In this document: positions 1-64,000 of the stretch, one piece after another
Layout: every line of letters begins with the position of its first letter
How positions within the stretch are numbered: the stretch's first letter is position 1
Assembly (NCBI GenBank): GCA_963804165.1
Contig: CAWDPO010000036.1
Coordinates: 32,001 to 96,000 of the forward strand
Length of the DNA: 64,000 nt
Source of the DNA: an uncultured delta proteobacterium
Lineage (GTDB): Bacteria > Desulfobacterota > Binatia > UBA9968
Reading direction: 5' to 3'
Position numbers and translations under genes: made by a program
The notes under the pieces: generated by a model
What the model was told of the DNA's origin: nothing
What the model saw: the letters and a program-made list of their open reading frames with translations, nothing else
Databases searched by the model: none

Positions 1-162
1 TACCAGCGCTTGCGGATTGATCGCCTTGTAGGCTTCAGTCAATTGTTCGCCGCCGCCGCGCCGAAGATGGATTGGACTCTGCTCGTAGCTTAAGCCTTTC
101 ATGTTGAGCGCGATGCGGACGCGATACGAGGCGGAACTGCGGAAGAAGGTATAAAGTTTCAT
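1..162 (-). CDS. maiA: Maleylacetoacetate/maleylpyruvate isomerase (zeta-class GST), N-terminal part; runs off window edge
   Basis: Manual translation from ATG at 162: MKLYTFFRSSASYRVRIALNMKGLSYEQSPIHLRRGGGEQL, typical zeta-GST N-terminus. Confidence 0.9.
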   Translation of the reverse strand, partial: MKLYTFFRSSASYRVRIALNMKGLSYEQSPIHLRRGGGEQLTEAYKAINPQALV

Positions 163-283
163 GATAAGAAACCTCTGCGAATCTCTTCAACGGTGTTCCG
201 GCGGAGAATAAACCGTCAGGCGAGCATAATTCACGGTGAGGGACTAACGGTGTGTTGAAGTGCCTTGCCGCAGTGTCCCAGAG

Positions 284-1252
284 CTACGCTGCCAATTCCA
301 CCGACGTGACGAAAGGCAATCCGCTCACGACTTCGCGGACGCCGGCGTCGTCGATCAGCAGCAACGAGCCGTCGGAAGTGCCCGCCACCATGCCGTTGCC
401 TTCGGGAGCGGGGCACATGTGCATGACGCCGCCTTTCAGGTTGTCGGTGATTTTCTCCCAGGTTGCGCCCTTATCGCCGCTGCGAAAGATCGCCGCGATC
501 GCGCCTTCGTCACGCAGCCATAGATTCGGCCGTCCTTTTGCGGCGCCAAGATAAACAACCCCTCTTTCGTCCTCGGCGACGCAGATGCCGTAATCGTGGC
601 TGGTCGTTGAGTTGTTTTCCCAGTGGGCTGCACGATCCAAACTGCGGAACGAAGCTTCGCCGCACGCCGCATAAACCATCCCTGGATTTGCTTCGCTGGG
701 GAGCACCTCGTGCACGTCCATATCGGTCAGTCCTTCGTTCGCCGGCTGCCAGCTGTAACCGCTATCGTCGCTGATCAGCATGCCGCCCACTTCGATGCCG
801 GCATAGAGCCGCGCCGGGGCCACCGGATCATAGGCAAGATAACGCGCACGCGATTGTAGCTCAGGACTCGGCGGAAAATTCGCTCCCGCGCTGTTTTTGC
901 GCACGCCTTCGAGTTCTTCCCAGCCGCCGTTCTTGCTGCGATAAACCGCTGAAGGAATCGTTCCCACCATGACGCCGCCATTGAGCGCCAGCGCCGAGAA
1001 GAGCATCATCCTTGGAGTATTCGGCTCCGACCGCTTCCAATCCTTTCCCGCATTTTCCGTATAGAATAGCCCGGAGTGCTCGCTACCGGCATAGATCTTT
1101 TGGGGATTGTCCGGATCGATGGACATGCAGGTCAGGGTCCAATAGGTCAAATCGCGCTTGGTTTGCCGAAATGCTTTGCCGTCTTGCTCGAAGCGATACC
1201 ATCCGGAAAAGGTGGCGACGTGGAGGGCTTTCTTGCCGTTTGATCCAGCCAT
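284..1252 (-). CDS. BNR/Asp-box repeat beta-propeller protein
   Basis: Repeated SxDxGxxW motifs (SDDSGYSW, SLDRAAHW, SGDKGATW); AGGAG RBS upstream. Confidence 0.8.
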   Translation of the reverse strand: MAGSNGKKALHVATFSGWYRFEQDGKAFRQTKRDLTYWTLTCMSIDPDNPQKIYAGSEHSGLFYTENAGKDWKRSEPNTPRMMLFSALALNGGVMVGTIPSAVYRSKNGGWEELEGVRKNSAGANFPPSPELQSRARYLAYDPVAPARLYAGIEVGGMLISDDSGYSWQPANEGLTDMDVHEVLPSEANPGMVYAACGEASFRSLDRAAHWENNSTTSHDYGICVAEDERGVVYLGAAKGRPNLWLRDEGAIAAIFRSGDKGATWEKITDNLKGGVMHMCPAPEGNGMVAGTSDGSLLLIDDAGVREVVSGLPFVTSVELAA

Positions 1253-1338
1253 AGTAATCTCCTTTGACGATTTACCGCGAGAATTTATGTTTCTTTTAAC
1301 TCCTTCTGGGTGATTTTCGCAAACGGGGGGACAGCAGA

Positions 1339-1737
1339 TTAAGCTTTGGCCCTGAGCTCGAACTGAACCTGTTGAATCGCCTCTTCAAGCCAAAGGTGAA
1401 AACGTTTGGCGGCAGGTGCGTCGCCAAACTCGCGTGACCTCGCCTGCAAGAGGATATCAAGCGTCGTTGCCCTCGCGAATGTGACGAGACCATCCAGAGC
1501 CTCCTGCCAAACTTCTTCTGCCTCATCGTTCAGAGCTTCAGCCAAAATGGGTATGACAGCGTCCTCGCGGCGTTCCCAGGCGGCTTTGATTAAAAAAGCC
1601 CGAACATCGGGCTGCGGTTCACCGCGGAAGACGTCGATGATCGCCGGCAACACCTCGCCCGTCATCTCGATCAGCCTAAAGAATGCGGTCTCCGTATCGC
1701 CGCGGCGAAATTGTTCGACCGCGGCTCTGACTTCCAT
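1339..1737 (-). CDS. Small HEAT-repeat-like helical protein
   Basis: LAEALNDEAEEVWQEALDGL HEAT-like segment; co-oriented with neighbours. Confidence 0.6.
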   Translation of the reverse strand: MEVRAAVEQFRRGDTETAFFRLIEMTGEVLPAIIDVFRGEPQPDVRAFLIKAAWERREDAVIPILAEALNDEAEEVWQEALDGLVTFARATTLDILLQARSREFGDAPAAKRFHLWLEEAIQQVQFELRAKA

Positions 1738-1749
1738 TTGCATCGACGT

Positions 1750-2382
1750 TCAGCGAGCCAAGATATCGATCAGCTCTTTCGAGTCGACGATTTCGGCGAA
1801 ACGCTCCATGCGCGTGAGTGCGGCGTTGTGGCCTTCCTCGGTGTAGGTGCCGACGCAGTCGCGCGGGATAACCATGAAGTAGCTGCGGTTGAAACCTTCG
1901 CGCACCGTCGCTTCGACACCGCCGTCGGTGGTGCAACCGATCATCACGATGGTGGTGATGCCGAGATTGCTCATGATCGTTTCGAACTCATTGCCGATAA
2001 ACATCGTCGGACGGCGCTTGTCGATCACCGTATCTTCGGGTCGCGGTTTAAATGGCTCCATAATATTCCAACCAAAGCTGCCGTGTAGGCGGCGCGGCTT
2101 GAGTTTGCTCGGATGATCGACCTTTTGATCTTTCATGCCGCGACGGATCCAGACCGCCGCTTCGTCCTTCCATAGAAAAGGCGTCTGCCGCGTGTACACG
2201 ATTTTTATCTGTGCCTTTGCAGCCGCATCGATCAGCGGCGGAGCATTGCGAATCAAAGCGTCTTTGTTAAACGAGCCGCCGGCTTGGTCGTTTTGCATGT
2301 CCCAGACTAAAAGCACGGTGCGCTTGGGATCGACGATGTCACTTAGTTCATTCGGTATCTGTCTGCTTTCGAATTCGAGCAT
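1750..2382 (-). CDS. Isochorismatase/cysteine hydrolase family protein
   Basis: LLVWDMQND, IDKRRPTMF, GCTTDGGVEATVRE; the usual catalytic Cys position reads G. Confidence 0.85.
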   Translation of the reverse strand: MLEFESRQIPNELSDIVDPKRTVLLVWDMQNDQAGGSFNKDALIRNAPPLIDAAAKAQIKIVYTRQTPFLWKDEAAVWIRRGMKDQKVDHPSKLKPRRLHGSFGWNIMEPFKPRPEDTVIDKRRPTMFIGNEFETIMSNLGITTIVMIGCTTDGGVEATVREGFNRSYFMVIPRDCVGTYTEEGHNAALTRMERFAEIVDSKELIDILAR

Positions 2383-2396
2383 TTTCCCTCCCTATA

Positions 2397-3398
2397 TTAT
2401 CGGACCAATCCAAGATCCTTACGCACCCGGTCGAGAAAGCTAAAGTCGACCACTTGCTCCACGCTGACCGGCCGCGCAACTTTTGCGTTGGTGCGCATGA
2501 GTTCGATCAAATACTGGACTTCCTCGTTCGTCACCCGCGCTTCCTTCGTGACGACGCGCAGCGAATAGCCGAGCATTTGCTCGGCCAGCTTGCTGTCGCT
2601 GACTTTGTGCTGCTTCATGATGATCTGCACGACCTCGTCGCGGTTCTTGGGCTCGGACAGGAACAGCAAGCCGCGCAGCGATGCGCGCACCATGCGATAG
2701 ATCTCATCCGGGTTTTCGCGAATTTTGCGTTCGGTGGCGCCGAACCCGTTTTGTGGAAATTGCGCGATGTCGCCCATGAACGTCAGCTCGTTGTATCCCT
2801 TCGCCTTGGCGAAAATCACCGCCGGCACCGGGAGCACCGTCGCATCCACCACGCCGCTCTCCATGGCGGCAAAACGACTCGAAGTCGAACCTCCCATGGG
2901 AAGCACTCCAGCATCCTTTTCCGGATCAAGACCGTAGTGCCGCAGGACTTCCTTCGCGAGAATCGTCGCCGTGCCACCCGGCGAACTGCCCGCGATCTTC
3001 TTTCCTTTGAGATCGCGCGGATCTTTAATCTCCTTGCGGCTGACTAAAAAGAGCAGCGGCTTGCCGACAGTGACAATTAAGAGTTTCATCGGGCTGCCCT
3101 GAACAGCGGCGCCGACTACGCCGGTGACTGCGCCATTAATTTCGATCTGGCCGGTCAAGGCCGCCGAGTTGACGACGTTGGTCGGCATCAGGACGATCTC
3201 AAGATCGATACCTTCGTCTTTGTAATAGCCTTTGTGATACGCAACTTGGAGCGGCAGGTAACCCACGTGCGTTTCGGATACGCCGATGCGGACTTTTTTC
3301 GGGTTGGTTTGGGCCTCGGCTGAAGGAGAGCCGGTAACGAGGGCCGCAATGATCGTGAGAGAGAAGACCACGGCTTTTAAGTCGACGCGAAATTTCAT
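2397..3398 (-). CDS. ABC substrate-binding protein, SsuA/NMT1/THI5 family
   Basis: Signal peptide, KGYYKDEGIDLE, DLKGKKIAGSSPGG, C-terminal VDFSFL. Confidence 0.85.
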   Translation of the reverse strand: MKFRVDLKAVVFSLTIIAALVTGSPSAEAQTNPKKVRIGVSETHVGYLPLQVAYHKGYYKDEGIDLEIVLMPTNVVNSAALTGQIEINGAVTGVVGAAVQGSPMKLLIVTVGKPLLFLVSRKEIKDPRDLKGKKIAGSSPGGTATILAKEVLRHYGLDPEKDAGVLPMGGSTSSRFAAMESGVVDATVLPVPAVIFAKAKGYNELTFMGDIAQFPQNGFGATERKIRENPDEIYRMVRASLRGLLFLSEPKNRDEVVQIIMKQHKVSDSKLAEQMLGYSLRVVTKEARVTNEEVQYLIELMRTNAKVARPVSVEQVVDFSFLDRVRKDLGLVR

Positions 3399-3430
3399 CG
3401 CTATCTCCTCATGTCTTCGGCGCATTCAGC

Positions 3431-4432
3431 CTATCTTGTGCCGCGCAGTTCTTTGCGCGCTCTGTCGAGGAAACTGAAATCGACGACCTGGGCGGAGCTG
3501 AGGGGCTGCGTAACGTTGGAAGTTTCGCGCGTCAAGTCGATGAAGTACTGCACCGCTTCCGGAGTGACGACAGCGTCTTTGGCCAAACCGCGCTTCAAGT
3601 ATCCCAACATCTCTCCGGCGAGTTTGGTGTCGTCGACGCGCCATTGTTTCATCATGGTGTCGCGCGCCAGATCGCGGGTCGCCTCGTCCGTGACGAACAG
3701 CAAGCCGCGCAAGGTGGCGCGCACCATTTTATAGACTTCTTCGGGCTGCTGTTGGATCCGCGTCACCGACGTGCCAAATCCGTTCTGTGGAAAACTGACC
3801 ACGTCGCCCAGGAAGATCAGCTCGTTATAGCCCTTGTGGAGCGCGATAATATTTTCCGGCACAGACAGCAGCGAGGCGTCCACAACGCCTTGCTCCAACA
3901 CGGCCAGGCGCCCGGCGCCCGAACCCCCCATCGGCAAGACCTGCACGTCTTTCCCCGGTTCGAGACCGAAGTGTTTGAGCGCCTGATAAGCGAGAATCGT
4001 CGCCGAGCCGCCGGGGGAGCTGCCGGCAACCTTCTTGCCTCTGAGATCACGCGGGTCTTTGATCTCCTTGCGACTCATAAAAGACTGCAGCGGCTTTGCG
4101 ACCGTAAAGATCAAAATCTTCGCCGGGTAATTTCTCGCCGCGGCGAGTGCCAAACCCGTGAGCCCAGCGCTGTAGTCGATCTCGCCCTTGAAAAATGCAT
4201 TGTTCGCGGCGGCGAGGGACATCAGGATGATCTCGAGATCGATGCCTTCGTCGCGATAGAAACCACGATGGTAGGCGGCGTAAATGGGCAGAAAGCCGAC
4301 GCTGGTTGCGGCGATGCCCAGACGAACCTTTTTAAGATTGGACTGTGCGTCAGTGTTTGACGGCGTGAGCGCCGCATAAAAAAGTGCAAAGTAACAAATC
4401 AATGCTCGTGCGCGGTAACTACATTGAGGCAT
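3431..4432 (-). CDS. ABC substrate-binding protein, SsuA/NMT1/THI5 family (tandem paralogue of previous gene)
   Basis: Shares SRKEIKDPRDL.GKK.AGSSPGG.ATILA and FPQNGFG with 2397-3398. Confidence 0.85.
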   Translation of the reverse strand: MPQCSYRARALICYFALFYAALTPSNTDAQSNLKKVRLGIAATSVGFLPIYAAYHRGFYRDEGIDLEIILMSLAAANNAFFKGEIDYSAGLTGLALAAARNYPAKILIFTVAKPLQSFMSRKEIKDPRDLRGKKVAGSSPGGSATILAYQALKHFGLEPGKDVQVLPMGGSGAGRLAVLEQGVVDASLLSVPENIIALHKGYNELIFLGDVVSFPQNGFGTSVTRIQQQPEEVYKMVRATLRGLLFVTDEATRDLARDTMMKQWRVDDTKLAGEMLGYLKRGLAKDAVVTPEAVQYFIDLTRETSNVTQPLSSAQVVDFSFLDRARKELRGTR

Positions 4433-4479
4433 GGGCTCGCCAGCGCCTTACTTCTTTTCCCTCGCGAGACCGGCCCTCG

Positions 4480-4563
4480 ATGTCATTCTGAGCCGGAGGC
4501 GAAGAATCTCGGCTTCGTCACTATCTGAAAACACAGGATGCTTCGCGTTGCGCAGCATGACAT
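4480..4563. repeat. REP-like palindrome, GTCATyCTGAG..GAAGrATCT family (uninterrupted copy)
   Basis: ATGTCATTCTGAG..CGAAGAATCT / GATGCTTCG..CGCAGCATGACAT; related copies at 6330, 13640 and 41797. Confidence 0.8.
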
Positions 4564-4644
4564 TCATGTGATCGTCGCGATTCGACATAGTGCGGTTAGA
4601 GGAGCAAATAAGTGCTTGCTGGCCAATTCTTCATTGGCAATGTG

Positions 4645-5820
4645 CTACCTCGCGTGGTGACCGTACAGATAGTGCTGCCGTAAGAGATCCTTTCCGTAGT
4701 CGTTGCCGTTGGGCGTGCGCACGATGACATGGATATGATCTTTGTACGGCTTGGTCTTTTCGCGGAAAGCGATGCCGCGCTGGTGGTCGAACTCGACGAT
4801 GATCACAGGGCTTTGGACCCGGTAGTAGAACGTACTGTCGTCCGCCATGCCGCCCATCCAGCAAAAATAAGTGTTCTTGAGATGCTGCTTCACTTCTTCC
4901 ATCTTCAGTTGGGCATGCCCGCTGCGCATGCGCGCGACGTGGTATGCGACGAGATCGAGCAGGAGGTCGTGTTGCTGGCTGGACAATTCACCGTAGCGGA
5001 TACCGCTGTAGTCGAGCACCAGGTTGTCGCGGAAAGCCGTGGTAAAATCCTGGCCCGCGGTCTCCGGAGCGATGACCGTCTTGGCGCGCTGCGCGTCCGA
5101 AAGGGTGCGCGCCAAGGCGCGGCCACGATCTTCGTCGTCTTTGAAAATTTTCAAGCCGGCGTACTTTCCCGTTGTGGCGTGCACAGGTTCCGCGCCGAGA
5201 AATGTCGGCGTGACGACGACCTGATCGCCGAGCACGAAATAATTGATGATCAGATGGTGGCCATCCCATTGCCAGCCCCACGGTGCCGTCGCCGAAGGAT
5301 TGCCCATGATACTCAGCCAGTAGAGGTCCTCGCCGTATTCACTAAGCCTGCCGGTCATTTCCAGCACCGTCTCGTTCAGGTGCATGATATTGAGGGCTTC
5401 TTCGAAACCGTCCCGGCTCAAGCTCTCACGCAGCAGCGCGAAAGCATGGTCGCGTTGAATGTCATTCATCTCGAACAGCGGCGTGCCATGGCGCATGAGA
5501 GTCGGATGAATGTTACTCCACTTGCGCCATTGGTCGGTATCAATAGGAAAAAGTGTTTTGGCGCGCTGCTCAGAATTCAGCGATCCCAGGAATGCCTCTG
5601 CAGCTTCTCGAATCGTCTGCGTCGAAGCGCCGGTTTTTTGAATCCCGTACAAACCGGGAATGACCATGCCGTCGCTGGTGATGCCCTTGAAAGGCTCGGC
5701 CGCAGCCACGAGAGATTTCTCCACATAGTCTGGTCCTCCGCCTTTGGTGTGGAGCGGTCGATTGGGACCGCGCTCGGTGCACGTTTCGGACAAGCCGCGT
5801 GTGCGTGGATCGCTGCTCAT
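4645..5820 (-). CDS. DUF3500 family protein
   Basis: WGWQWDGHHL, FYYRVQSP, HIHVIVRTPNGNDYG motifs. Confidence 0.85.
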   Translation of the reverse strand: MSSDPRTRGLSETCTERGPNRPLHTKGGGPDYVEKSLVAAAEPFKGITSDGMVIPGLYGIQKTGASTQTIREAAEAFLGSLNSEQRAKTLFPIDTDQWRKWSNIHPTLMRHGTPLFEMNDIQRDHAFALLRESLSRDGFEEALNIMHLNETVLEMTGRLSEYGEDLYWLSIMGNPSATAPWGWQWDGHHLIINYFVLGDQVVVTPTFLGAEPVHATTGKYAGLKIFKDDEDRGRALARTLSDAQRAKTVIAPETAGQDFTTAFRDNLVLDYSGIRYGELSSQQHDLLLDLVAYHVARMRSGHAQLKMEEVKQHLKNTYFCWMGGMADDSTFYYRVQSPVIIVEFDHQRGIAFREKTKPYKDHIHVIVRTPNGNDYGKDLLRQHYLYGHHAR

Positions 5821-5901
5821 AGCTTTGATTCTCCTCGTGCCTTTTCGGTGCGTATCCGGAGTTCTTCTTAGTGCCGGAGCGGAACGGAAGTCAAGAATAG
5901 A

Positions 5902-6111
5902 TTAGCGGGCGGGGCCGGTTGACTCGTACTCTTCGAGCGCGCCGGGAGCCGGGCAGAAAGGCAAACAGTCGCCGCAGCCGGTGCATTCCTGCTCCAGCAC
6001 TTCGTACATGTGATGGATGTCCTGCATCTTCGGGTGGACAGCGTGCTCGGGGCAGACTTCGCGGCAGAGGCCGCAGGCGATGCAGAGGCTTTCGACGATT
6101 CTGACTTTCAT
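5902..6111 (-). CDS. 2[4Fe-4S] ferredoxin
   Basis: Two CxxCxxCxxxCP motifs (CIACGLCREVCP, CTGCGDCLPFCP). Confidence 0.9.
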   Translation of the reverse strand: MKVRIVESLCIACGLCREVCPEHAVHPKMQDIHHMYEVLEQECTGCGDCLPFCPAPGALEEYESTGPAR

Positions 6112-6314
6112 GGTTGGTTGAGTGGAGAGTTCATGCCTCGATAAGGTTAGCACGAACGGAAAAAATCATTCGCAAAATAATCCGTTCACGCCGAGCTTGT
6201 CGAAGCGTTCTTCCTATTTCGATCCGCCTCTGCCTGAGCAGTTGATCGGCTAGTGACTTGCCGTGAATTTCCGCAGTTTGAATCATCAATCGTTTAATTC
6301 TGTGATTTCACTCC

Positions 6315-6404
6315 GAGACTGTGTCGCAATGTCATCCTGAGGCGACAGCCGAAGGATCTCGCTTTCGCAAGTCGCTGCAAAGACGAGATGCTTCGCATTG
6401 CTCA
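6315..6404. repeat. Left part of composite REP/MITE-like repeat, interrupted by the IS1111-type element
   Basis: GAGACTGTGTCGCAA + TGTCATCCTGAG..CGAAGGATCTCG..CGAGATGCTTCGCATTGCTCA; continues at 7721. Confidence 0.85.
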
Positions 6405-6609
6405 TCTATGAAAGCTTTGTCAAGGTGGCTGATATTCACATATCGATATTCCGTCAAAGGTTTTGAACAAACTTACTCATATCGTCCGTAGTCCTGCGCA
6501 CCCGATGTTATCGGACTCATCTATTCGCCGTCTAAAGCGGCAGAGGAAAATGCCACAGGGCTGTCGCAATCAGCATTCGAGCCTTGTTTGGCTCATGAGC
6601 GAAACGCGC
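6405..6609 (-). ncRNA. Putative bridge RNA/seekRNA in the 3' non-coding end of the IS
   Basis: Guide-hairpin-guide layout UUUCGCUCA-[GAGCC..GGCUC]-AUGCUGA matching the target flanks; second hairpin followed by AUAGAUGA matching the donor end; exact RNA ends unknown. Confidence 0.7.
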
Positions 6610-7650
6610 TTAGCCCCGCGTGGACGACATCGGTTCCCGATAGGACTCTCCCTTCTTAAGCATCCAGAAAGCCGCCTCGGCCAAGTGTCGGGCGACCGCC
6701 ACAATCGCTTTGCCATGACCGCGCCTGGCTTTGACGTTTTCATACAGCCGGCTGATATGTCGGTACTGGCAGCGCTCGCGGTTGAGCACCGCGCTGTTGG
6801 CCGCCTCGACGAAGGCCCACTTGAGATACAGGTTCACATCTTTGCGCACCCGCCCGTAGCGGATCTTGCCGCCACTGGAGTTCTCTCGCGGTACCAGTCC
6901 CGCATAGCTCGCCAACTGTTCGGCTCGGCCAAAGCGTTCGATGGTGCCGATCTCAGTCCAAATCACCACCGCCAGCATTTCACCGACCCCCGGCTCACTC
7001 TTCAAGTAGGTCGTCTGGGGGCAGGGAGCAAACGCTGCTTGCATCTTTGCTTCGATGACCTTGAGATTGGCTTGTACATGATCGAGTTCGTCAAGCATCA
7101 ACTTCAGCGCTTCGCCGGTATGAGGGGGCAGTTTAGCCAGCAGTCCTTCGAGGATCTGTCGTCCCTGCTTGCCAAAGGCGTCGCTGATTCCGTCCACCTT
7201 AAAGCCGTACTTACTTATAGTGGCGTGAATCCGATTCTTGAGTTGGGTGCGTTGATTGCTCAACACCATGCGGGTGCGCGGCAACTCCCGAGCGTCGCGC
7301 ACCGCGGACGGGGGAATCCAGACCGTCGGCAGGGTTCCTGCCCTCTGCAAACGGTTCATTCCTTTGGCATCCAACTTATCGCTCTTGTTGACGCTGCCGA
7401 TCATCAGCTTGGCCAAGCGTGCATTGACCAGTTGCGGACTCCCTTTTCCAGCTTCGATCTCATCGACTACCCAGTACCAGTTCCCAACCGTCTCCACCGC
7501 CACGGGAGTTCCGGGATTCCACTTCTTGGTAAAGTTCTCGATGGTTCCACCAACGTGCGCGAGTTTGCACTCATAGAGCTTATCGCCCTTGTCGTTTTCC
7601 ACTCGCGCCCAGCTGTAGTGCTTGTGAACATCCAATGCAATGTATTCCAT
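6610..7650 (-). CDS. IS110-family DEDD recombinase/transposase
   Basis: IALDVHK, VAVE, KSDKLDA (RuvC-like DEDD domain); C-terminal YAGLVPRENSSGG; GGAGG RBS. Confidence 0.95.
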   Translation of the reverse strand: MEYIALDVHKHYSWARVENDKGDKLYECKLAHVGGTIENFTKKWNPGTPVAVETVGNWYWVVDEIEAGKGSPQLVNARLAKLMIGSVNKSDKLDAKGMNRLQRAGTLPTVWIPPSAVRDARELPRTRMVLSNQRTQLKNRIHATISKYGFKVDGISDAFGKQGRQILEGLLAKLPPHTGEALKLMLDELDHVQANLKVIEAKMQAAFAPCPQTTYLKSEPGVGEMLAVVIWTEIGTIERFGRAEQLASYAGLVPRENSSGGKIRYGRVRKDVNLYLKWAFVEAANSAVLNRERCQYRHISRLYENVKARRGHGKAIVAVARHLAEAAFWMLKKGESYREPMSSTRG

Positions 7651-7720
7651 TTGCGATTTCCTCCTTCACCCGCCAGTCTAGTCACTGACGCTGTGGATTC
7701 CATCGCTTTCATATTAATCA

Positions 7721-7757
7721 GCATGACACTAATGGTCGCTCGTTGGTTGCGGCACAG
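7721..7757. repeat. Right part of the interrupted composite repeat
   Basis: GCATGACA completes the CTCAGCATGACA arm; TTGCGGCACAG pairs with CTGTGTCGCAA at 6319-6329. Confidence 0.85.
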
Positions 7758-7830
7758 AAGGGGAGAAGGTCGGAGCAATCCGTACGATCAAATTCTCGCA
7801 CTGTGGCCAACCTTTGCCTTTCCTCGTCAC

Positions 7831-8949
7831 TCAGCTCGCCGCCAAAAGTCGCTCGTGGCCCTTCTTCGAAATCGGCGCGAGTTGGGATGTGACCAACGAC
7901 CAGTTTTCGCCGTTATCCTCGCTGCAGTATACCTCGCCGCCGGTGGTGCCGCCGAAAATGGAGCAGTTACCGTTCGATTCTTCAAGACAGAGCGCGCCGA
8001 ACTCATGTTTCAAACTCTCCGGCAATCCGCCGCCAAGCCGTTGCCAGTTTTTTCCGCCATCTTTGCTGCGGTAGATTTTCCCTTCCGCGCGCGCCGCCAG
8101 ACCGGCCTTTCGCCACGTCGTCGGGTTGTGCTCCGCGGCGGCGACGAACATGAGATCGGGATTTTTCGGATTCCACGTGAACCCGTCGGGATAAACGTCC
8201 GCCGCCCAATCCGGGCTCATCCAGCGTTCCCAACTGCCGCCACCGGTATTGGTGACGTACAGTCCTGCGCCGCCCGTGACATAGATTCTTTGCGGATCGC
8301 GAGGATCGATCAAACAGCGGTGCACATCGTAGAAATGTTCGACGGGACGATTTTTATCCGTGAGCAACCCAACCGTATTCAACTCCGTCCAACTCTCTCC
8401 CTCATCGGTGCTTTTCAAAAACGCACCTTGCTCGATGCAAGCATAGATGGTTTTCGAATCTTTGGGATCGAAGGTGATGAATTTCGTGTGTGCCACGTGC
8501 GGCGCCGCTGGAAAAGTCCATTGGGAAACCGTCGGCACGGAGCGGAGCGACGGGATTTCATTCCAATGCAGCCCCAAGTCTTCACTGACGAATAAGTGGG
8601 CCGGCTGGGTGCCGGCGTACACGCGGACTTTGCCGTTGACGACGTTGGACGCCAAGCTGTAAACGTCGTGGATCGGGATGCCGTTGTCGCGGCGTTCCCA
8701 AGTTTTGCCGCCGTCGGTGCTCGCGTGAACAGAGCCGAAAAATGCGCCGGCGAACATGGTGCCGCTCGTGCGCTCGAAGATGATTGCGCTGATATGCTGG
8801 CCGCGCAGCGCGCGCTGGGCTTCACGCCACCTGCCGTTAGTTTCACGCTCGAAGAGCGCCAACCCGTCTTGGGTTCCGACCCAGAGTTGCTGCGACCGTT
8901 CGCTTGACGAGTAAACGTTTGTGCCGCCATGAGAAAGTCCGACCGCCAT
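7831..8949 (-). CDS. BNR/Asp-box repeat beta-propeller protein
   Basis: STDGGKTW, SEDLGLHW, STDEGESW, SKDGGKNW, SEDNGENW; GGAGGT RBS. Confidence 0.85.
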   Translation of the reverse strand: MAVGLSHGGTNVYSSSERSQQLWVGTQDGLALFERETNGRWREAQRALRGQHISAIIFERTSGTMFAGAFFGSVHASTDGGKTWERRDNGIPIHDVYSLASNVVNGKVRVYAGTQPAHLFVSEDLGLHWNEIPSLRSVPTVSQWTFPAAPHVAHTKFITFDPKDSKTIYACIEQGAFLKSTDEGESWTELNTVGLLTDKNRPVEHFYDVHRCLIDPRDPQRIYVTGGAGLYVTNTGGGSWERWMSPDWAADVYPDGFTWNPKNPDLMFVAAAEHNPTTWRKAGLAARAEGKIYRSKDGGKNWQRLGGGLPESLKHEFGALCLEESNGNCSIFGGTTGGEVYCSEDNGENWSLVTSQLAPISKKGHERLLAAS

Positions 8950-9158
8950 AAATCACCTCCGGCTAAGGATTGAGTGTCTTTTTGAGCAAGACTTGCTCGA
9001 ACAGTTTGCACTGTATCAACCGCGCTTCTTCGCCGTCAATGGGTTGTTTTGCGCTGGTCGTGCCGGAGGCCAATCGAATTATGTGAGCGATTTAAATCTG
9101 ACCTTCCGGGTGCCACAGGACTGGGCGCAACCCTATGCAGACGCCGACTCATGCCTGG

Positions 9159-10166
9159 CTATTTCAGCCGTCCTTCCTTGCGCAGCTCCAGCTGCGCCTG
9201 CTTGAGGATTTTATCGTTGATCACTCGGTCTAGAGTAAAGTTTTTATCGACAACGCCGGCGCGGATGTCTTCGTCGAGCATGATCTGGATGCCGTCATGT
9301 GCCACCGAGAGGTCGGCGGCGTACCCGGGGCTGAAGAGATCGTAGGAGCGATTGATGAGTTCCGGTTCTCCTGGGAGACCGCTGGCGATGCCGATTTGGA
9401 TCGCTTCTTTCTTGTTGTGCTTTGCCACTTGCATTCCCAAAATCATCGCTTTGAGAAAGCGCTTCGACGTCTCGGGGTATTTCTGCAGCATCTCCCCGCG
9501 CGTGACGAGGATACTCTGGGGGATGCGTAACGCCTCGTTCAGGTTCACGATCATCGGGTATCCCTTGTCGAGGAGCCTTATTGTATCCTCGGCCGTGAAA
9601 GGTGCGGCCGAGATGACTCCTCGTTCGAGCGCGATGGCGCGCAACGCGGTTCCGCCGATGGCTCGGAGCGTGACATCGCGATCCGGATCGATATTGTGTC
9701 GCTTGAGGAATATTCTAATTGCGAAATCCGAGTAAGCGCCGGCGCCGGTAACGCCGATGATTTTGCCGCGCAGCTCTTCGATGCTCTTGACTTCTTTGCT
9801 GCCGAGCAAGGTGTAGTTCGTGTAGTTCGATAATGAGGCAAGGATGTGCAGGTCGAGGCCGCGGGCGTTACCGCGGATCGGCGCCTGGGCCCCGCCGATG
9901 CTGCCAAACTCCACGTTGCCGGAGATGAGAGCGGCGATTGCCGTCGGTCCGCCGCGCACAAAGATTTGCTCGACACTCAAACCCTGGTCTTTGAAAAAGC
10001 CTTTGGCGATGGCAATGCGGTAGGGGAGCTGGTTGTTCCACGAGAGACTGACGAAAACGATGCGCAGGTTTTTTTTCTCTTGAGCGTGGATACCCGGAGA
10101 GTCGAAAAATAGGGCGGAGAGGGCCAATAAGACGAACATGAAACTCGAAAATTTGGTTCGGGTCAT
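9159..10166 (-). CDS. ABC substrate-binding protein, SsuA/NMT1 family
   Basis: Signal peptide from MTRTKF; KGFFKDQGL, ELRGKIIGV. Confidence 0.85.
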   Translation of the reverse strand: MTRTKFSSFMFVLLALSALFFDSPGIHAQEKKNLRIVFVSLSWNNQLPYRIAIAKGFFKDQGLSVEQIFVRGGPTAIAALISGNVEFGSIGGAQAPIRGNARGLDLHILASLSNYTNYTLLGSKEVKSIEELRGKIIGVTGAGAYSDFAIRIFLKRHNIDPDRDVTLRAIGGTALRAIALERGVISAAPFTAEDTIRLLDKGYPMIVNLNEALRIPQSILVTRGEMLQKYPETSKRFLKAMILGMQVAKHNKKEAIQIGIASGLPGEPELINRSYDLFSPGYAADLSVAHDGIQIMLDEDIRAGVVDKNFTLDRVINDKILKQAQLELRKEGRLK

Positions 10167-10293
10167 GAGCTGTTCTACCGTTTCACTTTGATGATCGATG
10201 GGCCGATGCCCTTGGCGCGACGGTTCAGCAGTGTCGAGATTGCGCACGCAGACGCGCAGCACTTCGCCTCCCGCTACCGCATCCTGTTGCCCA

Positions 10294-11268
10294 TTAGCGT
10301 TTACTCTCAAGTTCTTCCTTGACCTCGCGCATCAGTTTTAAATTCATCACTTTTTCCGGCGGAATGTCTTCCTTGATTTTAAGAGGAGCCTTGACATCGT
10401 ATTCCATCAAATTCTTGATTCCCTGCGCGGTCGGGAGACCCGGGACGCCTTCCGGCAGCGACTTGGCAAAGCGGCGGATACCTTCGATGACCAAGGGCCG
10501 GGTCATGTTGCCCATGGGAATCTTCTTCATGGCGATATCCGCGGCTTCCTCGGGGCGCTCGCGGATGAACATCAGCGCCCGAGCCATCGGGCGAAGCCAT
10601 CTTTTGATGTCATTTGGCCGTTCGGCGATCATCTTGTCCGTGGCGACAAAACCCTGGAAGGGGTACGGGAACAAATCGCCGACGAACGCGAGGGTACGCA
10701 ATCCTTCCTTCTCGCCGAGCAAAGATTCATCGGCGTTGACTACCGCCGCGCTGAACGCGCCGGTCTTGAGCGATAGTATCGTATTGGTCGTATTGCGCGA
10801 AGGCATCGCCACCCGGCTGATGTCGCGCCCGGAGACTCCTTCGCGCTCCACCAGCATGGTGATGAGCGCGTCCTGGGTATCGCCGACGGTGCCGACGGCC
10901 ACCCGTTTGCCTTTGAGATCGGATATTTTTTGGATATCCGCCGCGGCCAACAGGTACCAAGTCACTTTCTCGGTTTGAAACATTATGGCTTTGATCGGCG
11001 CGCCGCGCAGCGCCGCGCGCATGCCCGTGCCGCCTGCGCCGCTATACTCGACGTTACCGCTCACCAAGGCGGCAATAGCGGTGCTGCCCGGAATAACGAT
11101 TGTTTGGTTGTCCAAACCTTGGTCGCGAAAATAGCCTTTTACCTCGGCGACGGGGACGCTGAGGTAATTCAGCGTCGCTCGCGGAATGACGGTCCTGACT
11201 TGTTCGCCCAAAGCCGCTGATGCCAGTAAACTAACGAACAAGCCGATTGCGATTTGCACCGCCGTCAT
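10294..11268 (-). CDS. ABC substrate-binding protein, SsuA/NMT1 family
   Basis: Signal peptide; KGYFRDQGL, DLKGKRVAV. Confidence 0.85.
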   Translation of the reverse strand: MTAVQIAIGLFVSLLASAALGEQVRTVIPRATLNYLSVPVAEVKGYFRDQGLDNQTIVIPGSTAIAALVSGNVEYSGAGGTGMRAALRGAPIKAIMFQTEKVTWYLLAAADIQKISDLKGKRVAVGTVGDTQDALITMLVEREGVSGRDISRVAMPSRNTTNTILSLKTGAFSAAVVNADESLLGEKEGLRTLAFVGDLFPYPFQGFVATDKMIAERPNDIKRWLRPMARALMFIRERPEEAADIAMKKIPMGNMTRPLVIEGIRRFAKSLPEGVPGLPTAQGIKNLMEYDVKAPLKIKEDIPPEKVMNLKLMREVKEELESKR

Positions 11269-11419
11269 AAGAGTAGGCTCCGATCAGATTACAGTTTCCG
11301 CCGATTCAATACCGGTCGTTAAGCATATAAAGACAAGGCTCAACTTCGTCAAGGACAACGACGGAGCGAATTTGTATAATGCGTTGATAAGTCATACGCA
11401 AAATCGCTGGAGGCAAGCT

Positions 11420-12406
11420 ATGGCAATGGCACGAGTGCTAGTGGAGGAATTTCAACCGGAAGTGCTCAAGTGGCTGCGCGAACGCGTTGAGCTGGTGGTC
11501 ATCAATCCGTGGCTGGAACCGCAGCGCTGGGAATTGGAACTCACCCGCGTCGACGCGGTGATCAGCCGCAAAGGCAAGATCACGCGCGAACAGATGGAAC
11601 GTAACGGCGGGCGTCTCAAGATCATCGCCCGCACAGGCGTCGGCGTCGACCCATCCAGGGTCGATCTCGAAGCCGCCAAGGAGTTCAAGATCTGGGTGAC
11701 CAACCAGCCGGGAAGTAACGCCGTGTCGGTGGCCGAGTTGGTTTTCGGTCAGATGATTGCGCTCGTGCGCCACACTCATGAGGCGCATCGTGCGGTCAAG
11801 GAAGATCGCTGGAGCGATTATCTCAAATTCATCGGCGCCGAGCTTGCGGGCAAGACGATCGGTATCGTGGGACTGGGCAACATCGGCATGCGCGTCGCGC
11901 TGCGCGCCCGCGCATTCGAAATGGACGTTTTGGTCGATGATCCCTACATACCGGAATCCCACGTAACTGCTCTGGGCGGCAAATGGGTCGGACTCGAAGA
12001 GTTGCTGGCGGAGGCGGATTTTGTGACGATTCATTGCCCGCTCAACCGAGAAACGAGAGGCATGATCAGCCGGAAAGATCTCGCGCTCATGAAGCGGTCG
12101 GCATTTCTGATCAATGCGGCGCGCGGCGGTATTATAGACGAGGAGGCTTTGGGCGCGGTCTTGCGCGAAAGGAAGATCGCGGGCGCCGCTTTGGATGTCG
12201 TCGCCGACGAACCGCCGGCTAAAAACCATCCGCTCATTCAACTCGACAACGTGCTCTGGACGCCGCACCTTGGCGCGGTGACCTTGGAAGCGTCCGAACG
12301 CGGCGAGTGGGGCGCTGCGGAAGAGGTGATTCGAGTGCTGGAAAGCAAGCGTCCGAAAAATCCGGTGGTCGATGCCGACGAAGCGAGGTTGCTGCTGCCG
12401 GCTTAG
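11420..12406 (+). CDS. D-isomer-specific 2-hydroxyacid dehydrogenase (SerA-like, no ACT domain)
   Basis: GIVGLGNIG, LINAARGGIIDE, TPHLGA; GGAGG RBS and TATAAT at 11375-11380. Confidence 0.9.
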   Translation: MAMARVLVEEFQPEVLKWLRERVELVVINPWLEPQRWELELTRVDAVISRKGKITREQMERNGGRLKIIARTGVGVDPSRVDLEAAKEFKIWVTNQPGSNAVSVAELVFGQMIALVRHTHEAHRAVKEDRWSDYLKFIGAELAGKTIGIVGLGNIGMRVALRARAFEMDVLVDDPYIPESHVTALGGKWVGLEELLAEADFVTIHCPLNRETRGMISRKDLALMKRSAFLINAARGGIIDEEALGAVLRERKIAGAALDVVADEPPAKNHPLIQLDNVLWTPHLGAVTLEASERGEWGAAEEVIRVLESKRPKNPVVDADEARLLLPA

Positions 12407-12411
12407 CTCAA

Positions 12412-12483
12412 AGTGAGGAGCGAGAAGTCAGGAGTGAGCAGTGAGATCCTAACCCCCTGACTCCTCACTCTTTACTCCTCACT
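12412..12483. repeat. Palindrome of tandem heptamers (AGTGAGG)n/(CCTCACT)n between convergent genes
   Basis: Five AGTGAGN-like units face four CCTCACT-like units. Confidence 0.8.
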
Positions 12484-13624
12484 TTTTGATCGAGCGGCGG
12501 AGGGTTTCCTTGATCGCTGGCGGCATGCTGAGGAAGTCTGCGACGATAGCTTGAATGGACGCGCCGAAGATCGGCGTGATTTCCAGCTTGCTTTTCTCGG
12601 CGTCCGCTAAGAAATTCTTATCGCTAAAGGTTTTTACAAACGCAGCCTCAAGAGCGGCCGCGCGCTCGGCCGAGACGCCCGGCGGCAGCATATAGACCTT
12701 GCCGAATTGATTGGGTGCGCTCGTGCCGTAGCGCAGCAGCGACCTGTGCGTCTCGTCTTTCGTCAGCTCAGGGATAGTCGGAATGCCGTTCGTGGGGAGA
12801 TCTCGCAGTGGCTGATCAGTCAACTGAGCGAGCACCAGCCATTCTCCCGACTTGAACTTGTCCAAAGCTGTGGGCTTGATCGTGCTCCAGGGATTGAAAA
12901 ATCCGCCGATCTCGCCTGCGTCGATCGCCAAACGGATATCGGCGCTGCCCTTGTAACCGGAAACGATTTTCATGTTCGCGTTCAGGAGCGTCGCGCAGCA
13001 GGGCCGGAGCGTGCTCCAGCGTCGAATTGGGTATCGCGCCGATTATGGTTTGCTTGGCATTGGGTCCGATGACTTCGCTGAATTTCGTGATGCCGGACTG
13101 CCGCGCGACGATCATCACATAGGTTTCATTCACCGGCACCGCCAGATAGCGAAACTTCGCCATGTCGAAGTGCACTCCCGAGCTTTCGAAGAGCTGCTCG
13201 AGAATCGCCGCGCCGTTGAGCATGCCGATCTCCGTGCCGTCCTTGGCGCCGCTGTTGAAAATGTGGTTGCCGGCGATGATGCTGCCCGCGCCGGGCATAT
13301 TACTGACGGCGAGAGTGGGATTGCCCGGGATAAAGCGGCCGAGATGACGCGCGATCAAACGCGAATAAACATCGGCGCCGCCGCCCGGCGGAAAGCCGAC
13401 GACGATGCGCACGATCTTGCCACGATAGAAATCCGCCGCTGCGCGTTCATTGAACGTTGCGGCGGTCGGGTTTTGTGTTGGCAGTGTGGGCGCCGGCAGA
13501 TATAGTGAAAGCCAGAAAAAGCAGCGACAAAAAGATTTGGCAGCTGCGACTCACGGGCCTTTAGCAGGCGGCCTGTCTCAATCGAGCCATTCAAATTAGC
13601 GTTAACAAAATTCGTAGCGGTCAT
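12479..13624 (-). CDS. Bug/TctC tripartite tricarboxylate transporter receptor, frameshifted (start uncertain)
   Basis: IVVGFPPGGGADVYSR, NMPGAGS, then VSGYKGSADIRLAIDAGE in another frame. Confidence 0.75.
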
Positions 13625-13639
13625 CTGAGTTTCGCTCCC

Positions 13640-13743
13640 GTCATCCTGAGCCGGAGGCGAAGGATCTGCTTTTATCGGGCTGAAAGCAGATCCTTCGTCG
13701 CAGAGTTTACGCTGAGCAAAGTCGAAGGGCTCCTCAGGATGAC
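13640..13743. repeat. REP-like palindrome GTCATCCTGAG...CTCAGGATGAC with internal CTGAGC..GTCGAAGGG insert
   Basis: Left arm nearly identical to 4482-4509. Confidence 0.85.
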
Positions 13744-13832
13744 ATGCTTCAGCAATTTATTGTTAGTTTGACGAATAGCTTAGTGAAGTGGCGGTTTAAC
13801 GCCGAAGTCGCCGAACGGTAACTGATACGGTT

Positions 13833-14542
13833 TTATCGCAGCGCGCCTTTGCCGACTTCGACCGTGCCGTTTTGGCGCAAGCGCACCACGTTGACGGTTC
13901 CGGTGTATTCCGGCGAGCCGGAGTAATGGGCGGAGATCTTGCCATCGCCGACCGGAGTCGACTGGTTCCAATGTCCGAGGGCGACGTAGTCGGCGCCGGT
14001 GGCGGCGAGCTCTTCAGGATGAATCAGCCAGGAGCCGATCAGCCGATTCGGATCGCGCTCTTGATCGACGTAATGACCGTGGGCTGCGGCAAGCTGCCAG
14101 CGCGTTGTGCGCGGGCGCGGGTTGGCCAGCGGCGACATGTCGGTGTAATCGAAATGCGCGTGGCCCCAGATTTCCAACTCAAACTCGTCGAAGATGGCCG
14201 CGTGCTCGACGTTCAGGCCGAGAATACGGACATTGGGGATTAGCCCGAGTCCGGCTCGACGATAGACCGAGTCGGGAGTGAGCGGGTCGTGATTCCCCGG
14301 CAAGATGACTACAGGGTTTCGGTATTCGCGCAGCATTTGTGCGGCGCGTTCGAGCAGCTCAATCGGCTGGCGATGGTTGTCAAACGAATCGCCGGCGAGC
14401 AAGACCACGTCCGCCCGACGTCCGCGGCTGCCGTCAATACCTTTGGTAGCACGGCCAATCGATCTTTGTCGCTGAAGCTGTCATCCGTGCCAAGATGAAG
14501 ATCCGAACTGTGAACGATCGTTACTTCTGGGTGTGAAGCCAT
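13833..14542 (-). CDS. SbcD/Mre11-like metallophosphoesterase, one frameshift near 14410
   Basis: HSSDLHLG, AGDSFD, PGNHD, AHGH, ALGHW, YSGSPE across two frames. Confidence 0.8.
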
Positions 14543-14615
14543 GGCTGCATCCCGATGAATTATCTCGTTAACGCTATCAAATAGGGGCAAGAAAATGAAA
14601 GCGAAGGCCAGAAAC

Positions 14616-14643
14616 AGCAACGGGCCGCGAGGCGGCCCGTTGC
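14616..14643. terminator. GC-rich hairpin, likely terminator
   Basis: GCAACGGGCCGC-GAG-GCGGCCCGTTGC downstream of the 14983 gene. Confidence 0.55.
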
Positions 14644-14676
14644 CAGGAGCGAGTGGAAGGAGTTGTTTAAGAATGA

Positions 14677-14983
14677 TTACTTGGTCTTGGCTTCAGTTTT
14701 GGCCTTGGCTTTATCGTGTCTTAGCCTTGGTCGGTTCCTTACCCTCGATGCTGGTGGCGGTCATCTTGTATTTGATCATCACCCGATCGCCCTTTTTGAT
14801 ATCGCCGCTGGTCTTTGTGTTTTTGTCCCGGGCGATTTCCCAGTTTTCAGTGCCCTTTTTGACGATGATGACATCGTCTTTAACATCGATCACAGGCCCG
14901 GTAACCTGATAATCCTTTGCTATGGCCAACGATGCCGCGCTTAAAAAAAGCGCCGCGACAAAAAATCCAAATGTACGTTTCAT
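14677..14983 (-). CDS. Small secreted protein (beta-rich, Lys-rich tail)
   Basis: Signal peptide, AGGAGG RBS; ORF stops at 14711 but a shifted frame continues DKAKAKTEAKTK* to 14677. Confidence 0.75.
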
Positions 14984-15234
14984 GGGCTTTGCCTCCTTAG
15001 GTTAATGGACTGGTTAGTTGGTTCAATCGCTCTTGTTTCCGTTAGTCAGAACGGTCTTGATTCTTAGCGTTGCTTATAGCGCGAAAATTCGTGAATGAGA
15101 AATTGAAAAATGCGCAAAGTGATAAAATCAGGACGAAAACTCAGCCTTGCGAGGACCTTGTGGGAGAACCGATCGGAAAGCCAGGCTGATATTTAGAATT
15201 ACCGAATACGCGAACTACTTGGCTGGCACTTTCC

Positions 15235-15264
15235 TGAGCAAGGCGGGGAGGGCCGCCTTGCTCA
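15235..15264. terminator. Hairpin, likely terminator
   Basis: TGAGCAAGGCGG-loop-CCGCCTTGCTCA just after the inferred stop at 15286. Confidence 0.6.
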
Positions 15265-15285
15265 CGACGAACGTGAATCGAAGAC

Positions 15286-15476
15286 TTACTTCTTTTCTCT
15301 TCTTTGGACTTTTCGCTCTTGGTCGTCTCGCCCTTTTCGCTCTTCGACTTTTCGCCCTTGGACTTTTCACCCTTTTCCGATTTCTCGGATTTGGACTTTT
15401 CATCCTTCACATCTGCGGCATAGGCGGCGGATGCCAGGAACATGGAAGCAACTAATACACCTAGAAAACGTTTCAT
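15286..15476 (-). CDS. Small secreted Lys/Glu/Ser low-complexity protein
   Basis: MKRFLGVLVASMFLASAAYAA + EKSK/EKG repeats; TAA at 15286-15288 needs a 1-nt correction in an A run. Confidence 0.65.
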
Positions 15477-15710
15477 TAGGTAATCCCCCTTCGTGGATTT
15501 GTGTTGTTTACTGTTGGAACGAAAAAAAATCATCGTATCGCCCTCCACTCGATACGGCCTCAATTTTTTCGTTCTGCTGACTTGGACGCGTGACTACGAC
15601 TTTTCATTCACGCCGGTTGTGGTTTATATATGAAGTAATTGATTTACTCAAGGCTAAAGTCGTAGCCATGCGAGGTTAACTTCGCGATAAATAAGGGGGA
15701 GGGTTAGGAA

Positions 15711-17168
<1,458 letters not shown>

Positions 17169-17191
17169 GGAGTTGAATTCACCAGAAGAAC

Positions 17192-17331
17192 AAATCCAAA
17201 ATTCGAAATCCAAAACAATTTCGAATCTCGGAAAACGAAATTCCTAGACAAACGCAATCCGGGTTTGAGGGTTTACAACTGGAATTTAGGCATTCATTTT
17301 GTTCGGATTTCCAGCTTCGGACTTCGAAATT
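17192..17331. repeat. Degenerate heptamer-repeat palindrome (AAATCCA/AAATTCG ... CGGATTT)
   Basis: Tandem AAATyCr units with complementary units ~100 bp downstream, between convergent genes. Confidence 0.65.
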
Positions 17332-17346
17332 GCCGATGAAAGGTCG

Positions 17347-18519
17347 TTACGGTCGCTCGGCCGCCAACGGTTCGTAAATCGTGTTGCCGCGCACGGCAAA
17401 TACCGGCGTGATCGTCTGGTGTGCGGGAATCGTGCCTTTCTGCGAGTCGATGGCTCTCCACTCTCGATCGTCGATTTTCAACACGGAAATTTCCGCCGGC
17501 TGACCAACGTGGAGAGTTCCCATCTCCGCTGACCGTCCGAGCAGCTTCGCTGCATTCGCCGTCGCCATTTCGATTACCTGATTCAACGAGAATCCCAGCG
17601 CCATCAGTTTCGCCATCGTCGTCGGCAGATCGTACACGGGTCCAGCGCGGTTGCCGCGGTGGCCGTCGGTGGAGACACCGTCGGGATGGAGACCTTGATC
17701 GAGGACTTTGCGCGCAACATCGAAATTCAAATTGTGTAACCCATGGCCGACGTCCATCAGGACGCCGGATTCTTTGGCGTCGCGCACCTGCGGCCAGAGT
17801 TTGCCGTTGCCGTCGAGCAAACCGCCCGGATGGACTGTGAACATATGCGTGACGATATCGCCGGCGCGCAAATATTTAAGCACGTCGCCGACGTGCACGG
17901 GCGCGGTGTCTTTCGTCCAGCTCTCGCCGACGTGCACGAGCAGCGGCAGTTTCAAAGAGTCGCCGAGCTTGCGCGCTCGCTCCAGCGGCTTCAGCCCCTG
18001 CGAGCCGAGCGCGCCGCCGGTGGCCATGATTTTTATCCCGACAATGATATCGCGATTGGCTTCGACCGCTTGCTCGATCTTGGCCTCATCGATCAGCCGG
18101 GGATCGGCGAGAATGCTGTAGCCGGGACCGCTAACGCCGCCGAGCGTGGAAAGATTGATGTAGTTCAGCACGCGCGTTTTGGCATTGTCGGTCACATAAT
18201 TGCGAAAGACATTCAGCAGTGTGTGACCTGCGCTGCCCGCGTCGACTACAGTGGTTACGCCTGAGCCAACGCCGAAAATATCCGGATCGACGCCGAAAGC
18301 GCCGAGCCCTTTCATCAAATGTAGATGAACGTCGATCAATCCCGGCGTGACGACGTGATCTTTGACATCGATCACCGTCGCGCCGTCGGCTTCCAGATTC
18401 GAACTGATCGCGTTGACCTTTCCGTCGACCACACGGACGTCTAAAATGCCATTCCTGCCCGCCGCGGGATCGATCAGACGGCCGCCTTTGAGCAGAAAAT
18501 TAGTCGACTGTTGATTCAT
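17347..18519 (-). CDS. Amidohydrolase/deacetylase family metallohydrolase (dihydroorotase-like)
   Basis: PGLIDVHLH, GVTTVVDAGSAG, GIKIM, DVGHG, STDGH. Confidence 0.85.
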   Translation of the reverse strand: MNQQSTNFLLKGGRLIDPAAGRNGILDVRVVDGKVNAISSNLEADGATVIDVKDHVVTPGLIDVHLHLMKGLGAFGVDPDIFGVGSGVTTVVDAGSAGHTLLNVFRNYVTDNAKTRVLNYINLSTLGGVSGPGYSILADPRLIDEAKIEQAVEANRDIIVGIKIMATGGALGSQGLKPLERARKLGDSLKLPLLVHVGESWTKDTAPVHVGDVLKYLRAGDIVTHMFTVHPGGLLDGNGKLWPQVRDAKESGVLMDVGHGLHNLNFDVARKVLDQGLHPDGVSTDGHRGNRAGPVYDLPTTMAKLMALGFSLNQVIEMATANAAKLLGRSAEMGTLHVGQPAEISVLKIDDREWRAIDSQKGTIPAHQTITPVFAVRGNTIYEPLAAERP

Positions 18520-18529
18520 AGCCCAAGGT

Positions 18530-18595
18530 CTCGTGGTCGTGTTCGTGACTCGTGTTCGCTGGATGGAGTTCCGCAAGCACGCTCACGATCACGAC
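18530..18595. repeat. Hexamer-repeat palindrome (NTCGTG)n/(CACGNN)n
   Basis: CTCGTG GTCGTG TTCGTG ... CACGCT CACGAT CACGAC. Confidence 0.6.
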
Positions 18596-18596
18596 A

Positions 18597-19771
18597 TCAC
18601 GTCGTGTAATATGCGTTTTCCTTAATATAGCCCTCGGTCAGATCGCAGCCCCAGACACGCGCGCCGGCTTTGCCGATGCCGAGGTTGACCCCGATCGTCA
18701 CTTCAGATTGTCCGAGATATCGCCGTAGCGCTTCGAGATCGCAATCCACGGGAGAGCCTTTTTTGAAAACATTCGTATCGCCGAAACGGATGGTCACCTT
18801 TGCCGGCTCGACCGTCGGATCAAAAGTTTTGCCGACCGCCATGATCACACGGCCCCAATTGGGATCACAACCGTACACAGCGGTTTTCACCAGTGGCGAA
18901 TTCACGACAGTCTTCGCGACGCGCTTTGCCTGGGTTGCCGACTTGGCGCCCTTGACGTCTACGGTGATCAGTTTGGTCGCGCCCTCGCCGCTGCGCGCGA
19001 TTTCCTTGGTGAGATACTCGCACACCTGCAACAATGCTTTTTCGAACTGCGCGAGTTTCACACTGCCGGCAAGACCGTTGGCCATCAACACCACGGTGTC
19101 GCTGGTGCTGGTGTCGGTGTCGATGCTCATCGAATTGAACGTCCGATCGACGACCCGGCGCAGCATCGGGCGCATCGCCGCTTTCGGCAACTCAGCATCG
19201 GTCATCAAGTAAACGAGCATCGTCGCCATGTTCGGCTCGATCATACCCGCCCCTTTGGCAATACCGGCGATGACCGCGGAACCGACCCGACACGAAAAGT
19301 ATTTTGGATACTTGTCCGTCGTCATGATCGCTTCGGCGGCGAGCTTCAGATTGTTCGGCTTCAATTCGCTCTCGAATGCCGCGTAGCCCCGCGCGGATTT
19401 TATCCATCGGCAACGGGCGGCCGATCACGCCGGTGGAAAACGGCAAAACGTCGTAGGAATCTGATGCCCAGCTCTTCACCGACGATGCGACAGGTCTCGA
19501 TGGCGTTATCGATGCCCTGCTTGCCCATCGCCACGTTGGCGTTCTTGCTGTTGATCACCAATGCCTGAGCAAATCCGTTGGCGATGTGCTTGCGCCCGAC
19601 AATGACCGGCGCGCCGGGGAAACGATTGCGCGTGAACATCGCCGCCGCGCGCGCGCGGACGGTCGAGTAGATGACGGTTAGATCAAGCGTGCTGTCCTTG
19701 ATGCCGACGTTTTTCGCCAACGATAGAAAACCTTGAGGATGATGAAACTCTGCGGGCGGATTGTGTTGCAT
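18597..19771 (-). CDS. argJ: Ornithine acetyltransferase ArgJ, frameshifted (three frames)
   Basis: FTRN, NSKNAN, STGVIG, IMTTD, KGAGMIEPNMATML, DTDTSTSD, WGCDLT. Confidence 0.9.
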
Positions 19772-19899
19772 TGTTAACTGACGACTCCTAAATCATTTCC
19801 GACTTGAAGCAGAGACTAGCATAGAGAATCGATTAAACGGAATAGAATTGGAGGCGTATATCGTCGAGCCGGCGCGGCTAATATTCGGAAGGAACGCCG

Positions 19900-20622
19900 T
19901 CACCTAGGCGTACGCACTCTGCACACGAAATAAAGCCGTTCCGACCGATCCGAGGCCTTCGCACCGAAAGGATCGAGCACTTTGACTTCCTTAAAATGAC
20001 TCTGCAGGGAACTAACGATTTGTTGTTTTGGAAAGGCGATCTCACTGATCTTTTCGTGGAACAAACTGTAACTATTCCCATTTTGACGTTCAAAGATTTT
20101 GACATCCCATTCGAATGCTCCTCGTCGTCCCCCGGTCACTTTGACAATGGCCAGATCGTGACCGATCCATCTCTCCCAGGCGGGACCATTGACGAGCCGT
20201 TGTAGTTTGCCGAGTGTGTTGACGTCAAAAATAAAAACGCCGTCGTCTTTTAAATGCAATGCAACACGGCAAAATACTTTTCGCCAATCCGCGAAGCGGA
20301 GCAGGTGATTGATCGAGTCGAATACGCAAACGATTGCGTCAAATTGTCGTGCAATGTGGAAGCTGGTCATGTCTTGGCGGAAGAAGCGCACGTGCGGCAG
20401 CTTCTTCCGGGCGATGGCGAGCATCGGACGAGAACAATCGAGGCCGGTGACGTCATAAGACGCCGAGAGAATGCCCAATATGCCGCCGGTGCCGCAGGCG
20501 ATCTCCAAAACGGTTTTTGCCTGTGGACTGTAACGGTTGGTCAAGCTGCGAATATAAGTCGCGGCCTCCGAACGATCGCCCATAACCCGGTCATAAAATC
20601 GGTAGAATTTGTCGTAGGACAT
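19900..20622 (-). CDS. Class I SAM-dependent methyltransferase
   Basis: VLEIACGTG, GLD, FDSINH. Confidence 0.88.
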   Translation of the reverse strand: MSYDKFYRFYDRVMGDRSEAATYIRSLTNRYSPQAKTVLEIACGTGGILGILSASYDVTGLDCSRPMLAIARKKLPHVRFFRQDMTSFHIARQFDAIVCVFDSINHLLRFADWRKVFCRVALHLKDDGVFIFDVNTLGKLQRLVNGPAWERWIGHDLAIVKVTGGRRGAFEWDVKIFERQNGNSYSLFHEKISEIAFPKQQIVSSLQSHFKEVKVLDPFGAKASDRSERLYFVCRVRTPR

Positions 20623-20624
20623 TC

Positions 20625-20730
20625 GAGATTACGCGGTTTCGGCGTCGGCCTTTCTGAATGAACCCCAGCTGCAGATATAATCGAATCGCTCTTTCATTGG
20701 CGGTTTCTCTTTGCACTGCCATTAGATGGG
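20625..20730 (-). pseudogene. C-terminal remnant of a RimI-like GNAT
   Basis: NERAIRLYLQLGFIQKGRRRN motif with no intact N-terminus. Confidence 0.45.
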
Positions 20731-20866
20731 TGCGTCTTCGTGACAAGCTTCTCGAACAAGTATGCTTAACATTCATTTACCGAGGAAGGAATTCTAGAGG
20801 CGCAAAGGTAATAAAAGTCTAATCGGTGTGCTTCCATATCTGGGCGAGGAGGACGAATCATCAGTT

Positions 20867-21547
20867 TCAGTGCTGAACTTGGCTCACCATGCTCTGGCCA
20901 GGGCAATAGACATAAGTGTGGCGGTCATAAGTTTTCTTGCCGGATCGATCCGTGGCGGTCCAGTAAATTTCCAGGCAATGCAGCGTGCCCTGATAACTGA
21001 AATCGATGCGCTGGATGGTTATGGTCTCCACTCGTTCCGTTACGGTTGTGTCCCAGACCTTATAGGTGAAAGTTTTCGACTCGCCTTCCTTCCACAAGCC
21101 CAGGGAAAACTTCAATCCGCCGGAATATGTCCGCGTATCTCGGCCCGGCCTGCCGTCAAACAGCCGACCGAGGCCGGTTTGGTTTTGATTGATTGTGAAG
21201 AGCTGTGTCTTGTCTTCGCCCTTTCTCTCGTCGGGATTGATTCTTTCGTAAACCGTCGCTGTCTGCCCGATCACAGGATGTTTCCACTCCGTCGGTCCTT
21301 TGATGTAATACGTTGAAGTACGGTGGCGATACGTGCCGTCGACCGGCGTCATTCTCAATTCTCTTTTCCCGTCCCAGTCCACTCCCGTCCAGAGCTCGAC
21401 CGGGATGTAGCGTTCCTTGGTTTGAGGATTGATCGAATCCCCCCAAACATTGGATTCGGCGGCGCATACGGAAGTCGGCGCCAATAAGACGAGGCTCATT
21501 AGCGAAAGAGCCAGTGACGTGTTCAACCGATTTATCAGAACGTTCAT
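20867..21547 (-). CDS. Secreted hypothetical protein
   Basis: Signal peptide, 226 aa open frame, no recognised motif. Confidence 0.7.
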   Translation of the reverse strand: MNVLINRLNTSLALSLMSLVLLAPTSVCAAESNVWGDSINPQTKERYIPVELWTGVDWDGKRELRMTPVDGTYRHRTSTYYIKGPTEWKHPVIGQTATVYERINPDERKGEDKTQLFTINQNQTGLGRLFDGRPGRDTRTYSGGLKFSLGLWKEGESKTFTYKVWDTTVTERVETITIQRIDFSYQGTLHCLEIYWTATDRSGKKTYDRHTYVYCPGQSMVSQVQH

Positions 21548-21578
21548 GGCTTTCTTCCAATCGAAGGGAACCCTCGGT

Positions 21579-22071
21579 TCAGTCCATGATACGACGTCCC
21601 AAAATTATCAGATCACGTTCGATACCGTCTAGTTCAGCGACTGCGGGCAAAACTGCCCAGCGCTCAAACCCAAAGCTTTCAAACAAATGCAGGCTTGCTT
21701 CGTTGTGGCCGAAGATGAATCCCAGGAGCGTTTTTAGACCGAGTAGAGGCGCGCGCTCGACGGCCCTGGCTAGCAGTGCCCGCCCGATTCCTTGTCGCTG
21801 CAGCGTGTACGTGACTCCGGCGACGAAATCATTGCCGGCTGGCTCAGTTTTCAGTCCTTCTACGGGGCGTCCGGCGTACCACGCTACCGCTGAGATCAGC
21901 GTCAACTGCAACCCAGAGTGGACGTTTCTCCGGATCGTGATCGCGGAACCAGTCACGCCGACTTTCAGTGGATACCGGCTCAGTATCTGCGGTGGCGGTG
22001 CGCCCTGGTACCGACGCATTATAAATTGCGACGATGGCCGGAAGGTCACCTTCCATGGCATCGCGAATCAT
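21579..22071 (-). pseudogene. YncA/phosphinothricin-acetyltransferase-like GNAT broken by an internal inversion
   Basis: N-terminus [25 protein letters not shown] and C-terminus [15 protein letters not shown] on minus; middle [22 protein letters not shown] on plus at 21813-21903. Confidence 0.85.
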
Positions 22072-22213
22072 CGTCGTAACTGCCGTCTTTCTCTCAACGA
22101 ATGGTTTATTCGTTAAGGCTAAGTGTCTCCGTTGCGCCGTCAAGCCTCATCCTGTTTCAGATGGTGCTCTTACGCGTTAGTGCCCAATTTGGGTCCCTCG
22201 GTGGAACGTGTCA

Positions 22214-22825
22214 CTAACCGCCTGAACCGAATTTGATCAACTCGATCGCACGTTTGTTTCCGGCTGCGTCGCCTTCTAACACGTTCATCTCATATTTGAC
22301 GACGCTCGTCGTTTGAGGGCTCCAATAGTAAACGAATATCCAGTGATCGACATTCTTAAACCGCGCCTCACGATCGAGCTTAAAGGCCTTGAAGGTGCCG
22401 GCGCCAATCGTCACTTCGGCAAAGTCCGTGACTTTCGTTACAGCTCTCACACTGCGATCAACCTCCCTACGCCGTGGTCTGAACGTGTAGTTCGTGGTCC
22501 AGGATTTGCCTTTGAAGAGTGGAAATTGGAGATGCTGGAAAGCGGTTTGGTCGACTAGTCCGGTCAGAACACTCGCTCCGGAACGGAGCTCATTCTTTTG
22601 ATACGTTTCCAGTTTGAAAATTTTGAACTGTCCATTGGAATATGCGATTTCATAGATGCCGTTCAGCTCTTTTTCCGTTTTCATATACTCGCCATGCTCG
22701 ACAACCCGGTATTGCCAAAAGTCTCCGTCGACGAAGTTCGGACCCTCAGCGTGCTCCCGTCCGAAAAGATCCACGCAAGCGAGGAGCAAACCCGTCACAA
22801 CGAACGAAAGAGCAAAACGTTTCAT
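22214..22825 (-). CDS. Secreted hypothetical protein
   Basis: Signal peptide; VTIGAGTFKAFKL and YYWSP resemble periplasmic beta-rich proteins. Confidence 0.7.
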   Translation of the reverse strand: MKRFALSFVVTGLLLACVDLFGREHAEGPNFVDGDFWQYRVVEHGEYMKTEKELNGIYEIAYSNGQFKIFKLETYQKNELRSGASVLTGLVDQTAFQHLQFPLFKGKSWTTNYTFRPRRREVDRSVRAVTKVTDFAEVTIGAGTFKAFKLDREARFKNVDHWIFVYYWSPQTTSVVKYEMNVLEGDAAGNKRAIELIKFGSGG

Positions 22826-22837
22826 GACACTTCCGGT

Positions 22838-23725
22838 TCAATCACTTTTCTTACGTAGGATTTTCCAGACAGCGCTCTTGATTTTCATGTCCGGGTCGTC
22901 GAGAAGCGGCTCAATTTCTGCGCGAAGTGATTGTCGAGCGACTTCTCCCAATTCCTCCGCCAGTCTCTTAAGAGCCAATTTTCGGATGCGAGCGTCCTTG
23001 TCACCCAGGCATTTCCGGTACACGCCGACGTGGTTTCGGACTTCAGTGACCCGTCCCAGACAAACCAGAGCATCAAAACGGAGTTCTGGATCTTCATGCT
23101 CTAGGCATTTGAGATAGACTTCTGTGACTTTTGCTTGCTTCGAGTGAAATCGCCACAGGTTAAACAGGATGATCCTCTTCTGTTCAAAGGGACCATGGTC
23201 GAGCCGGTCCAAAAGCAGGTCCAAGATTCTATCATCCCTGAGATTACACAGAGCATTGACGGCGGTTTGCTGAACTTCAGAATCGCTATCAAAGAGCCGC
23301 TCGATCAAAGACGTTGCTGCGTGGGAATTTCCCTCCCATCCCAGCGCGAAAGTTGCATGAAGCCTCCGCTCCGCATGTGAGCTGCCGATCTCTTGCAGCA
23401 ATCGATCCACAAGTGGTTGAGAATTCTTTAACAGTGGACTGATTACACTCAGCTGAATCGCCGCATCATGTCGGATTTCCTCACTCTCGGAAGGATCGGT
23501 CATCAGATCGTACAGAGGCCAAACTACAGCCTCTTTGGCAAAGCTCCCGAGAAGCAAAATGATCTCCCGTTTGAGATCTTGGTCAGCCAGCTTCATAGCT
23601 TTGAGAAGCAGAGGAATGGCTCGATCACTTTCATCAAAGAAGGTTTCCACCGATTCAATATAACTCCTGGCCTTTTTGAGAATGGTTTCTTTCGAATCAA
23701 ATTTGATTACCCGATTCTGCTTCAT
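22838..23725 (-). CDS. HEAT repeat protein
   Basis: Repeated L.D.D..VR..A..AL units. Confidence 0.8.
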   Translation of the reverse strand: MKQNRVIKFDSKETILKKARSYIESVETFFDESDRAIPLLLKAMKLADQDLKREIILLLGSFAKEAVVWPLYDLMTDPSESEEIRHDAAIQLSVISPLLKNSQPLVDRLLQEIGSSHAERRLHATFALGWEGNSHAATSLIERLFDSDSEVQQTAVNALCNLRDDRILDLLLDRLDHGPFEQKRIILFNLWRFHSKQAKVTEVYLKCLEHEDPELRFDALVCLGRVTEVRNHVGVYRKCLGDKDARIRKLALKRLAEELGEVARQSLRAEIEPLLDDPDMKIKSAVWKILRKKSD

Positions 23726-23728
23726 TGG

Positions 23729-24418
23729 CTAATGCCGCACTCGTTGCAACACCTCGGTCAGGCTACCGATAGAATCGCCCTGCCATTCTCGAGCTTCACG
23801 AAGAAGGTCACTACGATTGTCCTGCGACGAGTTTCGAATCAGCACGGGATGCAGGCCGACATTGGCGGCGGCGGCCAATTCGTAGTTTTCTCCGTCGGCA
23901 ATGTAGAGGCAGAGTTCAGGCGTGATACCGAGGCCCTCGCATGCAAGATGATAGATACGCGGGTCAGGTTTCTTGAGGCGTTCACGGGAAGAGAAGATGG
24001 GGCTTTCAATCAAATCTGCGAATTCTGTTTCAGGCCAGAGGATCGGGATTTCGATTGAGCAATTGCTGAGCAGGCCAATCTTGTAACCCTCGTTTTTCAG
24101 TCGTGCGAGCGTTGCTACGGCATCCGGTCTCGGGTCGAGAGCTTGTTTTATATGTCGCAATCGAATTTCCACAGCCTTCGTCATTTGTTCCGCAGTAACC
24201 TGCACACCGATATTGTCGCAAACATATTTTATGCTGGCTTCCACAGTCTGAAAGGTTCCGTTCGTTCGCATCTCCGAACTTTGTCGCCATACCTGTACGA
24301 ATTGTTCAGGAGGGACTTGGAGGGCGGCGGGCAACTCTGTATGAATTTGGCCAACCGACGACACGAAGCCGTCCACCAAAGTGCCGAATAGATCGAAGAT
24401 GATTGCATGAAATTTCAT
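23729..24418 (-). CDS. HAD-superfamily hydrolase
   Basis: FDLFGTL, LSN, KKPDPRIY. Confidence 0.88.
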   Translation of the reverse strand: MKFHAIIFDLFGTLVDGFVSSVGQIHTELPAALQVPPEQFVQVWRQSSEMRTNGTFQTVEASIKYVCDNIGVQVTAEQMTKAVEIRLRHIKQALDPRPDAVATLARLKNEGYKIGLLSNCSIEIPILWPETEFADLIESPIFSSRERLKKPDPRIYHLACEGLGITPELCLYIADGENYELAAAANVGLHPVLIRNSSQDNRSDLLREAREWQGDSIGSLTEVLQRVRH

Positions 24419-24520
24419 GATGACGTGATGACGGAGACCAGTTTTAACTACTACCTACGGAATATCTCGGGGCACAATTCAAGTTGAGACTCAGAGCCGT
24501 GTCCGGGTATTGACGGATTG

Positions 24521-25093
24521 TCAACGGGTCTTTGAATACACAAAGCAGTCCCTTGGTTCGGGCGACAGGTTAGGATGAACGATGTAGCGCCTAAGAGCTC
24601 CTTCTCGTTGCATCCCTGCTTTTTCGAGGACGCGCGCCGAAGCTGTATTCTCGACATCGCACAGGGCCCAGACGCGGTAGATGAAATTCAGATTGATCGC
24701 CCAGTCGAAAATCGCCATGGCGGCCTCGGTTACATATCCACTGTTCCAGTAGTTGCGGCTTAGAACATATCCGATATCGGCGGCATGTTCACGCACGCGA
24801 CAGGCGATCATGCCGATGACGCGGTCTTCCTCGGCCCGTGTAATCGCCCAAGTGTACTCCTCGCCCGTTTCCCACTTATCGAGCAGCGACTGCAAAAACG
24901 GCGAAAGGTCCCCTTTATGTTGATATGGCCGCCAAATGAGATAACGCGTGACTTCGGGATCGGCTGCGTAATTATCGAAGATGTCGTCTGCATCAGTCAG
25001 ACGCGGGCGGCGGAGCACGAGTCGCTTCGTCGTAATCAATTCCGGCGGTGATAGTAAATCGGCCCGTGCTATTTTGGAATCGCTGGTCGTCAT
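24521..25093 (-). CDS. GNAT N-acetyltransferase, RimJ/RimL family
   Basis: TKRLVLR, WNSGYVTEA, NTASARVLEKAGM. Confidence 0.88.
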   Translation of the reverse strand: MTTSDSKIARADLLSPPELITTKRLVLRRPRLTDADDIFDNYAADPEVTRYLIWRPYQHKGDLSPFLQSLLDKWETGEEYTWAITRAEEDRVIGMIACRVREHAADIGYVLSRNYWNSGYVTEAAMAIFDWAINLNFIYRVWALCDVENTASARVLEKAGMQREGALRRYIVHPNLSPEPRDCFVYSKTR

Positions 25094-25098
25094 GGGGC

Positions 25099-26292
25099 CT
25101 AGAAGACATCCATTGTCGGAAACTTTGCCTCGCCTCGGATGCAATCCCACAAATAGACGGCGAGACCTGGGTCGCCCGTCCAGAGCGAGTAGCGGCGTTG
25201 ACCATATTCGAGCGCGTGGCGTTCACTTTGCTCGATGGCGTGCATCGCAAAGGCACGGGCCCGTTCCAGCCACTTCACATCACCTGTCCGTCGATAAAGC
25301 TTGAGGAAAGCGTAACCGTTGCCTGCGGTGCCGTGACAAAGGTTGGGGCCTTTCGTGAGCGGGCCGGCTTTCCAGGTGAGCTCGCCACCCTTGATCAATA
25401 ATTGATCGAAAGTTGCATTTATGCCGGACGGCAAGTCTGCGAGACAGGTAATCATCCCGGGTGCACCGTGACAGTGTTGTACGAGATAGCCTGTGCCGCC
25501 AAAACCCGCGGGCCAGTTGGCATAAACATCGTCGGCTTTTGCGGTATGCGTAAGAGTGTCCGCCGCGCGCGCATAGATGAGGGACAGCGTTTGCGACTCA
25601 AGCAACTTACGGCCGCGAACAATCGACAAAACATTAGCTGCAAAACCGTGAACGGCTCCAAGATAGACGCTTGACCTCCCGTAGAGGTCCTGGATCCAAA
25701 CGTAGCAGTCGTGCGCGGTACTTTCCTTCAGTTCAAGTAGAATCTGTCGAGCACTCTGCAAATAGACTTCCCTCCAGCGTTCCTCCCCAGCAAATTCGTA
25801 CATGAAAAGAGCGGCCAACATCGTTCCCGGGGCCCCCCACATGAACTCTCTCGCAGGATTTTTTATGTTTCCTTCAACGGCTCGAAAAATTTCGTCCGCG
25901 AGAGCTTTACGCGGCGAGAGACGCCATTGGAGCAGCAGAATTCCGACGTCGCCCATTAAATACGAAAACGTATTCGGTGCAGAAAGTTTCAAGTCGATGC
26001 GATTTTTTGCCGCCAGGTCGGTCAGAGCATTTGAGTAGTCACGCTTGAGCTTTGTTGCGCCGATCTCGTTGAGATAATGCAAGGCCCAGATAACTCCTGC
26101 CGCTCCGAAATAAAGCATTTTAAATGGTTCGGTATGCGTCGGCTCAAGCTGATCGAGCGGGTGGACCGGCCAGAGTTTCTGCGAATCGAAACACGCATGA
26201 GTGTCGCGGACTATGCGATCGATCGCGTCGTGAGCTCGTTCTTCATTCCAACCTGCCTCGATGAGAGGTTCGTGCCTTGCTTTGTCGTACAT
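25099..26292 (-). CDS. LanC-like protein (lanthionine synthetase C family), stand-alone
   Basis: GAVHG, HCHGAPG, LCHGTAGNG, SLWTG motifs. Confidence 0.88.
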   Translation of the reverse strand: MYDKARHEPLIEAGWNEERAHDAIDRIVRDTHACFDSQKLWPVHPLDQLEPTHTEPFKMLYFGAAGVIWALHYLNEIGATKLKRDYSNALTDLAAKNRIDLKLSAPNTFSYLMGDVGILLLQWRLSPRKALADEIFRAVEGNIKNPAREFMWGAPGTMLAALFMYEFAGEERWREVYLQSARQILLELKESTAHDCYVWIQDLYGRSSVYLGAVHGFAANVLSIVRGRKLLESQTLSLIYARAADTLTHTAKADDVYANWPAGFGGTGYLVQHCHGAPGMITCLADLPSGINATFDQLLIKGGELTWKAGPLTKGPNLCHGTAGNGYAFLKLYRRTGDVKWLERARAFAMHAIEQSERHALEYGQRRYSLWTGDPGLAVYLWDCIRGEAKFPTMDVF

Positions 26293-26301
26293 AATTTGAA
26301 T

Positions 26302-28236
26302 TTACAGGTTCTCGATCTGTACCGGCTCCACCGAATCGGCTAGTTCGAATCCGAAAACCTTCGAATAGAAATACAACTCGGCCTCGAGCACCCGCTTGAT
26401 GTTTTCCGCCTTGCGGAAGCCGTGCTGTTCGCCTTCGAACGCAAGATAGGCGACGGGGAGTTTCTTGGCACGCACGGCGTCGACCATTTTCTCGGCTTGG
26501 TTGGGCGGGACGACTTTGTCTTCCAAGCCCTGGAAGAGAATCATGGCGCAATTGAGACGGTCGGTGAAGTGGATCGGCGAGCGTTCGATGTACAGGTCGC
26601 GCCGCTCGGGGTAGGGTCCGATCAAGCGGTCGAGATAGCGCGACTCGAACTTGTGGGTATCTTTGGCCAGCGCTTCCAAGTCGCTGATGCCGTAGTGGCT
26701 GGCGCCGGCTTTAAAAGCATCGCGGAACGTGAGCGCGCAGAGTGTCGTGTAGCCGCCGGCGCTGCCGCCGCGGATGGCGAGACGCTTGCCGTCGACTTCG
26801 CCGCGTTCGGCAAGATGGCTCGCGCCGTTGACGCAGTCGTCGACGTCGACGATGCCCCATTGGCGGTTGAGTCGTTCTCGGTAGGCGCGCCCGTAGCCTG
26901 AGCTGCCGCCGTAATTCACGTCGAGAACGGCGATGCCCCGGCTCGTCCAGTATTGAATCGAATATTTGAGCGACGCCGAACTCGACGATGTCGGTCCGCC
27001 GTGACTCATGACTAAAAGCGGCGGGTTTTCGCCTTCCGGCGCTGTATAATCTCGATTCTGCGGGGGATAGAAATTGCCATGCGCGGTAAGGCCGCGCTCA
27101 GTGGGAAACTCAACGGCTCGCGGAGAGGAAATATATCCGGCGTCAACGTTTGCTTCCCGCGACCGGCGCAGGACTTCAAGACGTTTCACCGTCAAATCCA
27201 ATGAGACAATGGAAGTCGTATCGGTCGAAGATGCGCCGATGAACAGCACGCGATCACCAGCAGATTGAACTTGGGAGATCGTGGTGAACGGGACTTCGAG
27301 GGTCCCCAACGTTCCTGTCGCGGTCTCCAACGTGGCAAGGTAATCACTGCCGTCCTTGGTATAGCTACAGACAATTTGGTGTTTGGATACAAAGCTAAAA
27401 AGGCTCGTGCCGAAGACCCACTGAGGTTGGCCGAACTCGGCATCCAACGGGAAAAGCGGTTCGACTTTGGATTCTTTCAACCGATAGAGATTCCACCAGC
27501 CGGTGCGGTCGGACACGAAATAGAGAACTCCGTCTGGCGACCATTCAGGCTGGAAAATCGATTCGTCGATGCCGCCTGCGATACATTTTTTCTCAGTCAC
27601 CGAGCCGTCGTCGTCGAGCTTGCCGACCCAAAGCTCCGTGCCGTTCCACGGCATGTTCGGATGATTCCAGGTGAGCCACGCCAGTCGAGAGCTGTCGCGA
27701 CTCAGACGCGGCGATGAATAAAAATCATTTCCAAAGACGACGATTTTGCCAGCGTCGTCGCCGTTTAGATCGACACACGCGACTGTATTGACAGCTTCGC
27801 CTGGCCCGGAATGATCCTCGCGCACGCAGTAAAGGAAATTTCTGCGCCCGTCGATTTGACCGTCGGCGTAGCGCATCGCGGATTGTGTGGTTAACTGCCT
27901 TGGTTCAGAGCCGAGTTCTTGGAGATAGAGGCGCTGATCGGTGAAATTGGAAAAAACAATTGTTCCATTGGAAACCGCGTAATCGCCTCCGCCATACTCG
28001 TGCACTCGCGTACGCGCATTGAATCCTGCCGGCGTGACATCCGCCACACTGCCCTCTTTTGAGCGTCGGACGATGACTTTTCTGCCGCCTTCCTGTGCGC
28101 GCCGTTCGATCCAATAGATGTCGTCGCCGTCGAATCGGACTTGTTCCAATCCGAGCTCGCCGCCGGCGACCAGATCTGCCGTAATGGGTGACTTCCAGGA
28201 GCCGTATGGGGATACACTCGACACCATCGCTCTCAT
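26302..28236 (-). CDS. S9 family peptidase (acylaminoacyl/dipeptidyl aminopeptidase)
   Basis: HGGP, GGSAGG, QGLED, EQHGF. Confidence 0.92.
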
Positions 28237-28246
28237 GACAGGGCAA

Positions 28247-29371
28247 CTAGATTCGCAGCAGTTTCCGCGCGTTACCGTGTAGCATTGCTTCGCGCTCGCT
28301 GTCAGTGCAGTTCATCGTTTTAATCTTTTCCGCGGCCATCCAGTCGCCAAGATCAAAGGGATAGTCGGTGCCGACCATGACGTGCTCCGCGCCGACCATA
28401 CGCTTCAAATATTCGACGGTCTCGACGCGGTAGACGAGGTTATCGAAATAAAGGTTCTTTAAATATTTGCTTGGTGGTTCTTTGGCCGGCATTCGCGAAG
28501 CGCCGCTGCCGCTACGGAAACCGCTATCAAATCGACCGAGGTGATAAGGAAAGAAGCCGCCGCCGTGGAGCAGGGCAAGTTTCAAATTGGGAAAGCGGTC
28601 GAATACTCCGCTGTAAATCATATAACCGACAGAGAGCGTGGTATCGGCAGGATTGCCGCAAACGGTGCGCAGCCCATACGCGCCTATTTTGTCGCTGCCG
28701 AGCACCCACTCCGGATGCATGATCATGAGCACATCGAGTTCCTGAGCCTTGGCCCAGAAGGGATCGAATTCTTTGTCGTCGTAATATTTGCCGACGACGT
28801 TAGACGCGATAGTTACGCCGGACATCTTAAGATCGCGAATCGCGTGCTCCAACACACGTGCGGCGCGCGGCGGATCTTGCAGAGGGACGGTGGCGATGCC
28901 GACAAAGCGGTCGGGATGCCCCTTCGCCAGACTCATGATCGCTTCGTTGTAGAGCTTCGACCAGGTTTCACCGCGGGTCCCGTCGAGTTCGTACCCGACA
29001 CAGGCGGTATGCACTTCGACGGTCGCAATCCCAATATTGCCTTTGGTCATAACCTCAAGACGATTATTGATTTCCGTCATGCGCGGATCCGGTCTCAAGC
29101 GGTTGCCCTTGGGAAATTGAATTTGAAACGGATTATCTTTGGCGTCTTTTGGCGGAAAATATTCGACGCCGAGTGCCTTGCCGTTGGTTTTGACTGCTTC
29201 GATCAGCTCCAGCGGAATGTAATGATGGTGAATGTCGATCGCGGAAGACATACTGCGACTCGTCATCGACGTGGTCGCGCATCCGGCCAATAAGCCGGAC
29301 GAGGCAACTGCGGTCTTCGCTGTAAGTTTTAGAAAATCGCGTCGCGTTAGACCTGAAATCTCCTTGTTCAT
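28247..29371 (-). CDS. Amidohydrolase_2 (ACMSD-like) protein with Tat-lipoprotein signal
   Basis: TRRDFLK and LLAGC; IDIHHH, MHP, HGGG, GTDYPF. Confidence 0.85.
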
Positions 29372-29389
29372 CGCTTGCCTCCTATTGGA

Positions 29390-29414
29390 GGACGGGTTAC
29401 AAGCCCGCCCCTAC
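29390..29414 (-). repeat. GTAG-type REP
   Basis: GTAGGGGCGGGC-TTGTA-ACCCGTCC; its TAG is the stop codon of the upstream gene. Confidence 0.7.
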
Positions 29415-30217
29415 GATAGAATAAAGTTTCTAATCGCCTCATGCGCGGCAGTCGGATTCGTCGCTAAATAGTGATGACCCTCGCCTTTCAGTACGACGAG
29501 CTTGGCGTCGGGAATTTCGCGCGCCAGCTGTTGCGCTGCATCCCAGTGCGTCCGATCCGCGGCCCCGTGGCGCTCGTCGTCGCCGACGAGGACGAGCGTT
29601 GGTACGCGGATTTCCTTCAAACGATCGGTGTGGTCGTGTTCCTGACGCGCTAAGACGAAGTACAGATAGTTTTCCAGCGGCGCGATCCCGGACATTCTGA
29701 CTTGGAGAAATTTTTCGATCAGCTCCGGATGCGCCGCCACGAACTCTTTTGTCCAACCGGTCTCGATGGTGTGCTCGCGAATGTAACCTTCAAAGCCTTG
29801 GCGCGTCATGTCGCGGCACATCGCGAGCGGAATGCCGTGGGCGCCTGGATGCGAGGTGCCGCTCGAAGCCAGAATGAGCTTCTTGACCCTCTTGGGATAT
29901 TCGATCGTTAACAGTTGCGCGACGACTCCGCCCATCGAGTGTCCACAGACGATGGCTTGCTCGACATCCAAATAATCCAGCAGCGCCGCGGCGTCATCGG
30001 TGAACATCTTGATCGAATATTTCTGGATCGTTTTGCTCGACTTGCCGGTGCCACGGTAGTCGAAGACGATGACTTCATGGTCGCGGGAGAAGTTTGGGAT
30101 CTGATGAAACTTCCACGCCTGATGGTCGAGGCCGGTCACGCTGCAGAACAAGAGCGGCGGTCCATCACCGTGAACTTCGTAGTAGATCTCGGTATCTTTG
30201 AGATTCAAATGAGGCAT
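29411..30217 (-). CDS. Alpha/beta hydrolase
   Basis: DYRGTGKS, GHSMGG, EGHH. Confidence 0.88.
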   Translation of the reverse strand: MPHLNLKDTEIYYEVHGDGPPLLFCSVTGLDHQAWKFHQIPNFSRDHEVIVFDYRGTGKSSKTIQKYSIKMFTDDAAALLDYLDVEQAIVCGHSMGGVVAQLLTIEYPKRVKKLILASSGTSHPGAHGIPLAMCRDMTRQGFEGYIREHTIETGWTKEFVAAHPELIEKFLQVRMSGIAPLENYLYFVLARQEHDHTDRLKEIRVPTLVLVGDDERHGAADRTHWDAAQQLAREIPDAKLVVLKGEGHHYLATNPTAAHEAIRNFILS

Positions 30218-30227
30218 GGTCTTATCA

Positions 30228-30249
30228 GGGCAGCATGCTGCGCCCCTAC
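30228..30249 (-). repeat. GTAG-type REP
   Basis: GTAGGGGCGCAGCATGCTGCCC. Confidence 0.65.
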
Positions 30250-30253
30250 CTCC

Positions 30254-31297
30254 TTACTTAAGACTTGCGCCGTAGGTGGCGTACAATTTGTCGATAAAGC
30301 CGCTGTCTTCGAGTTTGCGCATGAGCCGGTTGTCGATGACGTCCTCGGGTTTGACTTCGCCGACCTTTGGATTGCGCGATTTTAAAAGCCGCTGGGCGTT
30401 GCGCAGCCCTTCGAGGGACGCGAAGGGTTTTCTATCGACGCCGCGCACGAGATCCAAGTACGCGTCCTCGGCGCCCAATGCGTCGACCTTGAGCCAGCGC
30501 GCGAGGGTTTTAATGACCACCGGTTTGTTCTTCGGCGCAAGGGAAAAGACCAACGCCTCGATCTCGCCTTTGAGATAGGCCTCGGCGACATCGGGACGTT
30601 GCTGCAACATCGCGTTCGGCACCACCATCGATTGTCCGATCAATAAGGATTTGAGATCGGTGTACTCGCCGAGCACGGTCATGCCTTTTTGTTTGAGCTG
30701 TTTGGTAAAGACGCCATCGACGGCTGCCGCGTCGCACAGGCCGTTCTCGACACATTGGACCTGCACGGCTTGATCGCCGATGACCTGGAAGCGGATGTTG
30801 TCGCGCTGCTGGTCCAGGCCGAGGTGTTCGAGCCAGAGCAACACGCCCATCCAACTGGTGCCACCGATGCTGGTCACTGCGAAAGTCTTGCCGCGCAGTT
30901 CTTCGGCACGCTTGATGTTGGGCCGCACGACGAGATCGTAGGTGTTGCGCGTGTTGAAGGCGGCGAGAACTTTAAAATCATGGCCGGCGGCAACCGCCGC
31001 GAGCATGGCGCTGCCGCCGGTGCGACCAATGTGAATGCTGCCCGCGGCCAGTCCGGCGACCAATGTCGGCGCGCCGCGGATGAAAATCGGCTCGACGTCG
31101 ATGCCGTACTTGATAAAAAAGCCCTGCTCTTGGGCGAGCCAGAGCGGCACGATCCGGGCGGTGAAGGTGGCGTATCCGACGGCATATTTTGCCGGCGCCG
31201 CGGCGGCGAAGGCGTCAATTGCATTTACAATAAGCGTCAACGAACAAAAGACAATCTTGAGAGCGAGAAGAACACGAGAGCGATTCATAGAACTCAT
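30254..31297 (-). CDS. ABC substrate-binding protein, SsuA/NMT1 family
   Basis: Signal peptide; PLWLAQEQGFF, ELRGKTFAVTSIGG. Confidence 0.85.
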   Translation of the reverse strand: MSSMNRSRVLLALKIVFCSLTLIVNAIDAFAAAAPAKYAVGYATFTARIVPLWLAQEQGFFIKYGIDVEPIFIRGAPTLVAGLAAGSIHIGRTGGSAMLAAVAAGHDFKVLAAFNTRNTYDLVVRPNIKRAEELRGKTFAVTSIGGTSWMGVLLWLEHLGLDQQRDNIRFQVIGDQAVQVQCVENGLCDAAAVDGVFTKQLKQKGMTVLGEYTDLKSLLIGQSMVVPNAMLQQRPDVAEAYLKGEIEALVFSLAPKNKPVVIKTLARWLKVDALGAEDAYLDLVRGVDRKPFASLEGLRNAQRLLKSRNPKVGEVKPEDVIDNRLMRKLEDSGFIDKLYATYGASLK

Positions 31298-31352
31298 TCC
31301 TTTTGTGATCAGGTATCAGTGCCGAGCCAACTGCACAAGGAAAAAAATTAAG

Positions 31353-32372
31353 CTAGGGCTTCGAACTTATCCCTTGCGCGGCGTAGGCCTTGTCGATGAA
31401 GCCGCTTTCATCGAGCCGGCGAATGATGCGGTTGTCGATGACGTTTTCAATTTTGACTTCGCCGACTTTCGGACTTCTTAGTGCCATCAGACGCTGCACG
31501 TTGCGCAGTCCTTCGGGAGACGGATAGGGTTTGCGGTCCATGGCGCGATGGAGATCGGCATAGCCTTCTTCCGCAGCGGCAGCGTCGACTCTGAGCCGGC
31601 GCATGAACGTTCTGATCACGGTCGGCTTGTTTTTTGGCGCAAGCGAGAAGGCGATCGCCTCGATTTGAGCTTTCAACAAATTTTCCACCATATTGGCGCG
31701 CTGCTGCAAGAATTTGCCTTGCACGACGATCGCCTGGCTGGTGAACAGATGCTTCAATTCGGAATACTCGCCCGCAATGTTGAAGCCTTTCTGTTTCAGA
31801 CGGCGGCTAAATACGCCGTCGAGCACGGCAGCGTCGATGGTGCCGTTTTCCAGTGCTTGCATCTGAATACTTTGATCGCCGATGACTTGGAGCTGGATCT
31901 TGTCGCGCTGCTCATCGAGACCGAAATGCTCGAGCCAAAGCATGATGCCCATCCAAACCGTGCCGCCGATGCTGGTGACGCCGAAGCGTTTGCCGCGCAA
32001 CTCTTCGGCCTTCTTGATGGAAGGCCGGGTGACGAGGTCGTAGGTGTTGCGGCTGGAAAACGCCGCCACCATTTTCAAGTCATGCCCCGCTGCAATGGCC
32101 GCCAAGGTGGCGGTGCCGCCGGTGCTACCGAAGTGAATATCGCCGGAAGTCAGGCCGGCAACCAAAGTGGGCGCACCGCGGATGAAAACTTGCTCGGAAT
32201 CGATACCGTGCTTGGCCAGAATGCCTTGCTCCTCGGCGATCCAGAGCGGCACGACCCGCGCGCTCATAGCAGCATAGCCGATGATCACCTTTGGCGGCGC
32301 GGCGGCTGCCTGGGCGTAGCCGGTAAACCAGAAGTACAAAGCCGCGAACAGAGCGACCAGCGAATAGCACAT
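31353..32372 (-). CDS. ABC substrate-binding protein, SsuA/NMT1 family (close paralogue of previous gene)
   Basis: FIRGAPTLVAGL, RNTYDLV, APKNKP shared with 30254-31297. Confidence 0.85.
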   Translation of the reverse strand: MCYSLVALFAALYFWFTGYAQAAAAPPKVIIGYAAMSARVVPLWIAEEQGILAKHGIDSEQVFIRGAPTLVAGLTSGDIHFGSTGGTATLAAIAAGHDLKMVAAFSSRNTYDLVTRPSIKKAEELRGKRFGVTSIGGTVWMGIMLWLEHFGLDEQRDKIQLQVIGDQSIQMQALENGTIDAAVLDGVFSRRLKQKGFNIAGEYSELKHLFTSQAIVVQGKFLQQRANMVENLLKAQIEAIAFSLAPKNKPTVIRTFMRRLRVDAAAAEEGYADLHRAMDRKPYPSPEGLRNVQRLMALRSPKVGEVKIENVIDNRIIRRLDESGFIDKAYAAQGISSKP

Positions 32373-32401
32373 GGTGAACCTCAGGTTGATTCCGGGATTC
32401 T

Positions 32402-33238
32402 CTAATCGGTAAACTGACCGAGCCATTGGTCGATGATCGCAACGATCTCGGGCATGTGGCGGTTGTAAAAGTGATTGGCGCCTTCGACGAGCATGCAAGT
32501 GCCCTTCGCGCCGGCGCCAGCGACGATCTCTTGAGCGTATTCATAAAAAAACTTGGGTTCTGCGCCGCCGACGATGGCGAGCAGCGGGCAGCCGAGGTGC
32601 TTGGCGTAAGGACGGCAATCGTTATTATCGTCTCTGCCATACTTGTTCACGTGTGCGCGCGCGGTGAAAATGCCCGGCGTCGAGCCGACGCCGATGGACA
32701 AGAGCTCTTCGCCTTTGCCTTCGGCAACCATCGCTTCCGCTTTTTCGATCACTTCGCGAAATCCTGCTTGGCGCGCGATTCGTTCGGAATAAAACTGGCG
32801 TGGCGCCGAGCAGGAAACGACGCCGACCACGTCGGCGCGCCGGCGCGTGCCTTGGTAAATGATCGACTTGATGGCGCCGAGGCTGTGGCCGATTAGAATA
32901 AAGCGGCGGTAACCGCGCTCTGTGAGAAAGTCCAGTGCGCCATCGAGATCGGGCAAACAATCTTCAAGATTTTCATAAGCGGAGCCGCCGAACTTCGCCA
33001 GATTGCCGGCGCGGGAGATCCAGTCATGACCGCGGGTGTTGATCACGAAGCTGTGAAAGCCGCGCTGCGCGAGTTCCTGACCGAAGACAACCAGCGGTGG
33101 CAGATAAAAGTTCATTGCTACGCCGTGAACAAACAAGAGCGCAAGATCGTTGCGCCGGTTCTGCGGCGTGAAGAGTAAGCCATGCAGCCGTTCATTGTCG
33201 GAGGTTTTGAAACTACAGAGTTGCGTTTCAATGTTCAT
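32402..33238 (-). CDS. Alpha/beta hydrolase
   Basis: VHG, GHSLG, GANH. Confidence 0.85.
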   Translation of the reverse strand: MNIETQLCSFKTSDNERLHGLLFTPQNRRNDLALLFVHGVAMNFYLPPLVVFGQELAQRGFHSFVINTRGHDWISRAGNLAKFGGSAYENLEDCLPDLDGALDFLTERGYRRFILIGHSLGAIKSIIYQGTRRRADVVGVVSCSAPRQFYSERIARQAGFREVIEKAEAMVAEGKGEELLSIGVGSTPGIFTARAHVNKYGRDDNNDCRPYAKHLGCPLLAIVGGAEPKFFYEYAQEIVAGAGAKGTCMLVEGANHFYNRHMPEIVAIIDQWLGQFTD

Positions 33239-33255
33239 GAATGATTCAGCGCGAG

Positions 33256-34290
33256 CTATTTCAGTCCGTATTCGGCGTGCAGCCGTTCGAAGAAGCCGCT
33301 GTCGTCGAGTTTTTTGACTATACTAGAGTCAACCAGATTATCCACTTTGACGTCGCCGATTTTTGGGTTTTGAGTTTTCATGATCCGTTGCAACGTGCGT
33401 AGGCCGTCGATGGGAACGTATGGCTTGCGATTGCCTTCCGCGCGCAGGAGCGCGACGACGTCTTGATACGCTGCTTCGCCGGCGACCGGATCGGTGAGCT
33501 TAAACTGACGCATGATCGTTTCCATCACGGCGGGCTTGTATTTAGAATGAGCGGTGAACATCGTTCCCTCGATGATCGCCTTGATCGCATCCGGGAGGGA
33601 GTCCGCGTTTTGTTGCAGATAGGCTTTATCGACGACCAAGGTCATGCCCACCGACGGCAGTCGCACTTGATCGCAGCGGCCGAGTATCACGAAACCTTTT
33701 TCTGCAAGCCGGCGGCTTAAGAAACTCGGAACAACGGTGGCGTCAACTCGCCCGGTTTCCAGCGCCTGGCTGAGCACCGTGACGTCGCCCATAACGATCA
33801 TCTGAATGTTGTCGCGTTTTTCGTCCATGCCGAAATGTTCCAGCCACACCGTGGCGGTTTTCCAAACGCCCCCGCCGATACTCTGAATGCCGAAGCGCTT
33901 GCCGGCGAGTTCCTTGGCGCTCCTGATTCCCGGGCGGACCACCAGATCGAGATTTTCCCGGCTACTCAAACTCGCAAGGATTTTTAGATCTTTGCCGCCC
34001 ACGGCCGCCGCCAGGGCAGTGGTTGCGCCGCCGTAGGCGATCTGGGTGTCGCCGGATGCGAGCGTAGCGATCTGCGCGGGATTGCCGCGCACCCAAACCA
34101 CTTTCGATTTGATGCCATACTTGCCGAACAAGTTTTCCCGCTGTGCGACCCAAAGCGGGATTGCGGTCGTGCTCATGCTGCTGTGGGTGACGATGATCTC
34201 GCTGGAAGCGGCGAGGGAAAGGCCACAGGCGGCGAAAAGGAAGACCCAAACTAGGGTGAATTTGATCATAGTTCGAGCGCGCATCGCCAT
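33256..34290 (-). CDS. ABC substrate-binding protein, SsuA/NMT1 family
   Basis: Signal peptide; PLWVAQ, GKRFGIQSIGG, LDDSGF. Confidence 0.85.
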   Translation of the reverse strand: MAMRARTMIKFTLVWVFLFAACGLSLAASSEIIVTHSSMSTTAIPLWVAQRENLFGKYGIKSKVVWVRGNPAQIATLASGDTQIAYGGATTALAAAVGGKDLKILASLSSRENLDLVVRPGIRSAKELAGKRFGIQSIGGGVWKTATVWLEHFGMDEKRDNIQMIVMGDVTVLSQALETGRVDATVVPSFLSRRLAEKGFVILGRCDQVRLPSVGMTLVVDKAYLQQNADSLPDAIKAIIEGTMFTAHSKYKPAVMETIMRQFKLTDPVAGEAAYQDVVALLRAEGNRKPYVPIDGLRTLQRIMKTQNPKIGDVKVDNLVDSSIVKKLDDSGFFERLHAEYGLK

Positions 34291-34448
34291 GATTTCAACC
34301 TCCGAATCATGCCAAACAATGCTTAGGATTGCGGGTAATTTCCCGGACTATATCTGCAACGCTTTCGCTCGCGCAACCGGACAAGTCAGTTTCGGTAAGT
34401 GCTTACAAAGGGCGTTAAAAATCTAGGGAAATTGGGCAGCCAGGGTTC

Positions 34449-34478
34449 TTGACATACCTGATCATTTTACTTAGGATC
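34449..34478 (+). promoter_or_regulatory. Sigma70 promoter overlapped by an Rrf2-type operator-like dyad
   Basis: TTGACA(34449-54)-17 bp-TAGGAT(34472-77); ATACCTGATCATTTTACTTAGGATC resembles IscR type-1/CymR boxes. Confidence 0.6.
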
Positions 34479-34506
34479 TCTCAATAATTGATGCAGGCAG
34501 GACCGG

Positions 34507-34941
34507 GTGAAGGTAAGTTCAAAAGGTCATTATGGGTTGCTTGCGCTGGCGGAGCTGGCCGACAACTACAAGCTTCGCCGCGCGGTTCAGGTGAAAGAGA
34601 TCGCCAATAACCAACAAATCCCTTTGCAATACCTTGGTCAAATCATGGTCTTGCTGAGACGTGGTCATTTGGTTCACGCGGTCAGGGGGCCTTCGGGAGG
34701 GTATACTCTCGCTCGTCCTCCTGAGAGCATCACGGTGAAGGAGATTATCTCTCTTTTGGAAGGTCCCGCTGTGGATCTCGAACTACAAGCGCAAATGCAC
34801 GGCCGCTCGGCGTCCAAAGTAACGCAGCGGCTTTTCGAAACTTGGGCGCGCGGTGTGCGCGCGATGGAAACAGTGTTGGAAGAAACCACGCTCGCGGATC
34901 TTTGTAAACCGGAAGTGAGCGCGTTGATGTACTACATTTAA
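34507..34941 (+). CDS. cymR: Rrf2-family regulator, CymR-like
   Basis: SSKGHYGL, VRGPSGGY, no IscR Cys triad, C-terminal MYYI; heads the sulfur operon. Confidence 0.8.
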   Translation: MKVSSKGHYGLLALAELADNYKLRRAVQVKEIANNQQIPLQYLGQIMVLLRRGHLVHAVRGPSGGYTLARPPESITVKEIISLLEGPAVDLELQAQMHGRSASKVTQRLFETWARGVRAMETVLEETTLADLCKPEVSALMYYI

Positions 34942-35045
34942 TAAGTAGATTTCACGCGCCGCTGAGCGAAATTTTTTTAAGGTTATTTCTGACAAAGTGT
35001 ATCAACTAACTTGAATTCACGAAACGAACTGCCGAGGAGGTTTTT

Positions 35046-37340
35046 ATGGAACGCGGCCTGAGCTGGAAAGAAAAACTTGGCGCCAAGATTCCCGTCGAAT
35101 TGGGACGCGAGATCGACATCTTCGAGCAGCACATGGAACTGCGCAAGCAAGGCAAGATGGACGAAAAGGTCTTCGCCGAGACCCGGCTGCGCCGGGGAAT
35201 TTACGGCCAGCGCTACGACAACGGTCAAAGACACGACGGCAAGCGCATTCAAAAGTTGAAACTGCCGGCCGAGGTGATCAAAGGTCCGGAAACGCTTTGG
35301 GATGCGCCGGGCATGATGCGGATTAAAATTCCTTTCGGCGGCGTCACGCCCGAGCAGTTGGAAACTCTGGCGAATCTCTCGGAGGAATACGCCGACGGCG
35401 TTACCCACGTGACGACGCGGCAAGACTTTCAGCTTCACTACGTGCATATCGATGACACGCCGGCGCTGATGCGCCGGCTCGCCGCAGTCGGCATCACCAG
35501 CCGCGAAGCTTGCGGCAACGTAGTGCGCAACGTGACGGCTTGTCCGCTGGCGGGGATCTGCCACGAGGAAACCTTCGATACGACGCCTTACGCCAAAGCG
35601 TGTTCGAAATTCTTAATGGGTCATCCCGATACGCAAGACTTCGGACGCAAGGTAAAGGTTGCCTTCTCCGGCTGCGAGCAAAATCCCTGCGGCCTGGTGA
35701 CCATGCACGACATGGGCGCCATCGCTAAGACCAAAGTCGTCGATGGCAAGGTGCAGCGCGGTTTTGCTTTCTACGTCGGCGGCGGTTTGGGCTCGGTGCC
35801 GTACAAAGCGAAGCTGTTCGACGCATTTCTTCCGGAAGAAGAGCTCTTGCCGACGATGCAGGCGATCTCGCGCGTTTTCGCGCGCCTCGGCGAGAAGCGC
35901 AACCGCGCCCGGGCACGGATTAAATTCTTGATCGCCAACCTCGGCATCGACGAGTTTCGCAAGCTGGTGTTGGAAGAGCGGCAAAAACTTTCGCCTGATT
36001 CGCGCTGGACTGATTTTTTAAGTTCCGTCAACGAGCAAAGCGAGCAGCCGCTCAAAGCCGGCGTCAATCTCAACGGCCATCAGCGGCCCGAGGGATTCGA
36101 AGGTTGGTACGCGACTAACGTTTACAAGCAAAGACAGGCCGGCTATGTCGCGGCGACGGTGACGCTGCCGCTCGGGGATGCTAGCGCCGATCAGTTACGC
36201 GCGCTCGCCGATATCGCGCGGCGCTTCGTCAAAGACACGCTGCGTACCACGGTGGAACAAAACATTCTCTTCCGCTGGGTCAGTGAAGCGGATCTGCCGG
36301 AATTTTATCAAGCAATTAATTCGATTGGTCTAGGTGCAGCTGACGCCGCGACCATCGTCGACGTGACGGCCTGTCCCGGCACCGACACCTGCAAATTGGG
36401 CATTGCCTCGTCGCGCGGTCTGGCGCGCGAGCTGCGCTATCGTCTGGGAGAGAAGAGTTTGGAGCTGGACGAGGCGGTCAAGAACCTCCGCATCAAAGTC
36501 AGCGGCTGCTTCAACTCCTGCGGCCAGCATCACATCGCCGATATCGGTTTCTACGGCATCAACCGCAACGTGAAGGGATTTCAGGTGCCGCATTTTCAAG
36601 TGGTTCTTGGCGGCAAGTTCCACGACAACGCCGGCGAATACGGCGTCGCGATCGGCGCGGTGCCGTCCAAGCGGGTTCCTGAGGCGGTTTCGACCATCAC
36701 GGAATATTACGTGCAGAAACGTCTCAAGGACGAGCGTTTTCAAGATTTCGTGACGCGCATCGGCAAAAAGCAAGTCAAGGATTTGCTGGAAGATTTAACC
36801 AAGATTCCCGCGCACGAGACGGATCGTTCCTACTACAGCGATTGGGGCGATCCGCGCGAATTTACCCTGTCAGACATGGGAATCGGCGAATGCGCCGGCG
36901 AAGTGGTCAGTCAAGCAGAGTTTACTCTGGCTGCCAGCGAACGCGAGCTGTTTGAGGCGCAACTGCTCTTGGACTCGGGCTATACGCAGCCAGCGGCCAA
37001 GCTGGCATACGCTTCGATGGTGCGCGCGGCCCAAGGGTTGGTGAAGGACCAAAACCCGAGCATCTCCGAGGATGAAAATCAGATCGTCGGCGAATTCACC
37101 ACGCGCTTCTACGACACGCAGCTTTTCTGGGACAAGTACGCCGGCGGAAAGTTCGCCGAGTATTTATTCAAAGCCAAGGAGTTTATCGCTTCGGGCAAAA
37201 CGGCGGACGGCGACCGCGCAGTGCAATTACTGCAGGAAGCGCAGCTGTTTATCGACGCAGCGCATGATTGCCATAACAAGACGCGCGGAGCGCTGACGAA
37301 CGCGGTATCGATTGCGCCGGCTGCGCAACCGAGCGCGTAG
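35046..37340 (+). CDS. sir: Siroheme sulfite/nitrite reductase (ferredoxin-type) with C-terminal HEPN-like domain
   Basis: HVTTRQDFQ, ACPGTDTC, SGCFNSCGQH; about 130 aa helical tail after GIGECAG. Confidence 0.88.
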   Translation: MERGLSWKEKLGAKIPVELGREIDIFEQHMELRKQGKMDEKVFAETRLRRGIYGQRYDNGQRHDGKRIQKLKLPAEVIKGPETLWDAPGMMRIKIPFGGVTPEQLETLANLSEEYADGVTHVTTRQDFQLHYVHIDDTPALMRRLAAVGITSREACGNVVRNVTACPLAGICHEETFDTTPYAKACSKFLMGHPDTQDFGRKVKVAFSGCEQNPCGLVTMHDMGAIAKTKVVDGKVQRGFAFYVGGGLGSVPYKAKLFDAFLPEEELLPTMQAISRVFARLGEKRNRARARIKFLIANLGIDEFRKLVLEERQKLSPDSRWTDFLSSVNEQSEQPLKAGVNLNGHQRPEGFEGWYATNVYKQRQAGYVAATVTLPLGDASADQLRALADIARRFVKDTLRTTVEQNILFRWVSEADLPEFYQAINSIGLGAADAATIVDVTACPGTDTCKLGIASSRGLARELRYRLGEKSLELDEAVKNLRIKVSGCFNSCGQHHIADIGFYGINRNVKGFQVPHFQVVLGGKFHDNAGEYGVAIGAVPSKRVPEAVSTITEYYVQKRLKDERFQDFVTRIGKKQVKDLLEDLTKIPAHETDRSYYSDWGDPREFTLSDMGIGECAGEVVSQAEFTLAASERELFEAQLLLDSGYTQPAAKLAYASMVRAAQGLVKDQNPSISEDENQIVGEFTTRFYDTQLFWDKYAGGKFAEYLFKAKEFIASGKTADGDRAVQLLQEAQLFIDAAHDCHNKTRGALTNAVSIAPAAQPSA

Positions 37341-37354
37341 CCAGGAGAGCAAAA

Positions 37355-37930
37355 ATGGAATTACAGAAGCTCACCGTGAAGTTATTTGTCGAACCGCCCA
37401 ACGCGGTGCCGCTCAGTGATTTTATCGAAATCTTTCACGGCTGGATTCAGGCCACGGACGGGATCTATCACGACGTTGCAGACTACAGTCATATGCAGTC
37501 AGGCCCGGGCATCATTCTGGTCGCCAACGACGCCAATCTGCACATCGATGAGACCGGCGGAAGGCGCGGTTTGCTCTACAGCCGGAAAGCACCGCTATCC
37601 GGCACCAATCAAGAAAAACTGCGGACGGTTTTCCGGCTGGCCCTGGAGAACTGCCGCAAGCTCGAGGACGAGTCCGCGCTTCGCGGCAAATTGCGCTTCG
37701 CGGCAAACGAAGCGACGATCTCTCTCAACGATCGGCTGATTGCTTCCAACACTGTGGAGTCATTCGAAGAGCTCAAGAGCGACGTCGAACCCTTTGCAAA
37801 GCAGCTCTTTGACGGCTCCAAGATCAGTTTTGGACGTGACGCGGATCCCCGGCAGCGGGTGAACGTGCATTTGAAAACATCCGCCGTCATCGATCTACGC
37901 AAAACGTTAGACCGTTTACAATGCAACTAG
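37355..37930 (+). CDS. Hypothetical protein in the sulfur operon
   Basis: AGGAG RBS 14 bp after the sir stop; FHGWIQ..DVADYSH..GPGI motif. Confidence 0.75.
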   Translation: MELQKLTVKLFVEPPNAVPLSDFIEIFHGWIQATDGIYHDVADYSHMQSGPGIILVANDANLHIDETGGRRGLLYSRKAPLSGTNQEKLRTVFRLALENCRKLEDESALRGKLRFAANEATISLNDRLIASNTVESFEELKSDVEPFAKQLFDGSKISFGRDADPRQRVNVHLKTSAVIDLRKTLDRLQCN

Positions 37931-37939
37931 GAGGCAGGA

Positions 37940-38677
37940 ATGGACATGACATCGCTGAATACACTGGAAAGCGAAAGCCCTGAGCTGATCCCGGATTTCG
38001 ATCGAGCCTCTCCCGAGATCGTGCTGGAATGGGCGCTCGACAAATTCTCGCCAGACGTGGCTCTCGCCTGCTCGTTTCAAGCCGAAGAATCGGTGCTGAT
38101 TGACATGATGAGCCGAATCTGCGGCACGGATTTTCGTATTTTCACTTTGGATACCGGGCGGCTCAATCAAGAAACCTACGATTGCATGGATGCGATCCGC
38201 GAGCGCTACGGGGTCAGCGTCGAAGTTTATTTTCCCGACGCGTTGAAGGTTCAGGACATGGTGCGCAGCCGTGGTCTGAATCTGTTTTACAACTCGATCG
38301 AAGAGCGCAAGCTTTGCTGCGCGGTGCGCAAGGTCGAGCCGCTCAACCGGGCGTTGCAGGGTCTCGCAGCCTGGATGACCGGCCTCCGGCGCGAGCAGGC
38401 GATGACTCGGGCTGAGGTGCGCAAAGTCGAACTGGACGCGGATCACGGCCACATCGTGAAGATCAACCCCCTGGTGGATTGGAGCCACGACGACGTGTGG
38501 AATTACATCCATACGCGCAACGTGCCATTCAACCGGCTGCACAGGAAGGGATACCCGAGTATCGGGTGCGCGCCCTGCACGCGCGCGGTACAACCCGGCG
38601 AAGACAGCCGCGCCGGTCGGTGGTGGTGGGAAAATCCAGAGACCAAGGAGTGCGGGCTGCACGTACGGAGCGCATAA
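37940..38677 (+). CDS. cysH: APS/PAPS reductase, Fe-S (APS) type
   Basis: LDTGRL, CCAVRKVEPL, SIGCAPCT, KECGLH. Confidence 0.93.
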   Translation: MDMTSLNTLESESPELIPDFDRASPEIVLEWALDKFSPDVALACSFQAEESVLIDMMSRICGTDFRIFTLDTGRLNQETYDCMDAIRERYGVSVEVYFPDALKVQDMVRSRGLNLFYNSIEERKLCCAVRKVEPLNRALQGLAAWMTGLRREQAMTRAEVRKVELDADHGHIVKINPLVDWSHDDVWNYIHTRNVPFNRLHRKGYPSIGCAPCTRAVQPGEDSRAGRWWWENPETKECGLHVRSA

Positions 38678-38708
38678 CCATGAGCCGTTTTCGAGAGGTT
38701 AAATTGTC

Positions 38709-39236
38709 ATGACATCCATGACGCGGAGCGACGGTCCATCGCTGACGAGCAAACTTCTGGGGCTGGCGACACTGTGGCCGGGCAAGCCGGACAACAGCAC
38801 GGGAGAGCGAACGTCGGAGCAAGAACCTGTCGAAGGCTCGACGATCCGCCTCATGACATCGCCGCGTCGCGATGCTACGGGTGAAGGGGAACTATTCGTC
38901 GCCGGCTTGTTGAGCGCGAAGAACGATAGCTCTTACGAGGAAGTCATAAAAGCGCTGGCGGATTTCATTTACTGCAAGGAGCTGAACAAGGGAGCGTGGC
39001 TTTTGGACATCGGCCTTTTCGGCAGATCACTATTTGTTTCCGAGGCACGCCGCGCGTTAGAGTTTGGAAAGGGAATACTCTGGGAAATCGATCCCGCAAG
39101 AAAGGATTCCGATGAGTTACTTTCCGATCTATCTCGACATGACGAGACGCCGCTGCCTGGTGATCGGTGGCGGAGCGGTGGCGGAACGCAAAATCGCGGC
39201 GCTGCTGGAGGCAGGGGCGGAGGTTACAATACTTAG
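38709..39236 (+). CDS. Hypothetical protein (3' end doubtful, overlaps next gene)
   Basis: Fills the gap between cysH and sirC; GAGGT RBS. Confidence 0.5.
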   Translation: MTSMTRSDGPSLTSKLLGLATLWPGKPDNSTGERTSEQEPVEGSTIRLMTSPRRDATGEGELFVAGLLSAKNDSSYEEVIKALADFIYCKELNKGAWLLDIGLFGRSLFVSEARRALEFGKGILWEIDPARKDSDELLSDLSRHDETPLPGDRWRSGGGTQNRGAAGGRGGGYNT

Positions 39237-39738
39237 TCCGGATGTGACTGACGCCCTCGCCGGTCTGTCGAAGCAGAACGCGATCCGGTTTGCGGCACGG
39301 TCTTATCAGGAAGGTGATTTGGACGGATTTGAGTTGGCCTTTGTCGCCACCGACGACCCGCAAGTGAATGCCGCGGTTTATCGTGAGGGCAGGAGCCGTG
39401 GCGTGTGGATCAACTCGGCTGACGATCCGGCGCGCTGTGATTTCATCCTGCCATCGGTGCTGCGGCGGGGCGAATTGACGGTGGCTGTGTCGACGGGCGG
39501 CCGTAGCCCAGCGCTGGCGCGAGCGGTGCGCGAGGAGCTCGAGCACTATTTCACCGAGGAATACGAATCGTTGGCGAAACTTGCGGCGGAGGTTAGACAG
39601 GAGTTGTTGAGCCGGTCGATTACCGTTCCATTTGAAGCATGGCGTAGAGCCTTAAGCGGCGAAGTGCGCCAGTTGCTCATGCGCGGTGACTTGGCGCAGG
39701 CGAAAAGTCATTTGCTGAATGAATTGGGGGTAGCGTAA
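39112..39738 (+). CDS. sirC: Precorrin-2 dehydrogenase/sirohydrochlorin ferrochelatase (CysG N-terminal/SirC)
   Basis: YFPIYLD, VIGGGAVAERK, CDFILPS, STGGRSPALA. Confidence 0.9.
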   Translation: MSYFPIYLDMTRRRCLVIGGGAVAERKIAALLEAGAEVTILSPDVTDALAGLSKQNAIRFAARSYQEGDLDGFELAFVATDDPQVNAAVYREGRSRGVWINSADDPARCDFILPSVLRRGELTVAVSTGGRSPALARAVREELEHYFTEEYESLAKLAAEVRQELLSRSITVPFEAWRRALSGEVRQLLMRGDLAQAKSHLLNELGVA

Positions 39739-40547
39739 TGACACTCGGTAAAGTTTATCTCGTCGGCGCCGGGCCGGGCGACCCCGGGCTCTTGACCGTG
39801 CGCGGGCTGGAACTGCTACGCGCGGCGCAGGTGGTTGTTTACGATCAGTTGGTAAGCTCCGCCATCTTGGCCGAAGCATCCGCGGCGGCGATTAGAATCT
39901 ACGTCGGTAAACAGGCTGGAAAACATTGCATCGCTCAAGAGGAAATCAACGGTGTTCTCGTCGACTACGCTCGCATGGGTTGTGACGTGGTCCGGCTCAA
40001 GGGCGGCGATCCATTCGTGTTCGGACGCGGCGGCGAAGAGGCCGCGGAATTGGCCGGCGCCGGTATCCCATTCGAAATCGTCCCGGGCGTGAGCTCGGCG
40101 ATCGCGGTGCCGGCTTACGCCGGAATCTCGCTGACCCATCGCAATTACGCTTCGTCGTTCGCGGTGGTCACCGGCCATCCGGCGCGCAATGCGAAAGCGT
40201 CGGTCGATTGGGCCAAGTTGGCAAGCTCAGTGGACACTCTGGTCGTATTGATGGGGGTAAAAAATTTGCCGCAGATCGTCGCTGATATGCTTCGTGGCGG
40301 AGTGTCGCCGCAGATGCCGGTCGCGGTGATTCGTTGGGGCACGACCGACGCACAAGAAAGCGTTATTGGCACGCTCGATAATATTTCCGAACGAGCGGCG
40401 CGCCTCGAATCGCCGGCGGTGATCGTGGTGGGTAAGGTCGTCGAATTGAGCAAGCAGCTGCAGTGGTTTGTTCCGGGAGATGCGGCGAGCGACAGTTTGT
40501 TGCCGTTATCGCGAGAAGATTTTCATGACTGGGTGTTGCCGACGTAA
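39738..40547 (+). CDS. cobA: Uroporphyrinogen-III C-methyltransferase
   Basis: VYLVGAGPGDPGLLT, RLKGGDPFVFGRGGEE. Confidence 0.95.
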   Translation: MTLGKVYLVGAGPGDPGLLTVRGLELLRAAQVVVYDQLVSSAILAEASAAAIRIYVGKQAGKHCIAQEEINGVLVDYARMGCDVVRLKGGDPFVFGRGGEEAAELAGAGIPFEIVPGVSSAIAVPAYAGISLTHRNYASSFAVVTGHPARNAKASVDWAKLASSVDTLVVLMGVKNLPQIVADMLRGGVSPQMPVAVIRWGTTDAQESVIGTLDNISERAARLESPAVIVVGKVVELSKQLQWFVPGDAASDSLLPLSREDFHDWVLPT

Positions 40548-40818
40548 CCGTCCCATCTGCGCCGCAATCACCTCCTCAAGCAGTCGACCAAAACCTTCAA
40601 AGCATCGCTAAGTCAATTCGACCATCGCGTCGATGTCAACACTCTGGAGCGCGTCGACGGCGTCACAGAGCTGCACATCAACGACATCGCCAGAGTCGGT
40701 TCCAAGTTGCAGCGGCCTTTAATCGTTGATAATTATTGTCGTAATCACGCCACGGGCGGGTTTATTCTTATCCGACGAAGCAACCAACGATAGGGTCGCC
40801 ACCGGCATGATTCAATAA
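40548..40818 (+). pseudogene. cysN: Remnant of sulfate adenylyltransferase subunit 1, C-terminal domain
   Basis: Manual translation HLLKQSTK..RVDVNTLE..LHINDIARV..RNHATGGFILI(fs)DEATNDRVATGMIQ*; no start codon. Confidence 0.8.
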
Positions 40819-40833
40819 CGGCAGTTGAATGCC

Positions 40834-41685
40834 ATGGACGCGAATCCGCGCGCTAACTTGCGAGGCCTGCGAGTGGTCTCCTTCGAGAGTCGCCGCGCCA
40901 CAGAGATGGCCGAGCTCATCCGTCGTTACGGCGGCGAGCCGATCGTCGCGCCTTCCATGCGGGAAATCCCGATCGGCGAAAATCACGCGGCGCTCGAACT
41001 CTTGCCGCAACTTGAAGCCGGCAATTTCGACCTGCTTATCCTTATGACTGGCGTGGGCACGAGGACGCTCAACCAGGCGCTGCTCACCCAGTATCCTCAG
41101 GAGAGAATTGTTTCGGCACTACGTAAAACGCGGTTGGTCACGCGCGGCCCCAAACCGATTGCGGCGCTCAAGGAATTGGGATTGGCTGCGGATGTGACGG
41201 TGCCCGAGCCGAACACATGGCGCGAGGTGCTCGCCACTTTCGATACCGCGGTCGACCTTCGCGGCAAGCGCGTTGCGGTGCAGGAATACGGCATTCCCAA
41301 TCCGGAGCTTGTTTCTGGATTGGAACAACGCGGGGCTACCGTCAAAACGATTCCGATTTATAAGTGGGCTTTGCCCGTTGATATCGAGCCGCTTCGGGCG
41401 GCGATTCAACGGATCTTAAACGGCGAGGCGGATGTCGCGCTGTTTACCAACGGTGCCCAAGTTGACCATTTGTTCCGCGTTGCAGCGGAAGACAATGCCG
41501 ACGAAAAACTGCGCCATGCATTGGCAAACGTCGTGATCGCTTCGGTAGGCCCGGTGTGCACCCAAGCGCTCGAACAATACGGCGTTAAGCCCGATATCGA
41601 ACCGCCGCATCCGAAAATGGGATCGCTGATTTCCGCAGTTGCCGCGTCGGCGCAGCAAGTGCTGACGGCGAAGAGCTCGCTGTAG
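40834..41685 (+). CDS. hemD: Uroporphyrinogen-III synthase
   Basis: SFESRRA, MTGVG, RGPKP, QEYG, YKWALP, SVGPVC. Confidence 0.88.
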   Translation: MDANPRANLRGLRVVSFESRRATEMAELIRRYGGEPIVAPSMREIPIGENHAALELLPQLEAGNFDLLILMTGVGTRTLNQALLTQYPQERIVSALRKTRLVTRGPKPIAALKELGLAADVTVPEPNTWREVLATFDTAVDLRGKRVAVQEYGIPNPELVSGLEQRGATVKTIPIYKWALPVDIEPLRAAIQRILNGEADVALFTNGAQVDHLFRVAAEDNADEKLRHALANVVIASVGPVCTQALEQYGVKPDIEPPHPKMGSLISAVAASAQQVLTAKSSL

Positions 41686-41760
41686 TGTATTGAGCTTTTT
41701 TTTCGGTCATCCGAAATATTTTTTCTAGACTTTACCCCTTGCCCGCTTGCGGGAGAGACC

Positions 41761-41972
41761 CTTATCCTCACCTTCCCCAAAGAGGCTGTGTCGCAATGTC
41801 ATCCTGAGGCCCTTCGATGTTCTCAGGATAAACTCCGCCGAAGGATCTCGTCTTTGTATGGGGGAGGACAATGCAAGATTCGTCGCGGAGTTTACCCTGA
41901 GCCTTGCCGAAGGGCTCAGAATGACATCGAAGCGACTTTCGCGATTGCGACACAGTGTCAGAGGGAGAAGGA
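41761..41972. repeat. Nested composite repeat (purine/pyrimidine hairpin > MITE-like ends > REP palindrome)
   Basis: GAGGCTGTGTCGCAA 41782-96 and TTGCGACACAGTGTC 41945-59 enclose TGTCATCCTGAG...CTCAGAATGACA. Confidence 0.85.
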
Positions 41973-42091
41973 ATCAGGTTCCACGTCACCCGTTTTTTAG
42001 CCTCGCCACCTTCATTCACGCGCGATAAATCAGCTTGACTGCTAAATTGATTGGCAATATGTCTCAGTCAATTTATCTGAGACATGAGCGC

Positions 42092-43093
42092 ATGAGACGT
42101 CACTGCAGTCAAATCATCGCCGCAATTTTTGTCGCGGCAGCAGCGTTGCTGCCGGTTCAACTCCAGGCCGGACAACTGCGAAAAGTGCGCCTCGCCTTCA
42201 GCGCGCTTGCTTACGCCAACCCACCGTTCTGGATCGCCCATGAATTAAAACTGTTCGAGAAGTATGGCTATGATACGGAGTTGGTGTACGTGAGCGGTTC
42301 TCGGCCGATTCAAGCGATGCTTGGCGGTTCTGTCGATGTGTCCCAAGTCGGCGGTGCCGCGGCCGTCGCGGCGGCGGCGCAGGGCGCCGAGATTTCCATA
42401 CTGGGGACGGTATTCAGCAGATTGACCTTTGCGATTCACGCCGGCCCGCAAATCAAACAGATCGGTGATCTCAAAGGTAAGGTGATCGGTGCGGGCTCGG
42501 TCGGAGGAAACAGTTATTTTGCCGGCTTGGTCTTCATCCAAAAGGCGGGTTGGGTGGCAAACAAGGACGTGTCGATGGTCACGGCCGGCGGTTCACCGGA
42601 GGTTCTCGCTGGGTTGACCCAGGGGAAATTTCAAGCGGGTGTGCTCACGGCGCCTACTTCGACCATGGCGGCCAAGCTCGGCTATCGCGAGATTTTCGAT
42701 CTCGCCAGTCTCGATTTTCCGTTCCCGGTTATTTCCGTCGTCAGTACACGCCGGTATATCGATGCCAATCCGGAGGTCATCGCCAACATTTTACGGGCGA
42801 CAGTTGAGGCGATCTATTTGTACAAGAACCGCCCTGAGTTGACGATTCCGATCGTGGCGAAATATATGCGCGTTCCAAAGGACGATCCCGCGCTCGTGCA
42901 ATCCCAGCAAAACCTCGGGCAGCTGATGAACCAGAATTTGGCGCCGTCGCTCGAGGGCATCAAATTTGTTATGGACTTCCTCGCGGAAAGACAGCCGGGG
43001 CTCAAAGGAAAGAATCCGGCGGATTTCGTCGATTTCCGTTTCTTACGCAAGCTCGAGGAAGAAGGCTTTTTCAAAAAATTCTCCACTAAGTAG
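42092..43093 (+). CDS. ABC substrate-binding protein, SsuA/NMT1 family
   Basis: Signal peptide; PFWIAHELKLFEKYG, DLKGKVIG. Confidence 0.85.
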   Translation: MRRHCSQIIAAIFVAAAALLPVQLQAGQLRKVRLAFSALAYANPPFWIAHELKLFEKYGYDTELVYVSGSRPIQAMLGGSVDVSQVGGAAAVAAAAQGAEISILGTVFSRLTFAIHAGPQIKQIGDLKGKVIGAGSVGGNSYFAGLVFIQKAGWVANKDVSMVTAGGSPEVLAGLTQGKFQAGVLTAPTSTMAAKLGYREIFDLASLDFPFPVISVVSTRRYIDANPEVIANILRATVEAIYLYKNRPELTIPIVAKYMRVPKDDPALVQSQQNLGQLMNQNLAPSLEGIKFVMDFLAERQPGLKGKNPADFVDFRFLRKLEEEGFFKKFSTK

Positions 43094-43103
43094 GACAACT
43101 TTT

Positions 43104-44774
43104 ATGCGAGCTGCAGACGCGATTGTCGATATTCTGAAAACCGAGGATGTGAAGTTCGTTTCTACCTTGCCGGGCGACGATATCCTGCCGATCTTCGATG
43201 CGCTTCATGAAAACGGTCAGGTGCCGCTGATCCTGACGCGCCACGAGCAAGCGACGGTCTATATCGCCGACGGCTACGCGCGCAGCACCGGCGAGGTCGG
43301 TGTGGCGATGGTGACCAAAGGACCGGGACGATGCAATGCGTTTACCGCCATCGTGAATGCGTTTACCGACTGCGTGCCGTTGGTGGTCATTTTCGGTCAT
43401 AGCTCGCGCAAGCAGCTGGCGAAGGGGATGCTGCAGGAAGTTCCGTATCTGGACACGTTTCAGACCATGGCGAAGTGGACGTTTAGTGTGCCAAGCGCGG
43501 AGCGAATCCCTGAAGTATTTCGCCGCGCGTTTACGCTCGCCAGATCGGGACGTCCCGGCCCGGTGCTCATCGAAGTGCCGCAGGATATCAGCATGGCGCA
43601 GGCGGAGATCCCGCCGTATCACAAGACGCGGCGCGTGCGTTACGGTCCCGATCCCGACGACGTCAATAAGCTGATCGAATTGATGCAGCAGGCGAAGCGG
43701 CCGTTGATCTACGTCGGACGCGGGGCGCTTTGGTCGCGGGCGACCGACGACCTCGTGAAATTGGCGGAAACCTACGCGCTCCCCGTGATGGCGACGCTGC
43801 CCGCGAAAGGCGCGATGCCGGAAGATCATCCGTTGTGCCTCGGTCTCGGTGGTTATCCGCGCGCGGTCTACAGCACAGGTCAGTCGCGTAAATTCGCCGA
43901 GGAGGCTGATCTCGTCATCGCGCTGGGCTGCGCCTTTCGCCAGCACGCGACTTCCAGCTGGTTGCCCAAGCCCGCGCATGCGAAATTGGTCCAAGTCGAC
44001 ATCGATCCCGCCGAGCTGCACAAAAACTATCCGGCGGATCTTGTGATTCTTTCCGACATTCAGCTTTTTTTGCGGGCGTTGCTCCAGCAGGGGAAAGAAA
44101 AGCTTGGCGCCTTTCGTCGGGGCATGGCTTCAGACGTCTCGGACGAGATCAAAGAACTGAAGCGAAAATGGCTGGAGTCGTGGAATTCGCGACTCACGTC
44201 CGACGAGGCGCCGATGAATCCCTACCGCGCCTGTTGGGATATCACGCATCAGCTCGATAGTAGGAATACGATCCTGCTACACGATGCCGGCGTAACTCGC
44301 GCTTATGTGTCGCATCATTACGAGGCGTTGAACCCGCTCGGCTTCATCGGCTTCGGTGGCACCAGCGCCATGGGTTGGTCGACGCCGGCGGCGATGGGAG
44401 CGAAACTTGGGAATCCCGACAAGACAGTGGTGAATTTCACCGGCGACGGCTCCTTCGGCATGACCGGCATGGAGATCGAAACCGCCGCGCGCAACGACAT
44501 TCGCACGCTCACGGTAATTTTAAACAACGAAAGCCTCGGCGCCAGCCGCGAAACGCTGCACGAGCGCTTCAAAGGACACGAGATCGGCATCTCGCTGCGG
44601 GGGGATTACGCCGGAGTCGCGCGGGCGCTCGGCGCTTTCGGCGAGCGTGTCTCGAGACCGGCGGATTTGAAACCGGCGTTAGCTCGCGCCTTAGCGCACG
44701 AGGGGCCGTCAGTGTTGGAGATCGCCGTGAAGCCGCTGGAGCCGAGGCCGTGGAGGTCGGCGAGCGGAGTGTAG
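43104..44774 (+). CDS. Thiamine-pyrophosphate-dependent enzyme (acetolactate synthase-like)
   Basis: RHEQ..ADGYAR, GRPGPV, GDGSFGM..LNN. Confidence 0.9.
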   Translation: MRAADAIVDILKTEDVKFVSTLPGDDILPIFDALHENGQVPLILTRHEQATVYIADGYARSTGEVGVAMVTKGPGRCNAFTAIVNAFTDCVPLVVIFGHSSRKQLAKGMLQEVPYLDTFQTMAKWTFSVPSAERIPEVFRRAFTLARSGRPGPVLIEVPQDISMAQAEIPPYHKTRRVRYGPDPDDVNKLIELMQQAKRPLIYVGRGALWSRATDDLVKLAETYALPVMATLPAKGAMPEDHPLCLGLGGYPRAVYSTGQSRKFAEEADLVIALGCAFRQHATSSWLPKPAHAKLVQVDIDPAELHKNYPADLVILSDIQLFLRALLQQGKEKLGAFRRGMASDVSDEIKELKRKWLESWNSRLTSDEAPMNPYRACWDITHQLDSRNTILLHDAGVTRAYVSHHYEALNPLGFIGFGGTSAMGWSTPAAMGAKLGNPDKTVVNFTGDGSFGMTGMEIETAARNDIRTLTVILNNESLGASRETLHERFKGHEIGISLRGDYAGVARALGAFGERVSRPADLKPALARALAHEGPSVLEIAVKPLEPRPWRSASGV

Positions 44775-44779
44775 AAGAT

Positions 44780-44858
44780 TGGAGTAATGGAGTGATGGAA
44801 TAATGGAATGATGGGTCTTAGGCCCAATACTCCAACACTCCAGTACTCCATCACTCCA
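44780..44858. repeat. Octamer-repeat palindrome (TGGAGTRA)4/(NYACTCCA)4
   Basis: TGGAGTAA TGGAGTGA TGGAATAA TGGAATGA ... ATACTCCA ACACTCCA GTACTCCA TCACTCCA. Confidence 0.85.
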
Positions 44859-44888
44859 ACTCAAAATTTTAGCGGGAGGTTTGTTGCC

Positions 44889-46130
44889 ATGCTTTACAAC
44901 AAAGAAAGACTAATTGCTTTAATGGACAAGTTCGATCTCGCAGGAGTCGTCGCGGCGACGCCGGAGAATATTTATTATCTCAGCGGCCACGCTTCGTGGA
45001 GCCAGAACGGCTATCGCTACGGCGGCTCGCAGGTCTATGTCGTCTATCCGCGCGATCCGAAGCAGAAGCCGGCTTTGCTGATTCCCGGCGGCGATGTCGG
45101 CTATGCGTCGCTCGATGCCGTCTGGGTTGAAGAGAAGTACATTTACGGCCGGCCGCGAAATCCACACATTGCCGACATGTCGAGACTTTCCACTGTCGAG
45201 CAGCGAACCGTGAAGCTTGCTGGGAGCGATTCCAAAGGCCTGACGCCAGAGAAAGCGCTGGCCCAGCTCATCGAAGAAAAGGGCATGGCCAATGGCCGCA
45301 TCGGCATGGACCATTTCGCCATTCCGATTACGATTTACGAGAGGATTAGAGCGGGGCTGCCGCGCGCGACTTTGTTGCCAGCTTCGATGTTTTTTCGCTA
45401 CGTGCGCATGATCAAGACTCTGGAAGAGATTCAGCGCCTTCGAGAATCAGCCGAGATGAACGAACAGGCGATCAATACGATGCTGCGGGCATGCAGACCC
45501 AGAGTGACAGAAAACGAGTTGGCGAGCATCTATAAAGGCGAAATCGCCAAGGCCGGGGGGCAAGTGTATTGGATGCATATGGCGGTGACGCGCGGCGGCA
45601 ATTTCCCCGCGATCAAGGACAACGTCTTGCAAAAGGGCGATATCTTCCGCGTCGACATGGGCTGTTCGATCAACGGCTATCACGCCGACGTGTGCAAATC
45701 CGGTTGCGTCGGCGCCGAGCCGACGGCGGAGCACCGCAAACGTTACGACGCGATCCAGGCTGGTGTGTTGAAGTCAGTTGATGCGCTCAAGCCCGGCGTG
45801 AGGCCGCAAGAGCTTTACGAAACCATGATCGCCGGGGTGCGCGCCAACGGCTTGCCCAATTATTCGAATTTCTTCCTCGGTCACACGATTGGTCTCGAGG
45901 CGCGTGAGTTTCCCTTTTTGATCGGCCCGGCGGAAGAAGTCGACGATCCGTTTCTGCCGAACACTACAAACATTCCGATGGAGCCTGGCATGACGGTGAA
46001 TCTGGAAGCGTCGAATCATGAAGCCGGTTGGGGAACCGTGCAAGTCGAGTATACTTGCACGGTGACGGAGAAAGGTCATGAGCATTTGATCAAACCGGAA
46101 CAGCAGTTGTTCACGTTGCCGTTGCAGTAG
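44889..46130 (+). CDS. M24 family (Xaa-Pro peptidase-like) protein
   Basis: VDMG..GYHAD, GHTIGL, VNLE; GGAGG RBS. Confidence 0.85.
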   Translation: MLYNKERLIALMDKFDLAGVVAATPENIYYLSGHASWSQNGYRYGGSQVYVVYPRDPKQKPALLIPGGDVGYASLDAVWVEEKYIYGRPRNPHIADMSRLSTVEQRTVKLAGSDSKGLTPEKALAQLIEEKGMANGRIGMDHFAIPITIYERIRAGLPRATLLPASMFFRYVRMIKTLEEIQRLRESAEMNEQAINTMLRACRPRVTENELASIYKGEIAKAGGQVYWMHMAVTRGGNFPAIKDNVLQKGDIFRVDMGCSINGYHADVCKSGCVGAEPTAEHRKRYDAIQAGVLKSVDALKPGVRPQELYETMIAGVRANGLPNYSNFFLGHTIGLEAREFPFLIGPAEEVDDPFLPNTTNIPMEPGMTVNLEASNHEAGWGTVQVEYTCTVTEKGHEHLIKPEQQLFTLPLQ

Positions 46131-46163
46131 TCGAGGTGCGCGAATAGTAATTTAAAAAATATT

Positions 46164-46194
46164 GTAGGATGGGTTGAGCCAAGCGATACCCGTC
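46164..46194 (+). repeat. GTAG REP, left flank of RAYT
   Basis: GTAGGATGGGTTGAGCCAAGCGATACCCGTC. Confidence 0.9.
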
Positions 46195-46232
46195 GTTTGT
46201 TCTTTGTATAGCAATCGGTTTACCGTGCGCTG

Positions 46233-46775
46233 GTGCCTAACTATCGGCGTAACCTTGTCGAGGGCGGATCTTTTTTCTTTACTGTTAACCTGGCGGACCG
46301 ACATTCCCGTTTTCTTGTAGAGAGGATCGAACCTCTGCGGCAGGCATTCCGCCATACGCAGAGCCGCCATCCCTTTACGATCGACGCGCTCGTGGTGTTA
46401 CCCGATCATCTGCACGCTATCTGGACTTTGCCACCCGGTGACGCGGATTATGCGACACGATGGAGATTGATTAAAACCGGTTTTTCTAGAGGTGTTGAGC
46501 GCCTCGAAGAACGCTCCGAAAGCCGCCGTCTCAAACGTGAACGTGGGATCTGGCAGCGCAGATACTGGGAACACACGCTTCGAGACGAAGAGGATGTTGG
46601 GCGGCATTGTGATTACATTCATTATAATCCGGTAAAGCATGGACATGTAAAGTCGGCCATCGATTGGCCGTATTCCTCGTTCCAGCGGTTCGTTAGGCGC
46701 GGGTTGTATAGCGCCGATTGGGGCGGTGTGATCGGTCTTGAAGAGACCGCCTTTGGAGAGAGAGCAGGGCGATAA
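46233..46775 (+). CDS. rayT: REP-associated tyrosine transposase (RAYT, HUH/Y1)
   Basis: PNYRR..GGSFFFTV, LPDHLH, WQRRYWEH, YIHYNPVKHG, WPYSS; flanked by inverted REPs. Confidence 0.93.
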   Translation: MPNYRRNLVEGGSFFFTVNLADRHSRFLVERIEPLRQAFRHTQSRHPFTIDALVVLPDHLHAIWTLPPGDADYATRWRLIKTGFSRGVERLEERSESRRLKRERGIWQRRYWEHTLRDEEDVGRHCDYIHYNPVKHGHVKSAIDWPYSSFQRFVRRGLYSADWGGVIGLEETAFGERAGR

Positions 46776-46782
46776 GAAATGA

Positions 46783-46813
46783 GATGGGTATCGCTTCGCT
46801 CAACCCATCCTAC
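46783..46813 (-). repeat. GTAG REP, right flank of RAYT (inverted)
   Basis: Reverse complement GTAGGATGGGTTGAGCGAAGCGATACCCATC, 2 differences from the left copy. Confidence 0.9.
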
Positions 46814-46887
46814 AACTTGTTCACGAGAGTCCGAACTTTGATATTTCTTCTTTCGTTTCACGAAATAGTCCTCTGGAGGGAAGACAA

Positions 46888-48384
46888 ATGAATCTGCGTA
46901 AAGCTTTAGTTGTTTCAGTTATTGGTTCAGTCCTTCTTGTCGCTCACGTCTCCGCTCAGGAACGACGCGACGAGTTTTACTACCTGGGAGAGCTTAACAA
47001 GGCGTCGTCGGTGATGGTGGTGGAGCAGGGCATCGTGCCGAAAACGCTTGGCAAGGTGATTGCGGAATCGGTTGCTCATGTGATCGCCGACGGGGAGAAG
47101 ACAGGCGCGAAGCGACCGGGCGATTACCTTGAGTTGGAAAAATTGCTGATCGCGGCGGGCGGGGCGGACGTAACGCGAATGCATTCCGGGCGCAGCCGGC
47201 AGGACATCGGTGCGACGCGAAACCGTTTGTTCCAGCGCGCGCAAGTTTTAACCACGTTCGCGGCGCTCAACAACGCGCGCGCGACGCTGCTCGATTTTGC
47301 GGCGAAGTATCCCGATGCGATCGTGCCGGCGTACACCGTCGGCGTGCAGGCGCAGCCCATTTCCTTTGGTCATTACATTCTCGCCTACGTGGAGGCGCTG
47401 GAGCGCAACGCCGAGCGCCTGCGTCGCGCCTACGCTAACGTCAATAAGTCACCGCTTGGCTCCGCGGCGTTGGGGACTTCGAGTTTCCCAGTCAATCGCG
47501 CCCGGCTGGCCGAATTGCTGGGTTTTGACGGGATCGTAGAAAATTCCCTCGATGCGAATCAGATTTCGCCCATCGACACCGGCGTCGAGCTCGTGAGCGT
47601 AGCGAGCGCGGCGGCGCTGACGGTCGGAACCTTCATTTCCGATCTTGAAGCGCAATATCGCATGACTACGCCTTGGCTGACACTCGAAGAAGGCGAGCTG
47701 ACCGGCACTAGCAGCATCATGCCGCAAAAGCGCAATCCCAACGCGCTGCATAACATCCGCGTGGCGGCGAGCGAGGTTTTGGGGATCAGCACAACTTATC
47801 TTTTCAAAGCGCATAACGTGCCGCACGGACTCGGTGACTATAAAGGCAGGGAGCCGGTGGAAGGGCTCGATCGGATGGCGCGCATGTTGAACAATCTCAC
47901 GGTGGTGGCGAAGCAGCTCAATTTCAACGCCAAGCGCGCGCTGGATGAGGTCAATGCCGACTATTCGACGACGACCGAACTTGCGGACGTATTGCAGCGT
48001 GACGCCGACGTGCCATTTCGCGTCGGCCATCACTTTGCGTCGGAACTGGTCAATTTCGGGCGCGGGAATAATCTCCGGCCGGTCGATATTCCTTACGATC
48101 AGGCGAAACGAATTTACATCGACGCGGCGAAATCTTTCAAAATGACCAACGCGCAGTTGCCGCTGAGCGAGGCGCAGTTTCGAAAATCGCTGACGGCCGA
48201 AAATATGGTTCAATCGGCGCGCGTGGTCGGCGGCCCGCAGCCGGCGGAAGTCGCGCGCATGCTCACGGCCCAGCGAGCAGGTTTGAAAAACGACCGGGAA
48301 TGGTTGGATAGCACGCACAAAAAGTTGGACGGCGCGTCCAAGCAACTGGATGCGGCATTTGCACAATTGCAGTCTGTTCCGTGA
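46888..48384 (+). CDS. Argininosuccinate-lyase-like C-N lyase with signal peptide
   Basis: HSGRSRQD, SPLGSAAL, SSIMPQKRNP; N-terminal signal peptide. Confidence 0.85.
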   Translation: MNLRKALVVSVIGSVLLVAHVSAQERRDEFYYLGELNKASSVMVVEQGIVPKTLGKVIAESVAHVIADGEKTGAKRPGDYLELEKLLIAAGGADVTRMHSGRSRQDIGATRNRLFQRAQVLTTFAALNNARATLLDFAAKYPDAIVPAYTVGVQAQPISFGHYILAYVEALERNAERLRRAYANVNKSPLGSAALGTSSFPVNRARLAELLGFDGIVENSLDANQISPIDTGVELVSVASAAALTVGTFISDLEAQYRMTTPWLTLEEGELTGTSSIMPQKRNPNALHNIRVAASEVLGISTTYLFKAHNVPHGLGDYKGREPVEGLDRMARMLNNLTVVAKQLNFNAKRALDEVNADYSTTTELADVLQRDADVPFRVGHHFASELVNFGRGNNLRPVDIPYDQAKRIYIDAAKSFKMTNAQLPLSEAQFRKSLTAENMVQSARVVGGPQPAEVARMLTAQRAGLKNDREWLDSTHKKLDGASKQLDAAFAQLQSVP

Positions 48385-49385
48385 TGACATGGCGAGTGAC
48401 CGCAACAATGAGTCTTGCGAAGCCTTCGTTACGTCGTTTGGTCAAACTTCTTTCTGCCGTGCTGCTCGGCGCTGTGATCGGTGTGAACGGAGCCGCTTTC
48501 ATGCAGGTTTGGGCGATGACACATTTTGCCGAGCGCGGCGAGCGCACGGCGCGCCCGGAACGCTTGAGTGTTTTCGATAAAGTCACCGTCTTTTTCTCAG
48601 GCGTGAATATTCCGCGGCCACAGAACAGGCGCACACCGGCTGATCTAGGTCTTGCGTACGAGATGCATCGCTTCGCGAGTTCAAACGCCTCACCGTTGGA
48701 GGCGTGGTATATACCTGGAATGGACGCGCTGCCGCTGATTGCACTTTTTCATGGTTACGCTGCAAGCAAGTCTTCGTTATTGTCGGCGGCGCAAGTTTTT
48801 CACGAGCTGGGTTCCGCTACACTATTGGTGGATTTTTATGGTTCCGGGGGATCTTCAGGTACCGGAACGACCATCGGCCTGAAAGAAGCGGGCGATGTCG
48901 TAGCGACCGTGGATTACATCCGGCGGACGTGGCCGAACCGCAAAGTGGTTCTCTACGGGATTTCCATGGGCGGGGCAGCCGTGCTCCGCGCTATTGGGAC
49001 GGAAAAGATCAATCCCGATGCCGTCATTGTTGAGGCGACGTTCGATAGCCTGCTGAATGCCGGCAAAAGTCGCTTCCGTGCAATGGGTCTTCCGGGGTCG
49101 CCGTTCGCTGAGCTGCTGATTTTTTGGGGAAGTGTGCAGACCGGTTCCAACTTGTTTTTGTACAATCCCGTCGACTACGCGCGCTCGGTGAATTGCCCGA
49201 CGCTGATCTTGCACGGCGAGAAGGATGAACGCGCGACGCTGGAGCAAGCCCGCGCGATTGCGGCGGCGATGGGGCAGAATGCACGATTCGTTTCCTTCGC
49301 CGGCGTGTCGCATAGGGCTATCGTCGAAGCTACACCTGTGGAGTGGACGCGCGAGGTGCGGGATTTTTTGCATGGCGCTCTCTAG
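48381..49385 (+). CDS. Membrane-anchored alpha/beta hydrolase
   Basis: FHGY, GISMGG, HGEKD. Confidence 0.85.
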   Translation: MMTWRVTATMSLAKPSLRRLVKLLSAVLLGAVIGVNGAAFMQVWAMTHFAERGERTARPERLSVFDKVTVFFSGVNIPRPQNRRTPADLGLAYEMHRFASSNASPLEAWYIPGMDALPLIALFHGYAASKSSLLSAAQVFHELGSATLLVDFYGSGGSSGTGTTIGLKEAGDVVATVDYIRRTWPNRKVVLYGISMGGAAVLRAIGTEKINPDAVIVEATFDSLLNAGKSRFRAMGLPGSPFAELLIFWGSVQTGSNLFLYNPVDYARSVNCPTLILHGEKDERATLEQARAIAAAMGQNARFVSFAGVSHRAIVEATPVEWTREVRDFLHGAL

Positions 49386-49523
49386 TAACGAGTTCGCGTT
49401 CATTGCCCTCGACTATCCGACGAGTTCTACACTTTTATCTCAGCAACTGGGACTTCTCCGCAGCGAACGCGTCAAAAATTTCTCCGGTATCAGTTTGCCG
49501 CGCGGCGCATTCGGCGCTAATAA

Positions 49524-49714
<191 letters not shown>

Positions 49715-49741
49715 GTCCGGAAAAAAAAAAACAAACGCACC

Positions 49742-51156
49742 GTGGATTCACGCGTCAACTATTTGCTGCTCGCGACCGCGCTTCTCGGAACATTTTTCTC
49801 GGGCACCGCGACGCGGATCGTCGCCATCTCGATGCCGACGGTAGCGCAGAGTCTGGGCACGGACCTGCTCGGCATCTCTTGGGCATTACTTTCGTATCAA
49901 TTATCGAACATAGGGCTCTCGGTCATCTTTGGCCGCATCTCCGATATGTGGGGCCGGGAAAAGATGTTCGCCTTGGGATTTCTCGTTTTTGCGGTTAGCT
50001 CCTTACTGTGCGGATTCTCGCAGACGCTGCTGCAGCTGATTATCGCGCGTTTTGTGCAAGGCGTCGGCGGCGCGATGCTCCAATCGTCGAGCCGCGCGCT
50101 GGCGTCAGAGTCGGTGACCGAAGACCTTGCCGGTCGGGCCCAAGGCTATATGACGACCGCGCACCATACAGGTTTTATTCTCGGGCCGAGCATCGGCGGG
50201 GTCTGATGATCGACTATTTCAGCTGGCGGTGGAGTTTTTTCCTGCTCGCGCCCATCGGCTTCGGCGGAATGTTGCTGGCGTTGATGAACATGAAGCGGCG
50301 CCGCTCCGTCCGTCGCCTTACTCGGGCTCGATCGACTACTCGGCGCGGCGTTGCTCTTCGCCGTCACGACGACGCTGGTGTTTATCTTGGATCGCCGCAC
50401 CCACCAGATGATCGGCGACGCGACCAAGAGTGTCCTGCTGGCGGTTTTTTTCGCGAGCTTGGTGGGCTTTCTTGCGCATGAATCCCGCGCGAAAACGCCC
50501 TTCGTGAATTTGGAACTATTCAAGATCCGCCGCTTCAGCTTCAGTGTCGCCAGTCTGCTGGTCGTTTCGATCTGTTATTCACTCACCGGCTTTCTGATGC
50601 CGTTTTACCTGCAGGACGTGTTGCGGCTTACGCCGACACAGGTCGGCATACTGTTCATGGCGCCTCGATCCTGACAGTTGCTCTCGCGCCACTGAGCGGC
50701 TATATGACCGACCGGCTCGGGCCGCGCATTCCGGCGACCGGCGGCGTGGTCTTTATGATGATTTCCCTCGCTGCCGGCGGTATGTTACGGCCGGATTCCC
50801 ACTGGTTATTGCCAGGGGCGCTGATCGTCGTCGGCGCAATTACCAACGGGATATTTAATCCTGCCAACTCGACCGCCATGATCAGCATGATGCCGAAGGA
50901 GCACCGCGGCTTCGCCTCCGCAATGAATCACGTGACCTTCGGGTTTGGAAACGTGTTCGGCGTGGCGCTGGGCGGCTTGTCAATGTCGCTGGCGTTCGAA
51001 TTTATACCGGGCGTCGAGGCGATAAATCTGACGGCTGAAAATCCGGCGGGCTTCGTTGCCGCGCTCAACACCACTTTTATGGCGGCGATTGTTTTCTGCA
51101 TTGTTGGGATTTTTACGTCGGCGCTTCGAGGCGAAGGCCGCCTGGAGAATCGTTGA
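49742..51156 (+). CDS. MFS transporter (EmrB/QacA-like), frameshifted
   Basis: GRISDMWGR, ARFVQGVGG, LGPSIGG, later TDRLGPR, in several frames. Confidence 0.8.
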
Positions 51157-51293
51157 ATGCGAGTGTTCGATTCGCGATTCAATTCGCACCGAACGGCCGG
51201 CGGACTTCTTTAATTTCGGCGTTAGGTAGATTTCATCCGCGGAAGGGTCGGTACATTTCTGAAATGCGTAAAAAACTATGATGCAAAATTCCC

Positions 51294-52232
51294 ATGAAGG
51301 GTTATCTAGCGGCATTTAAGGGCGTCGAACGCTCAGCGCGACGATCGGGATTTGCGGTCCTCATAATAGCGCCGTTGTTAACGTGTATGGCCGTTACGTT
51401 GGTGACCGGACGTGTGCGCGCCGCCCAAAATCCTGCATCAGCCGTTCTCAAAGACATTCCATATGGCGGCGCGGCAAAAGCGGATCGACGGCGCAGTCTC
51501 GATCTTTATCTGCCGGCGAGATCGTTCAAGAGACCGCCGCTTTTGATTTTCGTGCATGGGGGATTTTGGCTGTTACCCGACGATGATTACAGTATTGGCC
51601 CATCGATTGCCGCTAACCTGGTACGGAACGGCGTCGCCGTCGCGCTGGTACGTTATCGCCTGGCGCCGGCGAATCGTCACCCCGCGCAGGCCGAGGACGT
51701 GGCCGCCGCCGTCGGCCATTTGATCAAACACGCGACTGAGTATGGTTTCGATGCTAAGCGCGTCTATCTGGCCGGCCACTCCGCGGGCGGACATTTGGCG
51801 TCGCTGGTAGCGCTCGATCGTACTTACCTCAGCCGCCACGGATTGTCGCCCAAGGCGCTGGCGGGCGTGGTTTCGATCAGCGGCCTTTACGACCTCGCGC
51901 CGTCGTGGAGTGTATCTGACAACCAAAAGCAGGCGACGGAGAAGACATTCGGCAATACTCCGGCGATTTTAAATCAGGCGTCGCCGATGCATCACGTCCG
52001 TGCCAATGCGCCGCGGTTTTTGATCGTTAACGCTTTTCAGGATTTTACCGGCTTCGCGCTGGACGCGCGCCGCTTCGCCGATGCCCTTCGCTCCGCGGGG
52101 AATAAAGAGGTTCAGCAACTCATGTTCAAGGGTGCGGATCATTTTACCATCGTCAAACTCGACGACGAGAACCACCCGGTGCGCAAAACGATCCTCGCGT
52201 TCATGGGCGTCAAGGCGCTGCCGCAGGCGTAG
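51294..52232 (+). CDS. Esterase/lipase (HSL-type alpha/beta hydrolase), probably exported
   Basis: LDLYLP, VHGGFW, GHSAGG. Confidence 0.85.
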   Translation: MKGYLAAFKGVERSARRSGFAVLIIAPLLTCMAVTLVTGRVRAAQNPASAVLKDIPYGGAAKADRRRSLDLYLPARSFKRPPLLIFVHGGFWLLPDDDYSIGPSIAANLVRNGVAVALVRYRLAPANRHPAQAEDVAAAVGHLIKHATEYGFDAKRVYLAGHSAGGHLASLVALDRTYLSRHGLSPKALAGVVSISGLYDLAPSWSVSDNQKQATEKTFGNTPAILNQASPMHHVRANAPRFLIVNAFQDFTGFALDARRFADALRSAGNKEVQQLMFKGADHFTIVKLDDENHPVRKTILAFMGVKALPQA

Positions 52233-52482
52233 ACTTGGAAGTATTTTGATAGGGCCAATTACGCGACAAACTTCACGACGGCGATTTGTTCCGATATTCC
52301 TACGCGTATCAAATTCTACATTATGAAGAATGTCGCGCCGAGAGGCTAAAAATTTGCGCAGCGCCGCCCAGTAACGTGACGGAGCCGCACACCATGCGGG
52401 TTTTGATTTTGTCAATCGATCGAGTCTGGAGTGGGGCACGGGTCCCGCGCGATAATCCAAGCCGGCGCGGTCGCCGCCGCAA

Positions 52483-53335
52483 TCAGTCCGGCGCGGCGAT
52501 GTCCAGCAGCACGGCCTCGGGATCGGCGCCCCAGCGAATCGGCAGCGCGATACTGCCCAGGCCGCGGGAGACAACCAGCAAGGCGGAGCGAAACGCGTAA
52601 ACGCCTTCATCGAGACAATAGCGGCTTTGCCTAATGATTGCGGGTCCGTTGGGCAGACGAATCTGGCCGCCATGGGTGTGTCCCGAGAGCATGAGCGGCA
52701 CGCCGCGCTCTCTCGGCATCATGAAAATTATCGGGGTTGTGAGACATCAGTAGATGGGGCGTTCCGTGGCCGGATAACAGTGCTTCCCAATCGGGCTTGC
52801 CCATGATCCGATCGTCGATGCCGCCCAGAACAAAATACTTGCCGTGGTGGGTTGATGACACGCTCTCGTTTTTGAGTGTCTTGATGCCGATCGTCGCGAG
52901 ATCTGTCGAAGTCTTTCCGGATCGCCGCCAAAATAATCATGGTTGCCAAAACAAAACCAAGCGCCCAGAGGCGCGGCGGTTAACGCTGCCAGCGAGTCAA
53001 ATATGGATTGGCCTCGGTGATGTGGCCCGTGACCAGGTCGCCGCGACGACGACCAGATCGGGGTTCTCCTGCATCAAAGCGTGGATGATCTGGGAGAGCG
53101 TTTGCGGTTTCAAAAAAATTCCTCCGTGAATATCGGAGATTAACAGCACTCTAAGCGGCGCCAAGTCCGGCGGGCCAACCGGCTGGCGCGAGTTTGTTTC
53201 AGCGAGAGAAAGCGCCGTTCCAGGAACCAACAATAGGGGCTCCAGACATGGCCAAAAAGCGGATACACGAAACGCGAAAAAGAAATGTCCAGGTAGAGTT
53301 CGCAAAGCTTGATCAGTCCGCGGCTCGGGATTCAT
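52483..53335 (-). CDS. YkuE-like metallophosphoesterase, multiply frameshifted
   Basis: ISDIHGG, SHNPD, LSGHTHGGQI, VSRGLG in separate frames. Confidence 0.75.
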
Positions 53336-53628
53336 CAAGCGGCGCTCATCGCCGGTCATCACTCGCGGCGGGGGGAGCCGCCGCCTCTTGAGGATCGTAG
53401 AATGATTTACGGTTGTGAGAATCTCGGCGCGCATATTCAAAGAAGACATTGTAACCCGCCGGCACTTTGAATTCACGCCGAATTTCAGCTGCTTGACAAA
53501 TTTCGTACTACGATCGTTAAAAGTTTTCGCTATGTGCGCAAATGTGTCCGGGATGGGACACTCCTACGCCGTACAAACTTACAGGTGCACGCTAGGCACG
53601 TACCAAAACTTGAAAGCGCTCCACCTCT

Positions 53629-53693
53629 CCTCCCCCGCGTCGCGGGGGAGGATGAAAGGGGGGGAACTTCGCGGGCTTCGTTTACTTCGTGGT
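53629..53693. repeat. CCTCCCCCGCG-T-CGCGGGGGAGG hairpin repeat plus three CTTCGNNNN nonamers
   Basis: Direct inspection. Confidence 0.65.
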
Positions 53694-53715
53694 TAAGTGA
53701 GAAAGCATGCTTGGA

Positions 53716-55550
53716 TTAGCGCCGCATCTGTTCGATCCACCGTTCATTTTTGCTTCCAGGAGATCGAGCGGTAGCGCGCCGTCTTTGAGCAATTCGTCAT
53801 GAAAGGCACGAATGTCGAACTTGGAGGCGAGCGCTATCTCGGCTTTCCGGCCGGATCGCCGAAATTTTAGCTGGCCGATTTTGTAGCCGAGGGCTTGTGC
53901 CGGCACCGCAATATAGCGATCGATTTCCGAGCTGGCGCCACTTTCGCCGCTCATAGTCGTGTCCATGAGAAACTTAATGGCTTGCTCGCGGCTCCAGTTC
54001 TTAACGTGCAGGCCGACATCGACGACGAGGCGGGCGGCACGAAATAATTCGGAATTCAGCCGACTGAAATATTGCGATGGCTCTTTGTAAAGCCCGAGCT
54101 CCGCACCGATGCTTTCGGCATAAAGCGCCCAGCCTTCGACGAAGGCGGTGTAATCGGCGAAACGTTGAAAACGCGGCAAGTCTTCGCGCTCCTGCTGCAG
54201 CGATAGCTGAAAATGATGACCCGGAAGCGCTTCGTGCAAAAAGAGCGGCTCGGAAGCACGGCGCGGGCTACTTTCGATCCTCGCCGCGTTGACGTAAAAG
54301 ATGCCGGGGCGCGAGCCGTCCGGCGAGGCGGTCCAGTATTGCGACGGCGCAGCTCTTTCGCGAAATTCTTCGATGGTGCGGATCTCAAACGGCGCCTTCG
54401 GTATGCGGCCGAAAAGTTTCGCAAGCTCGGGCATGACCATGCGGCGGATTGCTCTCATAACCTTTGACAAGATCGCTTCGATTATTGATAACCGCGGGGC
54501 GCGTTGGCGCTAAGATAGTCGGAAAACTCTTTCAGGTTTCCCGAGAAACCATATGTGCGCGCGCAGCTGCTCCATTTCCTTTTTTATCCGCGCGACCTCT
54601 GCCATGCCCAACTGAAAGATTTGATCCGGAGTGAGATCGGTTGTCGTTTGGGTTGTAACCAGATGCTCGTACCAGGCGTTTCCATCGGGGAGCGCGGACA
54701 AAGCCGCGGTGCTACGGGTTTTGCCGAGGTAGTCTTCTTTCAGGAACGCCAGCAAAAGGCGGTAGGTCGGCACTATCTGCTGCTCGACGGCTTCCGTGTA
54801 CGCGCGCGTGAGACGGGCGCGCTCCGGTCCGCTGAAATGATCGGGCATGCGCAAGATCGGCTGGTAAAACAGACTTGTTTTCGCGTCGCCGACGATCATC
54901 GCTTCGATCTGGGGCAAGGTTCTTTCGATGACGACGCGCGGCTGCACGATGCCAAGGTCTACGCCCTTTTGCAGATTTACGATCGCGGTTTCGACCCAAA
55001 GTTGAAATCGTTCGATACGTTTCAGAAAATTTTCGTAATCGGCAACGGTTCTGAACGGGTGGGATCCGCTGCCTGAGCCAAGCAACGGAAACTCGACAGC
55101 AAGACTGGCGAGCTGGCGCACGGGCTGAGATGCTGCTTGAATCGTTGTCCGGCGATAGTGAGCCTTAGGTTGCGCGTGAAAACTTCAACGATAAAGACGC
55201 TCTTTGGGATCGATTTCGTCTAACTGAATCTCCGCCACCCGATCAAGGGCGTGTTGAAAAAGGCGGCGCTGCGCGCCGATATGTTCTTCGCTAATGGCGA
55301 TTTCCAATTGGTCGTCGTAGCGATGGTCGCCGATCTCCGTTGCGAAAGTGGGAAATAGCGTCAAATAGGCTTCAAAATAGCTCTCGAAAAGTTCGTGGAG
55401 CTTGCGCGACTCGCTGGAGGCGGTTGGCAGATGCCGGAGCACCGCGCTACAGCCGAACAGAGTTAGACAGAGGACAATTGCCAGCGTGTAAGTGAAAACG
55501 GCAAAGTTTGATTTGCCGATGCGAAACAAGCTTCGTCGGTGCGGCGCCAT
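53716..55550 (-). CDS. DUF885 family lipoprotein, multiply frameshifted
   Basis: LFGC lipobox-like, HEALPGHH, EGWALYAE, PAQALGYKIG. Confidence 0.85.
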
Positions 55551-55706
55551 GATTTGGCGGCAAGAGTAAGGCAGATATGAGGGACGGGTCAAGCGCCCTC
55601 GACGATGGCGGGACGGCTGATGAGGTAAGCTTGACTTTATAGAGGAATCCCGTATTTTCGCTCGCAGCGTCAGGGCTGACGGCTAAATCGCGGGAGGAGA
55701 TCGCAC

Positions 55707-57329
55707 ATGCTTATTTCGCCAAAGAAATGATGCCGGCTCATTTTATGAAATTACTGTTTGCCGTTGCTGCGCTGCTGATTTTACCGATCCTCGGAATTGC
55801 GGCCGAAGCGCCCCGATCCGGCGGTGAGCTGGTTTTCGCCGTCGGCGGGACGCCGCCTTCCTTCGACGGTCATCGTGAGACGACTTTCGCCATGCTCCAC
55901 CCGCGTGGCGCCGCACTACAGCACACTGCTGAGATTCGATCCGCAAAATTATCCGAAGATCGTCGGCGACGTGGCGGAAAGCTGGCAGATATCAAAAGAC
56001 AGACTTACTTATACCTTCAAGCTTCGAAAGGGAGTTCAGTTTCACGACGGCAGCGTGTTGACCGCCAAAGACGTCAAGGCAACTTACGACAAGATTATTT
56101 TTCCACCCGAGGGCGTAGTGAGCGCGCGCCAGGCGACCTACGCCGTTGTGGATAAAATGGAGACTCCGGATGACCAAACGATGATCTTTCGTTTGAAGCA
56201 TCCGTCCGCTTCTTTTCTCGCCAACCTGGCTTCTCCGTGGAATTTCATTTACAAAGCGGAGATTCTCGCTAAAGATCCGCGCTGGTATGAGAAGAACATC
56301 ATGGGCACCGGCCCGTTCACTTTTGTCGAGTATGTAGCGGGTTCTCACTGGGTGGGCAAGAAGAATCCGAATTACTTCATGAAAGGGCGACCGTATCTCG
56401 ACGGCTATAAAGCAGTCATCATCCGGGACACGGCGCCGCGCGTCGCCGCAGTGCGCAGCGGGCAGGCGCTGGTCGAATTTCGTGGCTTCAATCCCGGCGG
56501 CCCGCGACGACATCGTCAAGACCGCAGGCAATCAAGTCACCGTCCAGGAAAGTCCCTGGGTCTGCAATCTTACGGTGACGATTAATAACGAAAAAAAACC
56601 GTTCGACGACGTGCGAGTTCGCCGCGCCCTCACACTTGCGATCGATCGCTGGGGAGCATCGAAGGCGCTGTCGCAGATTTCGGTGATGAAGTACGTAGGC
56701 GGGCTTTTCCGTCCCGGTTCCGAATTCGCCATGCCCGAATCCGAACTCGTCAAGCTCGCCGGATTTGGAAAAAACATCGAGGCTGCGCGCAAGTGAAGCG
56801 AAAAAATTGCTAAAAGAAGCCGGAGTGCCTGAGGGTTTTTCCTTCACGCTCAAGAACCGTAACGTCAGAGAGCCTTACGAGGTTACCGGGGTCTACGTCA
56901 TCGATCAATGGCGCCAGATCGGCCTCAATGTCAATCACGTCCAGCAGGAAGAAGGAGCTTACTTCAATGATTTTCGCCAGGGCAACTTTGACGCCGGGAT
57001 CGACTTCTCCTGTGATTTTATGGACGACCCGGATCTCCAGCTCTTCAAGTTCATGAGCAGCGAAAAGAGTCCCGTCAATTACGCGAGATACAAAGACAGC
57101 GTGTTGGATGAGTTTATACGACAAGCAGAGCCGAGCTACAGACCCGAAAGAACGGCTGAAGCTCTTAAGGCAATTCGAAAAGCGCGTTATCGATGAGAAG
57201 GCATATCAGTTTCCCCCCACCCTCTGGTGGCAGCGCATCGTGCCGCACTGGACGAAAGTGAAAGGCTGGAAGATCACACCGAGTCACTACGTCAATCAAG
57301 ACCTCAGGGACGTCTGGATGGCGCAGTAA
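55707..57329 (+). CDS. Peptide/nickel ABC substrate-binding protein (family 5), frameshifted
   Basis: YTFKLRKGVQFHDG, GTGPF, PFDDVRVRRAL; GGAGG RBS. Confidence 0.85.
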
Positions 57330-57337
57330 GTGAAGGC

Positions 57338-57395
57338 GAGGATAGGGATCGAGAATTGAGGATTGCGCCATCCTCTATCCTCGATCTCGATCCTC
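57338..57395. repeat. Heptamer-repeat palindrome (GAGGATN)n/(ATCCTCN)n
   Basis: Between the SBP and permease genes. Confidence 0.75.
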
Positions 57396-57410
57396 AGACC
57401 TGCTTGAATA

Positions 57411-58365
57411 ATGCGCCAATACATCCTCAAACGCCTCTTGTTAATGATTCCGACTTTGTTCGGTGTTGCCGTATTTATTTTTTTGCTGCTCCGCGTCTTG
57501 CCGGGAGACATTGTCGAACTCAAATACGCCGGTACTGGATCCTATGCGCCGAAGGAGGCGCTCGCCCGCGAACGCGCGCAACTGGGTCTAGACCAGCCTA
57601 TCTGGAAACAGTTCATCACCTGGATCGTCGGTATTCCTCGCTTGGACTTCGGCACATCCATGTGGACGGGACAGCCCATTAGCCACGAGATTGCTATTCG
57701 ACTTGAGTTGAGTATCGAGCTTGCCTTGATGGCGACTTTCGTCGCGGTCCTCATGTCCATTCCCCTCGGGAACGATTGCTGCAGTGAAGCAGGACAGCTG
57801 GATAGATTACTTTGTGCGGATTTTCTCCATTGCCGGACTCTCCGTCCCGTCATTTTGGCTCGGCATTGTCATCATCCTCACTTTCATCATCTACTTCCGC
57901 TGGATGCCACCGCTTATCTTTACTCCGATCTGGGTCGATCCGAAGGCGAATCTTTCACAGTTAATCTGGCCGGCCCTGGCGGTCGGCTACCGTTATTCGG
58001 CCGTGGCGACGCGTATGACGCGCTCGGCGGTGTTAGAGGTATTGCGCGAAGACTATATCCGCACCGCGCGGGCGAAAGGGTTATGGGAACGGGCTGTTGT
58101 CTTTCGCCATGCACTCAAAAATGCGCTGCTGCCGGTGATTACCGTAATCGGACTTGAGTTTGCGTTTCTCGTCGGCGGTCTGGTGGTGACCGAGCAGGTG
58201 TTCAACTTGAACGGTATCGGCAAGCTCTTTGTCGAAGCGATCAGCCAGCGGGACTACACCATGGTGCAGAGTCTGGTGTTGCTCACTTCATTTGTTTTTA
58301 TCTTCGTAAATTTTCTCGTTGATTTAATAAACGCCTATTTGGATCCGCGCATCCGCTATCGGTGA
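57411..58365 (+). CDS. Peptide ABC permease (DppB/OppB-like), one frameshift near 57775
   Basis: YILKRLL, DFGTS, DYIRTARAKGL, LDPRIR. Confidence 0.88.
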
Positions 58366-58386
58366 AGCGAACACAAAGATGGAAGG

Positions 58387-58459
58387 CGTTCAAATAGTTC
58401 AAAACGTTCAAGCGGTTCAAGACGTCAGATCATGTTGAACCGTATAAACCGTTTGAACG
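58387..58459. repeat. Nonamer-repeat palindrome (NGTTCAANN)4/(TTGAACCGT)n
   Basis: Between the two permease genes. Confidence 0.75.
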
Positions 58460-58468
58460 AGCTGCGAC

Positions 58469-59365
58469 ATGGCAAGAACTAGCGTTCAAACCTTGACTCT
58501 TCCCGCTGTCTCTCGCCTTGATCGGTGGCTTGAGGCATCTTCCCGCTTCACCCATCAGCGCCCGTTAGGTGCCGTCGGGGCGGCCATTATAGGCATCATG
58601 ATCGCGGCTGCCGTCCTTGCGGGGTTCGTTTCGCCGTACGATCCGTTGGCGACGGATTACGGAAAAATGTTACAGGCACCGAGTTCATTTCACTGGTTCG
58701 GAACGGACTCTTTCGGTCGAGACGTATTCACCCGGATCATCTACGGCTCGAGGACTGCTTTATGGATCGGGTTCGCGTCTTCCTTCCTTGGGGCAACCCT
58801 TGGAGCGCTCATCGGCGTAACCAGTGCCTATTTCGGCGGCAAGATCGATCTCCTGCTCCAACGTTTCATGGATCTGCTTTTGTCGTTTCCATTGGTCATT
58901 TTGGCGCTGGTGGTTGTTTCGTTGCTGGGCTCCGGAATGACGAATGTCATCTTCGCCATCACGGTTCCCATGGTACCGCGCTGCGCTCTCGTCGTGCGCA
59001 GCAGCGCCCTCGCTTTGCGTGAGATGCCATTTGTCGAAGCCGCGCGCGCTCTCGGCTTCGGTCCGTTGCGCATCATTGTTCGCCACATGATGCCCAACGT
59101 CATGGCTCCCTATCTGATCATGCTGACTGCGTTTCTCGGTCAGGCGATTCTTTTGGAGGCCTCGCTTTCCTTCCTCGGTCTCGGCGTAGCGGAACCGCAG
59201 GCAGCCTGGGGTCTCATGCTGCGCGGCGCCGCCGTCGAGTTCGCCGAACGCGCGCCGTGGATGGCGATCTACCCTGGGCTCGCCATCAGTCTTTCGGTTT
59301 TCGCCTTCAATCTTTTCGGCGATTCATTGCGCGACGCCCTCGATCCCAAGCTGCGGCTGCCGTGA
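58469..59365 (+). CDS. Peptide ABC permease (DppC/OppC-like)
   Basis: FGTDSFGRD, FVEAARALG, GDSLRDALDP. Confidence 0.92.
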   Translation: MARTSVQTLTLPAVSRLDRWLEASSRFTHQRPLGAVGAAIIGIMIAAAVLAGFVSPYDPLATDYGKMLQAPSSFHWFGTDSFGRDVFTRIIYGSRTALWIGFASSFLGATLGALIGVTSAYFGGKIDLLLQRFMDLLLSFPLVILALVVVSLLGSGMTNVIFAITVPMVPRCALVVRSSALALREMPFVEAARALGFGPLRIIVRHMMPNVMAPYLIMLTAFLGQAILLEASLSFLGLGVAEPQAAWGLMLRGAAVEFAERAPWMAIYPGLAISLSVFAFNLFGDSLRDALDPKLRLP

Positions 59366-59422
59366 ACGATGTTCGCGAATCTTCGACGTCGAAGATCATA
59401 GGACAATCGGCCGGGGGCACAA

Positions 59423-60078
59423 TTACGCAATCGGCTTGTCGGTGTAAAACTGACGCGTGAGCGGTACGCGATCCTTGTTTCGGTTCACCGGGACGGTGTT
59501 GGCGCCTAAGCGTGGCCTTTCCGGTGTCGATGTTCTTTTGGCTGCCGCGCTTGTCGTCGTAACTCTGCTGCACTTTGAATAGCTCCGTATCGCGTCATTT
59601 CCACTTTCCGCATCACGCCTGCTTGTATCGACATAATCGAAAGCGACACGGCGCTGATCCTTGAATATCCGAACCAGCCGGCCGTCATCGGCGTCGATGA
59701 TTCTGCCGATGGTCCGCAGGGTTTCGCCAAGGCTGTAAATATCGGGAACTTTGCCGACTTGCGAGCGCCGATGAAGGCCCGCTTGATCCAGGCGGTTCAC
59801 TTCCGCCGCGTCGTAGGTCTGCTCGATAGTCGCTAATTCGATGCCTTCCGGTGCCTTAGCGAGGCGATAGTTGATGACTTGTGGACGACTTTGTCGAACC
59901 CTGATTTTTCAACTTGTGGAGTCCGTTTCTCGGTTCTTTTGCGGTCAGCATCGCACGCGAACCTCAAAGTTCGTCTCCCTTGTAGTCGATCTCCACCTTT
60001 TGCGGAATTAGATCGGCGAGGTCCTGGCCGATGACTCGCAGGGCATGTGCATGGAAGCCGGCAGGGCTGTTGGATCAT
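59423..60078 (-). CDS. Hypothetical protein, frameshifted (ends approximate)
   Basis: Protein-like segments HALRVIGQDL and SLGETLRTIGRIID in different frames. Confidence 0.45.
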
Positions 60079-60509
60079 GAGTTTGAAAGTGTCGGATAGT
60101 TTCACAGATTAAAAATCGGGGCTGATCACTGCCCATGAAGAAAAAATCCCAACGTTTGTGCGAGTTTCGACTAAGGAGATGACAGGCCCCTAATCGCTGC
60201 GCTGCAACAGATCAAGAATTTGAGCGATAGCTCGGTGCAAATTGAACCCTTTGACCCTAAGGTTACTCAAAAACGGAAAAGTCAGGAGAATTATTGGCTC
60301 GAAGTTCCAAAGCCGCACTGGGCAATGCTCGGCGGCGAGGTGCCACTACTAGGTTCTAGCGCGCGGTTAAAGAGGGGCTCAGTCGAACACCGCGAATTCA
60401 ATCTTTTTCGCCTCTCACCTTGACCCCAGCCGATAGCGGCGTATTACAAGCGAGAGATGCCGCTCTTCGGCGCGGGAGTCGGACTCAGTGGAAAAGGGAA
60501 GCGGCGATC

Positions 60510-61599
60510 ATGGCTGCAACAAATCTGAGCAAGCGGCGAACGAGCTCGGAGCGAAGACGACATATCAACTATTCCTGGAAAACGAAGGTGTGCCGGCGGT
60601 CCAGGGTTTTCACATCGAGAACATAAACAAGTCGAGCTTACATCCCTGGGCGCGCGTCGGGCGGCCGCGGAGTTTACCTCAACCTGGAAGGGTCCGAGGG
60701 AGTCAACGATTGCTACATCTGTGAGATCGCGCCCGGACAATCGCTCGCGCCACAGAAGCATATGTTCGAGGCGCTGGTTTATGTCGTCAGCGGCCGCGGC
60801 GCGACGACGATCTGGCAGGACGGCGGCAGACGGCAAACTTTCGAATGGGGCGAGGGCGCGCTGTTTTCGCCGCCGCTCAATGCGCGGTATCAGCACTTCA
60901 ATGGTCAAGGCGATAAGCCGGTGCGGCTTTTGGCGATGACCAATGCGCCGACCGTGCTGAATCTTTATCATAACATCGATTTCGTTTTTAATTGCGACTA
61001 TCGCTTCACCGATCGCTACGCCGGTGAAGACGATTTTTTCAGCGGCCAGGCGAAGATTCCCGGCGCGGGCTTTCACGACACCAATTTTATTCGCGACGTG
61101 CGAAGTTACGAGTTGCCCGAAAGAAAAGACCGCGGTGCGGGTGGCAGGATGATCATGATCGAGATGTCCAACAACGTCATGTCGGCGCATATCTCCCAGT
61201 TCCCGGTGGGGACCTACAAGAAAGCACACCGGCACGGCGCTGGCGCGCATGTAATTATCCTGCGGGGCGAAGGGTTTTCAATGGTGTGGCGCGAGGGCGA
61301 TGACGTCAAACGGTACAACTGGCACGCCGGCAGCTTGCTCGTGCCGCCGGAACGCTGGTTTCATCAGCACTTCAACGTCGGCGGCGAGCCAGCGCGCTAT
61401 TTGGCGCTCAAGCCCTTCAGCAGCCGAAAATTTCCCGGCCTGCGCAAACAGTGGGGTACTTCAGAAAGCGTCAAGCTCGGCGGAGATCAGATCGAATACG
61501 ACGACGAAGATCCGCATATTCGCCAGATGTTCGAAGCGGAATTGTCCAAGCGTGGCGTGGCGAGCCAAATGGGTCCGTGTTTACAAGGCTGCGAGTTGA
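60510..61599 (+). CDS. Bicupin protein, frameshifted at both ends
   Basis: QKHMFEALVYVVSGRG, YKKAHRHGAG, WFHQHFN; likely real stop at 61597-61599. Confidence 0.8.
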
Positions 61600-61613
61600 C
61601 TGTGAACATTGTC

Positions 61614-62636
61614 ATGAGCAAACTTTGTTTGCTAATAGGGTTCATCGCTATTTGCACGCCGAATTCGCCTCTCGACGCTGCCGACAAAGTGCGCATCTCA
61701 GTAACCAACCCCAATATGTCCTTTCTTCCGTCGGGAGTCGCTTTCAAAAAAGGTTTTTTCAAAGACGAGGGCCTCGACGTAGAGATCATCCGCATGAACG
61801 TGCCGAACATTATCACCGCGCTCGTAACCGGAGATGTTGGCTATACCTTGCTCTTCGGCTCGGTCGTGCGCGGCGCGCTTCGGGGCATGCCGATGCGCGC
61901 TCTCGCGAGCCTCTTGGATGGTTCCACTCACGCCTTGGTTGCCAAGCCTGAATACAAATCGGGCAAGCAACTTAAGGGAAAAATCGTCGGCATCGGTAAC
62001 TTCGGCGGCACCGACGAGGTGGCTGGTCGAATGATGCTCAAATCCTTTGGCCTGGATACGGAGAGAGATCTCAAGTTCATCGCCCTGGGGCCGGATCGAG
62101 CCCGTCTCGCCGCGCTGAAGGAAGGTCTGGTGGATGTAGCCGTAATTGCCCCGCCCGGTGACGCCCTAGGAGGGCAGATGGGATTCAACGTCCTTCTTAG
62201 GGCGTACGAGGTTTTTAGTTTCCCATTCATCGGCATCGGCGCCAATCTCAAAACGATCAAGGAGAAGCCGGATGAGGTTAAAAAAGTAGTAAAGGCCATG
62301 GTGCGAGCAAACCGTTTTATCCGGGACGACAAGGAAGGCGCTGTGAGGATCCTGATGGAATGGGGGAAGATAGAGCGTGACCACGCTGTGGCTTCCTACG
62401 ATTCCACCTGGAAGGTCTTCAGTCCGGACGGAAACATTCCACCCGAAGGTTTGCGCATGGTGTTAGAGCAAGCCAAGACGGAACTCAAGCTAAAGCGCGA
62501 TCTGCCCCTGAGTGAAATCATCGATTTGGCGCCGCTTCAGGCGGCGCAACGAGAGCTGGGGATCAAAAAACTGAAGGTTCCGCAGATCCGCCAGAGTCCG
62601 TCGACGGATGCTCAGGACGAACGAAGGAGATTTTGA
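61614..62636 (+). CDS. ABC substrate-binding protein, SsuA/NMT1 family (true stop probably near 62574)
   Basis: Own signal peptide MSKLCLL; KKGFFKDEGLDVE, LKGKIVG. Confidence 0.8.
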   Translation: MSKLCLLIGFIAICTPNSPLDAADKVRISVTNPNMSFLPSGVAFKKGFFKDEGLDVEIIRMNVPNIITALVTGDVGYTLLFGSVVRGALRGMPMRALASLLDGSTHALVAKPEYKSGKQLKGKIVGIGNFGGTDEVAGRMMLKSFGLDTERDLKFIALGPDRARLAALKEGLVDVAVIAPPGDALGGQMGFNVLLRAYEVFSFPFIGIGANLKTIKEKPDEVKKVVKAMVRANRFIRDDKEGAVRILMEWGKIERDHAVASYDSTWKVFSPDGNIPPEGLRMVLEQAKTELKLKRDLPLSEIIDLAPLQAAQRELGIKKLKVPQIRQSPSTDAQDERRRF

Positions 62637-62726
62637 GATCAGTGAGGATAATTTGCCGTCATGCTGAGGTTCTGCGAAGTTCCGAACCTTTTTGCTTGCG
62701 GCTTTGCGGATTACAAAGGAGACGAC

Positions 62727-63788
62727 ATGTCGGAAGAAGAACTTTTACGCGAGCTCGATAAAAAACTGCGTGGCTTGAGTGTCGAAGGGTTGTGGTCGCA
62801 GGCATCCGAGGCCGACATGGCCACCTACAGCAAAGACCCCCATACATCAGTGCTGCCGCATGTATGGAAATGGCCGGCGCTCTACGAGGCAATCCAGACC
62901 GTGGCGAACATGCACGGTCTCGACGGCAAAGCGGAGCGGCGCGTGCTCAGGCTGATCAATCCCGCCTACCAAGACCAGAAAAACCGCCGGCAACGAACGA
63001 CCACACATACGATGCTGATGACCTTGCAACTGTTGAAACCGGGCGAGGTGGCCCACGATCATCGACATAATTTCGCCGCGTTCCGTTTCATCCTGAAGGG
63101 GAGCGGCGCATACACCGTCGTTGAAGGCGAGAAAATTCCCATGCAGGAGGGCGACCTTATCCTCACGCCGTCGATGACGTGGCATGGACACCGTAACGCT
63201 GGCGAGCCCGTCGTCTGGCTCGATGGTTTGGATAATCCCTTACTGTTTTTGCTCCAGGCGATCACCTGGGAAGCATTCCCCGGCGGCCTCCAACCGATGA
63301 AGCAGGTCTCTGAGCACACAACGCCGCGGGTCGGCACGACGCGGCCGGTATGGGAAAAGATTTCGGAACGTCCCACCTATAACTTGCACTACAAATGGCA
63401 GGATACGTACGAGAAACTCCAGCGCCTGAGCGACGGGCCGGGAAGTCCTTTCGACGGCGTGGCGTTGGAATACGTCAGCCCGGACGGCGGTCACACGATG
63501 CCGACGTTATCCTGTGGTATTCAAATGTTCCGGCCGGGAGAAGTCACCAAAACGCACCGGCACAATTGCAGCACCATCTATCACGCTTTTCGAGGAAACG
63601 GCGCGACGGTCATCAACGGTCAAAAATTCGAATGGGAGCAAGGCGATTGCTTCGTTGTGCCGCTGTGGAACTGGCACAGCCATCAAAATCGCTCCCAAGC
63701 CGAGGCCGCGATTCTTTTTTCGGTGAGCGATCTGCCGGTAATGGAAGCGCTCAAGCTTTACCGTGAGGAAGCGGCAGAGGGTTCGTGA
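62727..63788 (+). CDS. Gentisate 1,2-dioxygenase-like bicupin
   Basis: AERRVLRLINP, HDHRH, WHGH, WLDGLD, HRH, WHSH; AAGGAG RBS. Confidence 0.88.
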   Translation: MSEEELLRELDKKLRGLSVEGLWSQASEADMATYSKDPHTSVLPHVWKWPALYEAIQTVANMHGLDGKAERRVLRLINPAYQDQKNRRQRTTTHTMLMTLQLLKPGEVAHDHRHNFAAFRFILKGSGAYTVVEGEKIPMQEGDLILTPSMTWHGHRNAGEPVVWLDGLDNPLLFLLQAITWEAFPGGLQPMKQVSEHTTPRVGTTRPVWEKISERPTYNLHYKWQDTYEKLQRLSDGPGSPFDGVALEYVSPDGGHTMPTLSCGIQMFRPGEVTKTHRHNCSTIYHAFRGNGATVINGQKFEWEQGDCFVVPLWNWHSHQNRSQAEAAILFSVSDLPVMEALKLYREEAAEGS

Positions 63789-64000
63789 TTTTCGACGGAC
63801 TTTTCTTGATGGTCTGTATTGCTGATGTTAGTTTTTGAAGGGCGTTGCCTGGCGTCGCTCAGTTGTCTAACTGTGCTGCCGTGGCGCATCGACGCCACGG
63901 CTTTATCAACAGCGCGTTGAGCAGCGTTGCTAGGGCGAGAGTGAAAAACAGGATCCACATGACGCCCGTGTAGCTTTGACTACGATCGTACATCGCCCCG

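Follow-up and report, generated by a model that had tools for sequence, protein, structure and literature searches.

Positions 6405-7720 of the window (the whole 64,000-nt stretch of DNA analyzed here) are a 1316-bp insertion sequence (IS) of the IS1111 group, IS110 family, of the RNA-guided kind. Taken as a whole, the locus is very probably the product of an insertion directed by a bridge RNA (seekRNA) into one arm of an abundant palindromic repeat. Ten full copies of the IS occur in the genome, together with one fragment; four of the full copies belong to sub-lineage A, five to B, and one to C. The copies of each sub-lineage occupy only those repeat arms that carry the complement of a four-base word in a loop of their own putative guide RNA.

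The insertion sequence and its ends

The ends of the IS are exact: a blastn search of the genome with 6405-7720 returned 10 full-length matches over query positions 1-1316, with unrelated flanks. The boundaries can be moved by up to 3 nt, because a TCA is common to target and donor. This TCA, strictly CA/TG, is the core of the insertion and lies in the right arm of the repeat. The sequence-only reading had described a precise insertion with a reconstructable empty site, and this holds: TTGCTCA stands at 6398-6404 and GCATGACA at 7721-7728, and excising 6405-7720 rejoins the two. TCA flanks both ends of every copy with two visible flanks, the junction words are identical in 10/10 full copies, and target duplication beyond the core is absent. 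The parts of the element are the following.

6405-7720, minus strand: insertion sequence (10 full-length genomic copies, whose flanks switch exactly at both ends)
7718-7720, no strand: second copy of the TCA core (direct reading, copy flanks, empty site)
6407-6415, no strand: subterminal inverted repeat, right end of the IS in transposase sense (direct reading)
7705-7713, no strand: subterminal inverted repeat, left end of the IS in transposase sense (direct reading)
6418-6423, minus strand: candidate -35 hexamer TTGACA in the right end (17-nt spacer to TAATAT after end joining)
7711-7716, minus strand: candidate -10 hexamer TAATAT in the left end (direct sequence)
6610-7650, minus strand: intact 346-aa transposase/recombinase with DEDD (RuvC-like) and Tnp domains (PF01548, PF02371, NF033542, alignment to IS621)

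The subterminal inverted repeats are 9 bp long (TATGAAAGC / GCTTTCATA at 7705-7713 and 6407-6415), at the short end of the range given for IS1111-type elements in the published description (PMC11187229). They leave terminal extensions of 7 nt and 2 nt, or of 6 and 3 with the ends placed differently in the shared TCA; the extensions reported there are 7 or 6 nt and 3 nt. The hexamers, seen as sequence only, would form a TTGACA-17 nt-TAATAT promoter solely across the junction of a circularized element; in the integrated state, GCGACC and not TAATAT stands at -10 distance from TTGACA.

The transposase matches PF01548 (E 2.1e-10) and PF02371 (E 3.4e-21), and the NCBIfam model NF033542 ("IS110 family RNA-guided transposase") scores 232.5 bits on it, against a cut-off of 140. 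The IS621 structure 8wt6 aligns to it with E 2e-11, a low similarity limited to a single short N-terminal segment and the C-terminal domain; S259-G260 fall on the catalytic Ser-Gly and, in the structure-based alignment, D91/D94 fall on D102/D105 of IS621. D7 and E53 were assigned by eye only. The IS contains 205 nt of noncoding sequence downstream from the transposase gene (6405-6609) versus 70 nt upstream (7651-7720).

The palindromic repeat that hosts the insertion

The host repeat is abundant, palindromic, ∼130-150 bp long, and putatively intergenic. The interrupted copy and three uninterrupted ones lie in the window.

6315-6404, no strand: left-hand portion of the interrupted repeat, ending with the core TCA at 6402-6404 (outer inverted repeat, left arm, central loop, first part of the right arm)
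7721-7760, no strand: right part of the interrupted repeat (remainder of the right arm, GCATGACA, spacer, outer inverted repeat)
4466-4600, no strand: uninterrupted copy with GCA instead of the TCA core in its right arm (...GCGCAGCATGACA)
13639-13745, no strand: uninterrupted copy with GGAT arms (CTCAGGATGACA)
41782-41956, no strand: uninterrupted long copy, GGAT in the left arm and GAAT in the right (CTCAGAATGACA)

The rejoined 132-nt element folds into a single long DNA hairpin (-31.7 kcal/mol, z = -4.6), a stability reached by 0/300 mononucleotide shuffles. The three inverted pairs named in the sequence-only reading are all present, with one mismatch each; they join 6330-6341 to the rejoined right arm, 6351-6362 to 6385-6396, and 6319-6329 to 7748-7758. 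In the 7.5-Mb genome, nhmmer with a profile of the rejoined element found 113 merged repeat loci. Their architecture comprises 16-bp terminal inverted repeats, two arms, and an optional internal module, and the arm stem-loop GATnCTTC...TCAGn'ATGA is complementary in 139/144 arms.

We rejected the identification of this repeat as a RAYT-linked REP. It is longer than the imperfect palindromes of about 20-40 bp that define REP/BIME/REPIN sequences, and its structure differs. RAYT association was not found among 18 PF01797 matches in this incomplete assembly, where the nearest repeat locus is 2.1 kb off and most are >20 kb away. It does share with such sequences a large number of dispersed copies. 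The repeat is not a REP in the strict sense.

A predicted guide RNA encoded downstream from the transposase

The 205-nt region 3' of the transposase gene is predicted from its sequence to encode a bridge RNA (seekRNA) with two internal loops. We took its structure from an alignment-based consensus of five variants and set aside the single-sequence minimum free energy fold, because that fold pairs the two guides together and is not unusually stable (z = -1.19 for the whole noncoding region). The stems are common to the five variants, which differ exactly in the two loop words, and compensatory pairs occur at alignment columns 12/70, 13/69, 35/48, and 37/46. The predicted parts are as follows.

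6554-6620, minus strand: target-binding module with outer stem, inner stem, internal loop, and apical hairpin (five-variant consensus structure)
6596-6604, minus strand: 5' side of the target loop, UUUCGCUCA (matches the flank left of the IS on the window plus strand)
6569-6577, minus strand: 3' side of the target loop, AAUGCUGAU (loop-flank match counts in relatives)
6517-6524, minus strand: donor guide, AUAGAUGA (fits the core and the terminal bases of the IS right end)

One loop carries both AUGC+UGA and GC+UCA, which fit the two flanks of the target. AUGC+UGA, at 6570-6576 on the 3' side, is the reverse complement of TCAGCAT, the word that the sequence-only reading had already taken to be matched by the guide. 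The putative donor guide covaries with the right-end sequence at 25/33 loci versus 0/712 controls, a count that covers only three right-end classes. In this clade, an exact search for a donor guide matching the IS left end found none. In more distant relatives a left-end guide is visible by eye only, and these cases were not counted.

The scaffold UGAUUGCGACA is invariant, and the guide can be read straight from the sequence. An Rfam scan of 6200-7900 with E up to 1 placed no family on the noncoding region; the scan's only hits were chrB-a, below threshold and on the repeat arm, and a snoRNA match attributable to chance. A 9-nt identity (ATTGCGACA) between the terminal inverted repeat of the host repeat and the RNA scaffold was treated as coincidence, since we estimate its probability by chance at ∼0.25 and relatives with unrelated targets carry the scaffold unchanged.

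Target choice within the genome

The guide words of lineages A and B are one base apart (AUGC and AUUC), and so are the sites that they occupy. All four lineage A copies lie at TCA|GCAT arms (4/4), all copies of lineages B and C, with loop word AUUC, lie at TCA|GAAT arms (6/6), and none of the 70 TCA-GGAT-GAC arms is occupied. By our own arithmetic, random choice among the 169 arms would give this distribution with probability (23/169)^4 x (76/169)^6, or ∼3e-6. Occupancy thus tracks the guide word, the check that the sequence-only reading had proposed.

Its stronger statement, that only the copy fitting the guide was hit, goes too far. In repeat loci 19 TCA-GCAT-GAC arms stand vacant, with GC before the TCA in 16, as do 70 GAAT arms, and one vacant site is 97-98% identical to an occupied one. 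Because most matching arms are vacant, the guide match by itself does not predict occupancy; it is necessary but not sufficient. The three uninterrupted copies that had been set against the occupied one are real, but only their right arms had been considered: the left arm of the copy at 4466, on the other strand (C36:36491), is a good and vacant lineage B target.

The 5' side of the loop gives a less uniform picture. The lineage B left guide (GCGGC+UCA) has three visible copies at CGGC-TCA-GAAT and a fourth deduced from an empty allele, and only four such sites are vacant. The other GAAT-GAC arms of repeat loci with a preceding GC, 21 in number (25 less 4), account for one lineage B copy, and the 45 GAAT arms without a preceding GC hold none. 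The 5' loop of lineage A (UUUCGC+UCA) fits its targets over GC+TCA only (three copies) or with an internal mismatch (the copy on C41). We tried the best ungapped left-guide match as an explanation of lineage A occupancy and rejected it, as eight vacant CGC-TCA-GCAT-GAC sites fit better ungapped than the occupied TTGC sites. The poor left fit of lineage A suggests that its left guide is permissive, bulged, or read otherwise than aligned.

Empty sites

A second copy of one occupied locus, 97-99% identical to it, lacks the IS. At this empty site (C25:3530/3531), which is paralogous or allelic, a single TCA stands at the junction and the sequence is otherwise unchanged, in agreement with the earlier statement that nothing beyond the TCA core is duplicated. 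In four related genomes (G001, G004, G011, and G018) the flanking genes are separated by 125-377 bp that contain no IS. Four sequencing runs yielded short IS and repeat-arm fragments only, with no read or contig across the junctions or the empty site here, and thus carry no information on polymorphism or excision.

Relatives in other genomes and alternative explanations

The nearest public relatives of the IS are in Binatia and Nitrospirota assemblies. Within the genus, a search gave any match in 4/30 other genomes and near-full copies in two; assembly of IS elements in these bins is probably incomplete. We assembled 35 unique insertions of relatives with both junctions visible, which carry 19 different 4-nt words. 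The 4-nt loop word matched the left flank over at least 4 nt in 28/35 insertions versus 0/1104 mismatched loop-flank pairs, and some of the seven failures may be regular-expression parsing errors. For the 5' loop, a match of at least 5 nt was found in 28/35 insertions versus 119/1142 mismatched pairs. The loops of A, B, and the relatives D (genome G044) and E (genome G006) each fit their own flanks.

This correspondence bears directly on the idea that the recombinase recognizes the hairpin or cruciform shape of the repeat, with the guide match incidental. The target does sit in the conserved stem-loop described above, and the left guide of lineage A fits its targets poorly. Shape, however, does not separate GCAT from GAAT arms, which A and B tell apart, nor does it explain why D and E insert at different sequences that fit their own loops over 7 and 9 nt, or why loop word and flank agree across the relatives; we regard recognition by shape as very unlikely. 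It would be slightly less likely still that the copies are not independent, the occupied repeat having spread through duplication or because the repeat itself moved. The IS fragment on C22 and the lineage C copy on C30 do lie in similar contexts, and C20 and C25 are 97-99% identical over several kilobases; the duplicated C25 segment, however, is the empty form. Outside the repeat, moreover, the flanks of the nine copies with two visible flanks are unrelated, the only flank match of at least 150 bp between IS loci being a repeat-sized one of ∼160 bp between C3a and C30 (78-79% identity), and the repeat copies differ in loops and spacers.

An assembly artifact, in which the assembler placed an IS consensus into repeats, is the least credible of these explanations and can hardly be entertained. 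The bin is a draft in 46 contigs, 80.9% complete with 5% contamination, and the lineage B copy on C20 terminates a contig. Against this, nine copies are embedded within contigs and have unique sequence at either end, point changes and small indels distinguish the copies from one another, and the same junction logic is found in independent public assemblies of other phyla.

Discussion

Published accounts of IS1111-type elements describe a noncoding region downstream from tnp and a seekRNA that matches both target strands (PMC11187229), and place bridge RNAs in the right end of IS1111 elements (PMC11208160). As described by Siddiquee et al. (2024; PMC11187229), the ISEc11, ISKpn60-type, and IS5075-type elements share with the present one a DEDD transposase of ∼340 aa. 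The same source text gives IS1111/seekRNA elements subterminal inverted repeats with short asymmetric extensions, a long noncoding region 3' of tnp, an RNA with two short stretches fitting opposite target strands, site-specific insertion with no target duplication, and natural retargeting by loop-word change, all as here. The present IS differs from them in coming from an uncultured soil bacterium, in its palindromic target of ∼150 bp, and in being known from sequence alone.

The likeness to IS621, as described by Durrant et al. (2024; PMC11208160) and Hiraizumi et al. (2024; PMC11208158), extends to an RNA with a target loop and, putatively here, a donor loop, each side of a loop reading one strand around a dinucleotide core, to the aligned catalytic Ser-Gly and acidic residues, and to a promoter that would here, too, be completed at the circle junction. 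IS621, however, belongs to the IS110 group, with its RNA upstream and core CT, whereas the RNA predicted here lies downstream and the core is TG/CA; unlike in IS621, one target guide is just 4 nt, and no left-end donor guide is evident. ISPpu9 and ISPpu10 of Pseudomonas putida, IS110-family elements that insert in REP sequences, resemble the present IS in their many copies at a fixed position of an abundant extragenic palindromic repeat (PMC12288879). ISPpu9 is of the IS110 group, is described there without subterminal repeats, and targets a 35-bp REP; the repeat here is 130-150 bp long, with 16-bp terminal inverted repeats and no RAYT association. The putative safe-harbor role that the sequence-only reading gave to the repeat is a reasonable suggestion, and is an idea already published for repeat-targeting IS110-family elements. 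Tobes and Pareja, in 2006, reportedly provide a further account of such REP-targeting elements.

By analogy with work on IS621, ISEc11, and ISPpu9, from which we infer expression and processing of the RNA, the circular intermediate, and the recombination chemistry, a DEDD/Ser recombinase would act with a noncoding bridge (seek) RNA encoded 3' of its gene. The IS would exit as a circle with its ends joined, and the joint could assemble the promoter noted above. The donor loop would pair with the joined ends, and the target loop with both target strands around CA/TG, over the core together with 4 nt to one side of it and 2-6 nt to the other. The circle would then recombine at the core of any site that matches the target loop, with nothing but the shared core duplicated. 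The target here would be ..GC-TCA-GCAT.. in the 3' stem of one repeat arm; the sister lineage, with AUUC for AUGC, would insert at the GAAT variant of the same repeat.

As an instance of a mechanism that was described in 2024, the locus is clean but ordinary, and it leaves knowledge of that mechanism unchanged. It offers a compact natural illustration of RNA-guided transposition, with occupied and empty versions of one site in one draft genome and two active-looking IS lineages, one base apart in their guides and at the corresponding base of their insertion sites. The locus also yields reading rules for a widespread soil and sediment IS clade, namely a 4-nt word plus the TG core and, opposite, 2 to 6 nt plus the core; together with the invariant scaffold, these rules help in annotating such elements and in predicting their landing sites. 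More tentatively, and with somewhat less than even confidence, we suggest that the sister lineages have divided a polymorphic repeat family between them through single-base changes in the guide word, in a long-lived, allele-for-allele association of IS and repeat. The pairs AUGC/GCAT and AUUC/GAAT here, and AUCC/GGAT in a Nitrospirota relative, would be consistent with a pairing of IS clade and repeat motif that recurs across phyla. If this is true, the three-state stem base in the repeat may stay diverse partly through the pressure, or the opportunity, that the IS presents.

The mobile unit and its recombinase

Positions 6405-7720 make up a discrete mobile unit. Searching the window's own genome (G000; 7.5 Mb, 46 contigs) by blastn with this interval returned ten full copies and one fragment. 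The query was spanned end to end by four copies at 98.9-100% identity (lineage A, including the window copy), five at 82.2-82.5% (lineage B) and one at 80% (lineage C), with flank sequence switching exactly at the query ends, and TCA is found on both sides of the IS in every copy with both flanks visible. The junction lies where the sequence-only reading had placed it, TTGCTCA ending at 6404 and GCATGACA starting at 7721. The 346-aa frame is intact in three of the four A copies and in all five B copies, and broken in the A copy on contig C20 and in the lineage C copy.

Features of the element (window coordinates)
6610-7650, minus strand: transposase ORF, 346 aa, the sole long ORF of the IS
6554-6620, minus strand: target-loop module of the predicted guide RNA (RNAalifold consensus)
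6517-6524: donor word AUAGAUGA, conserved, identical to the final bases at the right end of the IS together with the core

The ORF contains domains PF01548 (DEDD_Tnp_IS110) and PF02371, and scores 232.5 bits (cut-off 140) against NCBIfam NF033542, "IS110 family RNA-guided transposase". Among solved structures, the IS621 recombinase is closest (8wt6, E 2e-11); in the alignment, S259-G260 coincides with the catalytic Ser-Gly and D91/D94 with D102/D105, and D7 and E53 were assigned by eye only. In transposase orientation, the IS starts with TGATTAA-TATGAAAGC and finishes with GCTTTCATA-GA. Its ends comprise a 9-bp subterminal inverted repeat plus short asymmetric extensions, and its non-coding parts measure 205 nt downstream of the gene and 70 nt upstream. 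Subterminal repeats and a long non-coding region downstream of tnp are also seen in the IS1111-type elements of Siddiquee et al. (PMC11187229) and in the IS1111 group as presented by Durrant et al. (PMC11208160). When the ends are joined in a script, TTGACA comes to stand upstream of TAATAT with 17 nt between them; as long as the IS is integrated, the hexamer at the same distance from TAATAT is GCGACC. In sequence, this arrangement across the joined ends resembles the promoter reported at the circle junction of family members (PMC12288879), and would be a candidate for one.

Natural empty sites

Contig C25 repeats, at 97-99% identity, the region of C20 that holds one A and one B copy. The matching 5-kb segments are C25:1624-6923 and C20:83771-89973, with two IS copies in one and none in the other. 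The flanks of the A copy align to C25:..3530 and C25:3531.., abutting directly with a single TCA between them, in agreement with the earlier claim that there is no target duplication beyond TCA. The left flank of the B copy extends to C25:6923, followed by TCA-GAAT. Since the G000 assembly has a completeness of 80.9% and a contamination of 5%, C25 may be a second strain within the bin or a true, recent segmental duplication; it is a natural empty site in either case. At the window locus, four related genomes (G001, G004, G011, G018) lack the IS, their two flanking genes being separated by 125-377 bp, and in a fifth (G014) an uninterrupted repeat built in the same way lies beside the orthologue of the right-hand gene. 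Public sequencing reads offered no usable information on these sites.

The rejoined 132-nt repeat, made by slicing out the IS interval in a script, folds as one long DNA hairpin (-31.7 kcal/mol, z = -4.6), a stability equalled by none of 300 mononucleotide shuffles. The three inverted pairs that the sequence-only reading saw restored are all present, each with one mismatch.

Predicted guide RNA and its match to the flanks

We aligned the downstream non-coding regions of lineages A, B and C with those of two relatives in congeneric genomes, D (genome G044) and E (G006). The scaffold is conserved and contains two short hypervariable blocks, which RNAalifold places on opposite sides of one internal loop, closed by outer and inner stems of 9 and 4 bp and capped by a 6-bp hairpin, with compensatory changes at four stem pairs of the loop module.

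Table. Loop words and flanks (junctions in transposase sense)
Lineage A: 3' loop AAUGC-UGA, left junction ..ATGC-TGA; 5' loop UUUCGC-UCA, other flank matches GC-TCA only
Lineage B: 3' loop AAUUC-UGA, left junction ..ATTC-TGA; 5' loop CGCGGC-UCA, other flank matches 5, 7 or 8 nt including the core (4 copies scored)
D: 3' loop CCCUC-UGA, left junction ..CCTC-TGA; 5' loop GCCUGC-UCA, other flank matches 9 nt
E: 3' loop UAACC-UGA, left junction ..AACC-TGA; 5' loop CGGCAU-CCA, other flank matches 9 nt

The E junctions differ, TGA on the left and TGG on the right, so the true common core is the dinucleotide TG (CA on the window plus strand). The third base is part of the guide, and the TCA repeat in the window is apparent only, because this base is coincidentally equal in target and donor. 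No donor guide for the IS left end is evident in the A-E clade; in distant relatives one was seen by eye, uncounted (e.g., CCAUCA versus ..CCCATCA).

We gathered 80 related loci in public assemblies, among them those of Binatia, Nitrospirota, Chloroflexota and Acidobacteriota. In 35 of these loci, a DNA profile made from the non-coding region matched directly downstream of the gene, all 35 with an invariant (U/G/C)AAGCGCG ... UGA(U/A)(U/C)GCGA frame round the variable loops. Loops were pulled by regular expressions from 42 of 85 sequences. With own-genome copies included, this gave 45 unique insertions, 35 of which show both junctions; the remaining 10 were left out where a contig ended or a junction could not be parsed. 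The final 4 nt of the 3' loop (19 distinct words among the tested insertions) match the left flank contiguously in 28/35 own pairs and in 0/1104 pairings of a loop with the flank of another element. For the 5' loop, scored with a one-base register shift permitted and one row hand-corrected, matches of at least 5 nt occur in 28/35 own pairs versus 119/1142 mismatched pairs. The donor word covaries with the right-end sequence (25/33 versus 0/712 controls), with few independent changes because there are only three right-end classes.

Occupancy of repeat arms

With the rejoined repeat as an nhmmer profile, we found 113 merged repeat loci in G000; the census covers arms of the type TCA-NNAT-GAC.

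Table. Arms by variable word in G000
GGAT: 70 empty in repeat loci; 0 full IS copies
GAAT: 70 empty; 6 full IS copies, all B and C
GCAT: 19 empty; 4 full IS copies, all A

By our own arithmetic, the probability of this split under random choice among the 169 arms is ~3e-6. The sequence-only reading had proposed that only the repeat fitting the guide was hit. Across the IS copies and the 113 loci, all four A copies are indeed at GCAT, B and C at GAAT, and none at GGAT. Its mechanism is thus right in outline, but the claim of exclusivity is too strong: 19 GCAT and 70 GAAT arms are empty. Insertion thus requires the guide word, but this word does not decide among matching sites.

Lineage B also follows its guide on the opposite flank of the core. 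At CGGC-TCA-GAAT-GAC, three sites are visibly occupied, one more is inferred to be so from the empty allele, and four are empty; at other GC-preceded GAAT sites, one is occupied and 21 are empty (25 GC-preceded arms less the 4 CGGC sites); none of the 45 GAAT arms lacking the preceding GC is occupied. Lineage A does not follow cleanly on that side: three copies are at TTGC-TCA, with three such sites empty (the C25 allele among them), one is at TTCGT-TCA, and eight empty CGC-TCA-GCAT-GAC sites fit its loop better without a gap. Our guess is that a bulged C in the lineage A RNA would yield 7-8 matches to TTGC sites.

A near-ideal empty lineage B target, ..CCGGC-TCA-GAATGACA, lies at window 4482-4500 (C36:36491 on the window's contig, minus strand), in the left arm of a neighbouring repeat, with the lineage A copy 2 kb away. 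At C17 ~163,785-163,810 (minus strand), the arm ..TTCGTTCA-TCA-GCATGACA equals the lineage A target on C41 with the TCA core twice and no IS; its sister arm on C13 (~21,063) has one TCA. The double TCA could be the footprint left when an IS was lost and both cores stayed, or just the result of slippage.

The host repeat

Full repeat copies are ~130-150 bp and have two arms as well as 16-bp terminal inverted repeats; some of them contain an additional internal module. Every arm forms a local stem-loop, entered by the IS on the 3' strand of the stem; the variable base of GATnCTTC is complementary to that of TCAGn'ATGA in 139/144 arms, and its three states may be simply three repeat subfamilies. 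G000 has 18 matches to the Y1-transposase domain PF01797, an unusually high number, many in ~320-aa open frames and one in the window at 46296-46625 (C36:78296-78625). All 18 are at least 2 kb away from any repeat locus. This and the repeat's length place it outside REPs in the strict sense; the repeat is REP-like or MITE-like.

The left arm (window 6317-6390) has a sub-threshold match to the Rfam motif chrB-a (RF03078; 21 bits versus a gathering threshold of 43.9, E 0.8), sharing GAGGCGACAGCCGAAGnATC with it, and the chrB-a motif may overlap the present repeat family. A 9-nt word, ATTGCGACA / TGTCGCAAT, is common to the terminal inverted repeat (6319-6329) and the RNA scaffold by the target guide (6560-6570); its chance is roughly estimated at ~0.25, and the scaffold is kept in relatives having unrelated targets. 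Just beyond the termini, one flank of the repeat is often rich in C and T (..ccttctccc..) and the opposite one in G and A (..ggggagag..), e.g., at C45:216457, C6:188513 and C10:57759; the repeat seems to sit within another short palindrome or to favour such sites.

Related elements and published counterparts

Relatives of the IS in Nitrospirota occupy the same kind of repeat arm, one of them, with loop word AUCC, at a GGAT arm. Five Nitrospirota loci (L035, L036, L037, L062, L101) have the arm motif GATnCTTCG...CTCA|GnATGACA, with GTCATnCTGA upstream, housing a related IS. The same motif hosts related elements in another phylum, and the motif and the IS clade thus occur together well beyond G000.

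Every main feature of the IS has a published counterpart: seekRNA or bridge RNA guidance with natural retargeting (PMC11187229, PMC11208160), the core and strand logic of the bridge RNA system (PMC11208158), and IS110-family elements living in REP sequences (PMC12288879). Unlike those REP-dwelling elements, the present IS is in a different type of repeat, REP-like or MITE-like. The unpublished genome G005 supports none of the claims made here. The observation on the window IS is a correct, well-read example of a known RNA-guided kind, and what is new is the organism and the repeat type.

Follow-up and report, generated by a model that had tools for sequence, protein, structure and literature searches.

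The locus described here raises the question of whether the short non-coding stretch behind a transposase gene specifies an RNA that directs the encoded recombinase to a particular family of genomic repeats, and, if it does, which bases of that RNA read the target and which read the ends of the element itself. The window, a stretch of 64,000 nucleotides from a contig of an uncultured delta proteobacterium (assembly GCA_963804165.1, contig CAWDPO010000036.1), contains at 7718-6403 on the minus strand what is very probably an intact insertion sequence of the IS1111 group specifying a guide RNA of the kind called seekRNA or bridge RNA. RNA-guided recombinases of the IS1111/IS110 type, REP-targeting ones included, were published in 2024, and the comparisons made below draw on passages of the published reports. 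An earlier reading of the same DNA, made from the letters alone (the sequence-only reading), had inferred a natural RNA-guided recombinase whose guide RNA reads a REP-like palindrome. Both parts of this inference are supported by the covariation of the RNA structure and by that between guides and insertion-site flanks.

The element measures 1316 bp when counted with one copy of its core, and its borders are set by the alignment of its copies together with an uninterrupted target site on contig C25 of the same genome. The sequence common to the aligned copies begins after ..GTCAT(G/T)CTG and stops at ..CATAGATG. The parts of the element and of its immediate flanks are as follows:

7721 to 7727, minus strand: left target half GTCATGC, the outer end of a REP-like arm, identical in all four type-A copies and part of the empty site at C25:+3523.
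7719 to 7720, minus strand: core dinucleotide TG, left junction copy.
7651 to 7718, minus strand: left end, 68 nt, with the -10-like hexamer TAATAT at 7716-7711 and the subterminal inverted repeat TATGAAAGC at 7713-7705.
6610 to 7650, minus strand: transposase gene, 346 aa, with DEDD/RuvC-like and Transposase_20 domains (open reading frame, PF01548, PF02371, NF033542).
6403 to 6423, minus strand: right end, with the -35 hexamer TTGACA at 6423-6418, the subterminal repeat GCTTTCATA at 6415-6407 and the core copy TG at 6404-6403.
6314 to 6402, minus strand: right target half and remainder of the REP-like palindrome, a repeat with about 30 further matches in its own genome.

The encoded protein matches the Pfam domains PF01548 (DEDD_Tnp_IS110; 2.1e-10, residues 5-148) and PF02371 (Transposase_20; 3.4e-21, residues 215-291), scores 232.5 bits against a cut-off of 140 with the NCBIfam model NF033542, "IS110 family RNA-guided transposase", and is terminated by a TAA codon at 6612-6610 (-). 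Its C-terminal motif GLVPRENSSG fits the GL-P----S(t)G pattern that defines the IS1111 group in its C-terminal domain (PMC11187229), and its length lies within the 330-350 aa range of the group. The subterminal inverted repeats are 9 bp long, those of the group being described as 7-17 bp (PMC11208160; PMC11187229). The non-coding ends, 68 nt upstream of the transposase gene and 207 nt downstream of it, fit the IS1111 pattern with its longer non-coding region downstream of tnp, as given in passages of PMC11187229 and PMC11208160. The domain matches, the NCBIfam assignment and the subterminal repeats bear out the earlier classification of the enzyme as an IS1111-type recombinase. A tblastn search of the transposase against plasmids recovered distant relatives only, at 33.4% identity or less. 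A 710-aa open reading frame at window 6463-8595 (+), antisense to the transposase and a neighbouring gene, comes from a mechanical listing and is unsupported as a gene.

The genome to which the window belongs (7.5 Mb, 46 contigs) contains ten full copies of the element and one fragment. The full copies comprise type A, with four copies that are 97.5-100% identical and include the window copy, and type B, an 82%-identical sister whose six copies lie at about 80-83% identity to the window element; the window copy and two other type-A copies have intact reading frames. Insertion is site- and orientation-specific, without target duplication beyond the shared core, as all ten copies lie in one orientation at GTCATNC-TG^ in the arm of a REP-like palindrome, which in the case of the window copy reads GTCATGC-TG^AGC. 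A search with the arm pattern recovers 143 such arms in this genome, and the variable base N of GTCATNCTGA is matched by its complement N' in GAAGN'AT in 139 of these arms (61 T/A, 61 C/G and 17 G/C arms). This complementarity identifies the target as a REP-like palindrome with three subfamilies, and, together with the location of the ten copies, upholds the earlier view that the target is a genome-wide repeat family. No IS resident in this genome carries a guide that would match the C/G subfamily (61 arms). The 9-mer ATGCTGAGC occurs 99 times in the genome, only about 17 of these occurrences being in REP arms, yet all four type-A insertions are in REP arms; ATTCTGAGC likewise has 81 occurrences genome-wide, and type-B insertions are in REP arms in six of six cases. 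The match of nine guide bases is therefore insufficient to explain the choice of site, and something beyond it, possibly DNA structure, helps in the selection of REPs.

An uninterrupted version of the target, reading GTCATGCTGAGCAATGCG, is present in the same genome at C25:+3523, so that the target reconstructed in the sequence-only reading does exist as a continuous sequence. Its flanks are those of an occupied site on contig C20, and the occupied site exceeds the empty one by 1317 bp, the C20 copy carrying one extra G. The two contigs are colinear at 97-98.6% identity over C20:84375-89976 and C25:2631-6926, the difference between them being a type-A and a type-B insertion that C25 lacks. This pair points to a bin, with a stated contamination of 5.03%, in which strains are mixed or a duplication has recently occurred. 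Individual copies show various departures from the consensus: the type-A copy at C17:396007-396143 has a 1-nt insertion inside the donor match ATAGATG, the extra G of the type-A copy at C20:86365-86501 lies just before the transposase stop, inside helix P1, and the type-B copy at C30:69026-70354 (L010) has two broken P2 pairs, changes in P3 and P4, an atypical right flank and the appearance of a copy in decay. Contig pieces from four sequencing runs are short, breaking at the element ends and in the REP; they show neither a joint across the empty site nor one between the two element ends, and are uninformative on circles and expression.

The trinucleotide TGA is common to both junctions of the window copy, and a core containing TCA (its plus-strand equivalent) had been proposed from the window alone. 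The ambiguity of the third base is confined to the window copy: relatives carry G, C or T after TG in their targets, which rules out a 3-nt core and reduces it to the dinucleotide TG on the element strand (CA on the plus strand). A pair of sister elements, L040 and L045, leads to the same result, given that a switch from TG to CG has occurred together in the guide, the donor-side match, the right end and the left flank. Another relative (L058:2521-2655) combines a guide and right end that have the core CG with a left junction TG, a mismatch at the first core base that would follow from a difference between donor and target cores at the time of insertion.

The structure of the putative RNA was derived from 49 non-identical 3' ends, drawn from the same genome and, outside it, from 80 related loci. 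RNAalifold, given this alignment, predicts unaided the helices P1, P1b, P2 and P3, with compensatory changes in 14 of 20 pairs. A covariance model built from the alignment (R1) was run on 71 sources, namely the window, two further loci of its genome and 68 of the 80 related loci (12 were omitted as duplicates or as cut or masked), and matched 70 of them. Across the 71 matches 90.0% of cells are paired (27.9-40.1% in slid controls), the covariation score reaches 0.474, the controls giving 0.084 or less, and double changes are seen in 18 of 23 pairs; as these matches are fitted to R1 the figures lean towards the structure, and the unfitted RNAalifold result from the 49 sequences agrees with them. 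The RNA and its parts in the window copy, in 5' to 3' order, are:

6492 to 6627, minus strand: seekRNA/bridge-RNA-like element, 136 nt, matched by the covariance model at 121.2 bits.
6612 to 6623, minus strand: 5' strand of helix P1, comprising the final transposase codons plus the initial base of the stop, and pairing with 6562-6553 (double changes in 8/8 pairs, helices 1-2).
6596 to 6604, minus strand: 5' side of the target loop, the T guide TTTCGCTCA, complementary to the top strand of the core and right target half.
6578 to 6595, minus strand: hairpin P2 (GAGCC/GGCTC), capping the target loop (96.1% paired, double changes in 4/4 pairs, helix 4).
6571 to 6577, minus strand: 3' side of the target loop, the B guide AATGCTG, in the same sense as the left target half and core, and hence reading the bottom strand.
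6542 to 6552, minus strand: 5' side of the donor loop, CATTTTCCTCT, the expected place of the right-donor guide, with a poor match to the left end in this clade.
6527 to 6541, minus strand: hairpin P3 (GCCG/CGGC; 97.1% paired, double changes in 3/4 pairs, helix 5).
6515 to 6526, minus strand: 3' side of the donor loop, GAATAGATGAGT, in which ATAGATG equals the last five right-end bases and the core, and the following AG the first two right-flank bases.
6502 to 6514, minus strand: hairpin P4, weakly supported (62.7% paired, helix 6).

The helix P1b, a CGCG/TGCG pairing adjoining the stop codon, is invariant, as is ATTGCGAC at 6570-6563 (-), before the 3' strand of P1, and in P2 types A and B are set apart by two compensatory changes. 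Because P1 takes in the stop and the codons just before it, the RNA begins within the transposase gene, about 15 nt from its end. Conservation of the RNA stops near 6492-6502, and the remainder of the non-coding end (6491-6405) consists of a poorly conserved spacer, the -35 hexamer and the right subterminal repeat. The sequence-only reading, in which the RNA spanned 6405-6609, was thus correct in placing it in the 3' non-coding end and mistaken in starting it after the stop codon; the two hairpins it had picked out, GAGCC/GGCUC and GCCG/CGGC, are real and conserved. A fold of the single sequence, which it had suggested as a check, is no better than those of shuffled sequences (z 0.48 for the 208 nt of 6405-6612; -0.71 for the 123 nt of 6490-6612), and a scan of window 5800-8000 against Rfam 15 gave no match at E <= 1. 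In its own genome R1 recovers exactly the ten IS copies, with no solo RNA genes outside them. One related locus has two model matches in opposite directions about 430 nt apart (L081:2530-2666 (+) and 3092-3248 (-)), with element ends abutting, and these elements may be nested or tail-to-tail.

The target loop sits between P1b and P2, and its guides follow one another in the order reported in passages of PMC11187229 for the IS1111 seekRNAs, which lie 3' of tnp, place the match to the top strand 5' of that to the bottom strand, and co-purify with the transposase. The motifs singled out earlier do occur on the minus strand, TTTCGCTCA at 6604-6596, ATGCTGA at 6576-6570 and ATAGATGA at 6524-6517. 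Taken alone, such guide motifs are weak evidence: the window contains ATGCTGA 12 times where 7.5 +/- 2.9 occurrences would be expected, and ATAGATGA three times where 0.97 would be, which corresponds to about 0.024 and 0.003 expected matches per 205-nt stretch. The finding rises above chance by virtue of the covariation between guides and flanks, both within the genome and among 32 relatives. Within the genome the four type-A copies, with ATGCTG, all occupy GTCATGCTG sites, and the six type-B copies, with ATTCTG, all occupy GTCATTCTG sites (exact test, p = 1/210). The T guide of type B matches the core and right flank over 8, 8, 7, 6 and 5 nt without a break in the five sites that can be read, with an 8-nt match in the empty paralogue of the sixth, and that of type A pairs over 5 contiguous nt including the core in three of four sites; the 6/9 match of TTTCGCTCA to its flank noted previously is correct.

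The same relationship extends to other genomes. Among relatives from Nitrospirota, one (L033) combines an ATCCTG guide with a GTCATCCTG site, and four others (L034, L035, L093 and L107) combine an ATTCTG guide with GTCATTCTG sites. For a systematic comparison, element ends were placed by a motif-anchored search for subterminal repeats, which succeeded in 54 of 71 rows and failed in 17; ends defined by the longest inverted repeat had given spurious pairs in many loci and were abandoned in favour of this search. Twelve of the 54 were dropped for unclear ends, and the 42 usable rows yielded 32 non-redundant elements. The mean longest common substring was then compared between own and permuted pairings, a statistic that ignores the relatedness of the elements:

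B guide against left flank: own 4.09, permuted 2.37, 0/5000 permutations at or above the observed value.
Reverse complement of T guide against right flank: own 4.62, permuted 2.81, 0/5000 at or above observed.
3' donor side against right end: own 4.66, permuted 3.22, 0/5000 at or above observed.
5' donor side against left end: own 3.09, permuted 2.55, 0/5000 at or above observed.

Own pairings exceed permuted ones for all four guides, and the covariation between guides and sites that had been put forward as a further check is therefore present; the left-donor guide is clear and the right-donor guide weak overall. Certain Rokubacteria-type relatives (L046:2274-2408, L049:2536-2670, L039 and L044) have sites resembling the T-arm of tRNA (GGTTCGAATCCCGT-TG), and between L046 and L049 the left guide is common, with the right guide differing together with the right flank.

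The second loop is less symmetrical. Its 3' side reads the right end and core through ATAGATG, as had been recognised in the suggestion that a second unit (the hairpin followed by ATAGATGA) matches the end of the element, and it changes along with the right end in relatives (e.g. GATATG, GAGACG and GAGGTG). Its 5' side in the window clade (..TTCCTCT) is without a complement of the core and matches the left end at 5/9 positions in a hand alignment, whereas that of distant relatives (..ATCAT) matches 6-7 contiguous nt, running from the last base of the right end through the core into the beginning of the left end. A right-donor guide was sought in 6552-6542 and 6491-6420 of the window, with no convincing match. 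The earlier remarks that a convincing second donor guide could not be found, and that the donor loop might be asymmetric, are both fair for the window clade.

Could the matches arise without any acting RNA? If the transposase were to read the REP arm and the subterminal repeats directly, as in a protein-guided IS, the guide matches would be by-products such as remnants of former targets. Each match is indeed short (5-8 nt), a 7-mer such as ATGCTGA is not rare in the window, the exclusivity for REPs exceeds what a 9-nt pairing would provide, and among the sequencing runs listed as containing the stretch none is recorded as RNA (20 DNA runs share at most 0.44 of its words). Nevertheless, the compensatory changes in four helices point to selection on the fold of an RNA, the guides occupy fixed places in the fold and vary together with the flanks across 32 relatives whose targets are unrelated, and close homologues need the RNA (PMC11187229), which together make purely protein-based guidance highly improbable. 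The least probable of the readings considered is that the 3' structure serves mainly in cis on the mRNA, as a stabiliser, terminator or means of translational coupling, with the guide matches being secondary. The pairing of the last codons and stop with a downstream strand in P1, and the invariant helix next to the stop, would suit such a role, but no terminator-like site was found in 6300-7800, and a stabiliser needs no loops that track both the insertion site and the element's own end.

A different objection accepts that the family is RNA-guided and holds that this particular lineage is immobile, having lost its right-donor guide, so that the copies are relics. The 5' side of the donor loop is degenerate throughout the clade, and two copies have lesions, namely the insertion in ATAGATG on C17 and the G added before the stop on C20. 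Set against this are the near-identity of the type-A copies, three of which have intact frames, the presence/absence polymorphism between the closely similar C20 and C25 contigs, and the fact that the clade has kept retargeting across the G, T and C variants. We accordingly consider immobility very unlikely, and return to the reading of the element as an intact, RNA-specifying member of the IS1111 group.

From the computationally established structure, guide/flank covariation, insertion point and empty sites, a probable mode of action can be outlined, in which transcription, binding by the transposase, circle formation and the order of strand exchange are modelled on published relatives. The 3' non-coding end and the last ~15 nt of the transposase gene would specify the RNA; the 5' side of its target loop would pair with the top strand of the core and right target half, and the 3' side with the bottom strand of the left target half and core, so that the two guides would jointly place the element at GTCATGC-TG^AGC in one subfamily of REP-like palindromes. 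The 3' side of the second, multi-branch loop would read the right end of the element and its core. No sigma-70-like sites were found in the integrated element. The hexamer TTGACA is found 15 nt ahead of the end of the right-end core, and TAATAT begins 2 nt inside the left end; given these positions, excision as a circle would create a TTGACA-17 nt-TAATAT promoter by joining the right-end -35 hexamer to the left-end -10 hexamer. Such a junction promoter on a circle is described for IS1111 relatives in passages of PMC11187229. In the present element it would drive transcription of the transposase and then of the RNA, and at the TG core the complex of RNA and transposase would bring about recombination between the junction of the circle and a REP arm that matches.

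A further feature concerns the bases beyond the core. On the 3' donor side, the core is followed by two bases that agree with the first two of the right target flank at 43 of 64 positions (24.9 +/- 3.4 in permuted pairings, with 0/5000 reaching the observed value); both match the right flank in 16 of the 32 elements, and both match the left end in none. In the target loop, the B guide likewise runs on into bases identical with the first ones of the left end. Both readers of the bottom strand thus continue into partner DNA, and both match the junctions of the integrated element. This would fit the requirement, given in passages of PMC11187229, that IS1111 donors be flanked by the right target. 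We tentatively propose that in the window clade the two bottom-strand guides run past the core into partner DNA, each reading a recombinant junction, a reading that as a whole is possible and on balance doubtful. In IS621 the handshake is borne by the top-strand readers, so that the arrangement proposed here would mirror it, and would suggest that the strands are exchanged in the reverse order. The REP-targeting clade may have given up the right-donor guide altogether, in which case the left end would be read by the protein through the subterminal repeat. If true, junction reading would let one RNA recognise the integrated element for excision. No description of junction-matching bottom-strand guides was found in the literature searched, which consisted mostly of passages.

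Of the characterized systems, ISPa11 of the IS1111 group from Pseudomonas aeruginosa resembles the window element in targeting a REP in one orientation (PMC11187229; PMC13604230), and has a seekRNA 3' of tnp in which the top-strand match precedes the bottom-strand match and which co-purifies with the transposase (PMC11187229). Its host phylum, REP family, target and core are unrelated to those described here, a distinction drawn from the published description of ISPa11. A natural redirection in which the target-matching bases were replaced and the stems kept is described for ISEc11 and ISXne4 in passages of PMC11187229, and is paralleled by type A, type B and L033; in the window clade, however, retargeting by a single base (G/T/C) splits one REP family, and two of the variants reside in one genome. 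IS621, of the IS110 group, shares the two loops that each read both strands around a 2-nt core, the REP target, a DEDD recombinase whose C-terminal domain bears a serine, and extra "handshake" positions that read partner DNA (passages of PMC11208160 and PMC11208158). It differs, according to the same passages, in having its RNA 5' of the gene in the left end, with the opposite order of guides, in having a simple internal donor loop in place of the multi-branch one, and in bearing its handshake bases on the top-strand readers, whereas the partner-matching bases of the window element follow the bottom-strand readers. ISPpu10 and ISPpu9 of Pseudomonas putida also insert into REPs. Circles of ISPpu10 form a strong junction promoter (PMC12288879), and Durrant et al. 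include it in their drawing of IS1111-type RNAs (PMC11208160, Extended Data Fig. 10); ISPpu9 has a separable small-RNA module with solo copies, for which R1 finds no counterpart here.

The element is a clear natural example of a well-studied kind, and no new principle or mechanism is involved. NF033542 already names the protein an "RNA-guided transposase", and models of the window clade may already stand in Supplementary Table 5 of Durrant et al. or in the supplementary figures of Siddiquee et al. Its value lies in providing a clean natural dataset, in which sister elements of one soil-type genome, one guide base apart, are found in the matching subfamilies of a palindrome, with a third guide variant carried by a relative in another phylum. 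The 71 related RNAs give a well-supported fold on which all four guide positions are mapped, a set that could seed an Rfam-style model of the IS1111 RNAs and serve as a starting point for asking how RNAs of this type read donors and integrated junctions.
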